Source: Escherichia phage vB_EcoM_KAW3E185 | Reading direction: 5' to 3' (one strand) | Sequence record: MK373782.1 | DNA: 64,000 bases | Part shown: one piece after another, positions 1-64,000 of the stretch | Layout of the letters: each line of letters starts with the position of its first letter | Position numbering within the stretch: the stretch's first letter is position 1 | The notes under the pieces: model-generated | The model's database searches: none | What the model saw: the letters and a program-made list of their open reading frames with translations, nothing else | What the model was told of the DNA's origin: nothing | Translations under genes and position numbers: made by a program

Positions 1-429
1 AGGTGTCTGACGATACCATTTAGATTGGGCTAGATTTACTGCCGCTTCATCCCAACGTTTCTGTTGAAGCATACGAAGAGAATTAGTAAAACCGGCGACG
101 CCTGATATACCCATTTGGAAGACCATATTGACCAATGCACACCGACGAACCGCATCTAAAGAATCATATACCGGTTTAAGTTTAGCATTACCCAAGATTC
201 CGCGAACGGCTTTATCAACGTCTTCATTAAATAGCTTTTCAGCCTCATCAAGAGTAATTGTACCGTTGCATTTACGTCCGATCATTCTGTCAAGTTCAGC
301 TTTAGCTACGGCTAAAGACGGGTTCTTTGTTACTAAATGGCCTATGCCAATAGTCCAAAAGCCTTCGGTGTCTTTGTATAAAGTCAGTCTAAGACCTTCG
401 TCATTACGAAGCATTTCAAATATATTCAT
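1..429 (-). CDS. e: Lysozyme (endolysin) e, partial - C-terminal ~22 aa lie beyond window start
   Basis: Minus-strand translation from ATG at ~429 reads [23 protein letters not shown], matching the T4 lysozyme N-terminus; GGAGG Shine-Dalgarno upstream; not in ORF track because it runs off the window. Confidence 0.85.
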
Positions 430-463
430 AATACCTCCCACGTTTATAGGAGGTATTTATTAC

Positions 464-922
464 TTATAGGAGTGTAGTGAGCACCTTATATAATGATTTG
501 CCCATTACATATTCCCATTGAGAAGGTTTAATTAAAGCGAATGCATCAAATTCAGGAATCTGTCGTCCGTCTGGGAATGTATGATAGGAATTACAAACAC
601 TGTTTCTGAATTGCTCGTGCTCTACAGGGATGGTATATAGGAACAGATGAATATTCTTATTGTCTGAGTAATGATGTTCACCTAGGTCTTTCAGGAAGGC
701 AGGGTCATATTGTGTAAACCCAGTTTCTTCTTCGCATTCACGAATAGCGGCTTCAATAGGAGATTCACCCGGCTCGACACGTCCTTTAGGAATATCCCAC
801 CGATGAGCTAAAGAACCTTTAGGACGAGAACCAGTTACACGCCCCATGAATAATTCTTTATCTTCGGTAAGGAAAATAATACCGGCTGATAGTTCTTTCA
901 CTTTATTTTTCTTACTCATCAT
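464..922 (-). CDS. nudE: Nudix hydrolase
   Basis: 152 aa; Nudix box GRVEPGESPIEAAIRECEEETGF; sits next to e as in T4 (e.1). Confidence 0.85.
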   Translation of the reverse strand: MMSKKNKVKELSAGIIFLTEDKELFMGRVTGSRPKGSLAHRWDIPKGRVEPGESPIEAAIRECEEETGFTQYDPAFLKDLGEHHYSDNKNIHLFLYTIPVEHEQFRNSVCNSYHTFPDGRQIPEFDAFALIKPSQWEYVMGKSLYKVLTTLL

Positions 923-1148
923 CTCGGTCCCATGATTTGGCCATTAATCCGGACATAAATTCTTCAATGCGCGTTTCTTTAGATGGACTTTCACTATTAG
1001 AGACCGCAAGTTTGTAATCTGCAATAGGACAGAACATATCAAGGTCCATATTAAGGTCGTCTTTGATTTTTTCTTCTGACACATCTTTATCGTATGTGTA
1101 CAGATAACTATCACATGATTCTGATTTAATGTAAATTGCTATACTCAT
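912..1148 (-). CDS. Hypothetical small protein (start 1148 or 1163)
   Basis: ORF track 912..1163; internal ATG (MSIAIY) has AGGAAT Shine-Dalgarno. Confidence 0.5.
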   Translation of the reverse strand: MSIAIYIKSESCDSYLYTYDKDVSEEKIKDDLNMDLDMFCPIADYKLAVSNSESPSKETRIEEFMSGLMAKSWDRDDE

Positions 1149-1624
1149 CTCAAATTCCTGCATTCGGTAATAAAACGTTCAACTTCATTATTCTTGGCTT
1201 TTATCTTGTCTTTATGTTCTTGTAAACTACTTTTAATAAGATTAATAATGATAGCGACAGTGCCGCCGCCAATGATGCCACCAATAATACTTACGATAGT
1301 AGATGCTAATAAGATAGCAATAATATCAACAAAACCGAAAGAACTCACCTTAGTACTAAAAAACCATACCGATGGTACAAATATAATCCATCCTGCTATC
1401 CATTGGCACTTATTGAAAAACTTTTCAAGATCAGCTTGAGTTGTTCGTATTACTTCATCGATAGGTTGATAACCGTTAATGTATCTGTTCACGATAATAC
1501 CTGCTGGCTGGTCGATTTTAAATTCTTGGCAAATACGTTTAACTAAGTAGGATGGACATCCTGTCCAATCTACTGAATAGTATGAAATACCTTTATTGCC
1601 GTCGTCTATATTATTGTTAATCAT
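1145..1624 (-). CDS. Membrane protein with C-terminal FITECR tail (family A)
   Basis: 159 aa; long hydrophobic segments; ends ERFITECRNLR; GGAAGG Shine-Dalgarno. Confidence 0.65.
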   Translation of the reverse strand: MINNNIDDGNKGISYYSVDWTGCPSYLVKRICQEFKIDQPAGIIVNRYINGYQPIDEVIRTTQADLEKFFNKCQWIAGWIIFVPSVWFFSTKVSSFGFVDIIAILLASTIVSIIGGIIGGGTVAIIINLIKSSLQEHKDKIKAKNNEVERFITECRNLR

Positions 1625-2310
1625 TACCAGCCTTCCATAGGGAATTCCAGATAAACTTGAGCGTTGACACGAATTTCATTGGTAATCTTTTTAACTCGGT
1701 CTGTATTACGAGATACACGTCCGAACCAACGCCATCCATTACTAATTGCACGAGAACCAGTGTGCCATGTTTGCCAATCAAACTGAAGAAGAGTACGGTC
1801 TGGAGCTTCCCATTTCTCTAGTTCACCTTTTTCAATTTTTTCGAGGACTTCTTTGTGCCACTGGCGATAGATAAGTTCGCCATCAGGAATCTGACTGAAC
1901 TCTGCAGTTCCTGTTGCAAAATGAGTAGGACACACATCAGCGTTAACAAGACCAAGAATATGTTCAGAATGGTAACGAGGGTTGTCATAGTCAGGTTGTC
2001 CTGCAGTAATAAAGTGTTGACCAACTGGAATATCAGGGCGAGGAACATCGTCATGGTGGTATCCAGGGATAGCAGGATACCACCCAGGCATCAGCATATG
2101 AACCCGAGAATCAAATACAACATGTTGATTAGTCCAATCAATTGGGAGATTGGCAATAAAGCTACGAGTGATTGAGCCACCATTATCCCAAGCAAAACCC
2201 AAATCACAATTAAAGAACATTGGTTCATTTTTGATTCGGTCATTTTGTACGTTATGTGCAAAACTACCAACTGCACGAGCTTGACTATTAAAAGTTTTAG
2301 AACTATTCAT
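1624..2310 (-). CDS. Hypothetical 228-aa protein, His-rich (possible metal-dependent enzyme)
   Basis: ORF with GAGGAAAA Shine-Dalgarno; motif PGYHHDD and several conserved-looking His/Asp; no TM segments. Confidence 0.6.
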   Translation of the reverse strand: MNSSKTFNSQARAVGSFAHNVQNDRIKNEPMFFNCDLGFAWDNGGSITRSFIANLPIDWTNQHVVFDSRVHMLMPGWYPAIPGYHHDDVPRPDIPVGQHFITAGQPDYDNPRYHSEHILGLVNADVCPTHFATGTAEFSQIPDGELIYRQWHKEVLEKIEKGELEKWEAPDRTLLQFDWQTWHTGSRAISNGWRWFGRVSRNTDRVKKITNEIRVNAQVYLEFPMEGW

Positions 2311-2311
2311 A

Positions 2312-2617
2312 TTATTTTCCTCGACATTCTTTAATGAAATTTTCTAGATTGGTAGATTCAATAGCTTTTTTACGAGCTTCTGCGTGTTCTTCTTCAGACA
2401 ATTTACATTTATAATTGACCCAGACGTTATGGTCGAAACTAGTCGTGGCATATAATAACAATGCTCCAACGAATAGCAAAAACGGCGATAAGAATACAAA
2501 ACCAGGAACACCATCCATACTGTAAGCCTTTTGTAATACTGCAACAGAAAGAGCTGCGTAAAAAAGTGATACAAATATTGTTAAAAGACCAATTCGGTTG
2601 GTTTCGCCTAATTTCAT
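2312..2617 (-). CDS. Two-TM membrane protein with C-terminal ENFIKECR tail (family A)
   Basis: 101 aa; two hydrophobic helices; ends LENFIKECRGK; GAGGAG Shine-Dalgarno. Confidence 0.7.
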   Translation of the reverse strand: MKLGETNRIGLLTIFVSLFYAALSVAVLQKAYSMDGVPGFVFLSPFLLFVGALLLYATTSFDHNVWVNYKCKLSEEEHAEARKKAIESTNLENFIKECRGK

Positions 2618-2626
2618 AATATTCTC

Positions 2627-2668
2627 CTCATGTTTTAATAGGACTACTATAACATAGTCCTATCAGTT
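2627..2668 (-). promoter_or_regulatory. Early promoter with stem-loop (PeSL-like cassette)
   Basis: Minus strand has a -35-like TGTACAAA, 17 bp spacer, TTATAGT -10, inside inverted repeat ATAGGACTA...TAGTCCTAT; approximate coordinates. Confidence 0.5.
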
Positions 2669-2675
2669 TGTACAC

Positions 2676-2876
2676 TTATTTTGACATTTCTTCGATGTCA
2701 CGACGATACCCATCACGAACTTCACGAAGAGCTTCAAGGCCACACATAGGCTCGATACCAGTAATGTGAACTTGATTAATCTGATACTCTACATCTTCTA
2801 ACTGAGCGAAAACATAACGACGTTCTGCTGCACAACCAGGTTTAGCTTTACCGAAACGTTTATTCAAAGTAGTCAT
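2676..2876 (-). CDS. Hypothetical small protein (66 aa from internal ATG)
   Basis: ORF track 2676..2894 begins at a GTG; internal ATG MTTLNKRF has GGAGAT Shine-Dalgarno. Confidence 0.5.
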   Translation of the reverse strand: MTTLNKRFGKAKPGCAAERRYVFAQLEDVEYQINQVHITGIEPMCGLEALREVRDGYRRDIEEMSK

Positions 2877-2902
2877 TTTTATATCTCCATTCACTCATTT
2901 GT

Positions 2903-2947
2903 TTTGATAGGTCTATAGTATCAACAACTACAGACCTTGTAAACTGT
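2903..2947 (-). promoter_or_regulatory. Early promoter with stem-loop (PeSL-like)
   Basis: GTTTACA, 17 bp, TACTAT on minus strand; inverted repeat AGGTCTGTAG...CTATAGACCT spans the -10. Confidence 0.55.
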
Positions 2948-2956
2948 TTTGTGAAA

Positions 2957-3913
2957 TTATTTGAAAGGTTTTACCATATGAAAGTTTTGTTTGAAACGCT
3001 TGACGTAATCGTCGTGTCCTAAGCTTTGGTACATACTTACTACTTTGCTATAATTTTCCCAAGCGAACTCACGGAACCATCCTGATGTGATTGATGTACA
3101 GACCTTTTCAAGGGCCATCATAAAACTATCACGTGGATGGATTTCAAAGTTATTAGGAATCTGAGAACGTTCTAACGCTAGTACACATGATTCTTCGTAT
3201 ACGCCGGCCAATTTGACCATTTCTGGTAATGATTCGAACTTCTCGCGTGAGGTCATGACTTCAGAACCATCTTTCATATAAAATGTATACGCTGGACGGT
3301 CTGTTAGTGCAATGGCTTCGTGAATAGTATCATGATCGTATGTGTAGATGTCATCTTTAAAGAATGCGCTTTTAGAAGTGTCAAGAACCGGGTGAGCATA
3401 ATTCAAAGTTTCTTTCTGGCGTTTCAGCATAATTTCAGTAAGTTCATCGTTCAGTGTAACACCTTTACCACGAAGATACTGAATATGGTTCATAGTCTTT
3501 AAAAAGAATGGATTATTTTTCTTGAAACGATGAGACATCTTAATTGCAAGACATATCTCAGGAGTTGCCCAGTAAAACCCGTTCAAACGGTCTTTAGTCA
3601 AATTTTTCTTGGCGTATTTTAAAAGGTCATAAGAAGACGTGAAATCTTCAGGAGTGAGTTCACCGACTAATTCACGGACATTAGTGATTGCCGGAACAAT
3701 ATATGCTTCAAAATGAGTTTCGCGTCCATTATGGAAGCATTTGAAAACTTGGACATCAGGGTTATCTTGGTGAACATATACACCCATCATTTGATTTTTG
3801 AATGCATTCCAAGAACCTTGGTCCGCAATAAAGTCCCAATCACTATTTTTAATAGCGCTAGAATCAATAAGACCGTGATAGTGAAGTGCACGAGAACCAA
3901 TAACTAACATCAT
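2957..3913 (-). CDS. Hypothetical 318-aa protein with possible nucleotidyltransferase-fold motif
   Basis: N-terminal hhhGS-x17-DWDF resembles the GS...DxD signature of Pol-beta-type nucleotidyltransferases; GAGGAAAA Shine-Dalgarno; assignment is speculative. Confidence 0.6.
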   Translation of the reverse strand: MMLVIGSRALHYHGLIDSSAIKNSDWDFIADQGSWNAFKNQMMGVYVHQDNPDVQVFKCFHNGRETHFEAYIVPAITNVRELVGELTPEDFTSSYDLLKYAKKNLTKDRLNGFYWATPEICLAIKMSHRFKKNNPFFLKTMNHIQYLRGKGVTLNDELTEIMLKRQKETLNYAHPVLDTSKSAFFKDDIYTYDHDTIHEAIALTDRPAYTFYMKDGSEVMTSREKFESLPEMVKLAGVYEESCVLALERSQIPNNFEIHPRDSFMMALEKVCTSITSGWFREFAWENYSKVVSMYQSLGHDDYVKRFKQNFHMVKPFK

Positions 3914-3941
3914 AATATTTTCCTCGGATTAATTCATTAAC

Positions 3942-4193
3942 TTAAATTTCACGACATGCGATATTATATTCATCCCAGAGGTCATCATGTGAAGCCTCTA
4001 CCAATGGAACGATTGTACCGTTTATGTCTTCATTATAAGGGCAAATTGTACAGTGCGCATCTTCGAATCGGATGCCTTTGTGTTCAGATTTTTTATAACG
4101 CATATCGAATATCTTTGCAAACTTTTCACGAGTAATGGTTTTAGCAACCACTTTAGTTCCGATACTTTCGTAATAAATCATTGTGGACTCCAT
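3942..4193 (-). CDS. Hypothetical small protein (C-terminus NIACREI, weak family A resemblance)
   Basis: 83 aa; preceded by a PeSL cassette. Confidence 0.55.
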   Translation of the reverse strand: MESTMIYYESIGTKVVAKTITREKFAKIFDMRYKKSEHKGIRFEDAHCTICPYNEDINGTIVPLVEASHDDLWDEYNIACREI

Positions 4194-4196
4194 TTG

Positions 4197-4246
4197 TTTT
4201 GATAGGACTACTATAACATAGCCCTATCTTGTTGTAAACTGTTTTA
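4197..4246 (-). promoter_or_regulatory. Early promoter with stem-loop (PeSL-like)
   Basis: GTTTACA, 17 bp, TATAGT with inverted repeat ATAGGGCTA/TAGTCCTAT. Confidence 0.55.
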
Positions 4247-4441
4247 GCAAGAATAACTAGATGATACCCAGCCTTGAACAGTGATACTATTGTGGGATAA
4301 TGAGATCGCGTCCTGGAGATTCAGACCTGCGTTATCTTCAATCCATAATGTAACTTCTTCGCGTTCTTCTGTTGCAATTTGGAACAGGTTTTCCAGAGCA
4401 GCTACTGCCGTACGTACAGCACAATCTAATTCACGAGACAT
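4244..4441 (-). CDS. Small protein, C-terminal GWVSSSYSC (family B, paralog 3)
   Basis: 65 aa; AAGGAA Shine-Dalgarno overlaps the stop of the upstream paralog. Confidence 0.65.
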   Translation of the reverse strand: MSRELDCAVRTAVAALENLFQIATEEREEVTLWIEDNAGLNLQDAISLSHNSITVQGWVSSSYSC

Positions 4442-4450
4442 ATTGTTTCC

Positions 4451-4723
4451 TTAGCAAGTGTGAGAAGATGCGACCCAACCACCGGTTTCGAGGCTCAGGT
4501 TGTAGTCGTATTGGTAAACGTCAGCCCATTCAGCATAGCCGTTTTTTGCACAACGTTCAAGATCGGCTTTAAGATGTCCGGGTGAATGATAGGTTCCACC
4601 CATACCATAAGCTGGGTACAAGTTGAATGTTGTGTTTTGTTTATCAGCAATTTCTTTGGCAGCCTCAATAGCTGCATAGATTTTTGCTACAGCTTCAGCC
4701 AGTTCGGTTTGTTCTTTAGACAT
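4451..4723 (-). CDS. Small protein, C-terminal GGWVASSHTC (family B, paralog 2)
   Basis: 90 aa; AAGGAA Shine-Dalgarno; internal similarity to 4733..5038. Confidence 0.65.
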   Translation of the reverse strand: MSKEQTELAEAVAKIYAAIEAAKEIADKQNTTFNLYPAYGMGGTYHSPGHLKADLERCAKNGYAEWADVYQYDYNLSLETGGWVASSHTC

Positions 4724-4732
4724 AATGATTCC

Positions 4733-5038
4733 TTAGCACAACGCAGAAGACGAAACCCAAGCACCTTCAGTAATAACGTATCCATTACCTTCACGCTTAA
4801 CATCGCCGCCATTATTTTCAATTTCATCTTTCATCCACTGGGATACGATTTCACCCTTAGGATAATAAGTACGACCGCTACCATAATCACCTACAGAAAA
4901 TGATACGGCATATTGGTCTGCGATCTTTGTTGCTTCTTCTTCGATACGTTCAGCTTGATTCAGAAGTTTATAAATTGCATCTGAAGCGGATTTGGCATCA
5001 TTAAACTCTGGTACTTTAATTTCAATAATCTTACTCAT
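4733..5038 (-). CDS. Small protein, C-terminal GAWVSSSALC (family B, paralog 1)
   Basis: 101 aa; start ATG overlaps the stop of the upstream gene (AAATGA). Confidence 0.65.
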   Translation of the reverse strand: MSKIIEIKVPEFNDAKSASDAIYKLLNQAERIEEEATKIADQYAVSFSVGDYGSGRTYYPKGEIVSQWMKDEIENNGGDVKREGNGYVITEGAWVSSSALC

Positions 5039-5394
5039 TTTCTACATTCCTTAATAAAGTTTTCGATTGTTTCATTTTCACGTTTAGCTAGAAGTTCATT
5101 ATAACTAATCATTTGAGAAGCGTAAATCTTTTTATTTTTCTTGTTATGGTTTATAAAATCGTAGTAAAAATAGACTACAGTACAAAATGATGCGATGGAT
5201 GCAAAGGCTTGGGTATACCGTAAGTCCTGCCATTGGTCTGTGAATCCACCAGTGTTCCCTATAAATCCTAACACAACGCCGTCAATAAGAAATCCAACTA
5301 ATCCAAAGGCAAATCCCATGCCAATACTCATAATAAAAATTAGAATGTTCTCACCAAGAGAAGGCCATACGGTTAAGAGTTGAGGCTTTTGCAT
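5035..5394 (-). CDS. Two-TM membrane protein with C-terminal ENFIKECRK (family A)
   Basis: 119 aa; two hydrophobic helices; AAGGAA Shine-Dalgarno. Confidence 0.7.
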   Translation of the reverse strand: MQKPQLLTVWPSLGENILIFIMSIGMGFAFGLVGFLIDGVVLGFIGNTGGFTDQWQDLRYTQAFASIASFCTVVYFYYDFINHNKKNKKIYASQMISYNELLAKRENETIENFIKECRK

Positions 5395-5768
5395 CTTATT
5401 TCCTTAACGAATTCCATAGCTTCTTCATATTCATACTTTTTAACAGCCTCGTCATATTGGGCTCTTGCTTTTGCACATTGAATTTTCCATTCACGTACTC
5501 GAGCTCTATAATGACGTCCTTGGTACCAATATCCCACCCAATTAATAGGCATTAATAAAAATGGCACAATAAACGACCCGGCTATAATAAGTAAAAACAC
5601 TGCATCAGACGATATAACTTCACTAGAATCTAAAACAGCTCCTATAATCATAAAGATTAAAAATGCTAAAGCTAAAATAGGGCCAAATAGTACTTCATTT
5701 GGGATTAATTTACGCTTGTATTCATACGCCCAGGGCTTACTTGGTATGTATAGGGTTGGCTTTGACAT
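5373..5768 (-). CDS. Two-TM membrane protein with C-terminal EFVKEIRCK variant tail (family A)
   Basis: ORF track 5373..5798 begins at a TTG; internal ATG MSKPT used; hydrophobic helices. Confidence 0.6.
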   Translation of the reverse strand: MSKPTLYIPSKPWAYEYKRKLIPNEVLFGPILALAFLIFMIIGAVLDSSEVISSDAVFLLIIAGSFIVPFLLMPINWVGYWYQGRHYRARVREWKIQCAKARAQYDEAVKKYEYEEAMEFVKEIRCKSLNS

Positions 5769-6339
5769 ATTCTCTACATTCCATAATAAATTGCTCAAGG
5801 ATTAAATTGTTAGTGAAATTAGGACTAACAACCATGGTTTCATAAAGCGCATCAATAGCACTTAAAGCATCAACTCTTTTAAGCAAAGGCTTGCCTTCAT
5901 ACATAGTTTCAGAATCGACGATTAACGTAAAGTAATATTTTTTATTATCGACTAGAACTTCTGTATCGATATAAAACATATTAGACCTCAGAAGCTTATC
6001 TCTAAAACCATAATAATCTTCTGAACGTTCACTGATATATTCCCATTCAGTGTTTAAACAACAAACAGACCATGTAGGAGCAACGAAATCAGTGAATCTA
6101 ATATCATGGTCTGCAACTAGTTTAGCAATAGCTCCGATATCATGAATCATAATACCTGGGGCTAATAAAGATTTTCTGCTATGGCTAGCCGTTTTCTCAG
6201 TAGTCTCATAAGAAGACGACCAGTACCATTTACGTCCGGTTGCAACATATCGTAATGAATCAACTAAAGACGTAGGTGGATTTACCTTATCTCGGAACTC
6301 TTCGAACATTGAGTCAATATCATTATTTTGGTTTCGCAT
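5737..6339 (-). CDS. Hypothetical 200-aa soluble protein with C-terminal EQFIMECRE motif (family A)
   Basis: ORF track 5737..6360 begins at a TTG; internal ATG MRNQNN has AAAGGAG Shine-Dalgarno. Confidence 0.6.
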   Translation of the reverse strand: MRNQNNDIDSMFEEFRDKVNPPTSLVDSLRYVATGRKWYWSSSYETTEKTASHSRKSLLAPGIMIHDIGAIAKLVADHDIRFTDFVAPTWSVCCLNTEWEYISERSEDYYGFRDKLLRSNMFYIDTEVLVDNKKYYFTLIVDSETMYEGKPLLKRVDALSAIDALYETMVVSPNFTNNLILEQFIMECREYVKANPIHTK

Positions 6340-6356
6340 GTTAACTCCTTTATTAT

Positions 6357-6380
6357 CCAAAAGGAGGACCGGAGTCCTCC
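6357..6380 (-). terminator. Intrinsic terminator hairpin
   Basis: Perfect palindrome GGAGGAC-CGGA-GTCCTCC followed on the minus strand by TTTTGG; approximate coordinates. Confidence 0.55.
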
Positions 6381-6388
6381 GTATTATT

Positions 6389-6982
6389 TTATTTCAAAGA
6401 GTTAATATATTCTTGTACATCAGCAGAAGTGGTTTCGACACCGGCTGGAGTGCCATTGAACGTTTCAACACGAGTCAGAGTGTCTTCGATATCAACCTTA
6501 GTCAGTGCAGCGATTTCAATTACATCATCAGCCGTAGAGATACCAAGGGCATTGGCTGCTCGAGTTTCACGAATGTATTCGAGTTTGATTGCCAGGTTCT
6601 GACGAGCATCGTCAAGTTCAACCACCTTACGAGCAATTTCAATTCGCATAGCGGCATACCCGTCAGCTTTTGTATTAAGTTGTTCGGCAGTTCGACGATA
6701 CAGAAGACCAAGCTTAGCATGCATGGTAACATCTTGTCCTTCGGCCAAGAGCTTACGAATTTCACGTTCCTTAGAAGCGGCTTGCTTATTCTTTTCAATA
6801 ACAAGTTCGCGAATACGTTTTTCTTCATTAATAGATTTAACAGAAGCCGTTTTTAGTTCTTTGATTTGGGTAATCAACTTATCTGCAGCTGCGTTATACT
6901 GTTCTTCGACAGTCAGATTTTTAGCCATAGCAGTACCCAGTTTAGTGCGGATGAATTCAACAAGTTTCTTCAGTGTGTTCAT
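6389..6982 (-). CDS. Coiled-coil protein (weak PspA/IM30-like character, speculative)
   Basis: 197 aa from internal ATG MNTLKK with AAGGT Shine-Dalgarno; highly charged heptad-like sequence. Confidence 0.6.
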
Positions 6983-7052
6983 ATTATTACCTTTCAATTG
7001 GTGGTCTATTATCCAATGAGAGCATTATACTCTGCTCTCAAGAGTTTGTAAA

Positions 7053-7280
7053 TTATTTTTTAATCAAATTGACATAAAACTCGGCGTCTTCTGGGTGCAT
7101 GCCTTCACAGTATTCTTCAACCATGAACTTCTTAACAGCTTCATAAGGACCACTCAGATTAAGCTCAGTTGTCCAGAACTTGGAATCTTGGACCGAATCG
7201 ATACGAACGTCAGGGTGACGGTTGCGAATAACTTCTTCAGTATATTCATAATCAACGACATCAATACTAACTTTAGCCAT
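7053..7280 (-). CDS. Hypothetical small protein
   Basis: 75 aa; GAGGAAAA Shine-Dalgarno. Confidence 0.55.
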   Translation of the reverse strand: MAKVSIDVVDYEYTEEVIRNRHPDVRIDSVQDSKFWTTELNLSGPYEAVKKFMVEEYCEGMHPEDAEFYVNLIKK

Positions 7281-7326
7281 TTTGTTTTCCTCTTGATTTG
7301 ATGTGATTACTATAACATAAACTTAC

Positions 7327-7491
7327 TTAGATGTAAATTATTTCAACGTCACCTTTAGCGGCTTTATAACCTTCAGCCCAAGATACAACAGAGTTTTTAT
7401 CTGAGGATTCAAATTCAGGCATTGGACTTTCACCAATATTCACACAGTATGTTTCTTCATTTTCATCGAACCAAATAATTAAAGTAGTCAT
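7327..7491 (-). CDS. Hypothetical 54-aa protein (below ORF-track cutoff)
   Basis: Hand translation MTTLIIWFDENEETYCVNIGESPMPEFESSDKNSVVSWAEGYKAAKGDVEIIYI; GAGGAG Shine-Dalgarno; own upstream promoter-like cassette. Confidence 0.5.
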   Translation of the reverse strand: MTTLIIWFDENEETYCVNIGESPMPEFESSDKNSVVSWAEGYKAAKGDVEIIYI

Positions 7492-7559
7492 TTTGTTTAC
7501 TCCTCTGTAGTTGATAAGTCTATAGTATCACCATCCTTGGTGCTTGTACATCATTATTT

Positions 7560-7865
7560 TTAATTTTTCCAACTTAACAACTTGTAGTGGCCTTCATTCA
7601 TACGTGGTTTATCCCAAGAAATACTAATATATGATTCACTGTCAATAGAAGTCGCCGGGTTTTTCTCTACCGTAAGACCTTCACTTTCCAGCCATTCAAT
7701 AGTATTTGCACATAAATCAGAAGAACACCTAATCGGAAACCGGCAAGATTTTTCACCTTTAGCTGCAGCGTTATACATCTTTTCTAAAATACGCTTTTGC
7801 ACGTTTTTAAAAATAGTTTCAGCAGATTCTTCGGATTTTTTATTCAGTTCAGTATAAAGACTCAT
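7560..7865 (-). CDS. Hypothetical small protein
   Basis: 101 aa; GAGGAAAA Shine-Dalgarno; PeSL upstream. Confidence 0.55.
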   Translation of the reverse strand: MSLYTELNKKSEESAETIFKNVQKRILEKMYNAAAKGEKSCRFPIRCSSDLCANTIEWLESEGLTVEKNPATSIDSESYISISWDKPRMNEGHYKLLSWKN

Positions 7866-7867
7866 AA

Positions 7868-7918
7868 CATTTTCCTCTGCGGTTGATAAGTCTATAGTAT
7901 CATGTCCTTAGAAGAAGT
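7868..7918 (-). promoter_or_regulatory. Early promoter with stem-loop (PeSL-like)
   Basis: GTTTAC, 17 bp, TACTATAG on minus strand. Confidence 0.55.
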
Positions 7919-7953
7919 AAACATCTTTATGAAATATTTTTATGCCCTAGATA

Positions 7954-7982
7954 CCAAAAAGCCCCAACCGTAAGGAAGGGGC
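7954..7982 (-). terminator. Intrinsic terminator (copy 1 of a 29-nt repeat)
   Basis: Minus strand GCCCC-TT-CC-UUAC-GG-TT-GGGGC followed by TTTTTGG, directly downstream of 7989..8453. Confidence 0.65.
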
Positions 7983-7988
7983 ATTCTA

Positions 7989-8453
7989 TTATTTAATTTG
8001 TTTAGCAGACCAGATACGGTCTTTAATAAGTTTTTGGATATCTTCAACATACTCAAGGCTATGAGCGTGAGGATTATCTTTGAAACTACGTGCTCGTGCC
8101 AGTTTCTGGCCTTCTGTTTTGATTACTAAAAGCTCTTTAAGAATTGCTTCATACTTAGAAATAATTCCTTTAACGATATTTTTTTCTTGAGCTGTTTTAG
8201 GGTCAGTTTTTGGCGCAGGTGCTTTACCTGTAGCTTTCTGGAACAATTCACCTGATGCAGCTAGGCTTTTAAAAACTCGGCTAACAGTATTAGCATTAGT
8301 AAAACCTTCGGCTTTAAAATCTCTAATAAAACGGAAACGTTCTTCATCGGAGGCGTCTTTGTAAGAATATTTACCTGCTTGAATTGCTGCAATCGCAGCG
8401 GCTTTTACATCTGAACTAGATTGTTCAGTCAAAAATTCAGCGTATGATTTCAT
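7989..8453 (-). CDS. Internal-protein-like (IP) gene with capsid targeting sequence
   Basis: N-terminus MKSYAEFLTE matches the T4 IP targeting sequence MKTYQEFIAE with an L-x-E prohead-protease site; 154 aa. Confidence 0.7.
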   Translation of the reverse strand: MKSYAEFLTEQSSSDVKAAAIAAIQAGKYSYKDASDEERFRFIRDFKAEGFTNANTVSRVFKSLAASGELFQKATGKAPAPKTDPKTAQEKNIVKGIISKYEAILKELLVIKTEGQKLARARSFKDNPHAHSLEYVEDIQKLIKDRIWSAKQIK

Positions 8454-8496
8454 GTTGCTTTTCCTAAGTTAATTAACTTATCTATTTATTATTATG

Positions 8497-8525
8497 CCAA
8501 AAAGCCCCAACCGTAAGGAAGGGGC
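8497..8525 (-). terminator. Intrinsic terminator (copy 2 of the 29-nt repeat)
   Basis: Identical to 7954..7982; downstream (minus) of the non-coding RNA region. Confidence 0.6.
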
Positions 8526-8577
8526 TAAGCCTTGCGGCAACCTTGTCGGGGTTCCACCTGCTAAGGCAAGTGTTTGT

Positions 8578-8669
8578 ACGAAACGCCGGGATTCGAACCC
8601 GGTTATTAAGCAGTTGACGCTACTCAATATTTTTAAAAGGCCATATCTCGACCATATCCGAACGTTCCG
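8578..8669 (-). ncRNA. tRNA-like element or stable RNA candidate (canonical T-arm, non-canonical remainder)
   Basis: Minus strand contains CCGGG-TTCGAAT-CCCGG T-arm and an acceptor-like pairing, but the D and anticodon arms do not fold canonically; lies in a ~300-nt ORF-free stretch. Confidence 0.35.
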
Positions 8670-8832
8670 TCAAAAACGCTACTCGGCTTACGGCAAAGAT
8701 ATTTCCTCGAATCGATAATTCGGTGCGCCGTTTCTGTTGTGATAGTAAAGAATCAGAACACAGTAAAACTGTGGGAGAAACTATACTCCAGGGAACATCA
8801 GTCCGACGACTTACCGGTAGCGACCCGGTTTC

Positions 8833-9177
8833 TCATTTTGGCATATCATCAATTTGCTCTCGACGCCGACGCCATAGATTAATCGCTTCATTAACACATT
8901 CGGCGTTTGGTATATGACGGCAATAATATAATGATTCGCGTTTCTGGAACCGATGTTGCAACGGGATTTCGTTTAAAAGATCTTTACGATCAAAGTATTC
9001 AAAACTAGTTAACCCTGAACGGTTTTTAATGAACTTCCAATGGCCGAATTCATTTTGAACATAGATGTAATCGGCATGCTGATAAAGTGAATTAATCAAT
9101 CGATGAGAAATAACTGTATCATATTCATTAAAATAAAACGTTAAATCATGAACTACCAAATAAATATTGCCTTTCAT
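8833..9177 (-). CDS. Hypothetical protein (115 aa from internal ATG)
   Basis: ORF track 8833..9225; internal ATG MKGNIYLVV has GAGGAAAA Shine-Dalgarno. Confidence 0.5.
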   Translation of the reverse strand: MKGNIYLVVHDLTFYFNEYDTVISHRLINSLYQHADYIYVQNEFGHWKFIKNRSGLTSFEYFDRKDLLNEIPLQHRFQKRESLYYCRHIPNAECVNEAINLWRRRREQIDDMPK

Positions 9178-9195
9178 ATTTTCCTCACTTATAAT

Positions 9196-9272
<77 letters not shown>

Positions 9273-9275
9273 GAT

Positions 9276-9352
9276 TGGTGACCCAGACCAGATTCGAACT
9301 GGTAACCTTTCCCTTATGAGGGGACTGCTGCTAACCGTTGAGCTACAGGGCC
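9276..9352 (-). tRNA. tRNA with CAU anticodon (Met, or Ile if lysidine-modified)
   Basis: Canonical T-arm ACCAG-TTCGAAT-CTGGT, anticodon loop CTCATAA, encoded CCA; one acceptor mismatch and an imperfect D-stem in my reading. Confidence 0.6.
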
Positions 9353-9431
9353 TAAATAACTTTCTATTATGAAAGGCACTTTAGAGCACCTTTGGTAATA
9401 GAGGGTATGAATTAATAATAACACATAATTC

Positions 9432-9947
9432 TTAAAGCAAATCAATCATTTTAACAGTTGGCAAAACGATTTCTTCTTCAATATAAGCAAATTCAACACA
9501 TTCAACTACACACAAGAAATCATAATCATAATATTCAGAAGCATGTCCAAGAATACCAACGAGACCTTCTGATACTAAATATCCATTCTCACAGAACAGG
9601 TCGAATACACGCGATTCGTCTTCTTCAGATTTATTACCAAGGTCGACTTCAATATCAAAGACCTTTTTAATGAATTCTGGATAAAGATGGTCTGAGAACA
9701 GTCCTTCAACCAGATATTCGTAGATAATAAGCGAGCAATCACTGAATGGTGTATTACCACAGTAACGTTCAGCTTTAGTGCTAGAATGACGACTCTTAAA
9801 TTTCTTCAAGAGATATTTAAACTGTTGGAGCTCATGCTCTTCTACACCAAATAATGTTTTGGTTTTATAGTTGTCGCCGTCATTTTCCGAAGTAGTGACA
9901 TCAATTACGTAACCTTTAGGGATTGTACTGCCTAAACAAATATTCAT
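9432..9947 (-). CDS. Hypothetical protein
   Basis: 171 aa; GGTGA Shine-Dalgarno. Confidence 0.55.
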   Translation of the reverse strand: MNICLGSTIPKGYVIDVTTSENDGDNYKTKTLFGVEEHELQQFKYLLKKFKSRHSSTKAERYCGNTPFSDCSLIIYEYLVEGLFSDHLYPEFIKKVFDIEVDLGNKSEEDESRVFDLFCENGYLVSEGLVGILGHASEYYDYDFLCVVECVEFAYIEEEIVLPTVKMIDLL

Positions 9948-9951
9948 TTAC

Positions 9952-10242
9952 TCACCGTACCATATTAATGTAATTATATTCAATGCAACGTAATTTCAAA
10001 GTGTTCTTGAAAATATCGTATTCAAGAGGGCCTGATTCAGTTTCAATAAAGAAATCAAAATTAACTGTGTTAAATTTATTGTCTTCACAGAGTAATTTAA
10101 CCTGTGAAGATGAACGGTCGATATAAACCTTTTCAACCTCAAAGTTAGTCAGAATACCGTAGTCATCGACTAGTGCTTTAGCTGCACGTTGGTCGCTTTC
10201 ATATCCATTCTCAACGGATTTTACCTTAGCATAAAGAATCAT
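9952..10242 (-). CDS. Hypothetical protein
   Basis: 96 aa; start overlaps the stop of the next gene. Confidence 0.5.
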   Translation of the reverse strand: MILYAKVKSVENGYESDQRAAKALVDDYGILTNFEVEKVYIDRSSSQVKLLCEDNKFNTVNFDFFIETESGPLEYDIFKNTLKLRCIEYNYINMVR

Positions 10243-10601
10243 GAATGTTCCACCACTTCAAAGGTATGAGCATCAACAATATGATACCAGTCAAAATTTT
10301 CTTCTGAGTTTTTATAAATTTCGCGAAGAGCTTCAACAGTTTTTCCTGTAGCAACAAGATCATCAATACCACCAAGAGGATAACAGTCATAACCAGCAAA
10401 CAGAAGGAAATTAATAGTTTCTGTAGGTTCTGGATGCAGAACACCGTTATCGTCTACCACTTCAAAGAAAGTGTAAGAAGGAGTACAAGTTTTAATCCAA
10501 GCCCAGGCTTGAGCTGCTGAATCAAATGGTCCGCGTATCAAACGACAATCAGGGTCTTTAGAAGGATTTGCTTCAAAATCTGCATATACATGATATTTCA
10601 T
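10239..10601 (-). CDS. Hypothetical protein (120 aa from internal ATG)
   Basis: ORF track 10239..10619; internal ATG MKYHVYADF has AAGGTGAG Shine-Dalgarno. Confidence 0.55.
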   Translation of the reverse strand: MKYHVYADFEANPSKDPDCRLIRGPFDSAAQAWAWIKTCTPSYTFFEVVDDNGVLHPEPTETINFLLFAGYDCYPLGGIDDLVATGKTVEALREIYKNSEENFDWYHIVDAHTFEVVEHS

Positions 10602-10602
10602 T

Positions 10603-10809
10603 TTACTCACCTTTTGCAATTTTATCCATAACGATAGCGATTAAGCCGATTAGAAATGCTACTACCAATGAGATAGAATTTTCTGTTGTTGTCAGTAGTC
10701 CACAAATGAATCCTACAAACATCGAAAAACTAAAAGCCATTGAAGCAATTACTACAGCAACATTACGAATCAGTTCAGCGCGTTTCATTTTATTTCTCCA
10801 TTTACTCAT
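10603..10809 (-). CDS. Small two-TM membrane protein
   Basis: 68 aa; two hydrophobic segments; PeSL cassette upstream. Confidence 0.55.
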   Translation of the reverse strand: MSKWRNKMKRAELIRNVAVVIASMAFSFSMFVGFICGLLTTTENSISLVVAFLIGLIAIVMDKIAKGE

Positions 10810-10857
10810 TTGTTTTGATAGGACTACTATATCATATCCCTATAGGCTTGTATACCT

Positions 10858-11121
10858 TTATTTCAAATATATTGCGTATTTTTTATAGCCACCAGGCTCG
10901 TGTCGAAGACCTTTATCATTTGCAAAACGTTGAATGTTATTGAACTGATTTTCATCAAGTTCAGACGTGTCAAATATGAAAAAGTTTCGTTTGTTACCAA
11001 GCGTGATATGCGGAGTTAAGTCAATGTTATACAAATTAAGAATATCAACAATAACCTGATTGACCGCTTTGTTAATTTTCACACCAGACGATTCTGAGAT
11101 GAATTCGTTGAAAGTTTTCAT
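10858..11121 (-). CDS. Internal-protein-like (IP) gene with capsid targeting sequence
   Basis: MKTFNEFISE at internal ATG (ORF track starts 4 codons earlier, at 11133); L/I-x-E cleavage motif. Confidence 0.65.
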   Translation of the reverse strand: MKTFNEFISESSGVKINKAVNQVIVDILNLYNIDLTPHITLGNKRNFFIFDTSELDENQFNNIQRFANDKGLRHEPGGYKKYAIYLK

Positions 11122-11135
11122 TTTAGGTTCCATTT

Positions 11136-11186
11136 GGTTGTTTTGATAGGACTACTATAACATAGTCCTATCAGCATGTAAACTAC
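11136..11186 (-). promoter_or_regulatory. Early promoter with stem-loop (PeSL-like)
   Basis: GTTTACA, 17 bp, TTATAGT with inverted repeat ATAGGACTA/TAGTCCTAT. Confidence 0.55.
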
Positions 11187-11474
11187 TTACAGAAGAGTTT
11201 TTGCAATAATTTTAAGCTGAGCTACAGAAATATGCTTAGCTTTAAACAGTGCAGTCTCTTCAGCCGGAGAGATAACAATAGTAGCGCCATCTTTCTTAGC
11301 AGACCATCCATCCCCTAAGTAAACAGTACCTTTTACTTCTTCACCATCAACCAGACTAATCATTGGTTTACCCTCACGTCCTTTATTTGTTTTAATAACT
11401 TCAGAAGTAAGGGATGCTTCGGTCAGAGTAGAAACGTTAGCAACAGGTGATATAAATTCTTTATAGGTTTTCAT
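11187..11474 (-). CDS. Internal-protein-like (IP) gene with capsid targeting sequence
   Basis: N-terminus MKTYKEFIS; 95 aa; AAGGAAATAAA Shine-Dalgarno. Confidence 0.7.
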   Translation of the reverse strand: MKTYKEFISPVANVSTLTEASLTSEVIKTNKGREGKPMISLVDGEEVKGTVYLGDGWSAKKDGATIVISPAEETALFKAKHISVAQLKIIAKTLL

Positions 11475-11477
11475 TTT

Positions 11478-11548
11478 ATTTCCTTGAGGTTGTTTATTTG
11501 ATAGGATGATAGTAACACACCATCATCCTTATGTAAACTGTTTTGTGA
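11478..11548 (-). promoter_or_regulatory. Early promoter with stem-loop (PeSL-like)
   Basis: GTTTACA, 17 bp, TACTAT; spacer inverted repeat AGGATGAT...ATCATCCT. Confidence 0.55.
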
Positions 11549-11551
11549 AAA

Positions 11552-12237
<686 letters not shown>

Positions 12238-12241
12238 TTTA

Positions 12242-12976
12242 TTACCTTAAGATTGTTTCAATTTTAGAATAAAGCTCTTCTAAAGAGCCGTCGTTTGTAA
12301 TAACTAAATCGCCTTCTTCAATAGGCAACCCAGCTTCTGTAATATGTTTATCGGTGGATTCCGTACCAGAGCGAACCACATGAATAACTGTAGCACCCAT
12401 CGCTCTAGCGGTTTCCATTTCATGGACTTGGCGTGTATCGGTCACAACATAGTAATCGAAATCACTTCCAATATAATCCGTATAGTTTAATGCAAAAAGT
12501 TTAACCCAATACATACGGTCAAATAAATTAACGACAACATCCGTACCGAGGGCTTGCATAAGACGGCGGATTGACCATGTGTCGTTGATATTATTTATAG
12601 CTTCACGCAGGGCTTCATATGGTTTAATATCTAGATACGAATATCCACCTTCTAACGATGATAATACTTTAACATTATTAATCGGTAAATATTGACTTTG
12701 CAAATAAATTAGCGCTTCTTCCAATAATTCAATAACATCCAACTTATTGAGATTTAATGGTGTTTCACGGTCGTATCCAATGCCTTCAAAGTATTCGTAT
12801 TTCAACTCTGTGAATACATCAGGATTTTCAGCATGCCTACGTCCCCAGGCTATTGCTAGAGCGTCTTTAATTGGATATGCTAATTGGTATTTTACGGATT
12901 TAAAGTTTGAATTGATGTAATCAGCAGTGGTGTCTTTACCACTACGTTTGATGCCACTTAAAAAGATTAGCTCCAT
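12242..12976 (-). CDS. 1: gp1 deoxynucleoside monophosphate kinase
   Basis: 244 aa; P-loop SGIKRSGKDT; T4 order. Confidence 0.85.
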   Translation of the reverse strand: MELIFLSGIKRSGKDTTADYINSNFKSVKYQLAYPIKDALAIAWGRRHAENPDVFTELKYEYFEGIGYDRETPLNLNKLDVIELLEEALIYLQSQYLPINNVKVLSSLEGGYSYLDIKPYEALREAINNINDTWSIRRLMQALGTDVVVNLFDRMYWVKLFALNYTDYIGSDFDYYVVTDTRQVHEMETARAMGATVIHVVRSGTESTDKHITEAGLPIEEGDLVITNDGSLEELYSKIETILR

Positions 12977-13029
12977 AGGTTTTCCTCATATAATTTATGA
13001 GTGATTATAACATACGGAGCTAGAAGCGA

Positions 13030-13614
13030 TTAACGCAAGGAAGGGTGTCTAGAAATGGATTTAGATTCGACTGCTTGACGTGGTTGTTGAGATACAATGA
13101 CTTCACCATCCTTTTCTATCGTCATGTACGCATAGTGAATAGTTGCTACGCACGTAACGGCAGGGTCAGAGTCTTCGGTGTAACTAAATTCAATTTCACT
13201 CAAATCAGAAATCCATGGTTTATAGAAATTCGCCGTCAAAACTACTTCAGTCTTATTGTTGTTTAAAATGTGCAAAGTAACAAACTCAGGACCATCGGAG
13301 TGGGCCGTATTATGTCCGGTTATATAGTTATTAGTGCTGAGCATCCATTTATACATGTTCATCCAGGACGTCATGTCTTCATCAACTATAAATCGTACAA
13401 CAAAAGGGTCGTATTCAAATGTGGTGCCTGCACGCATTGCACGTCCTAACCCCATCGTGCCTGTCACAGTTTCAACAACAGGAATTCTCACACCTGGCAA
13501 TGGAGCCGTTTGGGCATTGAGCACAAAACCTGAAGTTCGTGTACTATCTGGGATATCCACAACAAAGTTTGTTATATTTGTTTGGTTAAAAATCTGTCTC
13601 GTTGGACGAGTCAT
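13030..13614 (-). CDS. 3: gp3 tail completion / sheath stabiliser (start uncertain)
   Basis: ORF track 13030..13620 (GTG start); position between gene 1 and gene 2 as in T4. Confidence 0.7.
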   Translation of the reverse strand: MTRPTRQIFNQTNITNFVVDIPDSTRTSGFVLNAQTAPLPGVRIPVVETVTGTMGLGRAMRAGTTFEYDPFVVRFIVDEDMTSWMNMYKWMLSTNNYITGHNTAHSDGPEFVTLHILNNNKTEVVLTANFYKPWISDLSEIEFSYTEDSDPAVTCVATIHYAYMTIEKDGEVIVSQQPRQAVESKSISRHPSLR

Positions 13615-13628
13615 AAGCACCTCAAAAA

Positions 13629-13665
13629 CGCTTTAATAAAAATGCAGTATAATGGTTTTAGGTCT
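13629..13665 (+). promoter_or_regulatory. MotA-type middle-promoter-like element on the plus strand
   Basis: cGCTTTA box, 12 bp, TATAAT; shares an 18-nt identity GTATAATGGTTTTAGGTC with the uvsY promoter region. Confidence 0.45.
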
Positions 13666-13716
13666 CTTCCATTAATCCGGTTCAACAGAATATCAGAAGA
13701 ACGGAAGAGAATAGAA

Positions 13717-14538
13717 TTAAGATTTCCAAACAGTATTCGCAGAGAAACGTTTTCCTTTTGACATAAACTGCTGAGTAGGTAACATGATTATGTTAGCCCA
13801 GTCTTTAGGAGCTATTTCTGTTATTGTTCCTCTAATGTGGCCTGGCAGGTATGCTTTAATCATTTTGTCAGCACCTTGAAATCCTTTCACCTTGCTCCAG
13901 TCTATCTTCAACTTTGTGTTATTAGTAATAGTAGTTGTGCTAGCATATTGCTTCAGCAATTCTTCAAGAAACTGTTGTCGTGCTTTAGGTGGGATATAGT
14001 GCAAGTTTAACCCGTACATCAAATTATGTTTACCTAATCCTAAATAAATAATCAAAGGATATCGGTCCCAGTATGGCAGAGTATCTTTATGTTTAGCATC
14101 ATACACGTAAGTATAAATTTTGCCTGGCGTAGGCTTGACTACTTTATGACCTTTTACACTTTTTTTAATTGTTTCAACAAACCACTTAGATGATTTGTTG
14201 TTTACTGCTGCGCCTTCATTTCTAATCTTTTCTCGTATTGAACTGCGAAACGAGTTTATCATCAGAAGTTGACGTTCTTGCTTATTGAGTTTATTTTTAG
14301 GTTTAGATTCAAGCGTTTCAATTTTCTGTGCAGTCTTAATAGATGATGCATATCTAGACATTGCAGATGTAAACGACGAGTATTTTATTCCTTTTGATTC
14401 TGCAAATGCTTTTGCAGTGATTCCTTTCTCTTTAGCTTTCTTGTATTCTAATCCTATCTCAATCCATTTTCTTTCATTCATAGACTGAGCAATCTTAGGG
14501 GCTTGTACGCCTTCAGATATAATTTGGAATATGCTCAT
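13717..14538 (-). CDS. 2: gp2 DNA end protector
   Basis: 273 aa (T4 gp2 is 274); gene order. Confidence 0.8.
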
Positions 14539-14540
14539 AA

Positions 14541-14990
14541 TTACCCCTTGTATCCGAGTTTTCTAAGACCATCTTCGGTTAGAACTCGAAATTTTATATT
14601 TCTCTTTTCAGCAACAGCTGAGGCAGCTTTCCATTTGTCGCAGTTCACAGACCAGGTATATATTTCATTCATATAACGTTTCTTAGCCGCAGTTGTAAGA
14701 TTCACCGGTTTAATAGGTGGCTGAGTTTCTTTCTTTGGTTTTATTTCTACAAAGAACTCTTGACCTGATGCATCTTTCATCCATATGTCCATGTAGTATC
14801 GACGTTTCTTGCCTTCAGCATTACAAAAATATGGAATTACTGCTGTTTCACTACCCCATGCAATAATTTCTGGATTTTTATCCAACCATTCGAAAAAGAA
14901 TTTTTCCCAGTTTGAACGATACGTTATTTTGGTATGGTCTCCACGGTATTTTTTTAAATTTTTTGGGACCCATTTACCAGAGTAGGCCAT
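14541..14990 (-). CDS. 4: gp4 head completion protein
   Basis: 149 aa from internal ATG with AGGAGG Shine-Dalgarno (ORF track 14541..15134); T4 gp4 is 150 aa. Confidence 0.8.
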
Positions 14991-15001
14991 GTTGTCCTCC
15001 T

Positions 15002-15024
15002 TATAAATAGTATTATTATTTATA
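15002..15024. promoter_or_regulatory. Divergent late promoters (TATAAATA on plus for gene 53, on minus for gene 4)
   Basis: TTATAAATAG at ~15002 and TATTTATA at ~15017 in the 61-bp gap between divergent genes. Confidence 0.65.
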
Positions 15025-15051
15025 CCAATTTCATATTGGAAGGAGACTATC

Positions 15052-15627
15052 TTGTTATTTACATTCTTCGACCCAATAGGATATAGTGCTAAAACAGTTG
15101 ATAAGAATGCACCTACTATTCCTATGACAGACATATTTCGTAACTATAAAGAGTACTTTAAGCGTGTTGCTGCCAATTATAGATTACGTTCTTATTATAT
15201 TAAAGGCTCTCCGCGTCCTGAAGAACTAGCGAATATCATTTATGGCAACCCTCAATTATACTGGGTTCTTTTGATGTGTAATGACAACTACGACCCGTAT
15301 TATGGTTGGATTACATCTCAGGAAGCAGCGTATCAAGCTTCTATTCAGAAATATGCTAATGCAGGCGGCGACCAAATTCTTTATCATATTAACGAGAACC
15401 GTGAGAAATTTTACAATTTAGTTTCATATCCTGACGAGCCTTTAGTGTGGTACGATAAAGGTGATGAAGCTCGTAAGTATCCGCAATATAAAGGACCTTT
15501 AGCTGCAGTAGATATTTATGAAGCGGCTGTATTAGATAACGAAAAACTTCGTAAAATAAAAATTGTTGCAAAAGAAGATATAAACTCGTTTATTACTGAT
15601 TTGATTCGTGAGATGGAGATTGCATAA
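15052..15627 (+). CDS. 53: gp53 baseplate wedge
   Basis: N-terminus MLFTFFDP matches T4 gp53; apparent TTG start with GGAAGGAGA Shine-Dalgarno. Confidence 0.85.
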   Translation: MLFTFFDPIGYSAKTVDKNAPTIPMTDIFRNYKEYFKRVAANYRLRSYYIKGSPRPEELANIIYGNPQLYWVLLMCNDNYDPYYGWITSQEAAYQASIQKYANAGGDQILYHINENREKFYNLVSYPDEPLVWYDKGDEARKYPQYKGPLAAVDIYEAAVLDNEKLRKIKIVAKEDINSFITDLIREMEIA

Positions 15628-17360
15628 TGGAAATGATTAGCAGTAGCCTTAATTGGTTCGTGGGTGTTGTCGAGGACAGAATGGACCCATTAAAACAAGG
15701 GCGAGTTCGAGTTCGAGTCGTTGGTCTTCATCCAGCACAGAGAGCACAAGGTGATGTACAAGGTATTCCTACAGAAAAACTTCCATGGATGACTGTTATT
15801 CAACCTATTACGTCTGCATCAATGTCAGGTATTGGTGGTTCTGTTACAGGTCCTGTTGAAGGAACTCGAGTATATGGTCATTTCTTAGACAAATGGAAAA
15901 CAAACGGGATTGTACTTGGTACATACGGTGGAATCGTACGTGAAAAGCCTAATAGACTTGAAGGTTTTTCAGACCCGACAGGCCAGTATCCACGACGTTT
16001 AGGTAATGATACGAACGTATTAAACCAAGGTGGTGAAGCTGGTTATTATTCAAACTCTAACGTAATTCAAGATAACAACTTGGATTATGGTATAAACCCA
16101 GATGATACAGATTTAGCAAATATTCCAGAAGATGATGACCCTAATTTTACAATAACAGAAATGTTACGTCGTGACGAAGGTCTTCGTGATAAAGTGTATT
16201 GGGACCATCTCGGATATCCTACCGTAGGTATTGGACACCTTATCGTAATGGAAAAGACCCGAGATATGTCTCGAATTAATAAATTGTTATCCGATCAAGT
16301 AGGGCGTGAAGTAACAGGAAATCCGGGAACTATTACATTAGAAGAAGCAACAGCGTTATTTGAGAAAGACCTTGCTAAGATGCAGAAAGACATTCGTTCT
16401 AATTCTAAAGTAGGTCCTGTTTATGCTAAAATGAACAGGTCTCGTCAAATGGCATTAGAAAACATGTGTTTCCAAATGGGCGTTGGTGGTGTAGCAAAAT
16501 TCAATACTATGCTTAAAGCAATGGCCGCAGGCGATTGGAAAACTGCATACAAATCTGGACGCGATTCATTATGGTTCCAACAGACTAAAGGACGCGCTTC
16601 ACGTGTAACAACAATTATTTTAACCGGTAACATGGAATCATATGGTGTTCCTGTTAAAACGCCGCCTTCACCAGGAGTTGGTGCCGATTTAGTTACTAGA
16701 AATACCGATCCAGAAGACCCAGCTGGTCCTCCTGTTCCATTAGATTCACGCATCCTTTTTAAAGAACCGGAATCAAGTTATCGTGGTGAGTATCCATACG
16801 TTCATGCTATGGAAACAGAAAGCGGTCATATCCAAGAATTTGACGATACTCCAGGTAATGAACGTTATCGCTTAGTTCATCCAACAGGGTCATATGAGGA
16901 AGTTTCTCCGTCTGGGCGTCGTACTCGTAAAACTGTAGAAGACCTTTTTGACATCACTAATGGCGATGGGAACTTTTTGATTTCTGGCGATAAGCTTGTT
17001 AACGTTGGTGCTAATGAAATATATTATAACATGGCAGACCGCCTCCATCAAATAGACGGCAATGACACAATCTTTATTCGTGGTAATCAATCTAAAACTG
17101 TTGAAGGCGATGGAACTCTTTACGTTAAGGGTAATATCAAAATAGTTGTTGACGGAAATGCAGATATTCTTGTTAAAGGTGATGCAAAAACTCAGGTCGA
17201 AGGGAATCATGATTACACCGTCAACGGAAACGTTAAATGGACTGTTAATGGTAATGTTGATATGACTGTTGCCGGGGATTGGGCAGAAACAATGTCTACA
17301 ATGAGCTCAGTAGCTTCAGGACAATACACTGTTGACGGATCTCGTATTGATATTGGGTAA
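15627..17360 (+). CDS. 5: gp5 baseplate hub / tail lysozyme with beta-helix spike
   Basis: 577 aa; lysozyme domain DEGLRDKVYWDHLGYPTVGIGHLI; C-terminal VxGxxxVxV repeats. Confidence 0.95.
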   Translation: MEMISSSLNWFVGVVEDRMDPLKQGRVRVRVVGLHPAQRAQGDVQGIPTEKLPWMTVIQPITSASMSGIGGSVTGPVEGTRVYGHFLDKWKTNGIVLGTYGGIVREKPNRLEGFSDPTGQYPRRLGNDTNVLNQGGEAGYYSNSNVIQDNNLDYGINPDDTDLANIPEDDDPNFTITEMLRRDEGLRDKVYWDHLGYPTVGIGHLIVMEKTRDMSRINKLLSDQVGREVTGNPGTITLEEATALFEKDLAKMQKDIRSNSKVGPVYAKMNRSRQMALENMCFQMGVGGVAKFNTMLKAMAAGDWKTAYKSGRDSLWFQQTKGRASRVTTIILTGNMESYGVPVKTPPSPGVGADLVTRNTDPEDPAGPPVPLDSRILFKEPESSYRGEYPYVHAMETESGHIQEFDDTPGNERYRLVHPTGSYEEVSPSGRRTRKTVEDLFDITNGDGNFLISGDKLVNVGANEIYYNMADRLHQIDGNDTIFIRGNQSKTVEGDGTLYVKGNIKIVVDGNADILVKGDAKTQVEGNHDYTVNGNVKWTVNGNVDMTVAGDWAETMSTMSSVASGQYTVDGSRIDIG

Positions 17361-17363
17361 TAT

Positions 17364-17879
17364 ATGGCACAAATACTTCCTTTAAATACCGACTTAGGAG
17401 AAGACATGGAAGGGGCGTCAATAGACGCCCTTTTTACTCCACAGTTAGAAACAACCGAAACTTTAGTGTCAATAAATATAACAGATTATGAACCGACACA
17501 AGGCATTACGGTAGATGGTAATCGTTTATATGGAACATATGAAAGTGTGTTTAGCTTTTCTTCGGACGCATTGAAATACCGATTAAATGATGATTTTGAA
17601 ACCGCATCTTCATGGGATGATTTACCAAAAGATGAGTCCACACAGTTATATTTGTGGAGAGCTCCTCAGAATCTTCGTAAAGTGTTTAGTTATACGGTTG
17701 AAATGATTTATAACTACCAAGAAGAAAGTTCATCAGGCGGTTCTAGAAGTGACTCTGGTACAGAACCTCCACCGGCTCCAGTACAAAAAACTCTTACTAA
17801 GGTTTATACAAAAACTATAGTAGGAAATTGGAGCAAATGGGCTCATCAATTACGAAACTATGTTTATGTGAGGCCGTGA
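17364..17879 (+). CDS. 5.1: gp5.1
   Basis: 171 aa; position after gene 5. Confidence 0.7.
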
Positions 17880-17881
17880 AA

Positions 17882-18175
17882 ATGTCTGGCTTAAGTTACG
17901 ACAAGTGCGTTACAACAGGTCATGAAGCATGGCCTCCTACTGTAATAAATGCTTCCCAATCTAAAGTGTTCACCGGCGGTATTCCTGTTCTTGTGGCAGG
18001 AGACCAAATAACACCTCATACAGAAATTAAAAAACCATACGAGACTCATGGAGGTGTTACTGAACCTCGTACATCTAAAGTATACGTCACCGGTAAAAAG
18101 GCCGTTCAAATGGCTGACCCAATTTCATGCGGGGATACTGTTTCTCAGGCCTCGTCAAAAGTCTTTATAAAATAG
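17882..18175 (+). CDS. 5.4: gp5.4 PAAR-like spike tip
   Basis: 97 aa from internal [12 protein letters not shown] with GAGG Shine-Dalgarno; Cys/His-rich. Confidence 0.75.
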
Positions 18176-18183
18176 GAATTAAA

Positions 18184-20157
18184 ATGGCAAACACTCCTGT
18201 AAATTATCAATTAACCCGAACAGCGAATGCTATTCCCGAGATTTTTATCGGGGGCACATTTGCCGAAATCAAACAGAACATTATCGAATGGCTCAATGGA
18301 CAGAATGAATTTCTTGATTATGATTTTGAAGGTTCACGCTTAAACGTATTGTGCGACCTTTTAGCATATAACACTCTTTACATCCAACAGTTCAGTAATA
18401 GTGCAGTGTATGAAAGTTTTATGCGTACTGCAAACTTGCGTAGTTCTGTTGTACAAGCGGCTCAAGATAACGGATATCTGCCTTCATCTAAATCAGCAGC
18501 ACAAACAGAAATTATGCTCACATGTACAGATGCATTAAATAGAAACTATATCACCATTCCACGTGGCACTCGTTTCTTAGCATACGCTAAAGATACTTCT
18601 GTTAACCCGTATAACTTTGTTTCTACTGAAGATGTCATTGTAGTTAAAGACAAAAATAACCAATATTTTCCACGTCTTCGATTAGCTCAAGGACGTATTG
18701 TTCGCACTGAATTAACATTTGATAGATTAAAACCTATCATTATTCGTGATAAGAATATTGACCGTAATTTGGTTAAGTTGTATGTTGACGGAGCAGAATG
18801 GATTAACTGGACTCGTAAGTCGATGGTTCACGCTGGTTCTACGTCAACAATCTATTATATGCGTGAAACAGTTGATGGGAACACCGAATTTTATTTTGGT
18901 GAAGGCGAAATCTCTATTAACACGTCAGAAGGTGCGTTAACATCTAACTATATTGGTGGCCTTAAACCTGTTCAGGGTTCTAAAATCGTAATTGAGTATA
19001 TTTCTACTAATGGCGCAGATGCTAACGGTGCTGTAGGATTTTCTTATGCTGATACATTAGCTAATATCACGGTAATAGATATTAATGAGAACCCTAGCAA
19101 TAACCCAGACTTTGTTGGGGCCGACGGCGGTGGTGACCCTGAAGATATTGAACGTATCCGCGAATTAGGCACAATTAAACGCGAAACTCAACAACGTTGT
19201 GTAACCGCTTCCGACTATGACACATTCGTTTCTGAGCGGTTTGGTTCTATTATTCAGGCGGTTCAAACATTCACAGATTCATCTAAACCAGGGTACGCAT
19301 ATATTGCTGCTAAGCCTAAATCTGGATTGTATTTGACTTCTGTCCAACGTGATGATATCAAAAACTATTTGAATGATTATAACTTAGGGACTATTACACC
19401 TGTTGTTATTTCGCCTGATTATTTGTTTATCAAAATGAATATCAAAGTTACATACGCGTTGAATAAACTTCAAGAATCAGAGCAATATCTTGAAGGGCAA
19501 ATTATTAATAAAATTGACCGATATTATATTGAAGATGTAGAAATTTTTAACTCATCGTTTGCAAAATCTAAAATGCTAACTTATGTCGATGATGCAGATA
19601 TTTCTATTATTGGTTCTTCAGCTACTATTCAAATGGTTCGCGAAGTACAAAACTTCTATAAAACGCCTGAGGCCGGTATTAAATACAATAATCAGATTAA
19701 AGATAGATCGATGGAATCTAATATATTCTCGTTTGATTCGCACAGACCTAATCCAGAAAATGCAAACGAAACTATTAAATATGGTGTTCGCATAGTATCT
19801 TCTGACCGTAATGACCGTGGCATAGGTCAAGTTATTATTGGTCCATTTGCGGACGGTGATGTTGTTGAAAACGAAAATATACAACCTTATACAGGTAATG
19901 ATTTTAATAAACTTACTGTTACTGACGGACGAAACAAATACTATTCAATTGGTGAAGTGAATTATCCTGCCGATTCGATTTATTGGAACATTGCTAAAAT
20001 TGACCTCACTTCAGACCGTTTTGAAGTTCAAACAATTGAACTTTATTCCGACCCTGCAGATGATATTATTTTTACAAAGGATGGTTCTTTAATCGTATTC
20101 GAAAATGACTTACGTCCTCAGTACTTAACTATAGATTTGGAGCCTATTTCACAATGA
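18184..20157 (+). CDS. 6: gp6 baseplate wedge
   Basis: 657 aa from MANTPVNYQL; T4 order and size. Confidence 0.9.
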   Translation: MANTPVNYQLTRTANAIPEIFIGGTFAEIKQNIIEWLNGQNEFLDYDFEGSRLNVLCDLLAYNTLYIQQFSNSAVYESFMRTANLRSSVVQAAQDNGYLPSSKSAAQTEIMLTCTDALNRNYITIPRGTRFLAYAKDTSVNPYNFVSTEDVIVVKDKNNQYFPRLRLAQGRIVRTELTFDRLKPIIIRDKNIDRNLVKLYVDGAEWINWTRKSMVHAGSTSTIYYMRETVDGNTEFYFGEGEISINTSEGALTSNYIGGLKPVQGSKIVIEYISTNGADANGAVGFSYADTLANITVIDINENPSNNPDFVGADGGGDPEDIERIRELGTIKRETQQRCVTASDYDTFVSERFGSIIQAVQTFTDSSKPGYAYIAAKPKSGLYLTSVQRDDIKNYLNDYNLGTITPVVISPDYLFIKMNIKVTYALNKLQESEQYLEGQIINKIDRYYIEDVEIFNSSFAKSKMLTYVDDADISIIGSSATIQMVREVQNFYKTPEAGIKYNNQIKDRSMESNIFSFDSHRPNPENANETIKYGVRIVSSDRNDRGIGQVIIGPFADGDVVENENIQPYTGNDFNKLTVTDGRNKYYSIGEVNYPADSIYWNIAKIDLTSDRFEVQTIELYSDPADDIIFTKDGSLIVFENDLRPQYLTIDLEPISQ

Positions 20158-23100
20158 CAGTAAAAGCGCCAGCAGTCACAAGTCTCAGAATATCCAAGTT
20201 GTCCGCTAACCAAGTTCAAATACGCTGGGATGACGTTGGTGCTAATTTCTACTATTTCGTAGAAATCGCTGAGACTAAAACGGCAGACGGGGAAATAATT
20301 CCCCCTGCCAGCTACAGATGGATAAATTTAGGATATACTCCTAATAGCAACTGGTTCGAAAGTAGCTTAGACCCATTAACTTCTTATATTATTCGTGTAT
20401 CAACTGCCGCCGAAGGCTTCGAGAGATCTGATTGGGTATATACCGAAATATTTGAATCATTTCAGACTAACGCGTATACATTTCAACATATGATTGAAAT
20501 GCAATTGGCTAACACTTTTATTAGAGAAAAATTTACAAATAACAACATGTCTTATGTCGATTTTAATAACGACACTATAATGGCAGCTCTAATGAATGAA
20601 TCGTTCCAATTTAGCCCTGCTTATGCGGATATTTCATCTATTAAAAATTTCATTATTGGCGAAAATGAGTATCATGAAATTCAAGGTTCGATTCAACAGG
20701 TGTGTCATGATATAAACCGTGTTTATTTGATGGAATCCGAAGGAATTCTTTATTTGTTTGAACGATATCAGCCTGTGGTTAAAGTCTCTAATGATAAGGG
20801 ACAAACCTGGAAATCGGTTAAATTGTTTAATGACCGTGTAGGGTACCCTGTATCAAGAACAGTGTATTACCAGACAGGTTATACCACGTATGTTCTTGGG
20901 TATGATAAATTATTTTACGGCCGTAAATCAACTGACGTTCGTTGGTCTGCTGATGATGTGAGATTTAGTTCTCAAGATATAACATTTGCTAAAATTGGTG
21001 ACCAGTTAAATTTAGGATTTGATGTAGAAATATTTGGTAACTACGCATCATTACCTGCTAACGTATCACGTATTGCAGAAGCTATCGTTTGCAACGACGA
21101 TTATGTATACGTTGCTGCTCGAGATAAAGTTCGTTTTATTAAAACTAGTAATGCCCCTATTGATTCAGACCCGTTATCTCCGACATATTCCGAACGTTTG
21201 TTTGAACAAGAAACATTTAACATCACAGGTAACCCTAAGGCAGTTTGCTATAAAATGGATTCTGTTGGCGGTAAAATATTTGCACTGATTATCGGCGAAG
21301 TTGTTAATCTTAATGACGACCCGAGGACCACTCCTATTGTTGATTCTGCTGATAAGGGCGTTTACGTTCTAGACCATGATGCTGGCACATTTAAACGTGT
21401 GTTTGGTAATACTGAAGAAGAACGCCGTCGTATTGAACCTGGGTACACCAGTATGTCTACTGATGGTGTTGAGTTATCTATTTCATCTAGTAATTTTAAA
21501 TTTCTAGAATCGGATATTGTTGATGACCCAAAAACACAAATCAAGTACGGTTTAATCGGTGCTGTTAAATATGAGTATCCTCGCGAATGGTTGGCTGATA
21601 AACATTATCATATGATGGCATTTATTTCAACTGAAGACTCTCAATGGGAATCGTTCACTCCTCAACCGATGGAATACTATGCTGAGCCATTCTTTAGTTA
21701 TTCTAGAAAGTCCGGTACTCGATGTTGGATTAATAACTCAGACAAGGCTGTTGTAATTTATTCTGATTTACTTTACACTAAGGTTATTGAGAATCATCCA
21801 CTTAGTTCTTCAGACCGTGAAGTTCATGAATATTGGAAGGACGGTGACTGTACAATAGTGATGCCTAACGTAGATTTCACCGGATTTAAAAAATATGCAT
21901 CCGGCATGATTTTCTATAAATCATCAGGTGAGATTATTTCTTATTATGATTTTAGTTATCGTGTTAGAGATAATGTTTCTATAATTTGGAAGCCTACTAA
22001 TATATTCTTAACAGCATCGTTACAAAACCAAGAAAAAGATACCACATGGACTCCTGTAGAAGAGAATGGTATTGCAGACCCAGATTTACGACCATTGCTC
22101 ACTACAATGATGCCGGAGTCTTATCTTTTAGATAATACAAACTTCGAAGCATTCTGCGAGGCTTATATTCAGTATCTTTCTGACGGTTATGGGACCCATT
22201 ATAACAACCTTTTGAATCTTATTAAAAATCAATATCCGCGCGAAGAACATGCGTGGGAATACTTATGGTCTGAGATTTATAAACGAAACATTTACTTAAA
22301 CGCCGAAAAACGCGATTTAGTGTCTCGTTTCTTTGAATCAAGAAGTTATGACTTCTATTCAACTAAAGGAACTGAAGCGTCATATAAATTCTTGTTTAAA
22401 GTGCTTTATAACGAAGATGTTGAAATTGAAATTGAATCTAGTTCCGGGACAGAATATGATATCATCATTGAATCTGATTCGTTGACAGAAGATTTGGTCG
22501 GACAAACCATATACACCGCTACAGGACGTTGTAATGTGACGTATATCGAGAGAAGTTACTCTAAAGGTAAATTACAATGGACTGTAACAATTCACAACCT
22601 CTTAGGTCGTTTAATCCAAGGACAGGAAGTTAAAGCTGAAAGACTCCCTGGGTTTGAAGGTGAAATTGTTCGTGGTATTAAAGGTAAAGAGCTTTCTCAG
22701 AACAACATCGATTACATAAATCGTGGTAGAGCATACTACGTAATGAAGATTAAATCTAAACTTCCATCATCTCGTTGGAAATCAGACGTATTACGTTTTG
22801 TTCATCCGGTTGGATTTGGATTTATCGCAATTACCCTTCTCACAATGTTTATTAACACCGGATTAACACTTAAACATGTTGAAACCATTATTAATAAATA
22901 TAAAAACTATAAGTGGGATTCTGGATTACCGACTAAATATGCAGACCGAGTGGCTAAATTAGACCCACAAGGAAATGTTGAGTTTGACCCTATTACAGAT
23001 AAAGCGATATATGAAATAGGCCCTATGGCTGGTCAAGATTATCCATTGCCTGAAGATTATAACGCTGAAAACAATAACTCCATATTTCAAGGTCAACTTC

Positions 23101-23252
23101 CATCGGAACGACGTAAACTGATGAGCCCATTATTTGATGCGTCCGGAACAACATTCTCTAGATTTAGAGATTTGGTTGAACAACGGTTAATCGATAATGT
23201 AGGAAATCCAAGAGACCCCGTGAATCCACCACAGGTTAAATTAGATGAATGA
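20154..23252 (+). CDS. 7: gp7 baseplate wedge
   Basis: 1032 aa, same length as T4 gp7. Confidence 0.9.
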   Translation: MTVKAPAVTSLRISKLSANQVQIRWDDVGANFYYFVEIAETKTADGEIIPPASYRWINLGYTPNSNWFESSLDPLTSYIIRVSTAAEGFERSDWVYTEIFESFQTNAYTFQHMIEMQLANTFIREKFTNNNMSYVDFNNDTIMAALMNESFQFSPAYADISSIKNFIIGENEYHEIQGSIQQVCHDINRVYLMESEGILYLFERYQPVVKVSNDKGQTWKSVKLFNDRVGYPVSRTVYYQTGYTTYVLGYDKLFYGRKSTDVRWSADDVRFSSQDITFAKIGDQLNLGFDVEIFGNYASLPANVSRIAEAIVCNDDYVYVAARDKVRFIKTSNAPIDSDPLSPTYSERLFEQETFNITGNPKAVCYKMDSVGGKIFALIIGEVVNLNDDPRTTPIVDSADKGVYVLDHDAGTFKRVFGNTEEERRRIEPGYTSMSTDGVELSISSSNFKFLESDIVDDPKTQIKYGLIGAVKYEYPREWLADKHYHMMAFISTEDSQWESFTPQPMEYYAEPFFSYSRKSGTRCWINNSDKAVVIYSDLLYTKVIENHPLSSSDREVHEYWKDGDCTIVMPNVDFTGFKKYASGMIFYKSSGEIISYYDFSYRVRDNVSIIWKPTNIFLTASLQNQEKDTTWTPVEENGIADPDLRPLLTTMMPESYLLDNTNFEAFCEAYIQYLSDGYGTHYNNLLNLIKNQYPREEHAWEYLWSEIYKRNIYLNAEKRDLVSRFFESRSYDFYSTKGTEASYKFLFKVLYNEDVEIEIESSSGTEYDIIIESDSLTEDLVGQTIYTATGRCNVTYIERSYSKGKLQWTVTIHNLLGRLIQGQEVKAERLPGFEGEIVRGIKGKELSQNNIDYINRGRAYYVMKIKSKLPSSRWKSDVLRFVHPVGFGFIAITLLTMFINTGLTLKHVETIINKYKNYKWDSGLPTKYADRVAKLDPQGNVEFDPITDKAIYEIGPMAGQDYPLPEDYNAENNNSIFQGQLPSERRKLMSPLFDASGTTFSRFRDLVEQRLIDNVGNPRDPVNPPQVKLDE

Positions 23253-24249
23253 TTCAAGTGTTATCTATCGTGCAATAGTTACATCAAAATTTAGAACAGA
23301 GAAAATGCTGAATTTTTATAATTCAGTTGGGGATGGAGACGATAAGAACTCCATTTATATTACGTTTGGACGTTCAGAGCCTTGGGCGTCAAATGAAAAT
23401 GAGGTGGGCTTCGCCCCACCTTATCCTACAGATTCTGTTCTTGGTGTTACTGATATGTGGACCCATATGATGGGTACCGTTAAAGTTTTACCTTCAATGT
23501 TAGATTCTGTTATTCCTAGACGTGATTGGGGAGATGTGAGATATCCAGACCCTTACACGTTTAGAATTAACGATATAGTCGCATGTAATACTGCTCCGTA
23601 CAACGCGACAGAAGTTGGAGCTGGTTGGTTAATTTACCGTTGTTTAGATGTCCCTGACGTAGGGCTCTGTTCAATAGAATCTTTAGATAATAAAGATGAA
23701 TGTCTTAAATTGGGTGGTAAATGGACTCCGTCTGTTCGTTCTATGTCTCCTCCTGAAGGCAGAGGCGATGCTAATGGGATTATCGAAACCGGTGATGGAT
23801 ATATTTGGGAATATCTTTATGAGATTCCTGCCGATGTGTCAATTAACCGTTGCACTAACGAATATCTTGTAGTTCCATGGCCGGAAGAAATTAAAGAAGA
23901 CCCCACCCGTTGGGGATATGAAAATAACTTAACTTGGCAACAAGATGACTACGGTTTGATTTACCGTGTTAAAGCTAATACGATGCGGTTTAAAGCATAT
24001 TTTGATTCTGTTTATTTCCCTGAGGCAGCTTTGCCTGGTAACAAGGGTTTTAGACAGATATCAATTATCGCAAACCCGTTAGAAGCTAAGAAAAATCCAA
24101 ATGACCCTAATGTTAAAGCAGAAAAGGATTATTACGACCCTAGAGACCTGCAACGTCATTCTGGTGAAATGATTTATATGGAAAACCGCCCACCTGTTAT
24201 TATGGCAATGGACCAAACAGAAGAAATTAACATTTTGTTTATGTTTTAA
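23245..24249 (+). CDS. 8: gp8 baseplate wedge
   Basis: 334 aa, same as T4 gp8. Confidence 0.9.
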   Translation: MNDSSVIYRAIVTSKFRTEKMLNFYNSVGDGDDKNSIYITFGRSEPWASNENEVGFAPPYPTDSVLGVTDMWTHMMGTVKVLPSMLDSVIPRRDWGDVRYPDPYTFRINDIVACNTAPYNATEVGAGWLIYRCLDVPDVGLCSIESLDNKDECLKLGGKWTPSVRSMSPPEGRGDANGIIETGDGYIWEYLYEIPADVSINRCTNEYLVVPWPEEIKEDPTRWGYENNLTWQQDDYGLIYRVKANTMRFKAYFDSVYFPEAALPGNKGFRQISIIANPLEAKKNPNDPNVKAEKDYYDPRDLQRHSGEMIYMENRPPVIMAMDQTEEINILFMF

Positions 24250-24252
24250 TTA

Positions 24253-24278
24253 GGGAGCCTTCGGGCTCCCATTTTTGT
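24253..24278 (+). terminator. Intrinsic terminator after gene 8
   Basis: GGGAGCC-TTCG-GGCTCCC followed by ATTTTTGT. Confidence 0.7.
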
Positions 24279-24281
24279 ATC

Positions 24282-24289
24282 TATAAATA
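24282..24289 (+). promoter_or_regulatory. Late promoter TATAAATA (gene 9)
   Basis: Exact TATAAATA ~33 nt upstream of gene 9. Confidence 0.7.
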
Positions 24290-24321
24290 GAATATAATAT
24301 CGGACAACAAAAGGCAGAATT

Positions 24322-25194
24322 ATGGCATTTTTTAAGCAAACTCCTAAACAATTAATCGATACCGGCGAAATTGGTAATGCCTCAACAGGTGATATCTTAT
24401 TCGACGGTGGTAATAAAATAAATGACGATATCAACGCTATTTACAATGCATTTGGCGATCAACGTAAAATGGCCGTAGCAGATGGAACCGGACCTACAGG
24501 TCAAACTATTCATGCCACAGGTTATTATCAAAAAGGAAAGGCGATCGATTATCAAACTCCTATTAAACCCGGCACCATGCATGATATTGATGCTTCTGAT
24601 GGCGGTGTGATTGTTATTATTGACCGTCCTGAATTAGGTGATTCTGTAGAATTCATAAACTCTAATGGGTCTATTTCTGTTAACAATCCTTTAAGTATCC
24701 AAGTAACCGATGGTTCAATTAAAGGTGTTCTTAATAATCTTGTTATTTCCACCCCTTATACCCATGTTGTTCTTCGTTGTGTTGAACTTAACGGGCCAAC
24801 TTCAGTATGGAATTATTCTACTGATAGCATGTTTGGGCAGAAAGAATCTCCTGTCGATGGGACTTGGAGTCTTACAGGAAACTCAGTTTCTATTCCTCTG
24901 TTTTATCGCACAGATTATAACATGGCTAAATTGCTTGTTACATGCCAATCCGCCGACGGTAGAAAAATAAAAACATGCGAAATAAATATTCTAATAGATA
25001 CAATTAACTCAGAAGTTCTTTCTACCGAATTTGCAGTAATGCGAGTTGGTAATGTAGATGAAACCGACGAGATTGCTAATATTAGCTTTAGTATTATTAA
25101 CAACTTTGCTACTATGACGATTACATCCGATATTATTGGATTACGTTCAGCAGTTAAAATTATCTCAACTCAGAAAATTGGGGTCGCTCAATAA
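24322..25194 (+). CDS. 9: gp9 baseplate / long tail fibre socket
   Basis: 290 aa; T4 order. Confidence 0.9.
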   Translation: MAFFKQTPKQLIDTGEIGNASTGDILFDGGNKINDDINAIYNAFGDQRKMAVADGTGPTGQTIHATGYYQKGKAIDYQTPIKPGTMHDIDASDGGVIVIIDRPELGDSVEFINSNGSISVNNPLSIQVTDGSIKGVLNNLVISTPYTHVVLRCVELNGPTSVWNYSTDSMFGQKESPVDGTWSLTGNSVSIPLFYRTDYNMAKLLVTCQSADGRKIKTCEINILIDTINSEVLSTEFAVMRVGNVDETDEIANISFSIINNFATMTITSDIIGLRSAVKIISTQKIGVAQ

Positions 25195-26999
25195 TGAAAC
25201 AAAATATTAAAATTGGTAACGTCGTTGATGACGGACAAGGCGATTACCTTCGTCGAGGTGGTGAAAAAATAAATGAGAACTTTGACGAAATCTATTATGA
25301 ATTAGGTGATGGTGAAGTTCCTTATGCCGCTGGCGCATGGAAGACTTATGATGCGGCTGATGGTCTTAATCTTAAGGCTGCTTGGGGTAAATCTTATGCA
25401 ATTAATACTACTTCTGGACGAGTTTCGGTAAATCTTCCTAAAGGGACAATTGCAGACTATAATAAAGTTATTCGTGCTCGTGACGTATTTGCAACTTGGA
25501 ACATTAACCCTGTTACTTTAATTCCGGCAAACGGGGACACGATTAAAGGTTCTTCATCTCCGGTAGAAATTAACGTTCAGTTCTCTGATTTAGAATTAGT
25601 TTATTGTGCTCCTGGACGTTGGGAATACATCAAGAACAAACAAATTGATAAAATAGTTAGCTCTGACATTAGTAATGTTGCTCGTAGAGAATATCTGGTT
25701 GAAACCCAAGGTCAGACCGATTTCATGGATGTTTTTAACGGGACCTCTTATAACGTTAACAACATTCGCGTAAAACATCGTGGCAACGAATTGTATTATG
25801 GTGATGTATTCAGTGATAATAGTGATTTTGGTTCTCCAGGCGCTAATCCTGGTGAACTGGTTGCACTTGATGGATTTAATATTAGATTACGCCAACCATG
25901 TAATGTTGGGGACACTGTACAAATTGAGACATTCCTAGACGGTGTTTCTCAGTGGCGTAGTTCATATACTCGTCGCCAAGTTCGCATTTTAGATAGTAAA
26001 TTAACTGCTAAAAAGTCTATTGATGGAAGTATTTACGTTACTGATTTGAGTACATTCAGGTCTATTCCATTTACAGCATTTGGTATTAATCCTACAGAAC
26101 CACCTAACCCGAATTCATTAGAAGTTCGCTTCAATGGTATTCTCCAAGAATTAGCTGGTACTGTTGGAACTCCTATTTTCCGTTGTGAAGGTGTGGATGC
26201 TGATTCTGAAGAGTCATGCGCTAATCTCGGTGGGACATGGACTCAATCGTATACAGATTATGCGATTGAATATACTGATAATATCCCTAGCGCAATTCTG
26301 TTTGACCGTCAATTTGAAGACCAAGACATTATTACCATCACATGGTTTAATAACGATTTAGGAACTCTTCTTGAAATGGAAGAAATTCTTGATGTCGCTG
26401 ATGAGAAATATGTTTCTCAAGGGTCTAACATTGAAATTACTGGTGACGTTGCATTAACCGATTTCGATAAAATTGGATGGCCTAATGTAGAACCTGTTCC
26501 TAAGTATGAACGTGAATTCTCGACTATCTCAGCAATATTTGATACAATTTATCCTGTCGGGACTATTTACGAAAATGCGGTTAACCCTAATAATCCGGCC
26601 ACTTATTTAGGTTTTGGTTCATGGAAAATTTGGGGACAAGGCAAAGTATTAGCAGGTTGGAATGACGACGCGTCGGATCCTAATTTTGCATTAAATAATA
26701 ATGACCTTGACGTCAATGGTAACCCTACTCATACTGCAGGTGGTACCGTTGGTGTAACAACCATCACATTAGAAAATGCTGATTTACCAGCTACACAAAC
26801 CGATGAAAAGGTTCTTATTTCTGATGATAATGGTACAGTAATTATAGGCGGTTGCCAATACGACCCGGATGAAGAAGGTCCTATTTACACTAAATATCGT
26901 GAAGACCATGCAAAGACTAATGAATCTCATGTTCCAGCGCGTTCTATAACTAATATTCAGCCATCTATAACTGTATACCGTTGGGTAAGGATTGCATAA
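25194..26999 (+). CDS. 10: gp10 baseplate wedge / short-fibre attachment
   Basis: 601 aa; T4 order. Confidence 0.9.
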
Positions 27000-27658
27000 T
27001 GACTGTACTTAATACAAAGGCGGGAGTTATTTCCCGCCATGCTGATTTTTTGAATTACAGAAAAAATCCAGCTCAAATTGATGTTTTAAACAACCAAGCT
27101 GTAGGTTCCGTGACTATTTCTCAGTTAGCTCGCGGTTTTTATGATGCTAACGTAGAATCTGCAATAAATGATGTCCATAATATGGCACGAGCTGATATTG
27201 GTACTGTTGTCACAAACACTTCAGGCATATCGCCTGAAGGTACAGCACAAGTTGATTATTGGACTTTTTCTGGTGATGTTCTCGACGATACTTTGGCCCC
27301 TGGAACGCCGGTCGTTATTAACGTATTTGGACTTGCTGTTAAAGCAACAATTGGTATGACTGATAACGAATTAACGGCACAAGTTCGTATAGCTTTACAA
27401 GAAGCCATTGCTAATCAAATCGCTATTTCTTCTTATAAAGACCATCCGTCTGAAGGTAATAAACTTCAGGTGACATATTTAGATAACCAACGTCATGTGT
27501 TGCCAACATATGCTTCGTTTGGTGTAACAATTTCGCAAGAAATTTTGTCTGAAGCAAAATCCGGATACGGAACATGGAATTTATTGGGTGCCCAAACGGT
27601 TACTCTTGATAACCATGATACTCCTACCGTTTTCTACCACTTTGTGAGAGCCTCATGA
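26999..27658 (+). CDS. 11: gp11 baseplate wedge
   Basis: 219 aa from internal ATG (TAATG overlap with gene 10). Confidence 0.9.
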
Positions 27659-29238
27659 GTAATAACAATACATACCAACACGTTTCAAATGAATCTATTT
27701 ACGTTGAATTCGACCCTACGGGGTCGAATTTTCCAGACACAGTCACTAATGTCCAAGCCGCATTAGCTGCCATTTCTCCTTCAGGTGTTAATGGCGTACC
27801 GGAAGCAACAACTACTACACCTGGAATTATTCAAATAGCTACTCCACAAGAAGTTATTGATGGATTAGATAATAGTAAAGCTGTTACTCCGGCAACACTG
27901 AATGCTCGTCTACAATATCCTAATGCAACCGAAACTCAATATGGCTTAACTCGTTATGCTACTGAAGATGAAGCAGTAACAGGAACTATTGACGATGCAT
28001 CAATTACTCCGCTTAAATTGAATCAAAAAATAGACAATGTATTTCAGACAAAAGTGTCAACAGAAGCAACAAATGGTGTAATTAAAATTTCAACTTCTGC
28101 TGCGGCATTAGCTGGTTCTGACGATACAACGGCAATGACCCCGTTAAAAACACAACAATTAGCAATTAAACTTATTTCACAAATTGCTCCAAATAATGGT
28201 GACGCCACCGAATCTATTACCGGTGTTGTTCGTTTGGCTACAGTTGCTCAAGCACAACAAGGCACCCTGCGTGAAGGCTATGCAATTTCACCTTATACCT
28301 TTATGAATTCAGTAGCATCAGAAACTAATAAAGGTGTCGTTAAACTAGGGACACAGACTGAAGTAAATAGTAACAACTCTTCGGTTGTAGTGACCGGCGC
28401 AACATTAAACGGGCGTGGTGCTACAACTTCTTTACGTGGAGTTGTTCGTTTAACTACACAAGCGGGTAGCCAATCAGGTGGTGATGGTTCTTCTGCCCTT
28501 GCTTGGAATGCTGATGTTATCCACCAACGAGGCGGACAAACTATTAATGGCACACTTCGCATTAATAATACGTTGACGGTTGGTTCTGGTGGCGCTAATA
28601 TAACGGGTAATGTCAATATGACCGGCGGTTATATTCAAGGCAATCGTATTGTGACTCAAAATGAATTAGACCGAATTCTTCCAGTTGGCGCTATTACAAT
28701 GTGGGCTGCAGATAGTTTACCGAGTTCTGACTGGCGCTTCTGCCACGGTGGGACCGTTTCTGCTTCAGAATGTCCGGTATATGCTTCCAGAATTGGGACA
28801 CGATATGGTGGTAGTTCTTCTAACCCAGGCTTGCCTGATATGCGTGGATTATTTGTTCGCGGCTCAGGTCGTGGTAACCATTTAACTAACCCTAATGTTA
28901 ATGGTAATGACCAATTCGGTAAGCCTCGTCTGGCGGTAGGTTGTACCGGTGGATATGTCGGTGAAGTGCAAAAACAACAGATGTCGTATCATAAGCATGC
29001 TGGTGGTTTTGGCGAACATGACGATTCCGGTGCATTTGGTAATACTCGTCGTTCAAACTTTGTTGGTACTCGTAAAGGACTTGACTGGGATAACCGTTCA
29101 TATTTTACTAACGAAGGATATGAAATTGATCCAGCGTCTCAGCGTAACTCTAAATATACCATGAATCGCCCAGAATTAATTGGAAATGAAACTCGTCCAT
29201 GGAATATTTCTTTAAACTATATCATTAAGGTAAAATAA
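27655..29238 (+). CDS. 12: gp12 short tail fibre
   Basis: 527 aa, same as T4 gp12. Confidence 0.9.
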
Positions 29239-30686
29239 TGGCTGATATAACTCTGGTAGATTTACCATATGTTGACGGCCCGCCAGACGCGGGTCAGAGT
29301 CGTATTGAATGGATTAAAAACGATGAAGAAATAACAGGTGCTGACACAAAATACGGTTCTGAAGGTGTAATGAACCGTCCTATTGTTGAAGTTCAACGTA
29401 ACGTAGAAGCGTTAGATGTTAATATTAAAACTATAGCATCTTCTTTGAATACGGCCAATGAAGATATCAAAGTTATTCAAGGTATTTTAGATGTTTCTGG
29501 GGATGTTGATGCTCTTGCACAGATAGGCCAGAACACCCAAGATATCGATGTCATTAAAGTCACAGTTCAAACCCATGCTAGTGAATTGAATGATTTGAAT
29601 GAACATATTGATGCGAATACTGATGATATTGGTGTTTATAATCAGGAAACAGATTCAGTTTATAGAACGGTTCGTAATGACCTGCTTTGGATTAAAAATG
29701 AATTAGGACAATATACTGGTCAAGATATTAATGGGGTTCCTACTCCAGGAAATGATAGCACTGGTATGAAACGCCGTATTATGACTAATAGCTCCGTAAT
29801 TGTTGACCATGGTGTTCGATTAACTGATTTAGAAACTAAATTTGCTGATTCTGACGTCGGCTCTTTAACTATTGAAGTCGAACACTTGCGCGAAGAAATG
29901 GGGCCTCGTACTTCTTTCACTACTCCAGTGTTTAGTCGTCTTTCCGGTATTGATTTAACTTTGTCGCGTCAAAATGCTGACTTGGATGGCATTAAACAGT
30001 CTATTGGGTATCCTAATACGACTTCTATTATTACTACCACTAATGCAAATAGTTCAGCAATAAATGACATTAATCTTGAGCTCAATCAATCAGGTGGTAT
30101 TAAACCTCGTTTGACTACGGTAGAAACTGCCATTGGCGCTGATGATTTGCCTACTACAATCCAAGGACGTATTAAACTCAATACTGATGCTATCGGAGCA
30201 TTGAACACTGTTGTCGGCTCTGATTCTTCGTCAGGACTGCGTTTTAATGTGTCATGGTTAAATAACGTAGTCGGTGTTGACGCTTCAGGTGGGAAACCGG
30301 AACCAGACGGCTCTTTGCTTTATCGTACTCGAGAGCTTGAAGGAACTATCGGTGGGATGAGTAATGACATTCAGAACATTCAAACTGATGTTGGGACTAA
30401 TTCCACAGGAATTAAGGGTTCTGTAAACACATTAAATACTCTTATAAATGGCACCAACCCAAATGGTTCGACTGTTGAAGAACGCGGTATATTGCCTACA
30501 GTTAAAAGTCATGATATGACAATTAATGGTTTAACTTCTAGAATTGCTACTCTTGAAACTGATTTGGCCGCTGCAGAAGCTGAAATCCAAACTCTTAAGG
30601 ACGCTGGATATATTGAAGATGCTCCTTCAGACGGTAAATTCTATGTTCGCAAAGATGGCGCATGGGTTGAACTTCCTACAGCTTAA
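29238..30686 (+). CDS. wac: Fibritin (whiskers) with C-terminal foldon
   Basis: 482 aa; coiled-coil repeats; C-terminus GYIEDAPSDGKFYVRKDGAWVELPTA is foldon-like. Confidence 0.9.
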   Translation: MADITLVDLPYVDGPPDAGQSRIEWIKNDEEITGADTKYGSEGVMNRPIVEVQRNVEALDVNIKTIASSLNTANEDIKVIQGILDVSGDVDALAQIGQNTQDIDVIKVTVQTHASELNDLNEHIDANTDDIGVYNQETDSVYRTVRNDLLWIKNELGQYTGQDINGVPTPGNDSTGMKRRIMTNSSVIVDHGVRLTDLETKFADSDVGSLTIEVEHLREEMGPRTSFTTPVFSRLSGIDLTLSRQNADLDGIKQSIGYPNTTSIITTTNANSSAINDINLELNQSGGIKPRLTTVETAIGADDLPTTIQGRIKLNTDAIGALNTVVGSDSSSGLRFNVSWLNNVVGVDASGGKPEPDGSLLYRTRELEGTIGGMSNDIQNIQTDVGTNSTGIKGSVNTLNTLINGTNPNGSTVEERGILPTVKSHDMTINGLTSRIATLETDLAAAEAEIQTLKDAGYIEDAPSDGKFYVRKDGAWVELPTA

Positions 30687-30718
30687 TGAAAAGGGCCTTC
30701 GGGCCCTAAAGGATTTAT

Positions 30719-31645
30719 ATGTCAGGTTATAATGCACAAAACCCTAAAGAATTAAAGGATGTAATATTACGTCGTTTAGGCGCTCCTATTGTAAATGTTG
30801 AATTAACTACGGACCAAATTTATGATTGTATTTCACGAGCGTTAGAACTTTATGGCGAATACCATTTTGACGGGTTGAATAAAGGTTTCCATGTATTTTT
30901 TGTTGATGACGAAGAAAAATACCGTCACGGCGTATTTGATATGCGTGGTTCTAATGTATTTGCTGTAACAAGAATTATAAGAACAAACGTTGGCTCTATT
31001 ACTTCAATGGATGGTAATGCAACTTATCCATGGTTCACTGATTTCCTTTTAGGAATGGCTGGTGTTTCAGGTGGTATGGGTAGTAATTGTGGTAAATTCT
31101 ACGGCCCGAACGCTTTTGGCGCTGACCTCGGGTATTATTCTCAATTAGTATCTTATATGGGTATGCTTCAAGATATGATTGCTCCTCTTCCAGATTTTTG
31201 GTTTAACTCTGCAAACGAGCAATTAAAAGTAATGGGTAACTTTAGACAGAAAGATGTTATTATCGTTGAATCGTATGTTCGCTCTTATATCGAGACCCAT
31301 AAGATGGTAGGAAATACAGTAGGGTACGGTCAGGTTGGTCCTCGTGATTCATGGTCTATTTCTGAACGTTATGATAATCCAGACCATAATTTGGTAGGAC
31401 GTCGAGTTGGTGAAGATCCTGCAACTAAACAAGGCGCATATAACAACCGCTGGGTTAAAGATTATGCAACTGCATTAGCTAAAGAGCTTAATGGACAAAT
31501 TCTTGCTAAACATCAAGGTATGATGTTACCGGGTGGCGTCACTGTTGATGGTGTTCGATTAATTGAAGAAGCACGTTTAGAGAAAGAAGCTTTACGAGAA
31601 GAGTTATATTTACTGGACCCTCCTGCAGGTATTTTGGTAGGTTAA
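30719..31645 (+). CDS. 13: gp13 neck protein
   Basis: 308 aa; T4 order. Confidence 0.9.
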
Positions 31646-31646
31646 T

Positions 31647-32411
31647 ATGGCAACTTATGATAAAAATCTTTTCGCCAAACTAGAAAATCGTGGTGGCTAT
31701 TCTAAAACTAATGAAACCGAGATTTTAAACAAATACGTGAACTTCAACAAATACGAAAATAGTCAAACCCTAGCTGATGTTCTAGTGGCAGAAAGCATAC
31801 AGATGCGCGGTATTGAATGTTTTTATGTTCCACGTGAATATGTTGCCGTGGACCTTATCTTTGGTGAGGACCTTAAAAATAAATTTACTAAAGCATGGAA
31901 ATTTGCTGCATATCTGAACTCTTTTGAAGGTTATGAAGGAGCGAAATCGTTCTTCAGCAACTTCGGAATGCAAGTTCAAGACGAAGTTACATTATCTATT
32001 AACCCGGGTCTTTTCAAACACCAGGTCAACAATCAGGAGCCCAAGGAAGGTGATTTAATATACTTCCCAATGGACAACAGTTTGTTTGAGATTAACTGGG
32101 TTGAACCATATGACCCATTCTATCAAGTAGGTAAAAATGCGATTCGTAAAATTACTGCAGGCAAGTTTATTTACTCTGGCGAAGAAATCAATCCGGTGCT
32201 TCAGAAAAATGAAGGTATCAATATACCTGAATTTAGTGACTTGGAACTTAACCCTGTTAGAAATCTTGACGGTATCCATGACATTAATATCGATGAATAT
32301 TCTGAAGTTGAGCAAATCAATTCAGAGGCAAGTGAATACGTTGAGCCGTATGTAGTAGTTAACAACCGTGGTAGACAAAATTCACCATTTGACGATGGGT
32401 TTATGAATTAA
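31647..32411 (+). CDS. 14: gp14 neck protein
   Basis: 254 aa; T4 order. Confidence 0.9.
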
Positions 32412-32463
32412 TAAATAGATAAGATAAAGCAAACACCGGTCGAAAGGCCGGTTAGGAGAAATG

Positions 32464-33285
32464 ATGTTTGGCTATTTTTACAACTCGTCGTTCAGGCGAT
32501 ATATCACAATGATGGGCGATTTGTTTTCAAATATCCAAGTTAACCGTCAATTGTCTACAGGCAATAAATTAATTAGAGTTCCTATTACGTATGCATCTAA
32601 AGAGCACTTTATGATGAAACTTAATAAATGGACCTCTATAAACTCACAAGAAGATGTGGCTAAAGTCGAAACTATTCTACCACGTATAAATCTCCAAATG
32701 GTAGATTTCGTTTATAACCCAACGTTTAAAACGAATATATTGAATAACTCTCTTTTGAGTAAATCGACTAAGGATATTGTAGACCAATACAACCCATCAC
32801 CAATTAAAATGATTTTTGAACTGAGCATCTTTACTCGTTATGAAGATGATATGTTCCAAATCGTTGAGCAAATTATTCCATATTTTCAGCCGCATTTTAA
32901 TACGACTATGATTGAGCAATATGGGCAGGATATTCCATTTGAAAGGGATATTAAAGTCGTATGGATGGCAGCAGCAATGGATGAACAAATAGACGGTGAT
33001 AATTTATCCCGTCGACGTTTAGAGTGGTCATTAACATTTGAAGTAAATGGATGGATGTATCCTCCGGTAGGCGCAGCTGAAGGCCTTATTAAAACGACTT
33101 ATCTTGATTTTCATGCTAACGAACGAGACCTTCAAACAGCCGCCAGTGTTTTTGAATCAGTTGATACAGAAATTAAACCGAGAGACGTTGAAGCACAAGA
33201 TTGGAATGGCGAAGTTGAACAAACTTATACTCATGATATTCCAATCCCGACTCCACCAACCCCTCCTGGTCCTAGAAAACAATAA
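32464..33285 (+). CDS. 15: gp15 tail sheath stabiliser / terminator
   Basis: N-terminus MFGYFYNSSFRRY matches T4 gp15. Confidence 0.9.
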   Translation: MFGYFYNSSFRRYITMMGDLFSNIQVNRQLSTGNKLIRVPITYASKEHFMMKLNKWTSINSQEDVAKVETILPRINLQMVDFVYNPTFKTNILNNSLLSKSTKDIVDQYNPSPIKMIFELSIFTRYEDDMFQIVEQIIPYFQPHFNTTMIEQYGQDIPFERDIKVVWMAAAMDEQIDGDNLSRRRLEWSLTFEVNGWMYPPVGAAEGLIKTTYLDFHANERDLQTAASVFESVDTEIKPRDVEAQDWNGEVEQTYTHDIPIPTPPTPPGPRKQ

Positions 33286-35611
<2,326 letters not shown>

Positions 35612-35638
35612 AAATAAAGCAAATTAAGAGGAATTAAA

Positions 35639-37621
35639 ATGTCACTTCTCTCTCCGGGCGTTGAGCTCAAAGAAACTACCGTACAGAGTACTGTAGTTAA
35701 TAACTCCACTGGTACTGCTGCCCTGGCTGGAAAATTCCAATGGGGACCTGCATTCCAGATTAAACAAATCACTGATGAAGTTGCATTAGTTGATATGTTT
35801 GGTACTCCTAATACGGATACAGCAGATTATTTCATGTCTGCTATGAACTTCCTTCAATATGGTAATGACCTTCGTGTTGTACGCGCAGTTGACCGTGATA
35901 CTGCTAAGAACTCATCTCCTGTAGCGGGCAATATTGAATTCACAATCTCTGCTGCTGGTAGTAACTATGCAGTTGGTGATAAAATTATCGTTAAGTATTT
36001 GACCGAAACTGTTGAAGCAGATGGTTATGTCACTTCAGTTGATGTCGATGGTAAAATTCTTAACATTTATATCCCAACCGGTAAAATTATTGCTCGTGCA
36101 AAAGAAATTAATGAATATCCGGCATTGGGTTCTAACTGGACCGCCGAAGTTGCCAGTTCTTCTTCTGGACTCTCTGGCGTTATTACAATTGGTTCTATCG
36201 TAACCGATTCGGGTATTCTGTTAACTGAAGTTGAAACTTCTGAAGAAGCTATTACTTCTCTAACTTTCCAAGAATCTATTAAAAAATATGGTGTCCCAGG
36301 CGTAGTTGCTCTTTATCCTGGTGAACTTGGCGACCAGCTCGAAATTGAAATCGTATCTAAAGCAGACTACGACAAAGGTGCTTCAGCCCAGTTAAAAATT
36401 TATCCTGATGGTGGTACTCGTGCATCTACTGCTAAAGCAATCTTTGGGTATGGCCCACAAACTGATGACCAATATGCAATTATCGTTCGTCGTAACGATG
36501 CTGTAGTTCAGAGCGTAGTTCTTTCTACTAAACGTGGTGAACGCGATATTTATGGTAGTAATATCTTTATTGATGATTTCTTTGCTAAAGGCGCAAGCAA
36601 TTATATTTTCGCTACTGCACAAGGTTGGCCAAAAGGTTTCTCTGGCGTAATCAAACTGGGCGGTGGTTTATCATCTAATGAAACGGTTGACGCTGGTGAT
36701 TTAATGGAAGCTTGGGATTTGTTTGCTGACCGCGAATCTGTTAATGCGCAGTTGTTTATTGCCGGTTCTTGTGCAGGTGAATCTTTAGAAGTTGCTTCTA
36801 CAGTTCAGAAACATGTTGTAGCAATTGGTGATTCTCGCCAAGATTGCTTGGTTCTTTGCTCACCGCCACGTGCAACTATAGTCGGTATTCCTGTTAATCG
36901 TGCAGTTGATAATCTGGTTGATTGGCGTACTGCATCAGGATCTTACACTGATAATAACTTTAATGTAAGTTCTACTTATGCTGCTATTGACGGTAACTAT
37001 AAATATCAATACGACAAATATAACGATGTGAATCGTTGGGTTCCGTTAGCTGCTGATATTGCCGGTCTTTGTGCTCGCACAGACAATATTTCTCAGCCTT
37101 GGATGTCTCCGGCCGGTTATAACCGTGGACAAATTCTTAACGTTATTAAGCTTGCAATTGAAACTCGTCAACCACAACGTGATCGTTTGTATCAGGAAGC
37201 TATTAACCCTGTTACTGGTACCGGTGGTGATGGATATGTTCTGTATGGTGATAAAACTGCCACTTCCGTTCCTTCACCATTTGACCGTATTAACGTTCGT
37301 CGTTTGTTCAATATGGTTAAAACGAACATTGGTTCAGCATCTAAATATCGCCTGTTTGAATTGAACAACGCATTTACCCGTTCTTCTTTCCGTACAGAGA
37401 CTTCTCAATATCTACAGGGTATTAAAGCTCTCGGTGGTGTATATAACTTTAAAGTTGTTTGTGATACTACCAATAACACCCCAGCAGTTATCGACCGTAA
37501 TGAATTTGTAGCTACTTTCTACTTACAACCTGCCCGCTCGATAAATTATATTACGTTGAACTTTGTAGCAACAGCAACTGGTGCCGATTTCGACGAACTG
37601 ATTGGTGCTGTAGGTGGTTAA
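35639..37621 (+). CDS. 18: gp18 tail sheath
   Basis: 660 aa; T4 order. Confidence 0.95.
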   Translation: MSLLSPGVELKETTVQSTVVNNSTGTAALAGKFQWGPAFQIKQITDEVALVDMFGTPNTDTADYFMSAMNFLQYGNDLRVVRAVDRDTAKNSSPVAGNIEFTISAAGSNYAVGDKIIVKYLTETVEADGYVTSVDVDGKILNIYIPTGKIIARAKEINEYPALGSNWTAEVASSSSGLSGVITIGSIVTDSGILLTEVETSEEAITSLTFQESIKKYGVPGVVALYPGELGDQLEIEIVSKADYDKGASAQLKIYPDGGTRASTAKAIFGYGPQTDDQYAIIVRRNDAVVQSVVLSTKRGERDIYGSNIFIDDFFAKGASNYIFATAQGWPKGFSGVIKLGGGLSSNETVDAGDLMEAWDLFADRESVNAQLFIAGSCAGESLEVASTVQKHVVAIGDSRQDCLVLCSPPRATIVGIPVNRAVDNLVDWRTASGSYTDNNFNVSSTYAAIDGNYKYQYDKYNDVNRWVPLAADIAGLCARTDNISQPWMSPAGYNRGQILNVIKLAIETRQPQRDRLYQEAINPVTGTGGDGYVLYGDKTATSVPSPFDRINVRRLFNMVKTNIGSASKYRLFELNNAFTRSSFRTETSQYLQGIKALGGVYNFKVVCDTTNNTPAVIDRNEFVATFYLQPARSINYITLNFVATATGADFDELIGAVGG

Positions 37622-37653
37622 TAAGACGCCTGATGGGCTACCGAAATAGCCCA

Positions 37654-37661
37654 TATAAATA
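37654..37661 (+). promoter_or_regulatory. Late promoter TATAAATA (gene 19), preceded by a hairpin
   Basis: GGGCTA-CCGAAA-TAGCCC hairpin then CATATAAATA. Confidence 0.65.
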
Positions 37662-37733
37662 TACTATATCGTTTAAAAATTAATTCTATGGGCATCCGGT
37701 TAATCCTAAGCCCATATTACTACAGAGGCTAAT

Positions 37734-38225
37734 ATGTTTGTAGATGACGTAACTCGCGCCTTCGAATCTGGTGATTTCGCTCGCCCTAACCTGTTCGAAG
37801 TAGAAATCTCTTATCTTGGGCAAAACTTTAGCTTCCAGTGTCGTGCTACGGCTCTTCCTGCTGCAATCGTTGAAAAGGTTCCTGTTTCTTATATGAACCG
37901 TAAAATTAACGTGGCCGGTGATCGTACATTCGATGATTGGACTATTACAGTAATGAACGACGATGCTCATAGTATTCGTCAGAAATTTGTTGATTGGCAA
38001 GGTATTGCAGCAGGACAAGGTAATGAAATTACCGGTGGTAAACCTGCTGAATATAAAAAGACTGCTATCGTTCGTCAATTTGCTCGTGATGCTAAAACGG
38101 TCACTAAAGAAGTTGAAATTGTCGGCTTGTGGCCTACTAACGTTGGTGAAGTATCTCTTGATTGGGATTCGAATAACGAGATTGAAACGTTCGAAGTAAC
38201 TCTTGCTCTTGATTGGTGGGAATAA
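37734..38225 (+). CDS. 19: gp19 tail tube
   Basis: 163 aa, same as T4 gp19. Confidence 0.95.
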   Translation: MFVDDVTRAFESGDFARPNLFEVEISYLGQNFSFQCRATALPAAIVEKVPVSYMNRKINVAGDRTFDDWTITVMNDDAHSIRQKFVDWQGIAAGQGNEITGGKPAEYKKTAIVRQFARDAKTVTKEVEIVGLWPTNVGEVSLDWDSNNEIETFEVTLALDWWE

Positions 38226-38273
38226 TCCGGTTGGGGAGAAATCCCCAGCTTCCCGTGATGACGGAGAAGTCCA

Positions 38274-38281
38274 TATAAATA
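38274..38281 (+). promoter_or_regulatory. Late promoter TATAAATA (gene 20), preceded by a hairpin
   Basis: GGGGA-GAAA-TCCCC hairpin then CATATAAATA. Confidence 0.65.
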
Positions 38282-38309
38282 TAACTATAATTCCCATTCG
38301 GAGAATACA

Positions 38310-39881
38310 ATGAAATTTAATATCTTAAGTTTGTTTGCTCCATGGGCAAAAATGGACGAACGTGATTACAAAGACCAAGAAAAAGAAAATTTAGAATCGA
38401 TCACCACACCAAAATTAGACGACGGTGCGAAAGAATACGAAGTATCTGAAAATGAAGCACAGCAAACATATAATGCTATGTTTCAGAGAATGTTCGGTAG
38501 CCAAGAACCAGGGCTCAAATCAACGCGTGAATTAATCGATACGTATCGAAATTTGATGACGAACTATGAAGTGGATAATGCAGTCTCTGAAATAGTTTCC
38601 GATGCTATCGTATATGAAGATGATACAGAAGTCGTTTCTATAAATTTAGACAACACAAAATTTAGTCCAAATATCAAATCAATGATGTTGGATGAATTTA
38701 ACGAAGTGTTAAATCATTTATCTTTCCAACGTAAAGGTTCAGACCATTTTAGACGTTGGTACGTAGATTCTCGAATTTTCTTCCATAAAATTATTGACCC
38801 TAAACGCCCTAAAGAAGGTATTAAAGAGCTTCGTCGTTTAGACCCACGTCAAGTTCAATATGTCCGTGAAGTTATTACAACCACTGAAGCCGGTGTTAAA
38901 ATAGTCAAGGGTTATAAAGAATATTTCATTTATGACACATCACACGAATCTTATGCTTGTGATGGTCGCATATATGAAGCTGGCACAAAAATAAAAATCC
39001 CTAAAGCCGCGATTGTTTATGCCCATTCTGGTTTAGTTGATTGTTGTGGTAAAAATATCATCGGTTATTTGCATCGGGCTATTAAGCCGGCGAACCAATT
39101 AAAACTTCTTGAAGATGCCGTCGTAATTTATCGTATTACTCGTGCTCCCGATCGTCGTGTATGGTACGTTGATACAGGTAATATGCCTTCAAGAAAAGCA
39201 GCAGAACATATGCAACATGTTATGAATACGATGAAAAACCGTATTGCATATGATGCTACTACAGGCAAGATTAAAAACCAGCAGCATATTATGTCGATGA
39301 CCGAAGATTATTGGTTACAACGACGTGATGGTAAAGCAGTAACAGAAGTTGATACATTACCGGGTGCAGATAATACCGGAAATATGGAAGATGTACGTTG
39401 GTTCCGTAATGCGCTTTATATGGCTTTACGTATTCCTATTACCCGTATTCCAAGCGACCAAGGTGGTATACAGTTTGATGCTGGTACTTCTATTACACGA
39501 GATGAATTGTCATTTGGTAAATTTATTCGTGAGCTGCAACATAAATTTGAAGAGATATTCCTAGACCCGCTTAAAACTAATTTAATTCTTAAAGGAATTA
39601 TTACAGAAGATGAGTGGAATGATGAAATAAATAATATTAAGATAAAATTTCATCGGGACAGTTATTTCTCGGAATTAAAGGATGCTGAGATTCTGGAGCG
39701 TCGTATTAATATGCTTCAGATGGCCGAACCATTTATTGGTAAATATATTTCTCACAGAACAGCTATGAAAGATATTCTTCAGATGTCTGACGAGGAAATT
39801 GAACAAGAGGCTAAGCAAATTGAAGAAGAGTCGAAAGAGGCTCGTTTCCAAGACCCCGACCAAGAACAAGAGGATTTTTAA
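38310..39881 (+). CDS. 20: gp20 portal vertex protein
   Basis: 523 aa; T4 order. Confidence 0.95.
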
Positions 39882-40117
39882 TGGACGATTTAATTCAAGC
39901 TATTAAATCAAACGACCTCGTTGCTACTCGAAAGTTTTTTGAAAGTGCAATGGCAGAAAAAGCGGTTCGTTTGATTGAAGCGCGTAAAGCAGAAATCGCT
40001 TCTCAATTTTTGATTGAAGGCGAAGAACCTGAAGAAGAAAAGAAAGCTAAAGCTTCGGAAGACGACGCTGATGAAGGCGATGACGACGAAGACGAAGATG
40101 ATGAGGACGATGAATAA
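39881..40117 (+). CDS. 67: gp67 prohead core protein
   Basis: 78 aa; acidic C-terminus; T4 order. Confidence 0.85.
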
Positions 40118-40542
40118 TGTATCTTATCCCTGAATCTTATGAATTGGTACTCGAAAATGTCGAAGCACTTATTCCTGAAGCACAGGGCCGAATCGATGCA
40201 TTGTCTTCTGCTCTCGATATTGACGATATAAATACTATTATCGAGAACATGCTTGAAACTGAAACGGATTTAGCTGTTGCAATGGCTTCCATTATTAATG
40301 AAGAACAGTTAAATGAGTTTATCGTTAAACATGTTTCTTCTCGTGGTGAAGTCACCCGCACTAAAGACCGTAAAACTCGTGAACGTAACGCGTTCCAAAC
40401 CACTGGTCTTTCTAAAGCAAAACGTAGACAAATCGCTCGTAAGGTCGTTAAAGCTAAAAAAGCTAACCCTTCAGGCCAAGTTAAAGGCTTGCGTAAGCGT
40501 AAAAAGGCTCTTAAACGTCGTAAAGCATTAGGATTAAGCTAA
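40117..40542 (+). CDS. 68: gp68 prohead core protein
   Basis: 141 aa; T4 order. Confidence 0.85.
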
Positions 40543-41189
40543 TGAATAAACCCGAGTTACTTATTGAAACTTGGGGTCAACCCGGTGAGATTATTGATGG
40601 CGTTCCAATGTTGGAATCTCATGATGGAAAAGATTCTGGCTTAAAACCAGGGCTTTATATAGAAGGTATTTTTCTTCAGGCAGAGGTTGTTAACCGAAAT
40701 AAACGTTTATATCCTAAACGCGTTTTGGAAAAAGCAGTAAGTGACTATATTAAAGAACAAGTCGCAACCAAACAAGCCCTTGGAGAATTAAACCATCCAC
40801 CTCGTGCAAATGTTGACCCTATGCAAGCCGCTATCATTATTGAAGATATGTGGTGGAAAGGAAACGATGTATATGGACGTGCTAGAATTATTGAAGGCGA
40901 CCATGGTCCCGGCGATAAATTAGCTGCTAATATACGAGCTGGTTGGATTCCAGGTGTTTCCTCTCGTGGTCTTGGTTCTTTAACCGACACCAATAAAGGG
41001 TACCGTATCGTGAACGAAGGATTTAAATTAACCGTCGGCGTAGATGCCGTATGGGGACCTTCTGCTCCAGATGCTTGGGTTACTCCTAAACAAATATCAG
41101 AATCAGAATCAGAAAATTCGGTGGAAATCACCAAAAACAGTGCTGACGAAGCATTTAAAGCTCTCGCAGAGAGTTTAAAAGCATTATAA
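40542..41189 (+). CDS. 21: gp21 prohead core protease
   Basis: 215 aa; T4 order. Confidence 0.9.
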   Translation: MNKPELLIETWGQPGEIIDGVPMLESHDGKDSGLKPGLYIEGIFLQAEVVNRNKRLYPKRVLEKAVSDYIKEQVATKQALGELNHPPRANVDPMQAAIIIEDMWWKGNDVYGRARIIEGDHGPGDKLAANIRAGWIPGVSSRGLGSLTDTNKGYRIVNEGFKLTVGVDAVWGPSAPDAWVTPKQISESESENSVEITKNSADEAFKALAESLKAL

Positions 41190-41192
41190 ATA
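41185..41192 (+). promoter_or_regulatory. Late promoter TATAAATA (gene 22)
   Basis: TATAAATA ~30 nt upstream of gene 22. Confidence 0.6.
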
Positions 41193-41222
41193 ATAATGTA
41201 ATCTAAACCACAGGACACTAAA

Positions 41223-42035
41223 ATGATCAAAGAACAACTTTTGAAAGAAGCTCAGAACATCGAGACTTCAGTTGCTCTTAATAGTGTTTTCGAATCAGTA
41301 GAACTGTCTCCGGACGTTAAAGCTAATTTCAGCACTGTATTCGAAGCCACCGTTAAGCAGGAAGCAGTCAAACTGGCTGAATCTCATATCAAAGCCATCG
41401 CCGAAAAGGCTGAAGAAGAAGTTGAAAAGGCCAAAGAAGATGCTGAAGAGAAAGCTGATAAAAAATTGGCTGAACAAGCTTCTAAATTCCTAGACCATCT
41501 TGCAAAAGAATGGCTCGCAGAAAACCAAATCGCAGTTGATAAAGGCATTAAAGCTGATTTGTTCGAATCCATGCTTGGTGGTCTGAAAGAACTGTTTGTT
41601 GAACATAACGTTGTTGTTCCAGAAGAATCTGTAGATGTTGTAGCAGAAATGGAAGAAGAGCTGGCCGAACATAAAGAAGAAACCGCTCGTTTGTTCGAAG
41701 AAGTTACCAAACGTGATGCATATATCAATTACGTTCAGCGTGAAACCGCTATTAATGAAAGCGTAAAAGACCTGACTGAATCTCAGAAAGAAAAAGTTAT
41801 TGGCCTGGTTGAAGGTATGGATTATTCTGACGCATTTGGTACTAAGTTAACTGCTATTGTAGAAATGGTTAAAGGTTCTACTAAAGAAGAAGCCGCTATT
41901 ACCGAAAGTATAAATACAGTTGACAATGACGCTGCCGGTCTTAATTTTGTTGCCGAAGCAGTTGACACTACCACAACTCAGGTAGAACAGAATTCTAATG
42001 TAAGTTTATATGCGAAAGTCGCATCTCGTTTCTAA
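41223..42035 (+). CDS. 22: gp22 prohead scaffold
   Basis: 270 aa; E/K-rich coiled coil; T4 order. Confidence 0.9.
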   Translation: MIKEQLLKEAQNIETSVALNSVFESVELSPDVKANFSTVFEATVKQEAVKLAESHIKAIAEKAEEEVEKAKEDAEEKADKKLAEQASKFLDHLAKEWLAENQIAVDKGIKADLFESMLGGLKELFVEHNVVVPEESVDVVAEMEEELAEHKEETARLFEEVTKRDAYINYVQRETAINESVKDLTESQKEKVIGLVEGMDYSDAFGTKLTAIVEMVKGSTKEEAAITESINTVDNDAAGLNFVAEAVDTTTTQVEQNSNVSLYAKVASRF

Positions 42036-42052
42036 TTTAAAGGTTAACACAA

Positions 42053-43621
42053 ATGACTACTATCAAAACTAAAGCTCAGCTCGTAGACAAATGGAAAGAA
42101 CTGCTGGAAGGTGAAGGCCTGCCGGAAATCGCTAATAGCAAGCAGGCTATTATCGCTAAAATCTTCGAAAACCAGGAAAAAGATTTCGAAGTATCCCCTG
42201 AATATAAAGACGAGAAAATCGCTCAGGCATTTGGTTCTTTCTTGACCGAAGCTGAAATTGGTGGTGACCACGGTTATAATGCTCAGAACATCGCAGCAGG
42301 TCAAACCTCTGGTGCAGTAACCCAAATTGGGCCGGCAGTTATGGGTATGGTTCGTCGTGCTATTCCTAATCTGATCGCTTTTGATATTTGTGGTGTTCAG
42401 CCTATGAACAGCCCGACCGGTCAGGTATTTGCTCTCCGTGCAGTATATGGTAAAGACCCTATCGCTGCTGGCGCTAAAGAAGCTTTCCATCCGATGTATG
42501 CTCCAGATGCGATGTTCTCTGGTCAGGGTGCTGCTAAGAAATTCCCAGCTCTGGCTGCTGACACTACTACTGTTGTAGGTGATATCTATACTCACTTCTT
42601 CCAAGAAACTGGTACCGTATATCTGCAAGCTTCTGCTATCGTAACACTTGATTCTAGTGCAACTGATGCAGCTAAATTAGATGCAGAAGTTAAGAAACAA
42701 ATGGAAGCTGGTGCACTGGTAGAAATCGCTGAAGGTATGGCTACTTCTATCGCTGAACTCCAGGAAGGTTTCAACGGTTCTACCGATAACCCATGGAATG
42801 AAATGGGCTTCCGTATCGATAAACAAGTTATCGAAGCTAAATCTCGCCAGCTGAAAGCTGCTTACTCTATCGAATTAGCACAAGACCTCCGTGCAGTACA
42901 CGGTATGGATGCTGATGCTGAACTGAGCGGTATTCTGGCTACAGAAATTATGCTAGAAATCAACCGTGAAGTTGTTGATTGGATTAACTACTCTGCACAG
43001 GTTGGTAAATCTGGTATGACCCTGACTCCGGGTTCTAAAGCTGGTGTATTTGACTTCCAGGACCCGATTGATATCCGTGGTGCTCGTTGGGCCGGTGAAA
43101 GCTTTAAATCTCTGTTGTTCCAGATTGATAAAGAAGCAGTTGAAATTGCTCGTCAAACCGGTCGTGGTGAAGGTAACTTCATTATCGCTTCCCGTAACGT
43201 AGTTAACGTACTGGCTTCAGTTGATACTGGTATTTCTTACGCTGCACAGGGTCTGGCTTCTGGTTTTAATACCGACACTACTAAGTCTGTATTTGCCGGT
43301 GTACTTGGTGGTAAATACCGCGTATACATCGACCAGTATGCTAAACAGGATTACTTCACCGTTGGTTACAAAGGCGCTAACGAAATGGATGCAGGTATTT
43401 ACTATGCTCCTTACGTTGCACTTACCCCACTGCGTGGTTCCGATCCTAAGAACTTCCAGCCGGTAATGGGCTTTAAAACTCGTTACGGTATCGGTGTTAA
43501 CCCGTTTGCTGAAAGTTCCCTGCAGGCTCCAGGCGCTCGCATCCAGTCCGGTATGCCGTCTATCCTGAACAGCCTTGGTAAGAACGCTTACTTTAGACGC
43601 GTCTACGTTAAAGGAATTTAA
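42053..43621 (+). CDS. 23: gp23 major capsid protein
   Basis: 522 aa; T4 order. Confidence 0.97.
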   Translation: MTTIKTKAQLVDKWKELLEGEGLPEIANSKQAIIAKIFENQEKDFEVSPEYKDEKIAQAFGSFLTEAEIGGDHGYNAQNIAAGQTSGAVTQIGPAVMGMVRRAIPNLIAFDICGVQPMNSPTGQVFALRAVYGKDPIAAGAKEAFHPMYAPDAMFSGQGAAKKFPALAADTTTVVGDIYTHFFQETGTVYLQASAIVTLDSSATDAAKLDAEVKKQMEAGALVEIAEGMATSIAELQEGFNGSTDNPWNEMGFRIDKQVIEAKSRQLKAAYSIELAQDLRAVHGMDADAELSGILATEIMLEINREVVDWINYSAQVGKSGMTLTPGSKAGVFDFQDPIDIRGARWAGESFKSLLFQIDKEAVEIARQTGRGEGNFIIASRNVVNVLASVDTGISYAAQGLASGFNTDTTKSVFAGVLGGKYRVYIDQYAKQDYFTVGYKGANEMDAGIYYAPYVALTPLRGSDPKNFQPVMGFKTRYGIGVNPFAESSLQAPGARIQSGMPSILNSLGKNAYFRRVYVKGI

Positions 43622-43651
43622 TGCTTTAACGTTAAAAATACATAACCTTAT

Positions 43652-43680
43652 GGGAGACTCCGGTCTCCCATTCTTGTTTC
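43652..43680. terminator. Terminator after gene 23 (possibly bidirectional)
   Basis: GGGAGAC-TCCG-GTCTCCC followed by a T-rich tail. Confidence 0.65.
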
Positions 43681-44339
43681 TATAGCTTAAAACAATCATC
43701 GCGTTCATTAATCCAATTTCTTATAGTTTTTGCGGATACGTTAAAGAATTCGGCAGCGTAATCGTAGTGGTTAAATTCATGACCTTTAATAGAAATATCC
43801 ACAAATACAAATTTCTTACCTTTATTAGAATTCTTTCTAATTTTTGCTTTATGCTCTTCTGATAGTTTTCTACCTTTAAGATGAGAATCTCTATTTTTAT
43901 AAAACTTTTTATTTGCTATAGATTTGTTTTCTCGATGTTCTTTAGATTCTTTAGAACCTAATTTCTTTTTAGATATTTTGGCCCGAACTTCTTCAGTCAT
44001 ACCAGCTTTTGTCTTTTCGGATAACATCTCACGATACCCAGGTTCCTGTAAAGCTACTATAACAGGATTACCCTTGCCGCCTAAGGCTGCATTATAAGTA
44101 TCTGTTCTCATGACAAAAGCCTCGTCAACTAGTTCGGCTTCCTTAGCATACATCTCTTCAGATGTTTCGAAATTGAAAAGGATTTCCTTTTTAAAATTCT
44201 CTAAGCCGTATTTCTTTATGGATTTTACTATGTTAACCCCGGAACCCATATAAGAATCGTTAACATCTGTAGTGGCATGGGCTCCAACATAAATCTTGTT
44301 ATTAATGAGATTGGTTATTTTGTAAATTAAATAATTCAT
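43680..44339 (-). CDS. GIY-YIG homing endonuclease (seg-like), opposite strand to flanking late genes
   Basis: 219 aa; N-terminal YKITNLINNKIYVGA...YMGSGVN GIY-YIG module; T4 segD occupies the same gene 23 / gene 24 gap. Confidence 0.85.
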   Translation of the reverse strand: MNYLIYKITNLINNKIYVGAHATTDVNDSYMGSGVNIVKSIKKYGLENFKKEILFNFETSEEMYAKEAELVDEAFVMRTDTYNAALGGKGNPVIVALQEPGYREMLSEKTKAGMTEEVRAKISKKKLGSKESKEHRENKSIANKKFYKNRDSHLKGRKLSEEHKAKIRKNSNKGKKFVFVDISIKGHEFNHYDYAAEFFNVSAKTIRNWINERDDCFKL

Positions 44340-44342
44340 ATT

Positions 44343-44609
44343 TTACGCTGCTTTGACACGACGGTTGATGATATCACGGAAGTCAATACGATTTTCTTGG
44401 ATTTTCAGCCAGTTACCAGATTTGTCTTTGGTATGGGTAGAATATTCACCGTTCCACCAGAAGTCAGTTTCATAAGCCAGGGCTTCGTATTTCTTAACCA
44501 ATGCATTAACTGCATTACCGTTAGGATTGGTGCCAAATTTTTCTACCAGAGCTTTGATGTCTTTGTCAAGGTTAGAAAGTGTGGTACGGATAAAGTTTAA
44601 TTTGTTCAT
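44343..44609 (-). CDS. Hypothetical 88-aa protein
   Basis: Internal ATG MNKLNF has GAGGAGA Shine-Dalgarno; PeSL cassette upstream. Confidence 0.5.
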   Translation of the reverse strand: MNKLNFIRTTLSNLDKDIKALVEKFGTNPNGNAVNALVKKYEALAYETDFWWNGEYSTHTKDKSGNWLKIQENRIDFRDIINRRVKAA

Positions 44610-44625
44610 TTTTAATCTCCTCATG

Positions 44626-44690
44626 TTTTGATAGGTCTATATTAACACGACGCTTTTTGCGTGTAAACCACTTTTATAAATAAAATTATA
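44626..44690 (-). promoter_or_regulatory. Early promoter with stem-loop (PeSL-like)
   Basis: GTTTACA, 17 bp, TAATATA; spacer inverted repeat ACACG...CGTGT. Confidence 0.5.
44675..44682 (+). promoter_or_regulatory. Late promoter TATAAATA (gene 24)
   Basis: TATAAATA ~30 nt upstream of gene 24. Confidence 0.6.
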
Positions 44691-44712
44691 TTCTCAATAA
44701 GGAAAAAATGCA

Positions 44713-45996
44713 ATGAGTAAAATCCAAAAATTATTGCGTGAATCTACAACGTCTACTAGCAACTCAATTGGTCGCCCAAATCTCGTTGCTTTGACTCGCG
44801 CTACGACTAAATTAATATATTCTGACATTGTAGCAACACAAAGAACTAATCAACCTGTTGCTGCTTTTTATGGTATCAAATATCTTAACCCAGATAACGA
44901 ATTCACATTTAAAACTGGTGCTACTTATGCTGGCGAAGTTGGATATGTAGACCGAGAAAAAATTACTGAACTCACAGAAGAATCAAAAGTCACACTAAAT
45001 AAAGGCGATTTTTTCAAATATAATAATATCGTCTATAAAGTGTTAGAAGATACACCATTTGCAGATATTCAAGAAAGTGATCTAGAATTAGCTCTTCAGA
45101 TTGCAGTCGTTCATTTAAAGGTACGGTTATTTTCAGATGCAGCGGTAACAAGCAAATTTGAAAGCTCTGATAGCGAAATTTCTGATGCAAGATTCCAGAT
45201 TAATAAATGGCAAACTTCAGTCAAATCTCGTAAACTTAAAACTGGCCTCACGGTTGAATTAGCGCAAGATTTGGAAGCGAATGGATTTGATGCCCCTAAC
45301 TTCTTAGAAGATTTGCTTGCTACTGAAATGGCTGATGAAATTAATAAAGATATTCTTCAGTCTTTAATTACTGTATCGAAACGTTATAAAGTTACTGGAA
45401 TTACTGACACCGGATTTATTGACTTGAGCTATGCATCCGCTCCAGAAGCAGGTCGTTCATTATATCGAATGGTGTGTGAAATGGTATCACACATTCAAAA
45501 AGAGACAACTTATACTGCAACGTTTTGTGTAGCCTCAGCTCGTGCAGCTGCTATTCTTGCTGCTTCTGGTTGGTTAAAACATAAGCCAGAAGATGACAAG
45601 TATCTTTCACAAAATGCTTATGGATTCTTGGCAAATGGATTACCTCTTTACTGCGATACCAACAGTCCGTTAGATTATGTTATTGTGGGTGTTGTAGAAA
45701 ATATCGGCGAAAAAGAAATTGTAGGGTCCATCTTTTATGCTCCATACACTGAAGGAGTAGATTTAGATGACCCGGAACATGTCGGTGCTTTTAAAGTTGT
45801 AGTTGATCCAGAAAGCTTGCAACCGTCTATCGGATTATTGGTTAGATATGCTTTATCAGCAAATCCTTACACAGTAGCAAAAGACGAAAAAGAAGCGAGA
45901 ATAATTGATGGCGGGGACATGGATAAAATGGCAGGACGTTCAGACTTGTCTGTTTTATTAGGTGTTAAGCTACCAAAAATTATCATTGATGAATAA
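44713..45996 (+). CDS. 24: gp24 capsid vertex protein
   Basis: 427 aa, same as T4 gp24. Confidence 0.95.
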   Translation: MSKIQKLLRESTTSTSNSIGRPNLVALTRATTKLIYSDIVATQRTNQPVAAFYGIKYLNPDNEFTFKTGATYAGEVGYVDREKITELTEESKVTLNKGDFFKYNNIVYKVLEDTPFADIQESDLELALQIAVVHLKVRLFSDAAVTSKFESSDSEISDARFQINKWQTSVKSRKLKTGLTVELAQDLEANGFDAPNFLEDLLATEMADEINKDILQSLITVSKRYKVTGITDTGFIDLSYASAPEAGRSLYRMVCEMVSHIQKETTYTATFCVASARAAAILAASGWLKHKPEDDKYLSQNAYGFLANGLPLYCDTNSPLDYVIVGVVENIGEKEIVGSIFYAPYTEGVDLDDPEHVGAFKVVVDPESLQPSIGLLVRYALSANPYTVAKDEKEARIIDGGDMDKMAGRSDLSVLLGVKLPKIIIDE

Positions 45997-46002
45997 AACA
46001 AA

Positions 46003-46024
46003 GGGACCGTAAGGTCCCTTTTTC
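46003..46024. terminator. Bidirectional terminator between gene 24 and rnlB
   Basis: GGGACC-GTAA-GGTCCC followed by TTTTTC. Confidence 0.7.
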
Positions 46025-46025
46025 A

Positions 46026-47024
46026 TTATGATACTAATTCAATCCATGCAGGACGCAGAACATCTTGCACCATTCGGACTAATTCTTTCTTAACAAGATT
46101 CGGATTATCAGATGATGTTAATACAATACCTTCGCGAGAAGTTTCTTCCAGAATATCTTGAACAGTCAATCCCATCACTTTACCAAAATCTTTTGGCGTT
46201 ACAGCACCAATCTTAGAAATAACATTATTAACACGATTTAATGTAACATAACAAGCTAGAACATCAAGCAAGTTTTTGTCAATTTCGGTTAATGGAACCT
46301 GAGTTTTAATAGGCTTATCAGACTTTTTCTTTTCACTGAATTTAGAGTTCTTGCACTTAATAGCTACACGAGTACCGTTTGGCAGCCATTTAGGGAAACA
46401 AGGCTTCAGAACATAACCTTCTGCCGTATTATCACCAATAACATTAGCATCAAATACACAATTATTTGCTTCGACAAGGTCTTCTGACGCAGTAGCATTA
46501 TAAGCGGCTAAGACGGAATCAAGGTCATTTGGAATCATGATAAGAGAATCAAATGTTCCACGACCAAGCATTGGTGCCATTTTAAAACCGAATTCATTAC
46601 AGAAATCTTGCATTTCGTAATCGGTCAAATACGTATTATCACCACTTTCTGTATTGATAAGGATATCGAACACATAAAAATCTTTTTCACCGTAGTCAAC
46701 ACCTTTCTGGATTCCACCACCAGCGAATTCACCGAATACTTGATATGATACGGCTCGAGCTGTGTACATGAATTCCTGAGCGGCTTTAATAGCTTTATCA
46801 TACTTCTTGAGTACGATTTCATAACCATAAAAATCTTCTGCTGGAAGAATAGGGCCTGTGCGCTTGGCGCATGTGACGTTGTCACGTTCAATTATTAACG
46901 AGAAGTTAGTCCCATGGATTTTCTCACGTGCTACCCAAACACCAGTAGTCAAACCATTAGTGTAGAGTTTTTCAATAAACTTAGAGTTGTAGTGGTTTTC
47001 AAGACTGCTGTATTTCTTAAACAT
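46026..47024 (-). CDS. rnlB: RNA ligase 2
   Basis: 332 aa; nucleotidyltransferase motif I KIHGTN; position after gene 24. Confidence 0.9.
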
Positions 47025-47061
47025 AAATCACCATTATAAATAATAATATCAAAATAATTAG

Positions 47062-47078
47062 CAGAGACTCTGTCTCTG
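47062..47078 (-). terminator. Terminator hairpin
   Basis: CAGAGAC-TCT-GTCTCTG followed on the minus strand by a T-rich tract. Confidence 0.5.
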
Positions 47079-47143
47079 ACCGGATGTTTAATTTGAATAG
47101 ATAGAACCTAGATTCATTATACCATCAAAAATTGTAAAGCATA

Positions 47144-47395
47144 TTAGAACTTGATTTCTATCCAATGACCATCACGCTGGTCGTGATTAATTTTGTACTG
47201 AAAGCCGTTATCACGAAGCCATTGACCGACTTGTTCAGTTATAGTTAAATCGTTCTTTGACGGGTAGTACGTGAATTGTGTCTGGCCTTTGTCAGCGGCT
47301 TTCTCTGCCATCACAGAGAAGTTAGTAATAAAATCACTCAACAAATTAGCTTTAGTGGCCAGTGCCCTTTCTCTTAATTCCTGTGCAAAACTCAT
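47144..47395 (-). CDS. Hypothetical protein (24.2-like by position)
   Basis: 83 aa ORF; start overlaps upstream stop. Confidence 0.55.
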   Translation of the reverse strand: MSFAQELRERALATKANLLSDFITNFSVMAEKAADKGQTQFTYYPSKNDLTITEQVGQWLRDNGFQYKINHDQRDGHWIEIKF

Positions 47396-47592
47396 TTCTT
47401 CACCTTTTTGTTAATCAAACGTTTACGGTATACAACTTTTTCTTTTGCTTTAAACTTTGACCGAGCTGTCTCGGCTTTAGTCCATAGTAATCCAACTTCT
47501 TTAGGTTGTAAACCAATTTTTTGAGCAATTTCTACGAATGAAAATCCCGCCTCATGTAATGTATAAACTTCAACTTCAGCTCTCATAATCAA
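47392..47592 (-). CDS. Hypothetical protein with possible helix-turn-helix (24.3-like by position)
   Basis: 66 aa; FVEIAQKIGLQPKEVGLLW. Confidence 0.5.
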   Translation of the reverse strand: MIMRAEVEVYTLHEAGFSFVEIAQKIGLQPKEVGLLWTKAETARSKFKAKEKVVYRKRLINKKVKK

Positions 47593-47667
47593 TCCCGTAT
47601 TATTTGGTTTGTGCCATTATATACATCAATCTCAAGTTGTGTTTTGTATGCTTTAAAAACGAAGAAA

Positions 47668-47681
47668 GGGGCCGAAGCCCC
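47668..47681 (-). terminator. Terminator after hoc
   Basis: Minus strand GGGGC-TTCG-GCCCC followed by TTTCTTCGTTTTT. Confidence 0.65.
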
Positions 47682-47687
47682 TTACGA

Positions 47688-48818
47688 TTATGGATATGTA
47701 TAGATGATACCAGTTTCCAAAGCAGTTTTATGGATGATGTATCCATTACGTGATTCTTGAACATCAACTTCCGGATAGTCTTTCATCATCTTCTGAAGAG
47801 TGTAACGATGCAGGTAGTATTTACTATCTGGATCTTCAGTTTTCCAATCTTTACCTTCTTCAGTCATTTTTTGGATTTCATCCATAACCCACCATCCGCA
47901 CCAGATGTAAGCTGAAGTACGATGTGGAAGAGGATGAACATAAGGTAGTTCACCTTCTGGTTCTGGAGCAACTTTATCGGTTACCTGAACTTGACCTTCT
48001 GCTGTAATAGTTTTGCTATCGTAATCAGTTGCAGTAATAGTTGCAGTAACTTCAATAGTTTGACTTCCAATAGATGAGGTATCAACGGTATATACATTAG
48101 TTGACCCTTCTACAGGAGAAGAATCTTTCTTCCATGAATACGCAATTTGCGCTTCTTCTGGAGCATCCGTAACATTAGCCGTAAATATAGCTGAAGCATC
48201 TTGCTGAACGTTAATAGAAGGAGGAGTCAATGTAACCTGTGGATTCATTGTCTTCTTATTAACCGTTAATGATACTTCATTCGAAGTAACGCTTAGTGCA
48301 TCATAATCTGTCGCTGTTACTTGAGCTACACACTTGATTTTTTTAACTCCGCTTGTAGTTGGAGTATAGCTAAATGTAGAGTTAGTTTCTCCACCAACCT
48401 GTGAATCATCTACATACCACTGATACGTAGCAGACGCTCCAGCTGGTTGAGAAGCTAAGGCAGCAGTAAATTGAACTGGGGTTCCAATTACTCCAGCTGA
48501 AGGACTATTGGGAGTTACTGCCAACGTAGTTGACTGAGTTTTATTTTTAACCGTGATAGTCGTAGTAATTTCTGCTGTTTCAGCATCAGTATCAGGAATA
48601 GTATTTGTTGCAACAACTTTAATTGTTTTTGTTCCAGCAGGTCCTTTTAACACGTAATCAAAAGTTTCTGCCGATCCTACTTGAGGAGCATCGTCTACAC
48701 TCCATGCATAGGTAATAGTTCCACCTTCAGTTTGACCACTGGGTGCAGCAGTAAACTGCTTAGTCTCATCTATAACTCCAGTAGGTGTTTTAGGAGTTAT
48801 ATCAACTGTAAAAGCCAT
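47688..48818 (-). CDS. hoc: Highly immunogenic outer capsid protein
   Basis: 376 aa (same as T4 Hoc); repeated Ig-like domain sequence. Confidence 0.9.
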   Translation of the reverse strand: MAFTVDITPKTPTGVIDETKQFTAAPSGQTEGGTITYAWSVDDAPQVGSAETFDYVLKGPAGTKTIKVVATNTIPDTDAETAEITTTITVKNKTQSTTLAVTPNSPSAGVIGTPVQFTAALASQPAGASATYQWYVDDSQVGGETNSTFSYTPTTSGVKKIKCVAQVTATDYDALSVTSNEVSLTVNKKTMNPQVTLTPPSINVQQDASAIFTANVTDAPEEAQIAYSWKKDSSPVEGSTNVYTVDTSSIGSQTIEVTATITATDYDSKTITAEGQVQVTDKVAPEPEGELPYVHPLPHRTSAYIWCGWWVMDEIQKMTEEGKDWKTEDPDSKYYLHRYTLQKMMKDYPEVDVQESRNGYIIHKTALETGIIYTYP

Positions 48819-48827
48819 AAGCTATCC

Positions 48828-49496
48828 TTATTTTAATGTTACGAAAGAAGAATTACGAGTTTCACGAATTAGAACTGATCCATCGCGATTAATATAATAA
48901 ATTAAGCTAAATAATGTTTGGTGAGCAGAAGCATGCACAAAACTAGTTGGGCGAGATTTCCAATCTGGGGTTTCGGCTATCCATTGATAAATCCACCAAG
49001 GAACAGTAACATATCCTGGGGCTTTGCCTAATTTAATTAGTGTAGGACTAAAATTTTCAGGCAGAACAAATTTTACTTCTTTATTTACCTCTGTCTCAGG
49101 CTCTTTTTCAGATTCAACAACCTGAGTAATTGCTTCTTCGAATTTATCATGGTCGAATTCTTTTTCTTGTTCGACAACTTCTAATACTTCAACTTGTTCT
49201 GTTGGAGAATCAAACAACAGAATAGCTTCTTCTTTAACTTCTTCGTTGGTGAAATTAACACCGTCCACATCATCTGCGGCAGTAATTAAATCGGTGATAG
49301 ATAATCCATCGGTTTCAGGTAATGGTTCATCAGCCAGTGCGTTAAGAGCTTCTTCGATATCAATAACAATATTATCGAATGATTTTGTTTTCTTAACACT
49401 AATGCCAAATTGTTTCGCATATTCGAACAGTTTAGCTTTGGCTTCCTTTTTATCAGAAAGAGCACGTAACTCTTCAATATAGTCTTTATCGATCAT
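48828..49496 (-). CDS. inh: Inh, inhibitor of prohead protease
   Basis: 222 aa; acidic; position after hoc. Confidence 0.75.
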   Translation of the reverse strand: MIDKDYIEELRALSDKKEAKAKLFEYAKQFGISVKKTKSFDNIVIDIEEALNALADEPLPETDGLSITDLITAADDVDGVNFTNEEVKEEAILLFDSPTEQVEVLEVVEQEKEFDHDKFEEAITQVVESEKEPETEVNKEVKFVLPENFSPTLIKLGKAPGYVTVPWWIYQWIAETPDWKSRPTSFVHASAHQTLFSLIYYINRDGSVLIRETRNSSFVTLK

Positions 49497-49509
49497 GGTA
49501 TTTCCTCAT

Positions 49510-49517
49510 TATAAATA
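49510..49517 (+). promoter_or_regulatory. Late promoter TATAAATA upstream of seg-like gene
   Basis: CATTATAAATATAAC. Confidence 0.55.
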
Positions 49518-49545
49518 TAACTATATTTATTACATGGAAAAGAGT

Positions 49546-50277
49546 ATGTATCACTTTGTTTATGAAACCGTAAATTTAATCAATGGTAAAAAGTACATTG
49601 GCAAACATTCTACAGAAAATTTAAATGATTCGTATCTAGGGTCAGGTGTTGCCTTAAATCGCGCTATCAAAAAATACGGAGAAGAATCATTTAAACGTTC
49701 AATAATTAAACAATTTGAAACTTCCGCTGAAGCTTTAGAATACGAAGCTCAGTTAGTAACAGATGATTTGGTCAAATCTAACGAGTATTATAATATGCGC
49801 CAAGGCGGTGAAGGTGGAAGGTATAAGTACACCGAAGCTGATAAGACTAAAATGTCTAATAGTGCTAAAGAACGAATAAAGAGGCTTGGTCATAATCTTT
49901 TAGGAAAACACAGATCGGAAGAAACAAAAAGAAAACTATCTGAAACAAATAAACGTCGATACTCTGAAGACCCAACATGCCACGGGCGGTATGGTACAGG
50001 AAAGCCAAAGATTGATAAAATTAAAGGTCCTAAAAATCCTACAACTCTAAATAAAATTTGTGTTAACAACGGTAAAGAAAACAGATTTATATCAGCCGAG
50101 GACCCGATGCCTGAAGGATTTGTAAAAGGAATGGTCCAACTTAATAGAAAATCTAGAAAGGGCTGTGAAGTAAAACCTACGACCACCGGCAGAATATGGG
50201 TGAATAACGGGGCTATAAATAAATTAGTAAATCCGTTATCCATCCCAGATGGATATGTTAAAGGCCGTTTAAGGTAA
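49546..50277 (+). CDS. GIY-YIG homing endonuclease (segE-like by position)
   Basis: YHFVYETVNLINGKKYIGKH...YLGSGV GIY-YIG module; duplicated WVNNG...DGYVKG C-terminal DNA-binding repeats; start chosen at internal ATG. Confidence 0.85.
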   Translation: MYHFVYETVNLINGKKYIGKHSTENLNDSYLGSGVALNRAIKKYGEESFKRSIIKQFETSAEALEYEAQLVTDDLVKSNEYYNMRQGGEGGRYKYTEADKTKMSNSAKERIKRLGHNLLGKHRSEETKRKLSETNKRRYSEDPTCHGRYGTGKPKIDKIKGPKNPTTLNKICVNNGKENRFISAEDPMPEGFVKGMVQLNRKSRKGCEVKPTTTGRIWVNNGAINKLVNPLSIPDGYVKGRLR

Positions 50278-50282
50278 TTATT

Positions 50283-51797
50283 ATGACAGATATTAAAGTA
50301 CATTTTCACGATTTTAGCCATGTAAGAATTGAATGCGACGAAAGCGTGTTCTATGAATTACGCGACTTTTTTAGCTTTGAAGCCGATGGGTACAAATTCA
50401 ACCCGCGTTACAAATATGGGAACTGGGATGGTAGAATTAGACTTTTAGATTACAATCGTTTGTTACCATATGGACTTGTAGGTCAAATAAAAAAGTTCTG
50501 TAACAATATGAGTTATTCTGTATGGATTGACCCTAAAATCTTTGAGACTGAAGACCTTACCAGGGAAGATTTTGACGCATGGCTTTCTAAACAAGAAATT
50601 TATTCAGGCAACTCCAAAATCGAACCACATTGGTATCAAAAAGATGCAGTATATGAAGGACTAGTTAATCGTCGTCGAATTTTAAACCTTCCGACATCAG
50701 CAGGTAAATCACTAATCCAAGCACTTTTAGCTCGATATTATCTAGAGAACTATGAAGGTAAAATTCTCATTATCGTCCCTACAACAGCATTGACAACTCA
50801 GATGGCTAATGATTTTGTTGATTATCGCTTGTTTAGTCATTCGATGATTAAGAAAATTGGCGGTGGTGCTGATAAAGCAGACAAATCTAAAAACGACGCT
50901 CCAATTATTGTTGGCACATGGCAAACGGTAGTTAAGCAGCCTAAAGAATGGTTCTCTCAGTTCGGTATGATGATGAACGATGAATGCCACTTAGCAACAG
51001 GCAAAAGTATTTCTTCAATCATCTCAGGATTAAATAATTGCATGTTTAAATTCGGTTTATCCGGCTCATTAAGAGACGGAAAAGCCAATGTAATGCAGTA
51101 TGTAGGCATGTTCGGCGAAATCTTCCGTCCTGTTAGCACGTCTAAATTAATGGAAGACGGACAGGTAACTGAGCTTAAGATTAATAGTATTTTCCTTCGT
51201 TATCCAGACGAATTCGCCACCAAATTAAAAGGTAAAACATATCAAGAAGAAGTTAAAATTATTACCGGACTAAAACGTCGTACAAAGTGGATTGCTCAAC
51301 TTTCAGTAAAATTGGCTAAGAAAGACGAGAACGCCTTTGTAATGTTTAAACACGTTACACACGGTAAAGAAATATTTGAAGCTATTAAAGAGCTTGGATA
51401 CGAAAAAGTTTATTACGTATCAGGTGAAGTTGATACTGAAACACGTAACGCGCTTAAAGTCATGGCAGAAAATGGTAAAGGCATTATTATTGTTGCATCA
51501 TATGGAGTATTCTCTACTGGTATTTCAGTCAAGAATCTTCATCATGTTATTTTTGCCCATGGTGTTAAATCAAAAATTATCGTACTTCAAACCGTAGGTC
51601 GTGTGCTTCGTAAGCACGGTTCTAAAGCTGTTGCTACAGTTTGGGATCTCATAGATGACGCAGGTGTAAAACCTAAATCATTAAATACTAAAAAGAAGTA
51701 TACTCATCTTAATTACTTGTTAAAACACGGTATTGATCGTATCCAACGTTACGCTGATGAGAAATTTAACTATGTAATGAAAACAATTAATTTATAA
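50283..51797 (+). CDS. uvsW: UvsW helicase
   Basis: 504 aa; Walker A LPTSAGKS; DECH box. Confidence 0.95.
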   Translation: MTDIKVHFHDFSHVRIECDESVFYELRDFFSFEADGYKFNPRYKYGNWDGRIRLLDYNRLLPYGLVGQIKKFCNNMSYSVWIDPKIFETEDLTREDFDAWLSKQEIYSGNSKIEPHWYQKDAVYEGLVNRRRILNLPTSAGKSLIQALLARYYLENYEGKILIIVPTTALTTQMANDFVDYRLFSHSMIKKIGGGADKADKSKNDAPIIVGTWQTVVKQPKEWFSQFGMMMNDECHLATGKSISSIISGLNNCMFKFGLSGSLRDGKANVMQYVGMFGEIFRPVSTSKLMEDGQVTELKINSIFLRYPDEFATKLKGKTYQEEVKIITGLKRRTKWIAQLSVKLAKKDENAFVMFKHVTHGKEIFEAIKELGYEKVYYVSGEVDTETRNALKVMAENGKGIIIVASYGVFSTGISVKNLHHVIFAHGVKSKIIVLQTVGRVLRKHGSKAVATVWDLIDDAGVKPKSLNTKKKYTHLNYLLKHGIDRIQRYADEKFNYVMKTINL

Positions 51798-51822
51798 GGG
51801 CTTCGGCCCTTAGGAGATAAAA

Positions 51823-52053
51823 ATGGTACTTGAATTTAAACAATTTTTATACGAAGCATCTATTGACGAATTCATGGGTAAAATTGCTAGTTGTCATACC
51901 TTAGAAGGGCTTGAAGAATTGGAAGCTTATTATAAGAAACGTATAAAAGAAACGGAATTAAAAGATACAGATGATATTTCTGTCAGGGATGCCTTAGCAG
52001 GTAAGCGTGCCGAACTTGAAGGCGATGATGAGGATGTGGAAGAAGACTTCTAA
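51823..52053 (+). CDS. uvsW.1: UvsW.1
   Basis: 76 aa, same as T4 UvsW.1; hairpin plus Shine-Dalgarno in the gap. Confidence 0.85.
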   Translation: MVLEFKQFLYEASIDEFMGKIASCHTLEGLEELEAYYKKRIKETELKDTDDISVRDALAGKRAELEGDDEDVEEDF

Positions 52054-52059
52054 TTAAAA

Positions 52060-52092
52060 AAAGGCCCGACCTTTTTGGAAGGGCCAAAAACC
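52060..52092. terminator. Candidate bidirectional terminator
   Basis: A-run, GGCCC...GGGCC inverted repeat, then A/T-run, between convergent genes. Confidence 0.4.
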
Positions 52093-52111
52093 ATAGGCAA
52101 AAAAGGTAACA

Positions 52112-52279
52112 CTATAGTAAAAGTTGGGTTTCGTTCAATTGCTCTTCTGAACTTTCTGAAACCGGCAATTGTTGGACATAATTATAACAAGGACCAGGAT
52201 GTGCTGGACCTTTGTCTGTTTCAACAACCAATGCAGAATCGATTGGAGTTTTACAGACAACACAAATCTTATCTGACAT
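52112..52279 (-). CDS. 55-aa Cys-containing protein (uvsY.-2-like by position), below ORF-track cutoff
   Basis: Hand translation MSDKICVVCKTPIDSALVVETDKGPAHPGPCYNYVQQLPVSESSEEQLNETQLLL; AGGAGG Shine-Dalgarno 5 nt upstream. Confidence 0.6.
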   Translation of the reverse strand: MSDKICVVCKTPIDSALVVETDKGPAHPGPCYNYVQQLPVSESSEEQLNETQLLL

Positions 52280-52311
52280 GATTGCCTCCTAAGTTGAAAT
52301 TACATATCTAT

Positions 52312-52536
52312 TTATACAACTCTCATATGCATATCAATGCCCATATCTTTAGAATAAAAATATTCATCAAGATATCCGGCAAATTTTCCTTTAATATAAA
52401 GGACGTCTTCACCACACGGGTGGTCTGCCAGGATACGAATATCCTGACGACGTAGACGATACTTTTCCATTAAGAATTTAATTTCAGTTTCAAATTCTTC
52501 GTCATTATTAAAGGCATCTTCAATTGAATAACGCAT
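52312..52536 (-). CDS. uvsY.-1-like protein
   Basis: 74 aa ORF immediately downstream of uvsY. Confidence 0.65.
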   Translation of the reverse strand: MRYSIEDAFNNDEEFETEIKFLMEKYRLRRQDIRILADHPCGEDVLYIKGKFAGYLDEYFYSKDMGIDMHMRVV

Positions 52537-52949
52537 TATTGCCCCGCTTCAAATTCTCGCATATCCTGGATATGTTTAAGTGCAAAACTACGAGACTTAA
52601 CTGCGTCAAGTGCACCACTACAGAACTCAAGTAAAATTCCCCAGTATTGTAAAGTAGTCTCTATTTTAAGCACATCTTTATCTGCAGCCAGGACAGTTTT
52701 CATTTCAGATTTCTCGTATCGGTCCATACTGAATTCATCACCGTCACCTCGTCCCGAGTAGTAGTCTAATCTTGCTTTTAGAGCAGTTTTCTTCTGAGTC
52801 TCTATACGCAACATTTCTTTACGAATAAATGAGTGCTTACGTAGCCATTTGCTGTATAACTTAACATTATTCGCCGTCTCATATTGCAACTTTGACATAT
52901 CAATAGCTAAGTCTGCGTCTAACTCTTCCTGTAAATCTTCCAGCTTCAT
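52536..52949 (-). CDS. uvsY: UvsY recombination mediator
   Basis: 137 aa; LQYETANNV...RLDYYSGRGDGDEFSMDRYEKSEMKTVL nearly identical to T4 UvsY. Confidence 0.97.
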   Translation of the reverse strand: MKLEDLQEELDADLAIDMSKLQYETANNVKLYSKWLRKHSFIRKEMLRIETQKKTALKARLDYYSGRGDGDEFSMDRYEKSEMKTVLAADKDVLKIETTLQYWGILLEFCSGALDAVKSRSFALKHIQDMREFEAGQ

Positions 52950-52999
52950 AATATTCTCTCATTAACTAATAATCTCCCGGCTGTATCGGAAGGACCTAA

Positions 53000-53030
53000 A
53001 ACCATTATACATAGGTCGCCTTGAAGCATT
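53000..53030 (-). promoter_or_regulatory. MotA-dependent middle promoter of uvsY (oriF-like region in T4)
   Basis: Minus strand aaTGCTTCA, 12 bp, TATAAT. Confidence 0.7.
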
Positions 53031-53427
53031 ACACTCTATTGCTTGACGCTAACTGAAGTTTAATTTGTTCAATATCGTCAGGGTTGTCTACGACTGAAAA
53101 TCTAATCTCTACTATAACCGTATAGTCATCATATACTGGCGTTACACTTACAGAAAGTTTGTCGATGCGTGGCTCATAGTTACGAACAGCTGCCTGGATA
53201 TTACGCTCAATCGTATCGGCTGTAAGTGGTGTCATGTTCTCGAAAAGTTCGTCGACCAAATCGCATCCAAATTCAGGGTCGAAGGGGCGTGAGCCTTTTC
53301 TAGTTGTCACTATGCCAAGAAGACTATTTTTAATAGAACGAAGTCCTACAGAACGAGCAACGTCCTTGTTCCAATCCATACGCATTTCTGGGTCGATATC
53401 TGAATAAAGTTTATTGATATTAGACAT
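53029..53427 (-). CDS. 25: gp25 baseplate wedge
   Basis: 132 aa; near-identical to T4 gp25 (NINKLYSDIDPEM...IKLQLASSNRV). Confidence 0.97.
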   Translation of the reverse strand: MSNINKLYSDIDPEMRMDWNKDVARSVGLRSIKNSLLGIVTTRKGSRPFDPEFGCDLVDELFENMTPLTADTIERNIQAAVRNYEPRIDKLSVSVTPVYDDYTVIVEIRFSVVDNPDDIEQIKLQLASSNRV

Positions 53428-54053
53428 TATAATAACTCAAAGAATTCTTTGAGGCCTCGTATTGTGTGAACGTGTGACGCCCCACATTTGGGACATTTAA
53501 TAGGGGTTGCCAGATAAATTGATGGCGACACCAAAAGATTTTTAATATTGATCATGTCATCTTCTGTTATAAGGCCGTAAAGGTCGTTTATTTCTGCTTC
53601 AGTTAAATCTTCAACAGGGATGGACTCTCCATTGACAAAAACGGCCTCAATACATGAAGCAATCATTAATGCGATATTTTTATCGTCAAATAATTTAGGT
53701 TGACGGAACTTAATTTTAATACCACTAAACGAATACCAGGGATCGGCCTGTTCATCTAATTGAGTGTGCAATAAATTCATATAGACTTGAAATGAATGCC
53801 CACAGGAACAATTCCAGGTGTGTTCTTGATTCACTTCACCTAACGAATGTGCCCACAGATTTACCAACAATAGCTCGGCTTCTTGTTTAGTCAAGTTTTT
53901 AGCGTTAGAGCAATTAGTGATAATATTGTTCACTGCTGATTCAATAGTACCGGTAGCCCGTGCACCTATGAGTCCTAAATATTCTTTTAAAGTAAAGGCT
54001 CTACAATTCACTTCTTTATCGCCTAAACGTACGGTAAACGTATATTTGTACAT
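53427..54053 (-). CDS. 26: gp26 baseplate hub
   Basis: 208 aa, same as T4 gp26. Confidence 0.9.
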   Translation of the reverse strand: MYKYTFTVRLGDKEVNCRAFTLKEYLGLIGARATGTIESAVNNIITNCSNAKNLTKQEAELLLVNLWAHSLGEVNQEHTWNCSCGHSFQVYMNLLHTQLDEQADPWYSFSGIKIKFRQPKLFDDKNIALMIASCIEAVFVNGESIPVEDLTEAEINDLYGLITEDDMINIKNLLVSPSIYLATPIKCPKCGASHVHTIRGLKEFFELL

Positions 54054-54071
54054 GTTAACTCCTTTATTGTG

Positions 54072-54083
54072 TATTTATAAATA
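54072..54083. promoter_or_regulatory. Palindromic bidirectional late promoter TATTTATAAATA (genes 26 and 51)
   Basis: Contains TATAAATA on both strands in the 47-bp divergent gap. Confidence 0.7.
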
Positions 54084-54100
54084 ATAGAAAAGGAGTAATT

Positions 54101-54853
54101 ATGGCTAATATAATTCGTTGTAAATTACCGGATGGTGTTCATCGTTTCAAGCCGTTCACCGTGGCGGATTATAGAGACTTTTTACTAGTTAGAAATGATA
54201 TTGAACATCGTTCGCCACAAGAACAAAAAGAAATAATTGCCGATCTGATTGATGATTATTTTGGCGAGTACCCTAAAACATGGCAACCATTTATATTCCT
54301 GCAAGTTTTTGCAGGCTCTATAGGCAAAACAAAAGTTCCCGTTATTTTCACTTGCCCTAAATGCTCTAAAGAAAAAACTGCACCATTTGAGATATATCAA
54401 AAAGAACTAGTCGAACCTGAACTTGATGTTGCTGGTATAAAAATACGTTTTTCTTTCCCTGAAAAGTTTTATGACAACAAAGCATTAATGATAAGTGAAA
54501 ACATAAAAGAAATATATTATAATGATGAATGGTACCCATGGAATGATTTGACTGAAGAGAACCAAATCCAAGTAATAGAAGCAATAGACATTGACTCGCT
54601 CGAGAAGGTTATTGCTTCTATGAACCCTATTAATTTGACCCTTAGATTAGGTTGTTGTGAACGTCATGTTAAAACATATACTGATATCTTAGAGGTTTTT
54701 AAATTGTTAGTTAACCCTGATGAGATTTTTACATTCTATCAGATAAACCATTCACTAGTAAAGAGTCAATACACATTGGATTCTATTATGCAAATGATTC
54801 CTGTTGAACGTGGTATTGCTTTAACATTAGTAGAAAAGGACCATAAAAAATGA
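54101..54853 (+). CDS. 51: gp51 baseplate hub assembly catalyst
   Basis: 250 aa; T4 order. Confidence 0.9.
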
Positions 54854-56022
54854 CAGTATTCCAACGTCCAGGATATCCTAACTTAAGCGTTAAATTATAC
54901 CAAGATTATTCGGCTTGGCAAGAAAATAGATACGTTGAACTCGCGGCAACAATAACAACTTTAACCATGCGAGATTCGCTATATGGAAGAAATGAAGGGA
55001 TTCTTCAATTTTATGACACTAAAAACATCCACACTAAAATGGACGGTAGACAGATAGTTCAAATCTCTGTTTCAAATTCAAACACACCTCTCCAAGTTAG
55101 AACTCGAATTTATGGATGTAGACATTATTCTGTGTCTGTGGACTCAAAAGGTGACAATATTATTGCAATTGAGCTTGGAACAATACATTCTATAGAGAAC
55201 CTTAAATTTGGGCGGCCATTCTTCCCAGACGCAGGCGAATCTATACGTGAAATGTTAGGTGTCATATACAAAGACCGCGCGTTAATTACTCCGCCAATAA
55301 ACACTATTAATGCTTATGTTCCTGATATCCCTTGGACAAGCACATTTGATGATTATTTGGCATATGTCAGAGAATTAGGACTTGCTACAGCGAGTGATAA
55401 GTTCGTATTCGTATGGCAAGATATTTTAGGCGTAAACATGATTGACTACGATACTCTTATTGGTCAGGAAGGCATTAAGATGATTGTAGGCGAGCCAAAT
55501 ACTGTAGGTCAGTATATTCAAGAGCTTGAGTATCCATTAGTATGGGATTTCACCTGGATGACTAAAGCTAACCAATTTACAAGAGACCCTATTAAAAACG
55601 CCACGATATTCGCTCATTCATTTTTAGATACATCTATTCCGGTTATTGTTACAGGCGATGGTGATAATGCTATTCTTGTGTCAAGATCCGGTGGATATTC
55701 CGAAATGACCTATCGTAATGGATTTGAAGAAGCAAGTCGTCTTCAGACAATGGCTCAATATGACGGATATGCTAAATGCACTACTACAGGTAATTTTAAC
55801 ATAACGCCTGCTACTAAAATTATATTTGTTGACCAAAAGAACCAATTCAAATCCGAATTTTACGTGGATGAAGTTATTCATGAGTTATCAAATAACAACT
55901 CACAAACTCATCTGTACATGTTTACCAACTCAATGGTGTTAGAACCTGTTAACCCAGTTAAGGTTAAAAATGAACTTAAATCTGATTCTACCTCTAAAGA
56001 AAATAATTCTACCACAGTCTAA
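54850..56022 (+). CDS. 27: gp27 baseplate hub
   Basis: 390 aa; T4 order. Confidence 0.95.
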
Positions 56023-56503
56023 TAAAAAGGTAATGATTCCCAAATTAGGGCTCAAACATTATAATCTTTTAAAGGACGTTAAAGGTCCTGACGAAAACAT
56101 GAAAATCTTAGCTGATTCTATTTGTAAAAATATGAGTCCCGCAGATTTTGATTTTGCATGTCTACACATATTGGAATTTAATAACAAACTTAAGTCTGAA
56201 GTTGAAAAAGATGGATTCACTTATAAACTAGATGACGTCTATGTATGCCAACGAACAGAATTCCAATTTCAAGGTAATACTTTTTATTTTAGACCACCAG
56301 GCAAATTTGAACAATTCGCTACAATCAGTGAAATGCTATCAAATTGCTTAATAAAAGTTAATGACGAAGAGAAAGAAATTTCTTTCCTTGAGATGCCTGC
56401 TTTTGTAATCAAATGGGCAGAAGACCTTTCGACAACTATTGCTATTCCAGGCCCTAATGGTCCTATTAAGGGTATAGCAGAAATTATTGGATTGCTTGAA
56501 TGA
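55970..56503 (+). CDS. 28: gp28 baseplate hub distal subunit (start 55970 or 56033)
   Basis: 177 aa as in T4; overlaps gene 27 by 53 nt if the upstream start is used. Confidence 0.85.
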
Positions 56504-58272
56504 AACCTGAAGAAATGAAATCCATGCGTAGAAATAAGGTCATTGCCGATAATAAACCACAAAAAGTAGCTGCAACAGCAGCTACCGATTCATTAGAAGC
56601 ATTGAATGACATTTCATCAAAACTAGACGATGTCCAAGCCGCGTCTGAACTCACATCACAAAGTGTAGAAGATAAAGGCAATGGAATCATTGAATCAATT
56701 GGAGACTTAAAGAATTCGACAGATAATACTGCTGAAGGCACAGAGCTTATCGCAGAAGTTATTGAAAAACAAACTGAAGTCACTAAAAGTATAAACGAAG
56801 TTTCTAGTGCAATAAGCTCTAAGTTAGACCGATTAGCTACATTATTAGAGCAAAAATTACAAACATCTACCGCTATTCAAAATACAGGAGGCACCTCTCT
56901 TGAAGTAATTGAGAACGCAATACCTGTTAAAGTGGTTGAGAATGAAACTTCTGATGAGTTGTTTAAAGCATTACCTACACCTGAAAAGATTGATAATAAG
57001 CCAGACGAAGATTTCTTCCCGGCCCCGGTTCAAGAAAGTGCTAATTCTACTTCCGATTCTAAAGGCGGAATTAGCTTTAAATTGAGCGATAAAATTGCAA
57101 TGCTCACCAAAACAGTTCAAACCGGGTTTAATAAATCAATATCAATTTCAGACAGAATTGCTGGAATGCTTTTCAAATACACTATAACAGCTGCTATTGA
57201 AGCAGCAAAAATGGCCGCACTTATTCTTGGTATTGTTATCGGTATTGATTTATTGATAGTCCATTTCAAATATTGGACAGACAAGTTCACTTCTGCCTGG
57301 GATTTATTTGATGAAAACTTTACTAAATTCTCCGATGAAGCTAAAGAGTGGGGTAAATTCTTAAGTGATATATTCACTTCTATTGACTCTATAAAACAAT
57401 TGTGGGAAGCTGGAGACTGGGGTGGTTTAACCGTTGCTATTGTCAAAGGTGTAGGAACAGCATTAATGAACTTAGGTGAACTAATTCAATTAGGAATGGC
57501 TAAACTCTCTGCGTCTATATTGCGTGCTATAGGTTTTGGCGATACCGCGGACGAAATAGAAGGACGTGCTTTAGAAGGATTCCAAGAAACTACTGGGAAC
57601 AAATTAAAGAAAGAAGACCAAGAGAAAGTCGCTAAATATCAAATGAAGCGTGACGATGGGGAATTAGGAACCGTTTCTAAAGGTCTTGATATGTTACAAC
57701 GCGGCAAAACATTCGTTACTAACTGGGTTCGTGGTAATGACAATAAAGAAGAGTTTAGTACAAGCGATGAGCGTGCTGCGGAATCAGCAAAATTAAAAGA
57801 GTTACCTGAAGAGGAACGTAAAGAGGCATACATAAAAGCGAATGAAACTCGTGCGGCACTGGTTAGATTTGAGGATTATATCGATAAAATCGATATGACT
57901 AATCCGGAAAATGCTAAAAACGTCGAGAAGTCTTATGCTGATTTAAGTAAACTTATTAAAGACCCTGAACTTAATAAAACTCCTGTTGTTAAAAAGGAAA
58001 TAGATGCTAGATTTGAAAAGCTAAATAATAAAATGGCTGAAGCCAAAAAGGCTCAGACAACAGTTAAGCCTGAATCTTCGACTAAATCTCCGGAAGCAAA
58101 ACAAGTTCAGTCAATAGAGAAAGGACGTGCTTCTGAATCTAAACAACAGCAACCGGTAGCGGCGATTAGTAACACAAATAATGTCGTCAAAAAGAATACC
58201 GTAGTCCAGAATATGAACCCTGTAACAAGTACAACGGCTCCTGGAATTTTCCATGCCACCGGTGTTAATTAA
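56500..58272 (+). CDS. 29: gp29 tail tape measure / hub protein
   Basis: 590 aa, same as T4 gp29. Confidence 0.95.
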   Translation: MKPEEMKSMRRNKVIADNKPQKVAATAATDSLEALNDISSKLDDVQAASELTSQSVEDKGNGIIESIGDLKNSTDNTAEGTELIAEVIEKQTEVTKSINEVSSAISSKLDRLATLLEQKLQTSTAIQNTGGTSLEVIENAIPVKVVENETSDELFKALPTPEKIDNKPDEDFFPAPVQESANSTSDSKGGISFKLSDKIAMLTKTVQTGFNKSISISDRIAGMLFKYTITAAIEAAKMAALILGIVIGIDLLIVHFKYWTDKFTSAWDLFDENFTKFSDEAKEWGKFLSDIFTSIDSIKQLWEAGDWGGLTVAIVKGVGTALMNLGELIQLGMAKLSASILRAIGFGDTADEIEGRALEGFQETTGNKLKKEDQEKVAKYQMKRDDGELGTVSKGLDMLQRGKTFVTNWVRGNDNKEEFSTSDERAAESAKLKELPEEERKEAYIKANETRAALVRFEDYIDKIDMTNPENAKNVEKSYADLSKLIKDPELNKTPVVKKEIDARFEKLNNKMAEAKKAQTTVKPESSTKSPEAKQVQSIEKGRASESKQQQPVAAISNTNNVVKKNTVVQNMNPVTSTTAPGIFHATGVN

Positions 58273-58280
58273 GGATTATT

Positions 58281-59390
58281 ATGATTAGTGTAAAAGAAAT
58301 AGTAGTAGATGCAAAGGATTTAAATAAAGCAATCCCAGTATCAGAAAGTGCTGGGCAAAGCACTAAAACCGAAACAACTACTAAAACTTATGTTGCTCAA
58401 TTTCCTACAGGAAGAGCAGCCGGAAATGACTCCACAGGAGACTTCCAGGTAACAGACCTTTATAAGAATGGATTATTATTTACCGCGTACAATATGTCTG
58501 CACGCGATTCAGGATCCCTCAGGAATTTACGTCCGGCGTATGCCGGGACTTCATCTAATGGTATCATATCAGATTTAACTGATAATGTGAAAGATGCAGT
58601 GACTAAATTCTCTAATGGGTTGCTTCCTGCCGGAGCTAATAAATCTACTATAAATAAAACTCCTGTTGCTAATATACTTTTGCCACGTTCCAAATCTGAC
58701 GTTGATACAACTTCACATCGTTTTAATGATATCGGTGATAGCCTTATTACTAAAGGTGGAGGTACTGCTACAGGTGTTTTAAGTAACATTGCTTCTACTG
58801 CAGTCTTTGGTGCATTAGATTCTATTACTCAAGGGCTTATGGCTGATAATAACGAACAGATTTATACGACTTCTCGTAGTATGTATGGCGGTGCTGAGAA
58901 CCGTACTAAAGTCTTTACATGGGATTTAACTCCACGTTCAACTGAAGACCTTATGGCTATTATAAACATTTACCAGTATTTTAACTATTTCTCATATGGT
59001 GAGACCGGTAAATCACAGTACGCCCAAGAGATTAAAAGTTATTTAGACGAATGGTATCGTTCAACGTTTATTGAGCCTATGACGCCAGATGATGCAGTAA
59101 AAAATAAGACATTGTTTGAAAAGATTACTGCGTCATTAACAAACGTATTAGTTGTAAGCAACCCTACAATTTGGATGGTTAAAAACTTTGGTTATACGTC
59201 TAAATTTGATGGATTAACTGACGTATTTGGTCCATGCCAAATTCAAAGCGTACGTTTTGATAAAACTCCAAATGGACAATTTAATGGTCTTGCTGTTGCT
59301 CCTAACTTACCATCAACATTTACGTTAGAGATAACAATGCGAGAAATTATTACATTAAACCGTTCTTCACTTTATGCGGGGACTTTCTAA
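58281..59390 (+). CDS. 48: gp48 baseplate tail tube cap
   Basis: 369 aa; T4 order. Confidence 0.9.
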   Translation: MISVKEIVVDAKDLNKAIPVSESAGQSTKTETTTKTYVAQFPTGRAAGNDSTGDFQVTDLYKNGLLFTAYNMSARDSGSLRNLRPAYAGTSSNGIISDLTDNVKDAVTKFSNGLLPAGANKSTINKTPVANILLPRSKSDVDTTSHRFNDIGDSLITKGGGTATGVLSNIASTAVFGALDSITQGLMADNNEQIYTTSRSMYGGAENRTKVFTWDLTPRSTEDLMAIINIYQYFNYFSYGETGKSQYAQEIKSYLDEWYRSTFIEPMTPDDAVKNKTLFEKITASLTNVLVVSNPTIWMVKNFGYTSKFDGLTDVFGPCQIQSVRFDKTPNGQFNGLAVAPNLPSTFTLEITMREIITLNRSSLYAGTF

Positions 59391-60352
59391 TGTACTCTTT
59401 AGAAGAATTTAATAACCAAGCTATAAATGCAGATTTCCAACGAAACAATATGTTTAGTTGTGTATTTGCTACTACACCATCAACCAAATCGTCTTCACTA
59501 ATTTCGTCAATTGGTAGTTTTGCTTATAATAACTTAGGGTTGGATTCAGATTGGCTAGGATTGTCTCAAGGTGATATCAATCAGGGCGTAACAACCCTGA
59601 TTACAGCAGGAACACAGAAATTAATTCGAAAATCGGGTGCAAGTAAATATCTGATTGGAGCAATGAGTCAACGTACGGTACAAAGCTTGTTAGGTGAGTT
59701 CACAGTAGGAACTTATCTGATAGACTTCTTCAATATGGCATATAATAATACAGGTTTAATGATTTATTCTGTAAAAATGCCTGAGAACCGATTATCTTAT
59801 GAAACGGACTTCAACTATAACTCCCCGAACATCCGAATTACCGGCCGTGAAATGGACCCGTTAGTAATAAGCTTTAGAATGGATTCTGAAGCATCTAACT
59901 TTAGAGCAATGCAAGACTGGGTAAACTCGGTCCAAGACCCTGTAACAGGTCTTCGCGCTTTACCACAAGACGTCGAAGCAGATATTCAGGTTAATTTACA
60001 CGCACGAAATGGTTTACCACATACCGCTGTCATGTTCACAGGATGTATTCCTGTTAGTGTCTCTTCTCCTGAGTTAACGTATGATGGTGATAATCAGATA
60101 ACAGTTTTTGATGTAACATTTGCTTATCGCGTTATGCAATCAGGTGCTGTAAATAGACAGGCTGCTTTAGAATGGCTGGAATCAGGACTTATTAGTAGTG
60201 TTTCAGGAATGTTTGGAAATAATCAGAATGATTCTGGACTAGGAAGTGCAGTATCAAGACTTTCTAGATTAGGTGGGACTGCTGGTGGTGTGTCTAATAT
60301 AAACACATTGACAGGTGTTGTGAATTCTGCGTCAAGAGTTTTAGGACTATAA
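59390..60352 (+). CDS. 54: gp54 baseplate tail tube initiator
   Basis: 320 aa, same as T4 gp54. Confidence 0.9.
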   Translation: MYSLEEFNNQAINADFQRNNMFSCVFATTPSTKSSSLISSIGSFAYNNLGLDSDWLGLSQGDINQGVTTLITAGTQKLIRKSGASKYLIGAMSQRTVQSLLGEFTVGTYLIDFFNMAYNNTGLMIYSVKMPENRLSYETDFNYNSPNIRITGREMDPLVISFRMDSEASNFRAMQDWVNSVQDPVTGLRALPQDVEADIQVNLHARNGLPHTAVMFTGCIPVSVSSPELTYDGDNQITVFDVTFAYRVMQSGAVNRQAALEWLESGLISSVSGMFGNNQNDSGLGSAVSRLSRLGGTAGGVSNINTLTGVVNSASRVLGL

Positions 60353-60358
60353 GAAAAA

Positions 60359-60378
60359 GGGAGACGTTGTCTCCCTTT
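60359..60378. terminator. Bidirectional terminator after gene 54
   Basis: GGGAGAC-GTT-GTCTCCC followed by TTTAGTGGTTT. Confidence 0.65.
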
Positions 60379-60384
60379 AGTGGT

Positions 60385-60678
60385 TTATTTACGGAATGAA
60401 AGGAATGCTGGTGCTCGGAATGGAGTATCATCTTTAGAGTATTTAACTAATACGACCATTGGTACCTCTGTTTCTAAATGACCTGTCAGCACACCGATAA
60501 AAATTTGATCAGTGTGCTCAGGGTCACGAAAGTTTTTAAGAGGTTCCATAGCAATATGGAATGCACCTGGGAATACTCGATTCAATTCGTCAATCACAGC
60601 TTCGTTAAAAACATCATCCGCTGGGATAGCATCTTCAACTACTAGCTCTTGACCATTAAAGCGAAGCATAGATTTCAT
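60385..60678 (-). CDS. alt.-1-like small protein
   Basis: 97 aa from internal ATG MKSMLRF with GAGGAAA Shine-Dalgarno; PeSL cassette upstream. Confidence 0.6.
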   Translation of the reverse strand: MKSMLRFNGQELVVEDAIPADDVFNEAVIDELNRVFPGAFHIAMEPLKNFRDPEHTDQIFIGVLTGHLETEVPMVVLVKYSKDDTPFRAPAFLSFRK

Positions 60679-60679
60679 A

Positions 60680-60736
60680 ACGTTTTCCTCATGTTGTTGA
60701 TGGGATGATAGTATCACACATCCGTGTGTTTGTAAA
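60680..60736 (-). promoter_or_regulatory. Early promoter with stem-loop (PeSL-like)
   Basis: GTTTACA, 17 bp, TACTAT; spacer palindrome CACACGGATGTGTG. Confidence 0.5.
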
Positions 60737-62824
60737 CTATCCTTGGACAAATTTAAATGGAACTGATTCTAAATCCATTAAAGATGCTAACAATTTCAAA
60801 CCTTTAGGTGCACTAGTTTTTTCTACAAATGAGGCAAAAGATACCGGCTCATCTGATTCGATTTCACCCGTCATAGCAACTACCTCGCCTGTTTCCATGA
60901 GAACATCACCATCGTAAATGACAGCTTCGTCCAACTGGTCCGAGGACATGACTTCAGCTTGAATAAATTTAAGGTTGGATTCTAAACCTGCACCAGTGTC
61001 AGATGACGCATCTGTAATTTTATTTATCTGCAAGAGAATGCCTCTAGGCAAAATAATTTCTTGCTCATTAGGGTGATTACTCAACTGTCCGGGATAAATC
61101 ACGTTAACTTTATGAGCGCCATCAATAGCCCATCCAACATTAACACGAATTTGTTCTGGCGCATGCATAGCGGTACGTGCCAGGCTAGGAGAAATAGTAA
61201 CACCTTCGTCATTATTGTCAATGTTAAGCTCTTTGCGAACTTCTTCAGGAGCAAGTCCAAGGGCAACGTTCTCTTTAAACCCACCAAAAATAATAGGAGC
61301 TAATGAAGTAGAAACATAGTTTCTGAAGTAGAATACCTTATTTTTAACCATTGCTTCGTAAATAGGCATTCTGATAGACTGGGCTCTATACAACGTTAGT
61401 CCTTCAGGTAAACGGTCTCCATTTAAAAACGCCGAATCAAGACCATCAATAGCGCGTTTAACTTCATCTTCATCTGCAACATCATAAAAATCCGGTTTAT
61501 AACGGCCTAACAACATATTATTGATATCGGTATACGCAGAAGAGGCATATTCGCGAATAGCTCGTTTTTCAGCAACAGAGTATTGTTTAGGGTCCCGATT
61601 CATTGTTATATTAAAGGTGCCTCTAGCCGATTCTCGTGCATAAGTATACATCACATTAGACAAGAACGCTGATTTACGTTGTTTCCAAGTTTTTTCAGAT
61701 ACTTCAGCTAAAACATCGTCGGCCAGTTGGAAATTATCACGTCTAAAATCTTCAAACCATTCGTCTTTAATAGAGTCCGCAATTTCGTTTGCAGCTTCAA
61801 CAAAAGCAGCTAATGCTTTAACAGATGTTGTTTTTTCAGTTTTAATTTTCTTAGCAAACTTTTCTAAAGTTGGCTTAATAACACTACCATAAGAAACTTC
61901 ATCAGCAAATCTAAAGGATTCATCAATACGATTATAAATCTTATTTTCGATATCAGCAACTAAAGTGCCTTTTGCTGTGGATGATGCTTGGGCTAGTACG
62001 ATTTCATATGCTTCAGGAAGTAATTCGGCTGTAGCCGGGCCACTAACTTCTTTAGCAGAATTTTCGTATTTCTGGAATAACTCACCTTCTTGGCGGTCAG
62101 CTTCTAAAGATTGGCTTGCGGCAATAGCACGACGAGAAATTTTAGTACGAGCAATAACAGGCTTATCTTTACGTTTTTCTTCTACAGCAGCAATAGAACC
62201 AGCGATAGCCGTTTCTTTGGTGACTTTTTCGCCGGTCTTTTTACTCACATAAACTTCGCCAACATCAGAATCTACTTTCGTGTACAACTCTGTGTTAATG
62301 TTAGGGATGCCTTTAATATCTTCAATGTTGGCATTTTTACGAACCATCATCACATAGGTGTGTTTACCTGTGAATTGATACATTGCCGACAATACTTTAA
62401 AACGACCACCGGTTTTAGTAGAAACTAAACGAGCAAGAAGAGTTTGAAGCTGTTGTCCACGTCCTTTCAATTTCTTGGTAGGGAATCGGAACAGAACTGC
62501 ATCCATACGAAGAGCTTTAACTTGTTCATATACTGTATTGAAAATGGTGTTGATTGCATCAATAGGAGCAGGACCAAGGCCATTTTTCAATTCAGCGAGA
62601 TTACCCTTTTCAGACAGACTCATAATAACAACATGAGCGTATTTGTCGCCAAGTTTAACTTGTTTTACAGCGTCGCCTTCGGAAAGGTAAGAGAATAAAC
62701 GAACTACAATATTTGTATCGATATCACCAATTTTCCAGACTTGTGGAACTTTAGCTTTAGGGTTCAAATTGACGACAGGAAGACTGCCTTCAGATTCAAA
62801 CACTTCATTTAATTGTTCAGACAT
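60737..62824 (-). CDS. alt: Alt ADP-ribosyltransferase (capsid-packaged, injected)
   Basis: 695 aa; mono-ADP-ribosyltransferase-like region (RGTFNITMNRD...YASSAYTDINNMLLGRY); T4 order. Confidence 0.85.
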   Translation of the reverse strand: MSEQLNEVFESEGSLPVVNLNPKAKVPQVWKIGDIDTNIVVRLFSYLSEGDAVKQVKLGDKYAHVVIMSLSEKGNLAELKNGLGPAPIDAINTIFNTVYEQVKALRMDAVLFRFPTKKLKGRGQQLQTLLARLVSTKTGGRFKVLSAMYQFTGKHTYVMMVRKNANIEDIKGIPNINTELYTKVDSDVGEVYVSKKTGEKVTKETAIAGSIAAVEEKRKDKPVIARTKISRRAIAASQSLEADRQEGELFQKYENSAKEVSGPATAELLPEAYEIVLAQASSTAKGTLVADIENKIYNRIDESFRFADEVSYGSVIKPTLEKFAKKIKTEKTTSVKALAAFVEAANEIADSIKDEWFEDFRRDNFQLADDVLAEVSEKTWKQRKSAFLSNVMYTYARESARGTFNITMNRDPKQYSVAEKRAIREYASSAYTDINNMLLGRYKPDFYDVADEDEVKRAIDGLDSAFLNGDRLPEGLTLYRAQSIRMPIYEAMVKNKVFYFRNYVSTSLAPIIFGGFKENVALGLAPEEVRKELNIDNNDEGVTISPSLARTAMHAPEQIRVNVGWAIDGAHKVNVIYPGQLSNHPNEQEIILPRGILLQINKITDASSDTGAGLESNLKFIQAEVMSSDQLDEAVIYDGDVLMETGEVVAMTGEIESDEPVSFASFVEKTSAPKGLKLLASLMDLESVPFKFVQG

Positions 62825-62864
62825 AGTGTTTTCCTTTTAGTAATAATTTATATTTATGCCAAAA

Positions 62865-62880
62865 AGAGCCCGAAGGCTCT
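62865..62880 (-). terminator. Terminator hairpin
   Basis: Minus strand AGAGCC-TTCG-GGCTCT followed by TTTTTGGCATA, the same tail as the 7954 and 8497 terminators. Confidence 0.55.
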
Positions 62881-63068
62881 TAATCCACAATCGGAAGCAA
62901 AGTACGATAAACTTCAAAATTAGAGCCTTTTTCGTACTTATCGAAATTGTCCATAAAAATATGATAGGAATCGTTATTAGGAAAATCTAATATAATCTGA
63001 GAGCAAGAGGTGGAAACATCTCCACCATCCTTCTTAGCTACAATAACTGTTTCTAAATAAGCTTTCAT
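62880..63068 (-). CDS. Hypothetical small protein (30.x-like by position)
   Basis: 62 aa from internal ATG overlapping the ligase stop. Confidence 0.45.
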   Translation of the reverse strand: MKAYLETVIVAKKDGGDVSTSCSQIILDFPNNDSYHIFMDNFDKYEKGSNFEVYRTLLPIVD

Positions 63069-64000
63069 TATAAACCTGTCTGGGACCACGGTCCAAATAC
63101 GTCTTCAAACGAATCCGCTTCTGTTTTATCAAAACGGAACCCTTTAATAATTGGGAGGAAAATACCTACAGTGCCTTCACGTCCTTTAGAATGAACCCAA
63201 CCATTGCATTCACAATCAGCAATACGTCCAATCAATTTACCTTCACGAGCTTCGGTCATTAATCGTTCACGGTCCAAATCATGTCGCTCATCTAAAGGAA
63301 TAAGAACCTTTACACCATCAACTGTTTTATGAGTTGTATCTTTAAACCCTGAACCACAATCGGTTGTAATACGACGACAACGTGATACGAGTTCGACACC
63401 ACCTAATTTGTTAGGGTCTTTAGAGTGTTCATAGTATCCTACAACTTCTAAAGCGATATCAATAACTTCTTTAAACTTAATTAGGTTCTTAGAGCGTTTG
63501 TTTTCCCAATATGAATCACGGTTTTTAAGGATAATACCTTCAAGACCTTGGTCAACATATTTTTTATAAACCACTTTAGCTTCGTCAAGATTACGAACTA
63601 ACTGATTTTCAATTGGCTCAATTCGTTTAAAGCCTTCAGCCATATTTTCAAGAGCAGCAAAACGAACATCGTATTTCTGACCTTTAATTTTGCCATCAGA
63701 ATAGACTTCATCTAAAGGAACATAGTCCCAGGCTTGAAGAACCATACCTTCAGCTTCTTTAGGAGAAATAGTCCCTTGAAGAGATTTATTTGCTAAACCG
63801 TTTGAAGTGCTACGGTCCGCAACTTGTACTTCTTCGGATTCTTCATTATCACCAAATAAGAACGACAGGTCATTTCCTGAGCTCACAGCCTTTTTAATAT
63901 CAAATGAATGGTAAACTAATTCACCGTCGATTAAAACCCCATTAGGGTGTCTTTCACGAGCTTCTTTAGTCATTTCCATTAGTTCATCCGCTAATAGAGT
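63068..64000 (-). CDS. 30: ATP-dependent DNA ligase, partial - N-terminus beyond window end
   Basis: Ligase motifs EGIILK and K-x-K region; frame remains open to position 64000, so the ORF-track start at 63979 is an artefact. Confidence 0.85.
   Translation of the reverse strand, partial: TLLADELMEMTKEARERHPNGVLIDGELVYHSFDIKKAVSSGNDLSFLFGDNEESEEVQVADRSTSNGLANKSLQGTISPKEAEGMVLQAWDYVPLDEVYSDGKIKGQKYDVRFAALENMAEGFKRIEPIENQLVRNLDEAKVVYKKYVDQGLEGIILKNRDSYWENKRSKNLIKFKEVIDIALEVVGYYEHSKDPNKLGGVELVSRCRRITTDCGSGFKDTTHKTVDGVKVLIPLDERHDLDRERLMTEAREGKLIGRIADCECNGWVHSKGREGTVGIFLPIIKGFRFDKTEADSFEDVFGPWSQTGL

Follow-up and report, generated by a model that had tools for sequence, protein, structure and literature searches.

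The spacer between genes 3 and 2 of Escherichia phage vB_EcoM_KAW3E185 holds a plus-strand element whose reading as a phage middle promoter is strongly supported by its sequence and that of its relatives, and its core appears to evolve in concert with that of the uvsY promoter. We consider it probable that this element (P3/2) is a functional MotA/AsiA-dependent promoter, i.e., one working by sigma appropriation, that has no gene of its own and would instead give rise to a non-coding antisense RNA; MotA dependence, the start site, and the extent and effect of the transcript are what we infer for it. The analysis covered a stretch of 64,000 nt of record MK373782.1 (the window), which is from a Mosigvirus (RB69 group). 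A 701-nt query from it (13300-14000) is 100% identical to NicPhage, 99.9% to JK42 and 99.6% to APCEc01, and gp3 shares 99% identity with that of RB69. MotA and AsiA are annotated in JK42; both genes lie outside the present window.

The features of the spacer and its surroundings are collected in Table 1. The earlier note had described the site as a further copy of the uvsY middle-promoter core, preceded at the proper distance by a Mot box, and this description holds: GCTTTA (13630-13635, plus strand) lies 12 nt before TATAAT. The site has what is expected of a MotA/AsiA-type promoter, namely a GCTT box at about -30 and a TAnnnT -10 element within 11-13 bp, with no -35 hexamer, and a consensus scan does not list it as a -35/-10 promoter. 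The base before GCTT is C, not T, and the same CGCTTTA variant occurs in the mapped, active T4 promoter PnrdC.7. In T4, PuvsY and PnrdC.7 have mapped starts at 115371 and 53325, respectively, in both cases on the first A of TCT-A-AG, 7 nt after the -10 element, and the predicted start was accordingly placed on the equivalent A13660. The stop codon of gene 2, on the other strand, is 57 nt away, and transcription would thus run convergently from the 3' end of its target. Genes 2 and 4 are both on the minus strand downstream of about 13660, in agreement with the antisense orientation given in the earlier note. The literature warns that some middle promoters with a good consensus match are silent in vivo.

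No late promoter (TATAAATA) was found in the 3/2 spacer or in the uvsY spacer and, since the 3/2 spacer lacks one, gene 3 is read as part of the 4-2-3 late operon. The late promoters of the window include back-to-back pairs, at 15002-15024 and 54072-54083. The operons 4-2-3 and 26-25-uvsY each have a family promoter in the spacer before the third gene, in opposite orientations.

Table 1. Features of the gene 3/2 spacer, its surroundings and related promoters (positions in the window unless another genome is named).
Feature	Position	Strand	Remarks
Gene 3	13030-13614	-	tail gene
MotA box AAACGCTTTA	13626-13635	+	GCTT core 13630-13633; centre ~-30
18-nt core, as in the uvsY promoter	13647-13664	+	-13 to +5
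Sigma-70 -10 hexamer TATAAT	13648-13653	+	12 nt past GCTTTA
Predicted start A13660	13660	+	7th nt after TATAAT
Predicted non-coding transcript	13661-14993	+	antisense to genes 2 and 4; 3' end undefined
Inverted repeat TCTCTTCC (13663-13670) ... GGAAGAGA (13703-13710)	13663-13710		hairpin on either strand
Gene 2	13717-14538	-	DNA-end-protector gene; stop codon 13717-13719
Gene 4	14541 to ~14993	-
Late promoter TATAAATA	15002-15009	+
Late promoter TATAAATA	15017-15024	-	heads 4-2-3 late operon
Genes 53 and 5	beyond gene 4	+
Third family member, upstream of rnlB	47109-47140	-	GCTTTA-N13-TATAAT-GAATCTAGGTTC; Mot-type site 47140-47116
uvsY CDS	52536-52949	-
PuvsY	52993-53027	-	Mot box GCTTCA 53027-53022; TATAAT 53009-53004; predicted start A52997
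Late promoter TATAAATA	54072-54079	-	heads 26-25-uvsY operon
T4 srd/modA orphan promoter (AF158101)	11862-11902	+
T4 TCTAAGTCC family copy, srd/modA spacer	11883-11902	+
T4 TCTAAGTCC family copy, 3/2 spacer	75986-76005	+
T4 TCTAAGTCC family copy, PuvsY	115366-115385	-
JK42 (MK962756) srd/modA orphan promoter	~11536-11575	+

The 18-mer GTATAATGGTTTTAGGTC that had been reported at uvsY (minus strand) and in the 3/2 spacer (plus strand) matches exactly at both loci, at 52993-53010 and 13647-13664, and RB69 has the same 18-mer at both. These are its only copies in the 64-kb window, where no further one was found even with up to three mismatches, and none of 100 shuffles contained two matches. Beyond the 18-mer both copies continue with a 1-nt indel and then CTTCC; without gaps, 27 of 34 nt agree (79%), and the pair heads the list of inverted repeats in the window. 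When the window was simulated 100 times with a second-order Markov model, some repeated 18-mer arose in 20 of the runs, and the length of the repeat is therefore weak evidence when taken alone. It is the promoter context of both copies, not their length, that excludes chance: the pattern GCTT[TC]A-N11-13-TATAAT occurs at only three sites on the two strands (128 kb), and the 18-mer copies lie in register within two of them. In the window the Mot box of PuvsY, TAATGCTTCA, has the same 12-nt spacing to TATAAT, and 44 nt separate the core from the uvsY start codon downstream. This PuvsY is a paralogue of the 3/2 promoter and the orthologue of the T4 oriF promoter; the literature identifies PuvsY with the oriF promoter, as the earlier note had stated.

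The window contains other repeats. A cassette of about 65 nt is present in eight copies (60-100% identical; at 2627, 2896, 4191, 7290, 10807, 11135, 11490 and 44620), which look like minus-strand early promoters with conserved flanks and resemble the PeSL type. Two GC-rich hairpins, AAAAAGCCCCAACCGTAAGGAAGGGGC, at 7951-7982 and 8494-8525 (97% identical, 543 nt apart), are probably duplicated intrinsic terminators. Another exactly repeated 18-mer, AATAAAGGAGTTAACATG, at 6337 and 54051 (minus strand), comprises a ribosome site and start codon of unrelated genes. Two adjacent tRNA genes (9199-9272 and 9279-9352, minus strand) are the only Rfam matches in the window, and the 3/2 element thus corresponds to no known RNA family in that search.

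We compared the spacer across the Tevenvirinae. T4 could be aligned through it at 73% identity, and on the same strand the T4 spacer carries a perfect middle-promoter consensus, TAATGCTTTA-N13-TATAAT-GGGTCTAAGTCCCTTCC. Conservation in related phages, on which the earlier note had made its proposal depend, is borne out by the presence of the promoter in at least six genera including T4 (Tequatro-, Mosig-, Moon-, Karam-, Gapriver- and Dhakavirus), and it occurs in further IMG/VR lineages. Although the rest of the spacer is divergent (mean column identity 56%), GCTT and TATAATG are retained, as is the distance from the box to the -10 element: GCTT is invariant and stands 14-15 nt from TATAAT in the six genera, and TATAAT is invariant in all aligned lineages. 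The promoter is absent from Jiaodavirus, in which genes 2 and 3 overlap, and from Krischvirus, Tulanevirus, Bragavirus and several other contigs. Since it is lacking in Jiaodavirus, which uses MotA, and in several other lineages, the promoter is dispensable. In the corresponding spacer of Proteus phage Pm5461 (L101 186-391) no Mot-type promoter was found; this spacer contains an AT-rich direct duplication whose units start about 110 nt apart.

The 3/2 promoter belongs to a small dispersed family. The T4 genome has just three copies of the 9-mer TCTAAGTCC, all of them 2 nt past GGTATAATG of a Mot-type promoter, and PnrdC.7 is a near copy of these promoters. When 60 T4 middle promoters were compared pairwise from -6 to +16, the highest identities were within this family (18, 16 and 14 of 22 positions, against a mean of 8.05). 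The family has four copies in T4 and five in a reconstructed Mosigvirus genome: in the srd/modA spacer (plus strand), the nrdC region (minus), the 3/2 spacer (plus), the rnlB promoter (minus) and PuvsY (minus). The rnlB copy, whose downstream motif GAATCTAGGTTC is related to that of the pair, is the third of the perfect Mot-type sites in the window. At rnlB, which encodes RNA ligase 2, T4 has no such spacer, and the mapped T4 PrnlB has a different sequence. The srd/modA copy is a second orphan promoter, antisense into modA/modB. Its start lies 11-27 nt from the modA 3' end on the opposite strand, the same layout as at the 3/2 element, and it is kept in T4, Mosigvirus, Jiaodavirus KPV15 and another distant lineage. 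In Dhakavirus a further family copy lies between genes 18 and 19 (L009 ~2830-2900; L038 ~10300-10400) on the strand opposite to the late genes, and shares CTGGGATAATAGATTA with the 3/2 spacer of its own phage; with a ribosome site and ATG after it, this copy resembles a promoter-leader cassette that has been transplanted.

Within this family, P3/2 and PuvsY are linked in a particular way, in that the bases after TATAAT differ among genera and agree within genomes. The P3/2 and PuvsY cores read GGGTCTAAGTCC and GAATCTAAGTCC in T4, respectively, whereas a single sequence stands at both loci in Mosigvirus (GGTTTTAGGTC), Karamvirus (GGTTTTGAGTTC), Gaprivervirus (GGTTCTAGACC) and Dhakavirus (AGTG-TATAAT-GGTCCTA). 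Exact runs through the -10 element extend for 20 nt in Karamvirus, 18 in Mosigvirus and 17 each in Dhakavirus and Gaprivervirus. Over eight lineages the within-genome runs are 11, 10, 9, 20, 17, 8, 18 and 17 nt (cross-lineage mean, 9.7), a sum reached by 52 of 40320 label permutations; the observed identity in the 12 nt after the -10 element is reached by 820 of 40320 permutations for the eight lineages, and the observed identity among the six genera by 4 of 720. The core co-variation is absent in Moonvirus and two related lineages, and the Moonvirus copies share TCAATCAATAACA farther downstream. No pair-specific states were found in the other family members of Mosig- and Dhakavirus.

Lineage-specific identical cores of 17-20 nt in four genera indicate, as far as sequence comparison goes, that the 3/2 and uvsY cores evolve in concert. 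Convergence on one optimal promoter was considered and rejected: T4, Mosig-, Dhaka- and Gaprivervirus share the E. coli RNA polymerase, and different pair-specific cores with the same polymerase make convergence unlikely. The simplest cause would be short-tract gene conversion among dispersed cassettes, by which the 3/2 core (-13 to about +12), as a paralogue of the uvsY core, would be kept alike in each lineage; alternatively, a shared sequence-specific partner may be responsible. The pair also offers a clean natural case of concerted evolution, between regulatory cores of 20 bp that are 39 kb from each other in a genome prone to recombination.

Downstream of the promoter, no plus-strand ORF is conserved by position or start in the six genera, and a small plus-strand protein was rejected as the product, since the ORFs differ in frame, start and position. 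No intrinsic terminator was detected within about 700 nt downstream, where terminator-like sites do not exceed the shuffle expectation, and the predicted RNA is consequently one without a defined length. The proposed course of events is as follows. In the middle period, host RNA polymerase with AsiA-remodelled sigma-70, together with MotA bound to the box, would open the -10 region, initiate at about A13660 and read along the plus strand, entering gene 2 directly at its 3' end and then gene 4. The product would be an untranslated RNA, fully complementary to the transcript of the 4-2-3 late operon. Acting in cis, convergent transcription and antisense pairing would silence genes 2 and 4 and stop leftward read-through, until MotA-dependent promoters are shut off in the late period.

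Silencing of genes 2 and 4 in cis seems to us the most likely role. It is favoured by the position of the 3/2 element and its srd/modA sibling, precisely at the 3' ends of the opposed genes, by the nature of these genes, since gene 2 and modA/modB are harmful if expressed at the wrong time, and by the timing, in that MotA promoters would switch off just as the late operon must be read.

The inverted repeat of the spacer (Table 1) ends 6 nt from the gene 2 stop codon. Folded as plus-strand RNA it gives -13.7 kcal/mol (z -1.85), and the T4 equivalent -11.9 kcal/mol (z -2.8); on the minus strand the RNA has an 11-bp stem. As judged by comparing the arms by eye (an RNAalifold consensus was not used because MAFFT misaligned the hairpins), CTTCC/GGAAG is constant and the inner pairs change in a compensatory manner, from ATTC/GAAT in T4 to GGT/ACC in Moonvirus and GGA/TCC in Karamvirus. 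The arrangement is different in Dhaka-like and Gapriver phages, where the inverted repeat brackets -10 to +30, again with compensatory change. Since its 5' arm there lies upstream of the plus-strand start, the stem-loop is primarily a feature of the minus-strand late mRNA, to which the hairpin probably belongs. The record of phage SA79RD annotates it as a terminator on the minus strand, and gene 3 must be read through it. A 5' hairpin common to all family members was not found; this one is specific to the 3/2 spacer.

The alternative with the most to be said for it, and one that we still think unlikely, is that the 3/2 element is a second R-loop origin of the oriF/oriG type. The MotA-dependent transcript would then stay hybridised downstream and prime a rightward leading strand into the late-gene block, and the element may be an unrecognised middle-mode component of the oriE region. 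Several facts point this way. Both proven R-loop origins of T4 are middle promoters, PuvsY being the paralogue of the 3/2 element and P34i an orphan middle promoter lying antisense inside late gene 34. In T4 the orthologous promoter, with its start at about 76000, is separated from the annotated oriE (79355) by 3.3 kb and from the strand switch at genes 4/53 by 1.4 kb, and its srd/modA sibling (T4 11.9 kb) is 3.5-5 kb from oriA. In Moon-, Dhaka- and Gaprivervirus, the sequence downstream of P3/2 again contains segments of the oriF leader (CAATAAC-type, A/C-rich). A review of T4 origins knows of no middle-mode promoter near oriE, so the 3/2 promoter would have been overlooked there; the review literature finds no motif common to the origins.

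Against an origin stands the distance of oriE and oriA, which are several kilobases away. The 3/2 leader forms a stable hairpin, whereas the T4 oriF (uvsY) leader is essentially unstructured (-3.6 kcal/mol). Origins of this type have an A+T-rich DNA unwinding element some 50 bp downstream of the promoter. The AT/purine content of +1 to +60 does not set oriF/oriG apart from other middle promoters, and by this measure T4 P3/2 (68% AT) ranks 34th of 60; as the proven origins are not composition outliers, this comparison is uninformative about origins. No feature of composition or structure was found that distinguishes the 3/2 element from ordinary middle promoters. To our knowledge, classical plasmid screens recovered only oriF and oriG, which we counted against a 3/2 origin; toxicity of gene 2 and modA could have biased such screens. 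In an extended form, which we regard as unlikely, the 3/2 and srd/modA promoters would both be MotA-dependent oriF-type R-loop origins and supply the missing middle-mode parts of oriE and oriA. If so, the 39-kb late-gene block would have convergently firing origins at its two ends, the 3/2 element and oriF, and their lineage-specific identity would be a trace that origin-associated recombination between the two has left.

It is quite unlikely, in our judgement, that the element is a promoter-like relic, kept either by conversion from PuvsY and the family or by constraints on the minus-strand late mRNA, namely the hairpin after gene 2 and the leader of gene 3. Such a relic would fit with the hairpin, which in Dhaka-like phages clearly belongs to the minus strand and for which a terminator annotation exists, with conversion tracts of 17-20 nt and with an element that several lineages can do without. 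However, the Mot box lies outside the shared tract, and the 12-15 nt between box and -10 element are unrelated between the copies, yet wherever the element is present the distance of GCTT is correct; conversion alone is therefore insufficient. On the minus strand, moreover, the conserved bases match no known or shared signal and no late promoter. A minus-strand signal (a gene 3 late promoter or a partner occluding the ribosome-binding site) was rejected as the main cause of conservation, there being no TATAAATA in the spacer, and a late-promoter role for the reverse-complemented Mot box was likewise rejected, as no late-promoter-like motif is conserved across the genera.

A very improbable reading is that the two copies are kept complementary and not identical. 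The 4-2-3 and 26-25-uvsY late transcripts, which contain the segment in opposite senses, could then form a trans duplex of 18+5 nt directly before the ribosome sites of gene 3 and uvsY. Late promoters do head both operons while the spacers have none of their own, and base-pair co-variation would yield pair-specific derived states such as those seen in four genera. On the other hand, the two T4 block differences (GG vs AA) give A.C mismatches and not wobble pairs, Moon-like phages would pair poorly, and other family members share the motif without a complementary partner. Finally, the idea that the 18-mer pair is a chance repeat in an AT-rich genome, for all that one simulation in five yields some such repeat, is almost certainly wrong and is refuted by the comparative data, since the 3/2-uvsY pairing recurs in other genera with different sequences.

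Part of this had been anticipated. Nolan et al. 2006 (Additional file 4) list Pm:79256(+) among 32 HMM-predicted RB69 middle promoters and, as this coordinate falls between the end of RB69 gene 3 (79250) and the start of gene 2 (79353), the entry is the same site as the 3/2 promoter, with identical sequence in a sister phage. It is an HMM entry in a coordinate list, silent on gene orientation, kinship with PuvsY, the family and conservation. The 58 mapped T4 middle promoters of Hinton 2010, which include P1 (75393), P57A, Pdda.1, PnrdC.7, PuvsY and P34i, contain no plus-strand promoter near 76000 or 11897; T4 GenBank records have no promoter features at these two sites, nor does the original T4 gene 2/3 record have any. 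A T4 dRNA-seq data set (GEO GSE255091) reports 150 TSS, of which 22 are antisense. A literature search with 3/2 sequence strings gave no match. Thus, the site was already known as a coordinate-list prediction for RB69, and its orphan antisense nature, the family, the srd/modA sibling and the concerted evolution with the oriF promoter are new with respect to the literature searched.

For T4, these results add two conserved orphan promoters, at about 76.0 kb and about 11.9 kb, with a core in common with the oriF promoter. For the gene 3/2 copy, at 76.0 kb, this extends to co-evolution with that promoter across genera. They bear on the firing of the less-understood T4 origins and on a timed antisense hold-back of toxic or premature genes (gene 2, modA/modB). 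We know of no regulatory RNA characterised in T4.

Among known systems, the closest is T4 PuvsY itself (oriF, ori(uvsY)), which is of the same class, has the same geometry from -10 element to start and co-varies with P3/2 across genera, the segment from -13 to +5 being identical in the present phage. However, PuvsY drives uvsY and its T4 leader is an unstructured unwinding element, whereas the copy in the 3/2 spacer points at late genes, drives no gene and has a hairpin in its leader; of this pair, origin activity is shown only for T4 PuvsY. T4 P34i (oriG) is, like the 3/2 element, an orphan MotA-type promoter antisense to late genes, and in the list of mapped T4 middle promoters the oriG promoter is the only one that faces against its neighbours. 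P34i differs in lying inside a coding sequence, has only weak similarity downstream (GGTCCCAGAGAGTTCC), and has a demonstrated role in replication.

In layout, the 3/2 element resembles lambda OOP, whose promoter is also located at the 3' end of its target on the opposite strand and whose RNA overlaps the end of the target mRNA. OOP RNA, which was once proposed as a replication primer, is 77 nt long and has its own terminator, whereas none is detectable for the 3/2 RNA.

The PeSL/PmSL cassettes of T4-type phages are dispersed, near-identical units of promoter and stem-loop that recombine mutually, and Mot-box cassettes (PmSL) have been noted in vibriophage nt-1 (PMC2839356, PMC4122927). As in the 3/2 family, there are several dispersed near-identical copies per genome. 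In PeSLs, however, the stem-loop lies upstream of the promoter, and the cassettes are found in hyperplastic regions by ORFans and point with the genes, whereas the 3/2 element lies between core genes and points against them, with its stem-loop downstream on its own strand.

Follow-up and report, generated by a model that had tools for sequence, protein, structure and literature searches.

Between genes 23 and 24 of the T4-like phage studied here, a gene for a homing endonuclease and a gene of 88 codons lie on the opposite strand. Do the two form one mobile module, or has the endonuclease settled beside a gene with a history of its own? The window, that is, the whole stretch of DNA analysed, comprises 64,000 nt of Escherichia phage vB_EcoM_KAW3E185 (MK373782.1) and is 99.4% identical to Shigella phage JK45. 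A first-pass annotation had leaned towards a single module, in which the 88-aa protein could serve the mobile element as an immunity or accessory factor. We consider a different reading likely: a SegD-family GIY-YIG gene has settled into the 3' end of an accessory gene that is older than the insertion and unrelated to it, in an intergenic hotspot that lies between genes 23 and 24 in many T4-like phages.

Expression signals of the reverse-strand unit

The features of the junction are collected in Table 1. Both minus-strand ORFs are co-oriented and adjacent, being only 3 nt apart: the stop codon TAA of the 88-aa gene is followed by AAT and then by the ATG of segD. GenBank records already label the pair 'SegD homing endonuclease' and 'hypothetical protein'.

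Table 1. Features at the junction of genes 23 and 24, with positions counted from the first nucleotide of the window.
Feature	Position	Strand	Basis
Gene 23 (major head protein per JK45 annotation), 522-aa ORF	42053-43621	+	
Gene 23 intrinsic terminator hairpin, ATGGGAGAC-TCCG-GTCTCCCAT	43650-43671		Terminator scan and folding
segD-like free-standing GIY-YIG homing endonuclease gene, 219 aa	43680-44339	-	PHROG 314, TIGR01453
Maximal extent of segD-linked DNA	43685-44363	-	Alignment with empty sites of SQ17, EP01 and JS10
88-aa resident gene, PHROG 6003	44343-44609	-	PHROG match
Final 6 codons plus stop codon of the 88-aa gene, co-varying with the segD allele	44343-44363	-	
Codons 51-82 of the 88-aa gene, low synonymous divergence	44364-44459	-	dS comparison
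Shine-Dalgarno sequence GAGGAG of the 88-aa gene	44617-44622	-	Direct reading of sequence
Early-type promoter TTTACA-17-TAATAT	44639-44667	-	Promoter scan, conservation in relatives
T4-type late promoter box of gene 24, TATAAATA	44675-44682	+	
Gene 24 (capsid vertex protein per JK45 annotation), 427-aa ORF	44713-45996	+	

The early promoter that the first-pass annotation had placed at the head of the unit is borne out. It is of the sigma-70 (T4 early) type, lies upstream of the 88-aa gene, carries a TG before its -10 hexamer and matches at 9 of 12 positions. Since the promoter scan found 2 such sites where 4.4 were expected, the scan alone is not above chance, and support for the promoter comes from its conservation among relatives. 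Its hexamers are retained with divergent spacers in nine of them, and TTTACA-N17-TAnnAT occurs in SQ17, EP01, JS10, VR7 and IME08 as well as upstream of T4 segD; the motif is absent from the T2 junction. The promoter scan found no promoter specific to segD, and the early promoter presumably drives both the 88-aa gene and segD.

Translation of the 88-aa gene has a clear start signal, the GAGGAG sequence 7 nt before the ATG at 44609, which is identical in SQ17, EP01, JS10, IME08 and UP19. An alternative reading of 93 aa, from the upstream ATG at 44624, has no Shine-Dalgarno sequence. The late promoter box of gene 24 faces away from the early promoter and precedes the ATG of its gene by 31 nt; the motif is matched 19 times in the window against 8.3 expected.

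Hairpin terminators had been proposed on both sides of the unit, and only the one next to gene 23 stands. Its stem has 9 bp. Read on the plus strand, it folds with -17.9 kcal/mol (z -4.4) and leads into a U-rich tail; the minus-strand values are -16.5 and z -3.6, with a poor U tail. The hairpin is kept in relatives with and without segD, and it is probable that it also ends the reverse transcript of the 88-aa gene and segD. The hairpin supposed on the other side (about 44646-44665) lies inside the promoter spacer and, with z between -0.3 and -0.7, is no more stable than shuffled sequence.

The endonuclease and the resident protein

The reverse-oriented gene between genes 23 and 24 was correctly recognised at first pass as coding for a GIY-YIG endonuclease, and it belongs to the SegD family. 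Its 219-aa product matches PHROG 314 (E = 5e-54) and the 'group I intron endonuclease' model TIGR01453 (57.4 bits, cut-off 56.05). Taken as a single sequence, it stays below the gathering thresholds of Pfam PF01541 (GIY-YIG; 16.2 bits against 22.6) and PF19835, and a PDB search with it returned nothing relevant. Structural matches came with the family profile of 38 members, which finds the catalytic domain of I-TevI (1MK0, residues 3-85, E 0.005) and its DNA-binding domain (1I3J, residues 133-206, E 0.0014). Among the 38 relatives, 35 match SegE_GIY-YIG (PF19835), 15 match NUMOD3 and two match I-TevI_DNA-bd; the window protein itself gives weak matches to NUMOD3 (156-176) and to an HTH (195-213). 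Residues Y6, Y17, G19, E67 and N83 are invariant across all 38 relatives, the Seg family is also invariant at H21, T23, D28, Y30 and G32-S33-G34, and the window SegD keeps 22 of 22 invariant family residues. Aligned by profile with 1MK0, the family shows a gap opposite the I-TevI segment that contains R27. The predicted architecture is I-TevI-like, with an N-terminal GIY-YIG nuclease (approximately residues 1-105), a linker and a C-terminal NUMOD3/HTH DNA-binding domain.

In the divergent C-terminal, DNA-binding half of SegD dN/dS amounts to 0.14-0.17, and these ratios indicate purifying selection on the protein in both allelic forms of its DNA-binding domain, the window type and the IME08/04086 type. 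Base composition was considered as a sign of foreign origin and rejected as not diagnostic: segD, with 30-38% GC, is below gene 23 (45%) but close to gene 24.

The 88-aa protein is a full-length member of PHROG 6003 (E = 1.2e-48), a family of unknown function located mainly at the 23/24 junction of T4-like phages. No meaningful match to a Pfam, PADLOC or NCBIfam family was found. AlphaFold2 predicts a fold of helix, helix, beta-hairpin and helix, with a pLDDT of 75 in the first model and 93 with a deeper alignment, and comparison of this model with known folds gave no informative structural neighbour. An NGN motif is invariant in the family, and invariant residues persist down to 27% identity. 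A word-indexed homology search returned only seven close relatives; an exhaustive HMM search gave 13 matches, among them four informative small homologues (P0008, P0012, P0013 and P0019). The other HMM matches were mostly multiple stretches in very long proteins, besides one chimeric protein of 160 aa. Most likely the product is a small accessory protein made early, with a binding partner in the host or the phage and no role in segD mobility; as to its function, our confidence is low.

The mobile segment and the question of homing

How much of the unit moves can be read from relatives that lack the endonuclease. One of them, SQ17, matches the window at 98% identity on either side of the site but has no segD cassette. 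Of the differences between the two in the 88-aa gene, nine fall in its last 21 nt and one in the remaining 246 (p = 2e-10). Comparison of the junction across relatives, as suggested at first pass, delimits the insertion: segD-linked DNA consists of segD, the spacer of 3 nt and the end of the 88-aa gene, where the last codons and the stop have been replaced. The 88-aa protein ends in RRVKIA at empty sites, in RRVKAA in the window, JK45 and IME08, in RRVKAE in 04086, L011 and L012, and in RRVKVEA in UP19. These cassette boundaries are the same in two divergent genetic backgrounds, and only the last six or so codons of the 88-aa gene travel with segD, while its first 150 nt follow the host background. 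What moves is segD plus a few terminal codons of the 88-aa gene, not the gene pair. Around the cassette, no target-site duplications or terminal repeats were found beyond short repeats at chance level. At one stage the segD-less phages seemed to have a replaced C-terminus of 16 residues, as tblastn matched only residues 1-72 of the 88-aa protein; this truncation was an artefact of low-complexity masking, and direct alignment gives 99% identity over all 88 residues.

The exchanged stretch at the end of the 88-aa gene holds the translation initiation region of segD. Its Shine-Dalgarno sequence is GGAG in alleles of the 04086 type and GAGG in UP19; the window has only GCAGCG. Since this allele is without a recognisable Shine-Dalgarno sequence, expression of the window segD may be very low.

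Presence or absence of segD is polymorphic in both genetic backgrounds of the 88-aa gene, and the surrounding sequences are mosaic. From about codon 51 of the 88-aa gene to the stop of gene 23, some 850 bp that end sharply, the window matches UP19 at 96-100% identity; in the gp24 and gp23 flanks the two reach no more than 72-83%. Within segD, dS is 0.10 in the N-terminal half against 0.84-1.54 in the C-terminal half. In the 88-aa gene of SQ17 and EP01, dS is 0.06 in codons 51-82 and 0.67 in codons 1-50 (Fisher p = 0.004). These codons 51-82, next to the insertion point, keep 97-100% identity in every example from Mosigvirus, Dhakavirus and Tequatrovirus but not in VR7 (dS 1.5), and the low-divergence tract is identical in genomes with and without segD. 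This stretch is a candidate gene-conversion tract or target region; if the cut site lay within it, the enzyme's own genome would be unprotected by sequence. Mosaic tracts, together with presence and absence in two backgrounds, show that segD has moved horizontally by recombination, whereas active homing is inferred.

The events at the junction can be pictured as follows. The resident unit consists of the early promoter, the Shine-Dalgarno sequence and the 88-aa gene, pointing away from gene 24 and ending at the gene 23 hairpin. The segD cassette brings neither promoter nor terminator; it swaps the last codons and stop of the 88-aa gene for its own sequence, which in sister alleles carries the segD ribosome-binding site, and places the segD stop codon against the shared terminator. 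Lacking both signals, such a cassette would most likely yield SegD at a low level from a bicistronic early transcript, and translation of the window segD is probably coupled to that of the 88-aa gene because this allele has no good Shine-Dalgarno sequence. If it behaves like the other Seg enzymes of T4, SegD would cleave the DNA of segD-less relatives during mixed infections, close to the empty junction or at it; the probable places are the 3' portion of the 88-aa gene, which is conserved, and the terminator region. Classical homing would call for a cut confined to the empty allele, within or close to 'CGAGTTAAGATTGCATAG|TATAGAAAC' or else inside codons 51-82. Repair from the segD-bearing genome would then copy the cassette with flanking DNA.

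Whether either gene depends on the other can be judged from their distribution. Of the 119 phage records that carry the 88-aa gene, about 37 also have segD and about 82 do not, the latter spanning four genera (Mosigvirus, Dhakavirus, Gaprivervirus and Tequatrovirus). In SQ17, EP01, JS10 and VR7 it stands at this junction with no segD beside it, and more distant homologues (57%, 31% and 27% identity) are likewise lodged between genes 24 and 23 in the absence of segD. In two non-T4-like phages, homologues are found at unrelated loci among unrelated small genes, with no endonuclease nearby. By the standard that the first-pass annotation had itself set, such occurrences apart from the endonuclease refute the partnership. 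Conversely, T4-type segD is found, and T4-type SegD works, at a locus without the 88-aa gene, and T2 has neither gene. The window SegD falls in a clade separate from the T4 type and linked to the 88-aa gene; a literature search on IME08 with segD found nothing. One mobile module of two genes, with the 88-aa protein as its immunity or accessory factor, is very improbable in view of these data and of the few codons that travel with segD, even though the genes are close neighbours in the same orientation, are probably co-transcribed from one promoter and show co-variation of the last 88-aa codons with the segD allele. The partnership proposed at first pass is attractive but wrong here: judged by these genomes, the 88-aa gene is a neighbour of segD, not its partner, and the two genes are independent. 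Hardly any credence can be given to the view that the main task of the unit is to act on late genes 23 and 24, as an antisense device or a transcriptional insulator, its ORFs being incidental. The unit does run antisense to two strong late genes, its early promoter abuts the late promoter of gene 24, and the poor minus-strand U tail of the hairpin makes read-through antisense to gene 23 possible. However, both ORFs are conserved as proteins, the one in its invariant residues across distant homologues and the other with dN/dS far below 1; neither an Rfam match nor a group I intron signal was found at the locus; and T2 and most Tequatroviruses lack the whole reverse-strand unit, which is thus dispensable for expression of genes 23 and 24.

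If segD is the mobile gene, is it still homing? An intact SegD-type nuclease might have ceased to do so, its patchiness reflecting ordinary homologous recombination and hitch-hiking at a recombination-prone junction, while the nuclease is kept for other reasons or slowly decays. Sokolov et al. (2018) state in their title that homing is not initiated by the SegD of T4; the identity of the flanking tract in genomes with and without segD, the weak or absent Shine-Dalgarno sequence of the window segD and the two thirds of 88-aa gene carriers that are still segD-free fit such a reading too. We nevertheless hold it rather unlikely. Both alleles of the DNA-binding domain are under purifying selection, all invariant family residues are kept, and recurrence of the same cassette and boundaries in two divergent backgrounds, with sharp tract ends, looks like the product of nuclease-driven conversion. 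Moreover, identity to the T4 type drops to 44% in the DNA-binding half, so that results for T4 need not transfer.

A joint reading, which we regard as doubtful, would make PHROG 6003 an ancient early accessory protein with a new small fold, anchored antisense between the major capsid and vertex genes through deep divergence (down to 27% identity), and would make the conserved 3' part of its gene a hotspot of cleavage and gene conversion for this SegD lineage; the 88-aa protein could be a host-takeover or counter-defence factor. If that were true, the hotspot would homogenise the 3' tract across genera, even in endonuclease-free phages, and would amount to marker exclusion without obligatory transfer of segD.

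For the reading that we prefer, a SegD-family gene nested in an older accessory gene, the implication is that a minimal homing endonuclease gene can live without promoter and terminator of its own by building the region from which it is translated into the final codons of a resident accessory gene. PHROG 6003 is flagged as a conserved, locus-anchored early gene. Near-isogenic pairs with and without segD (JK45-like phages and SQ17; IME08 or UP19 and JS10 or EP01) form a natural test system suited to two questions, whether SegD-type enzymes home and how swaps of the DNA-binding domain change their targets.

Comparison with known homing endonucleases

In its layout, the pair of the 88-aa gene and segD is a common sort of variation on an arrangement familiar from T4, and for most readers its mobile-element biology is of the routine T4-like kind. 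T4 SegD, likewise a protein of two domains with this architecture, is encoded at the same locus and in the same reverse orientation relative to genes 23 and 24. In both phages the segD stop codon adjoins the gene 23 terminator hairpin, and upstream a TTTACA-N17-TAnnAT motif stands back to back with the late promoter of gene 24. T4 segD lies directly behind this promoter region, with no 88-aa gene, whereas the window segD is a second cistron after the resident gene and has its start region within the last codons of the latter. The two proteins are 58% identical overall and 75% in the catalytic half; because the DNA-binding half reaches only 44%, the target of the window SegD may differ from that of T4 SegD. 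The cleavage site of the T4 enzyme is reportedly the same in phages with and without segD.

With I-TevI the window SegD shares, in its N-terminal GIY-YIG domain, the residues Y6, Y17 and N83 (Y6, Y17 and N90 in I-TevI) and a C-terminal DNA-binding domain with a minor-groove helix and an HTH. Unlike I-TevI, which is encoded in a group I intron of the T4 td gene, SegD is free-standing, and no zinc-finger linker was identified in it.

SegF, SegG, SegB and MobE resemble the window segD in lying between conserved genes and in being polymorphic among relatives. Free-standing T4 homing endonucleases use neighbouring expression signals and start at, or overlapping, the end of the upstream gene (PMC2988022), and the window segD likewise relies on the signals of its neighbour and starts at the end of the upstream gene. 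Low-divergence tracts flank the insertion, resembling the exchange boundaries described in PMC10448857. SegF, SegG, SegB and MobE cut the neighbouring gene and co-convert the flanks; the window segD is known here from its sequence. In contrast to these genes, it is antisense to the surrounding late genes, an orientation noted as unique to segD (PMC2988022).

Nesting of segD behind a resident early gene

The region around the gene 23 / gene 24 junction of the window is 99.4-99.5% identical to T4-like phages (Shigella phage JK45 and Escherichia phages BEU50, NRG-P0074 and AV109), and its genes stand in the order of the T4 head module. The two adjacent minus-strand genes reported between gene 23 and gene 24 by the first-pass annotation are both present: a resident early accessory gene of 88 aa has a SegD-family, I-TevI-like endonuclease gene (segD) nested behind it as second cistron. 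In the window, JK45, SQ17, EP01 and T4, gene 24 is single and rnlB comes next; many relatives carry two tandem gene 24 paralogues (24a/24b, both PF07068; junction loci L008 of JS10, L009 of VR7, L012, L013, L015, L018 and L021).

Features of the junction and of neighbouring genes in the window
Feature	Position	Strand	Remarks
Prohead protease and scaffold genes			first in the listed head-module order, before gene 23
Gene 23	42053-43621	+
Terminator hairpin	43650-43671		-17.9 kcal/mol, z -4.4
segD	43680-44339	-	219 aa
segD, C-terminal DNA-binding half	43680-44024	-
segD, N-terminal catalytic half	44025-44339	-
88-aa gene	44343-44609	-
88-aa gene, codons 51-82	44364-44459	-
Sigma-70/T4-early-type promoter	44667..44639	-	TTTACA-17-TAATAT with TG; promoter scan and conservation
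Gene 24 late promoter box	44675-44682		TATAAATA; back to back with the early promoter
Gene 24	44713-45996	+
rnlB	46026-47024	-
inh-like gene	48828-49496	-
Second Seg-type gene	49495-50277	+	260 aa
uvsW-like helicase gene	50283-51797	+

The early promoter match did not exceed chance in the promoter scan by itself, but TTTACA-N17-TAnnAT recurs at the same position, with differing spacers, in nine relatives. Of the hairpin terminators supposed to insulate the genes on both sides, only the one next to gene 23 holds; the other lies within the promoter spacer and folds no more stably than shuffled sequence. The proposed layout as a whole thus keeps its ORFs and early promoter and loses its second hairpin. 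The Shine-Dalgarno sequence (SD) GAGGAG stands 7 nt 5´ of the 88-aa gene start. A 93-aa start at 44624, annotated in some records, overlaps this SD and has none of its own; the IME08 record (NC_014260) gives the small gene in the 93-aa version, from an upstream ATG without SD.

The 219-aa protein is indeed a GIY-YIG homing endonuclease, as had been assumed. It matches PHROG 314 'homing endonuclease' (5e-54) and PADLOC HEase models, and passes TIGR01453 'group I intron endonuclease' (score 57.4, curated cut-off 56.05). Its Pfam GIY-YIG matches are below threshold when it is searched as a single sequence; a profile of 38 relatives matches both the catalytic (1MK0, E 0.005) and the DNA-binding domain (1I3J, E 0.0014) of I-TevI, SegE_GIY-YIG being matched in 35 of the 38, and all 22 invariant family residues are kept, including Y6, Y17, E67 and N83. 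Public records of near-identical phages already carry the annotation (SegD) homing endonuclease plus hypothetical protein. In 04086 (OR842557), an intact 223-aa segD ORF is unannotated (junction locus L007, 1199-1871 in the gene's orientation). The window holds a second Seg-type GIY-YIG homing endonuclease gene, between the inh-like and uvsW-like genes; its 260-aa product has a PHROG 314 match of 2e-42 and shares 38% identity over 158 aa with the segD product of the window, and its position is that of T4 segE (PMC2988022).

Independence of the 88-aa gene from segD

The 88-aa protein matches PHROG 6003, a family without assigned function, at 1.2e-48, and its gene was found by tblastn in 119 phage records. 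Only about 37 of these carriers have window-type segD, a figure reached by two counts (37 records covering at least 80% of the 1.7-kb query, 37 with SegD at 80% identity or more). The order 23, 88-aa gene, 24 occurs without endonuclease in SQ17 (Mosigvirus), EP01 (Tequatrovirus), JS10 (Dhakavirus) and VR7 (Gaprivervirus); metagenomic homologues of 57%, 31% and 27% identity lie at 24, X, 23 too, again without segD. Conversely, T4 and two metagenomic T4-like phages (their SegD 60-62% identical) have 23, segD, 24 without the 88-aa gene, and both are missing from T2 and most Tequatroviruses, in which an 83-bp spacer comprises terminator and late promoter only. Since both genes, either alone, or neither may be present, there are four states of the junction, and each gene assorts independently of the other. 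This assortment, together with the occurrence of the 88-aa gene without segD in the four named phages and in remote homologues, contradicts its suggested role as partner of the mobile element. It is a resident gene outside that element, with homologues even at unrelated loci: in Acinetobacter phage ABPH49 (Vequintavirinae) and one metagenomic contig its homologues are surrounded by small unknown genes, and no nuclease was found near them.

In the AlphaFold2 model of the protein (pLDDT 93), a pair of long helices is followed by a beta-hairpin and a helix at the C-terminus; the NGN motif (N30-G31-N32), F6, L21, N35, A45 and Q71 are invariant in the family. We tentatively regard it as a small accessory protein of the early phase that binds a host or phage partner; its only mildly surprising trait is its deep anchoring at the capsid-gene junction. 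The gene is unannotated in the ATK47/ATK48 records (KT184309/KT184310/NC_055708). Residues about 122-155 of the metagenomic protein P0010 (160 aa) exactly match the central part of the 88-aa protein, while the rest is unrelated; this chimera is probably an assembly or gene-calling artefact.

Insertion boundaries and horizontal movement

Comparison of the junction across relatives defines the limits of the insertion. Sequence common to the window and to empty sites (88-aa gene without segD) reaches position 43684 (...CCCATTCTTGTTTCTATA) and restarts about six codons short of the end of the 88-aa gene. Between the window and SQ17, this gene differs at 9 of its last 21 nt versus only 1 of 246 elsewhere (p = 2e-10). 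The protein tail varies together with the cassette, that is, segD plus the replaced 3´ end: RRVKIA at empty sites, RRVKAA in the window, JK45 and IME08, RRVKAE in 04086 and two further segD-bearing relatives (L011, L012), RRVKVEA in UP19. Every segD-bearing allele reads ...TAA-AAT-ATG(segD), and the segD stop codon adjoins the shared terminator. From these boundaries, the cassette is a minimal gene without promoter or terminator, using the signals of the resident gene; a search around the insertion gave neither a target-site duplication nor terminal repeats, and no structured RNA. Sister alleles have a good segD SD within the replaced stretch (GGAG in the 04086 type, GAGG in UP19). In the window this stretch offers just GCAGCG, and segD there probably relies on translational coupling to the 88-aa ORF.

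The first 150 nt of the 88-aa gene distinguish two backgrounds, window/JK45/04086/L011/SQ17/JS10 (96.7-100% to the window) and EP01/IME08/UP19 (about 84-87% to the former), and both include phages with and without segD. Identity between window and UP19 is 96-100% over a tract that begins near codon 51 of the 88-aa gene, includes segD and the terminator, and ends at the stop codon of gene 23, while the flanking genes 24 and 23 are only 72-83% identical. Evidently, divergent phages have exchanged segD in the form of a discrete tract.

The gene is itself mosaic. Its catalytic half has dS of about 0.10 among all segD-bearing phages; its DNA-binding half has two allelic forms (69-83% amino-acid identity, dS 0.84-1.54), which co-vary with the spacer from terminator to gene 23 stop (loci L005, L007, L011, L012). 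Their dN/dS of 0.14-0.17 indicates that both are under purifying selection, and the existence of two such forms suggests exchange of DNA-binding domains within segD, possibly with different targets.

In codons 51-82 of the 88-aa gene, dS is tenfold below that of codons 1-50, across phages otherwise 10-30% divergent; even SQ17 and EP01, both devoid of segD, give 0.06 versus 0.67 (p = 0.004). The more distant VR7 lacks this trough (dS 1.5), a sign of recent gene conversion beside the insertion site rather than of intrinsic DNA-level constraint; a gene-conversion hotspot is the reading we favour.

Such movement is probably driven by homing. segD would be transcribed early from the resident promoter, on a bicistronic message extending to the gene 23 hairpin, and translated at low level; in mixed infection, SegD would cleave the empty junction, its vicinity or the conserved 3´ part of the 88-aa gene, and the cassette would be copied during repair. 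The main rival explanation, a non-homing enzyme spread by ordinary recombination only, would agree with the flanking tract being identical in genomes with and without segD and with the weak SD of the window gene. T4 SegD reportedly does not home, a result attributed to Sokolov et al. 2018. We consider this rival rather unlikely for the window enzyme.

Comparison with T4 SegD

The window gene is a member of the SegD clade of free-standing GIY-YIG homing endonucleases. Its product is 58% identical to T4 SegD overall and 75% in the catalytic half. The two genes occupy the identical locus in the same unusual orientation; no other endonuclease gene of T4 is noted as running antisense to the genes beside it (PMC2988022). 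In the mutant T4 record T4_7t1 (L004, OL964745.1), segD at 2001-2661 is given as two overlapping CDS (2001-2309 and 2248-2661) and is therefore frameshifted, either by real disruption or by sequencing error. According to a 2010 review (PMC2988022), no promoter specific to segD had been found in T4. Immediately 5´ of T4 segD (L004 1930-2000) there is a TTTACA-N17-TATTAT motif, whose position with respect to the gene 24 late promoter is that of the promoter of the 88-aa gene in the window; this shared placement suggests that one layout may have arisen from the other, either that of T4 from an 88aa-segD unit that lost its 88-aa gene, or the opposite way round. Unlike T4 segD, the window gene is nested behind a PHROG 6003 gene, with its start region grafted onto the last codons of that gene, and its DNA-binding domain is divergent (only 44% identical to that of T4 SegD) and bi-allelic.
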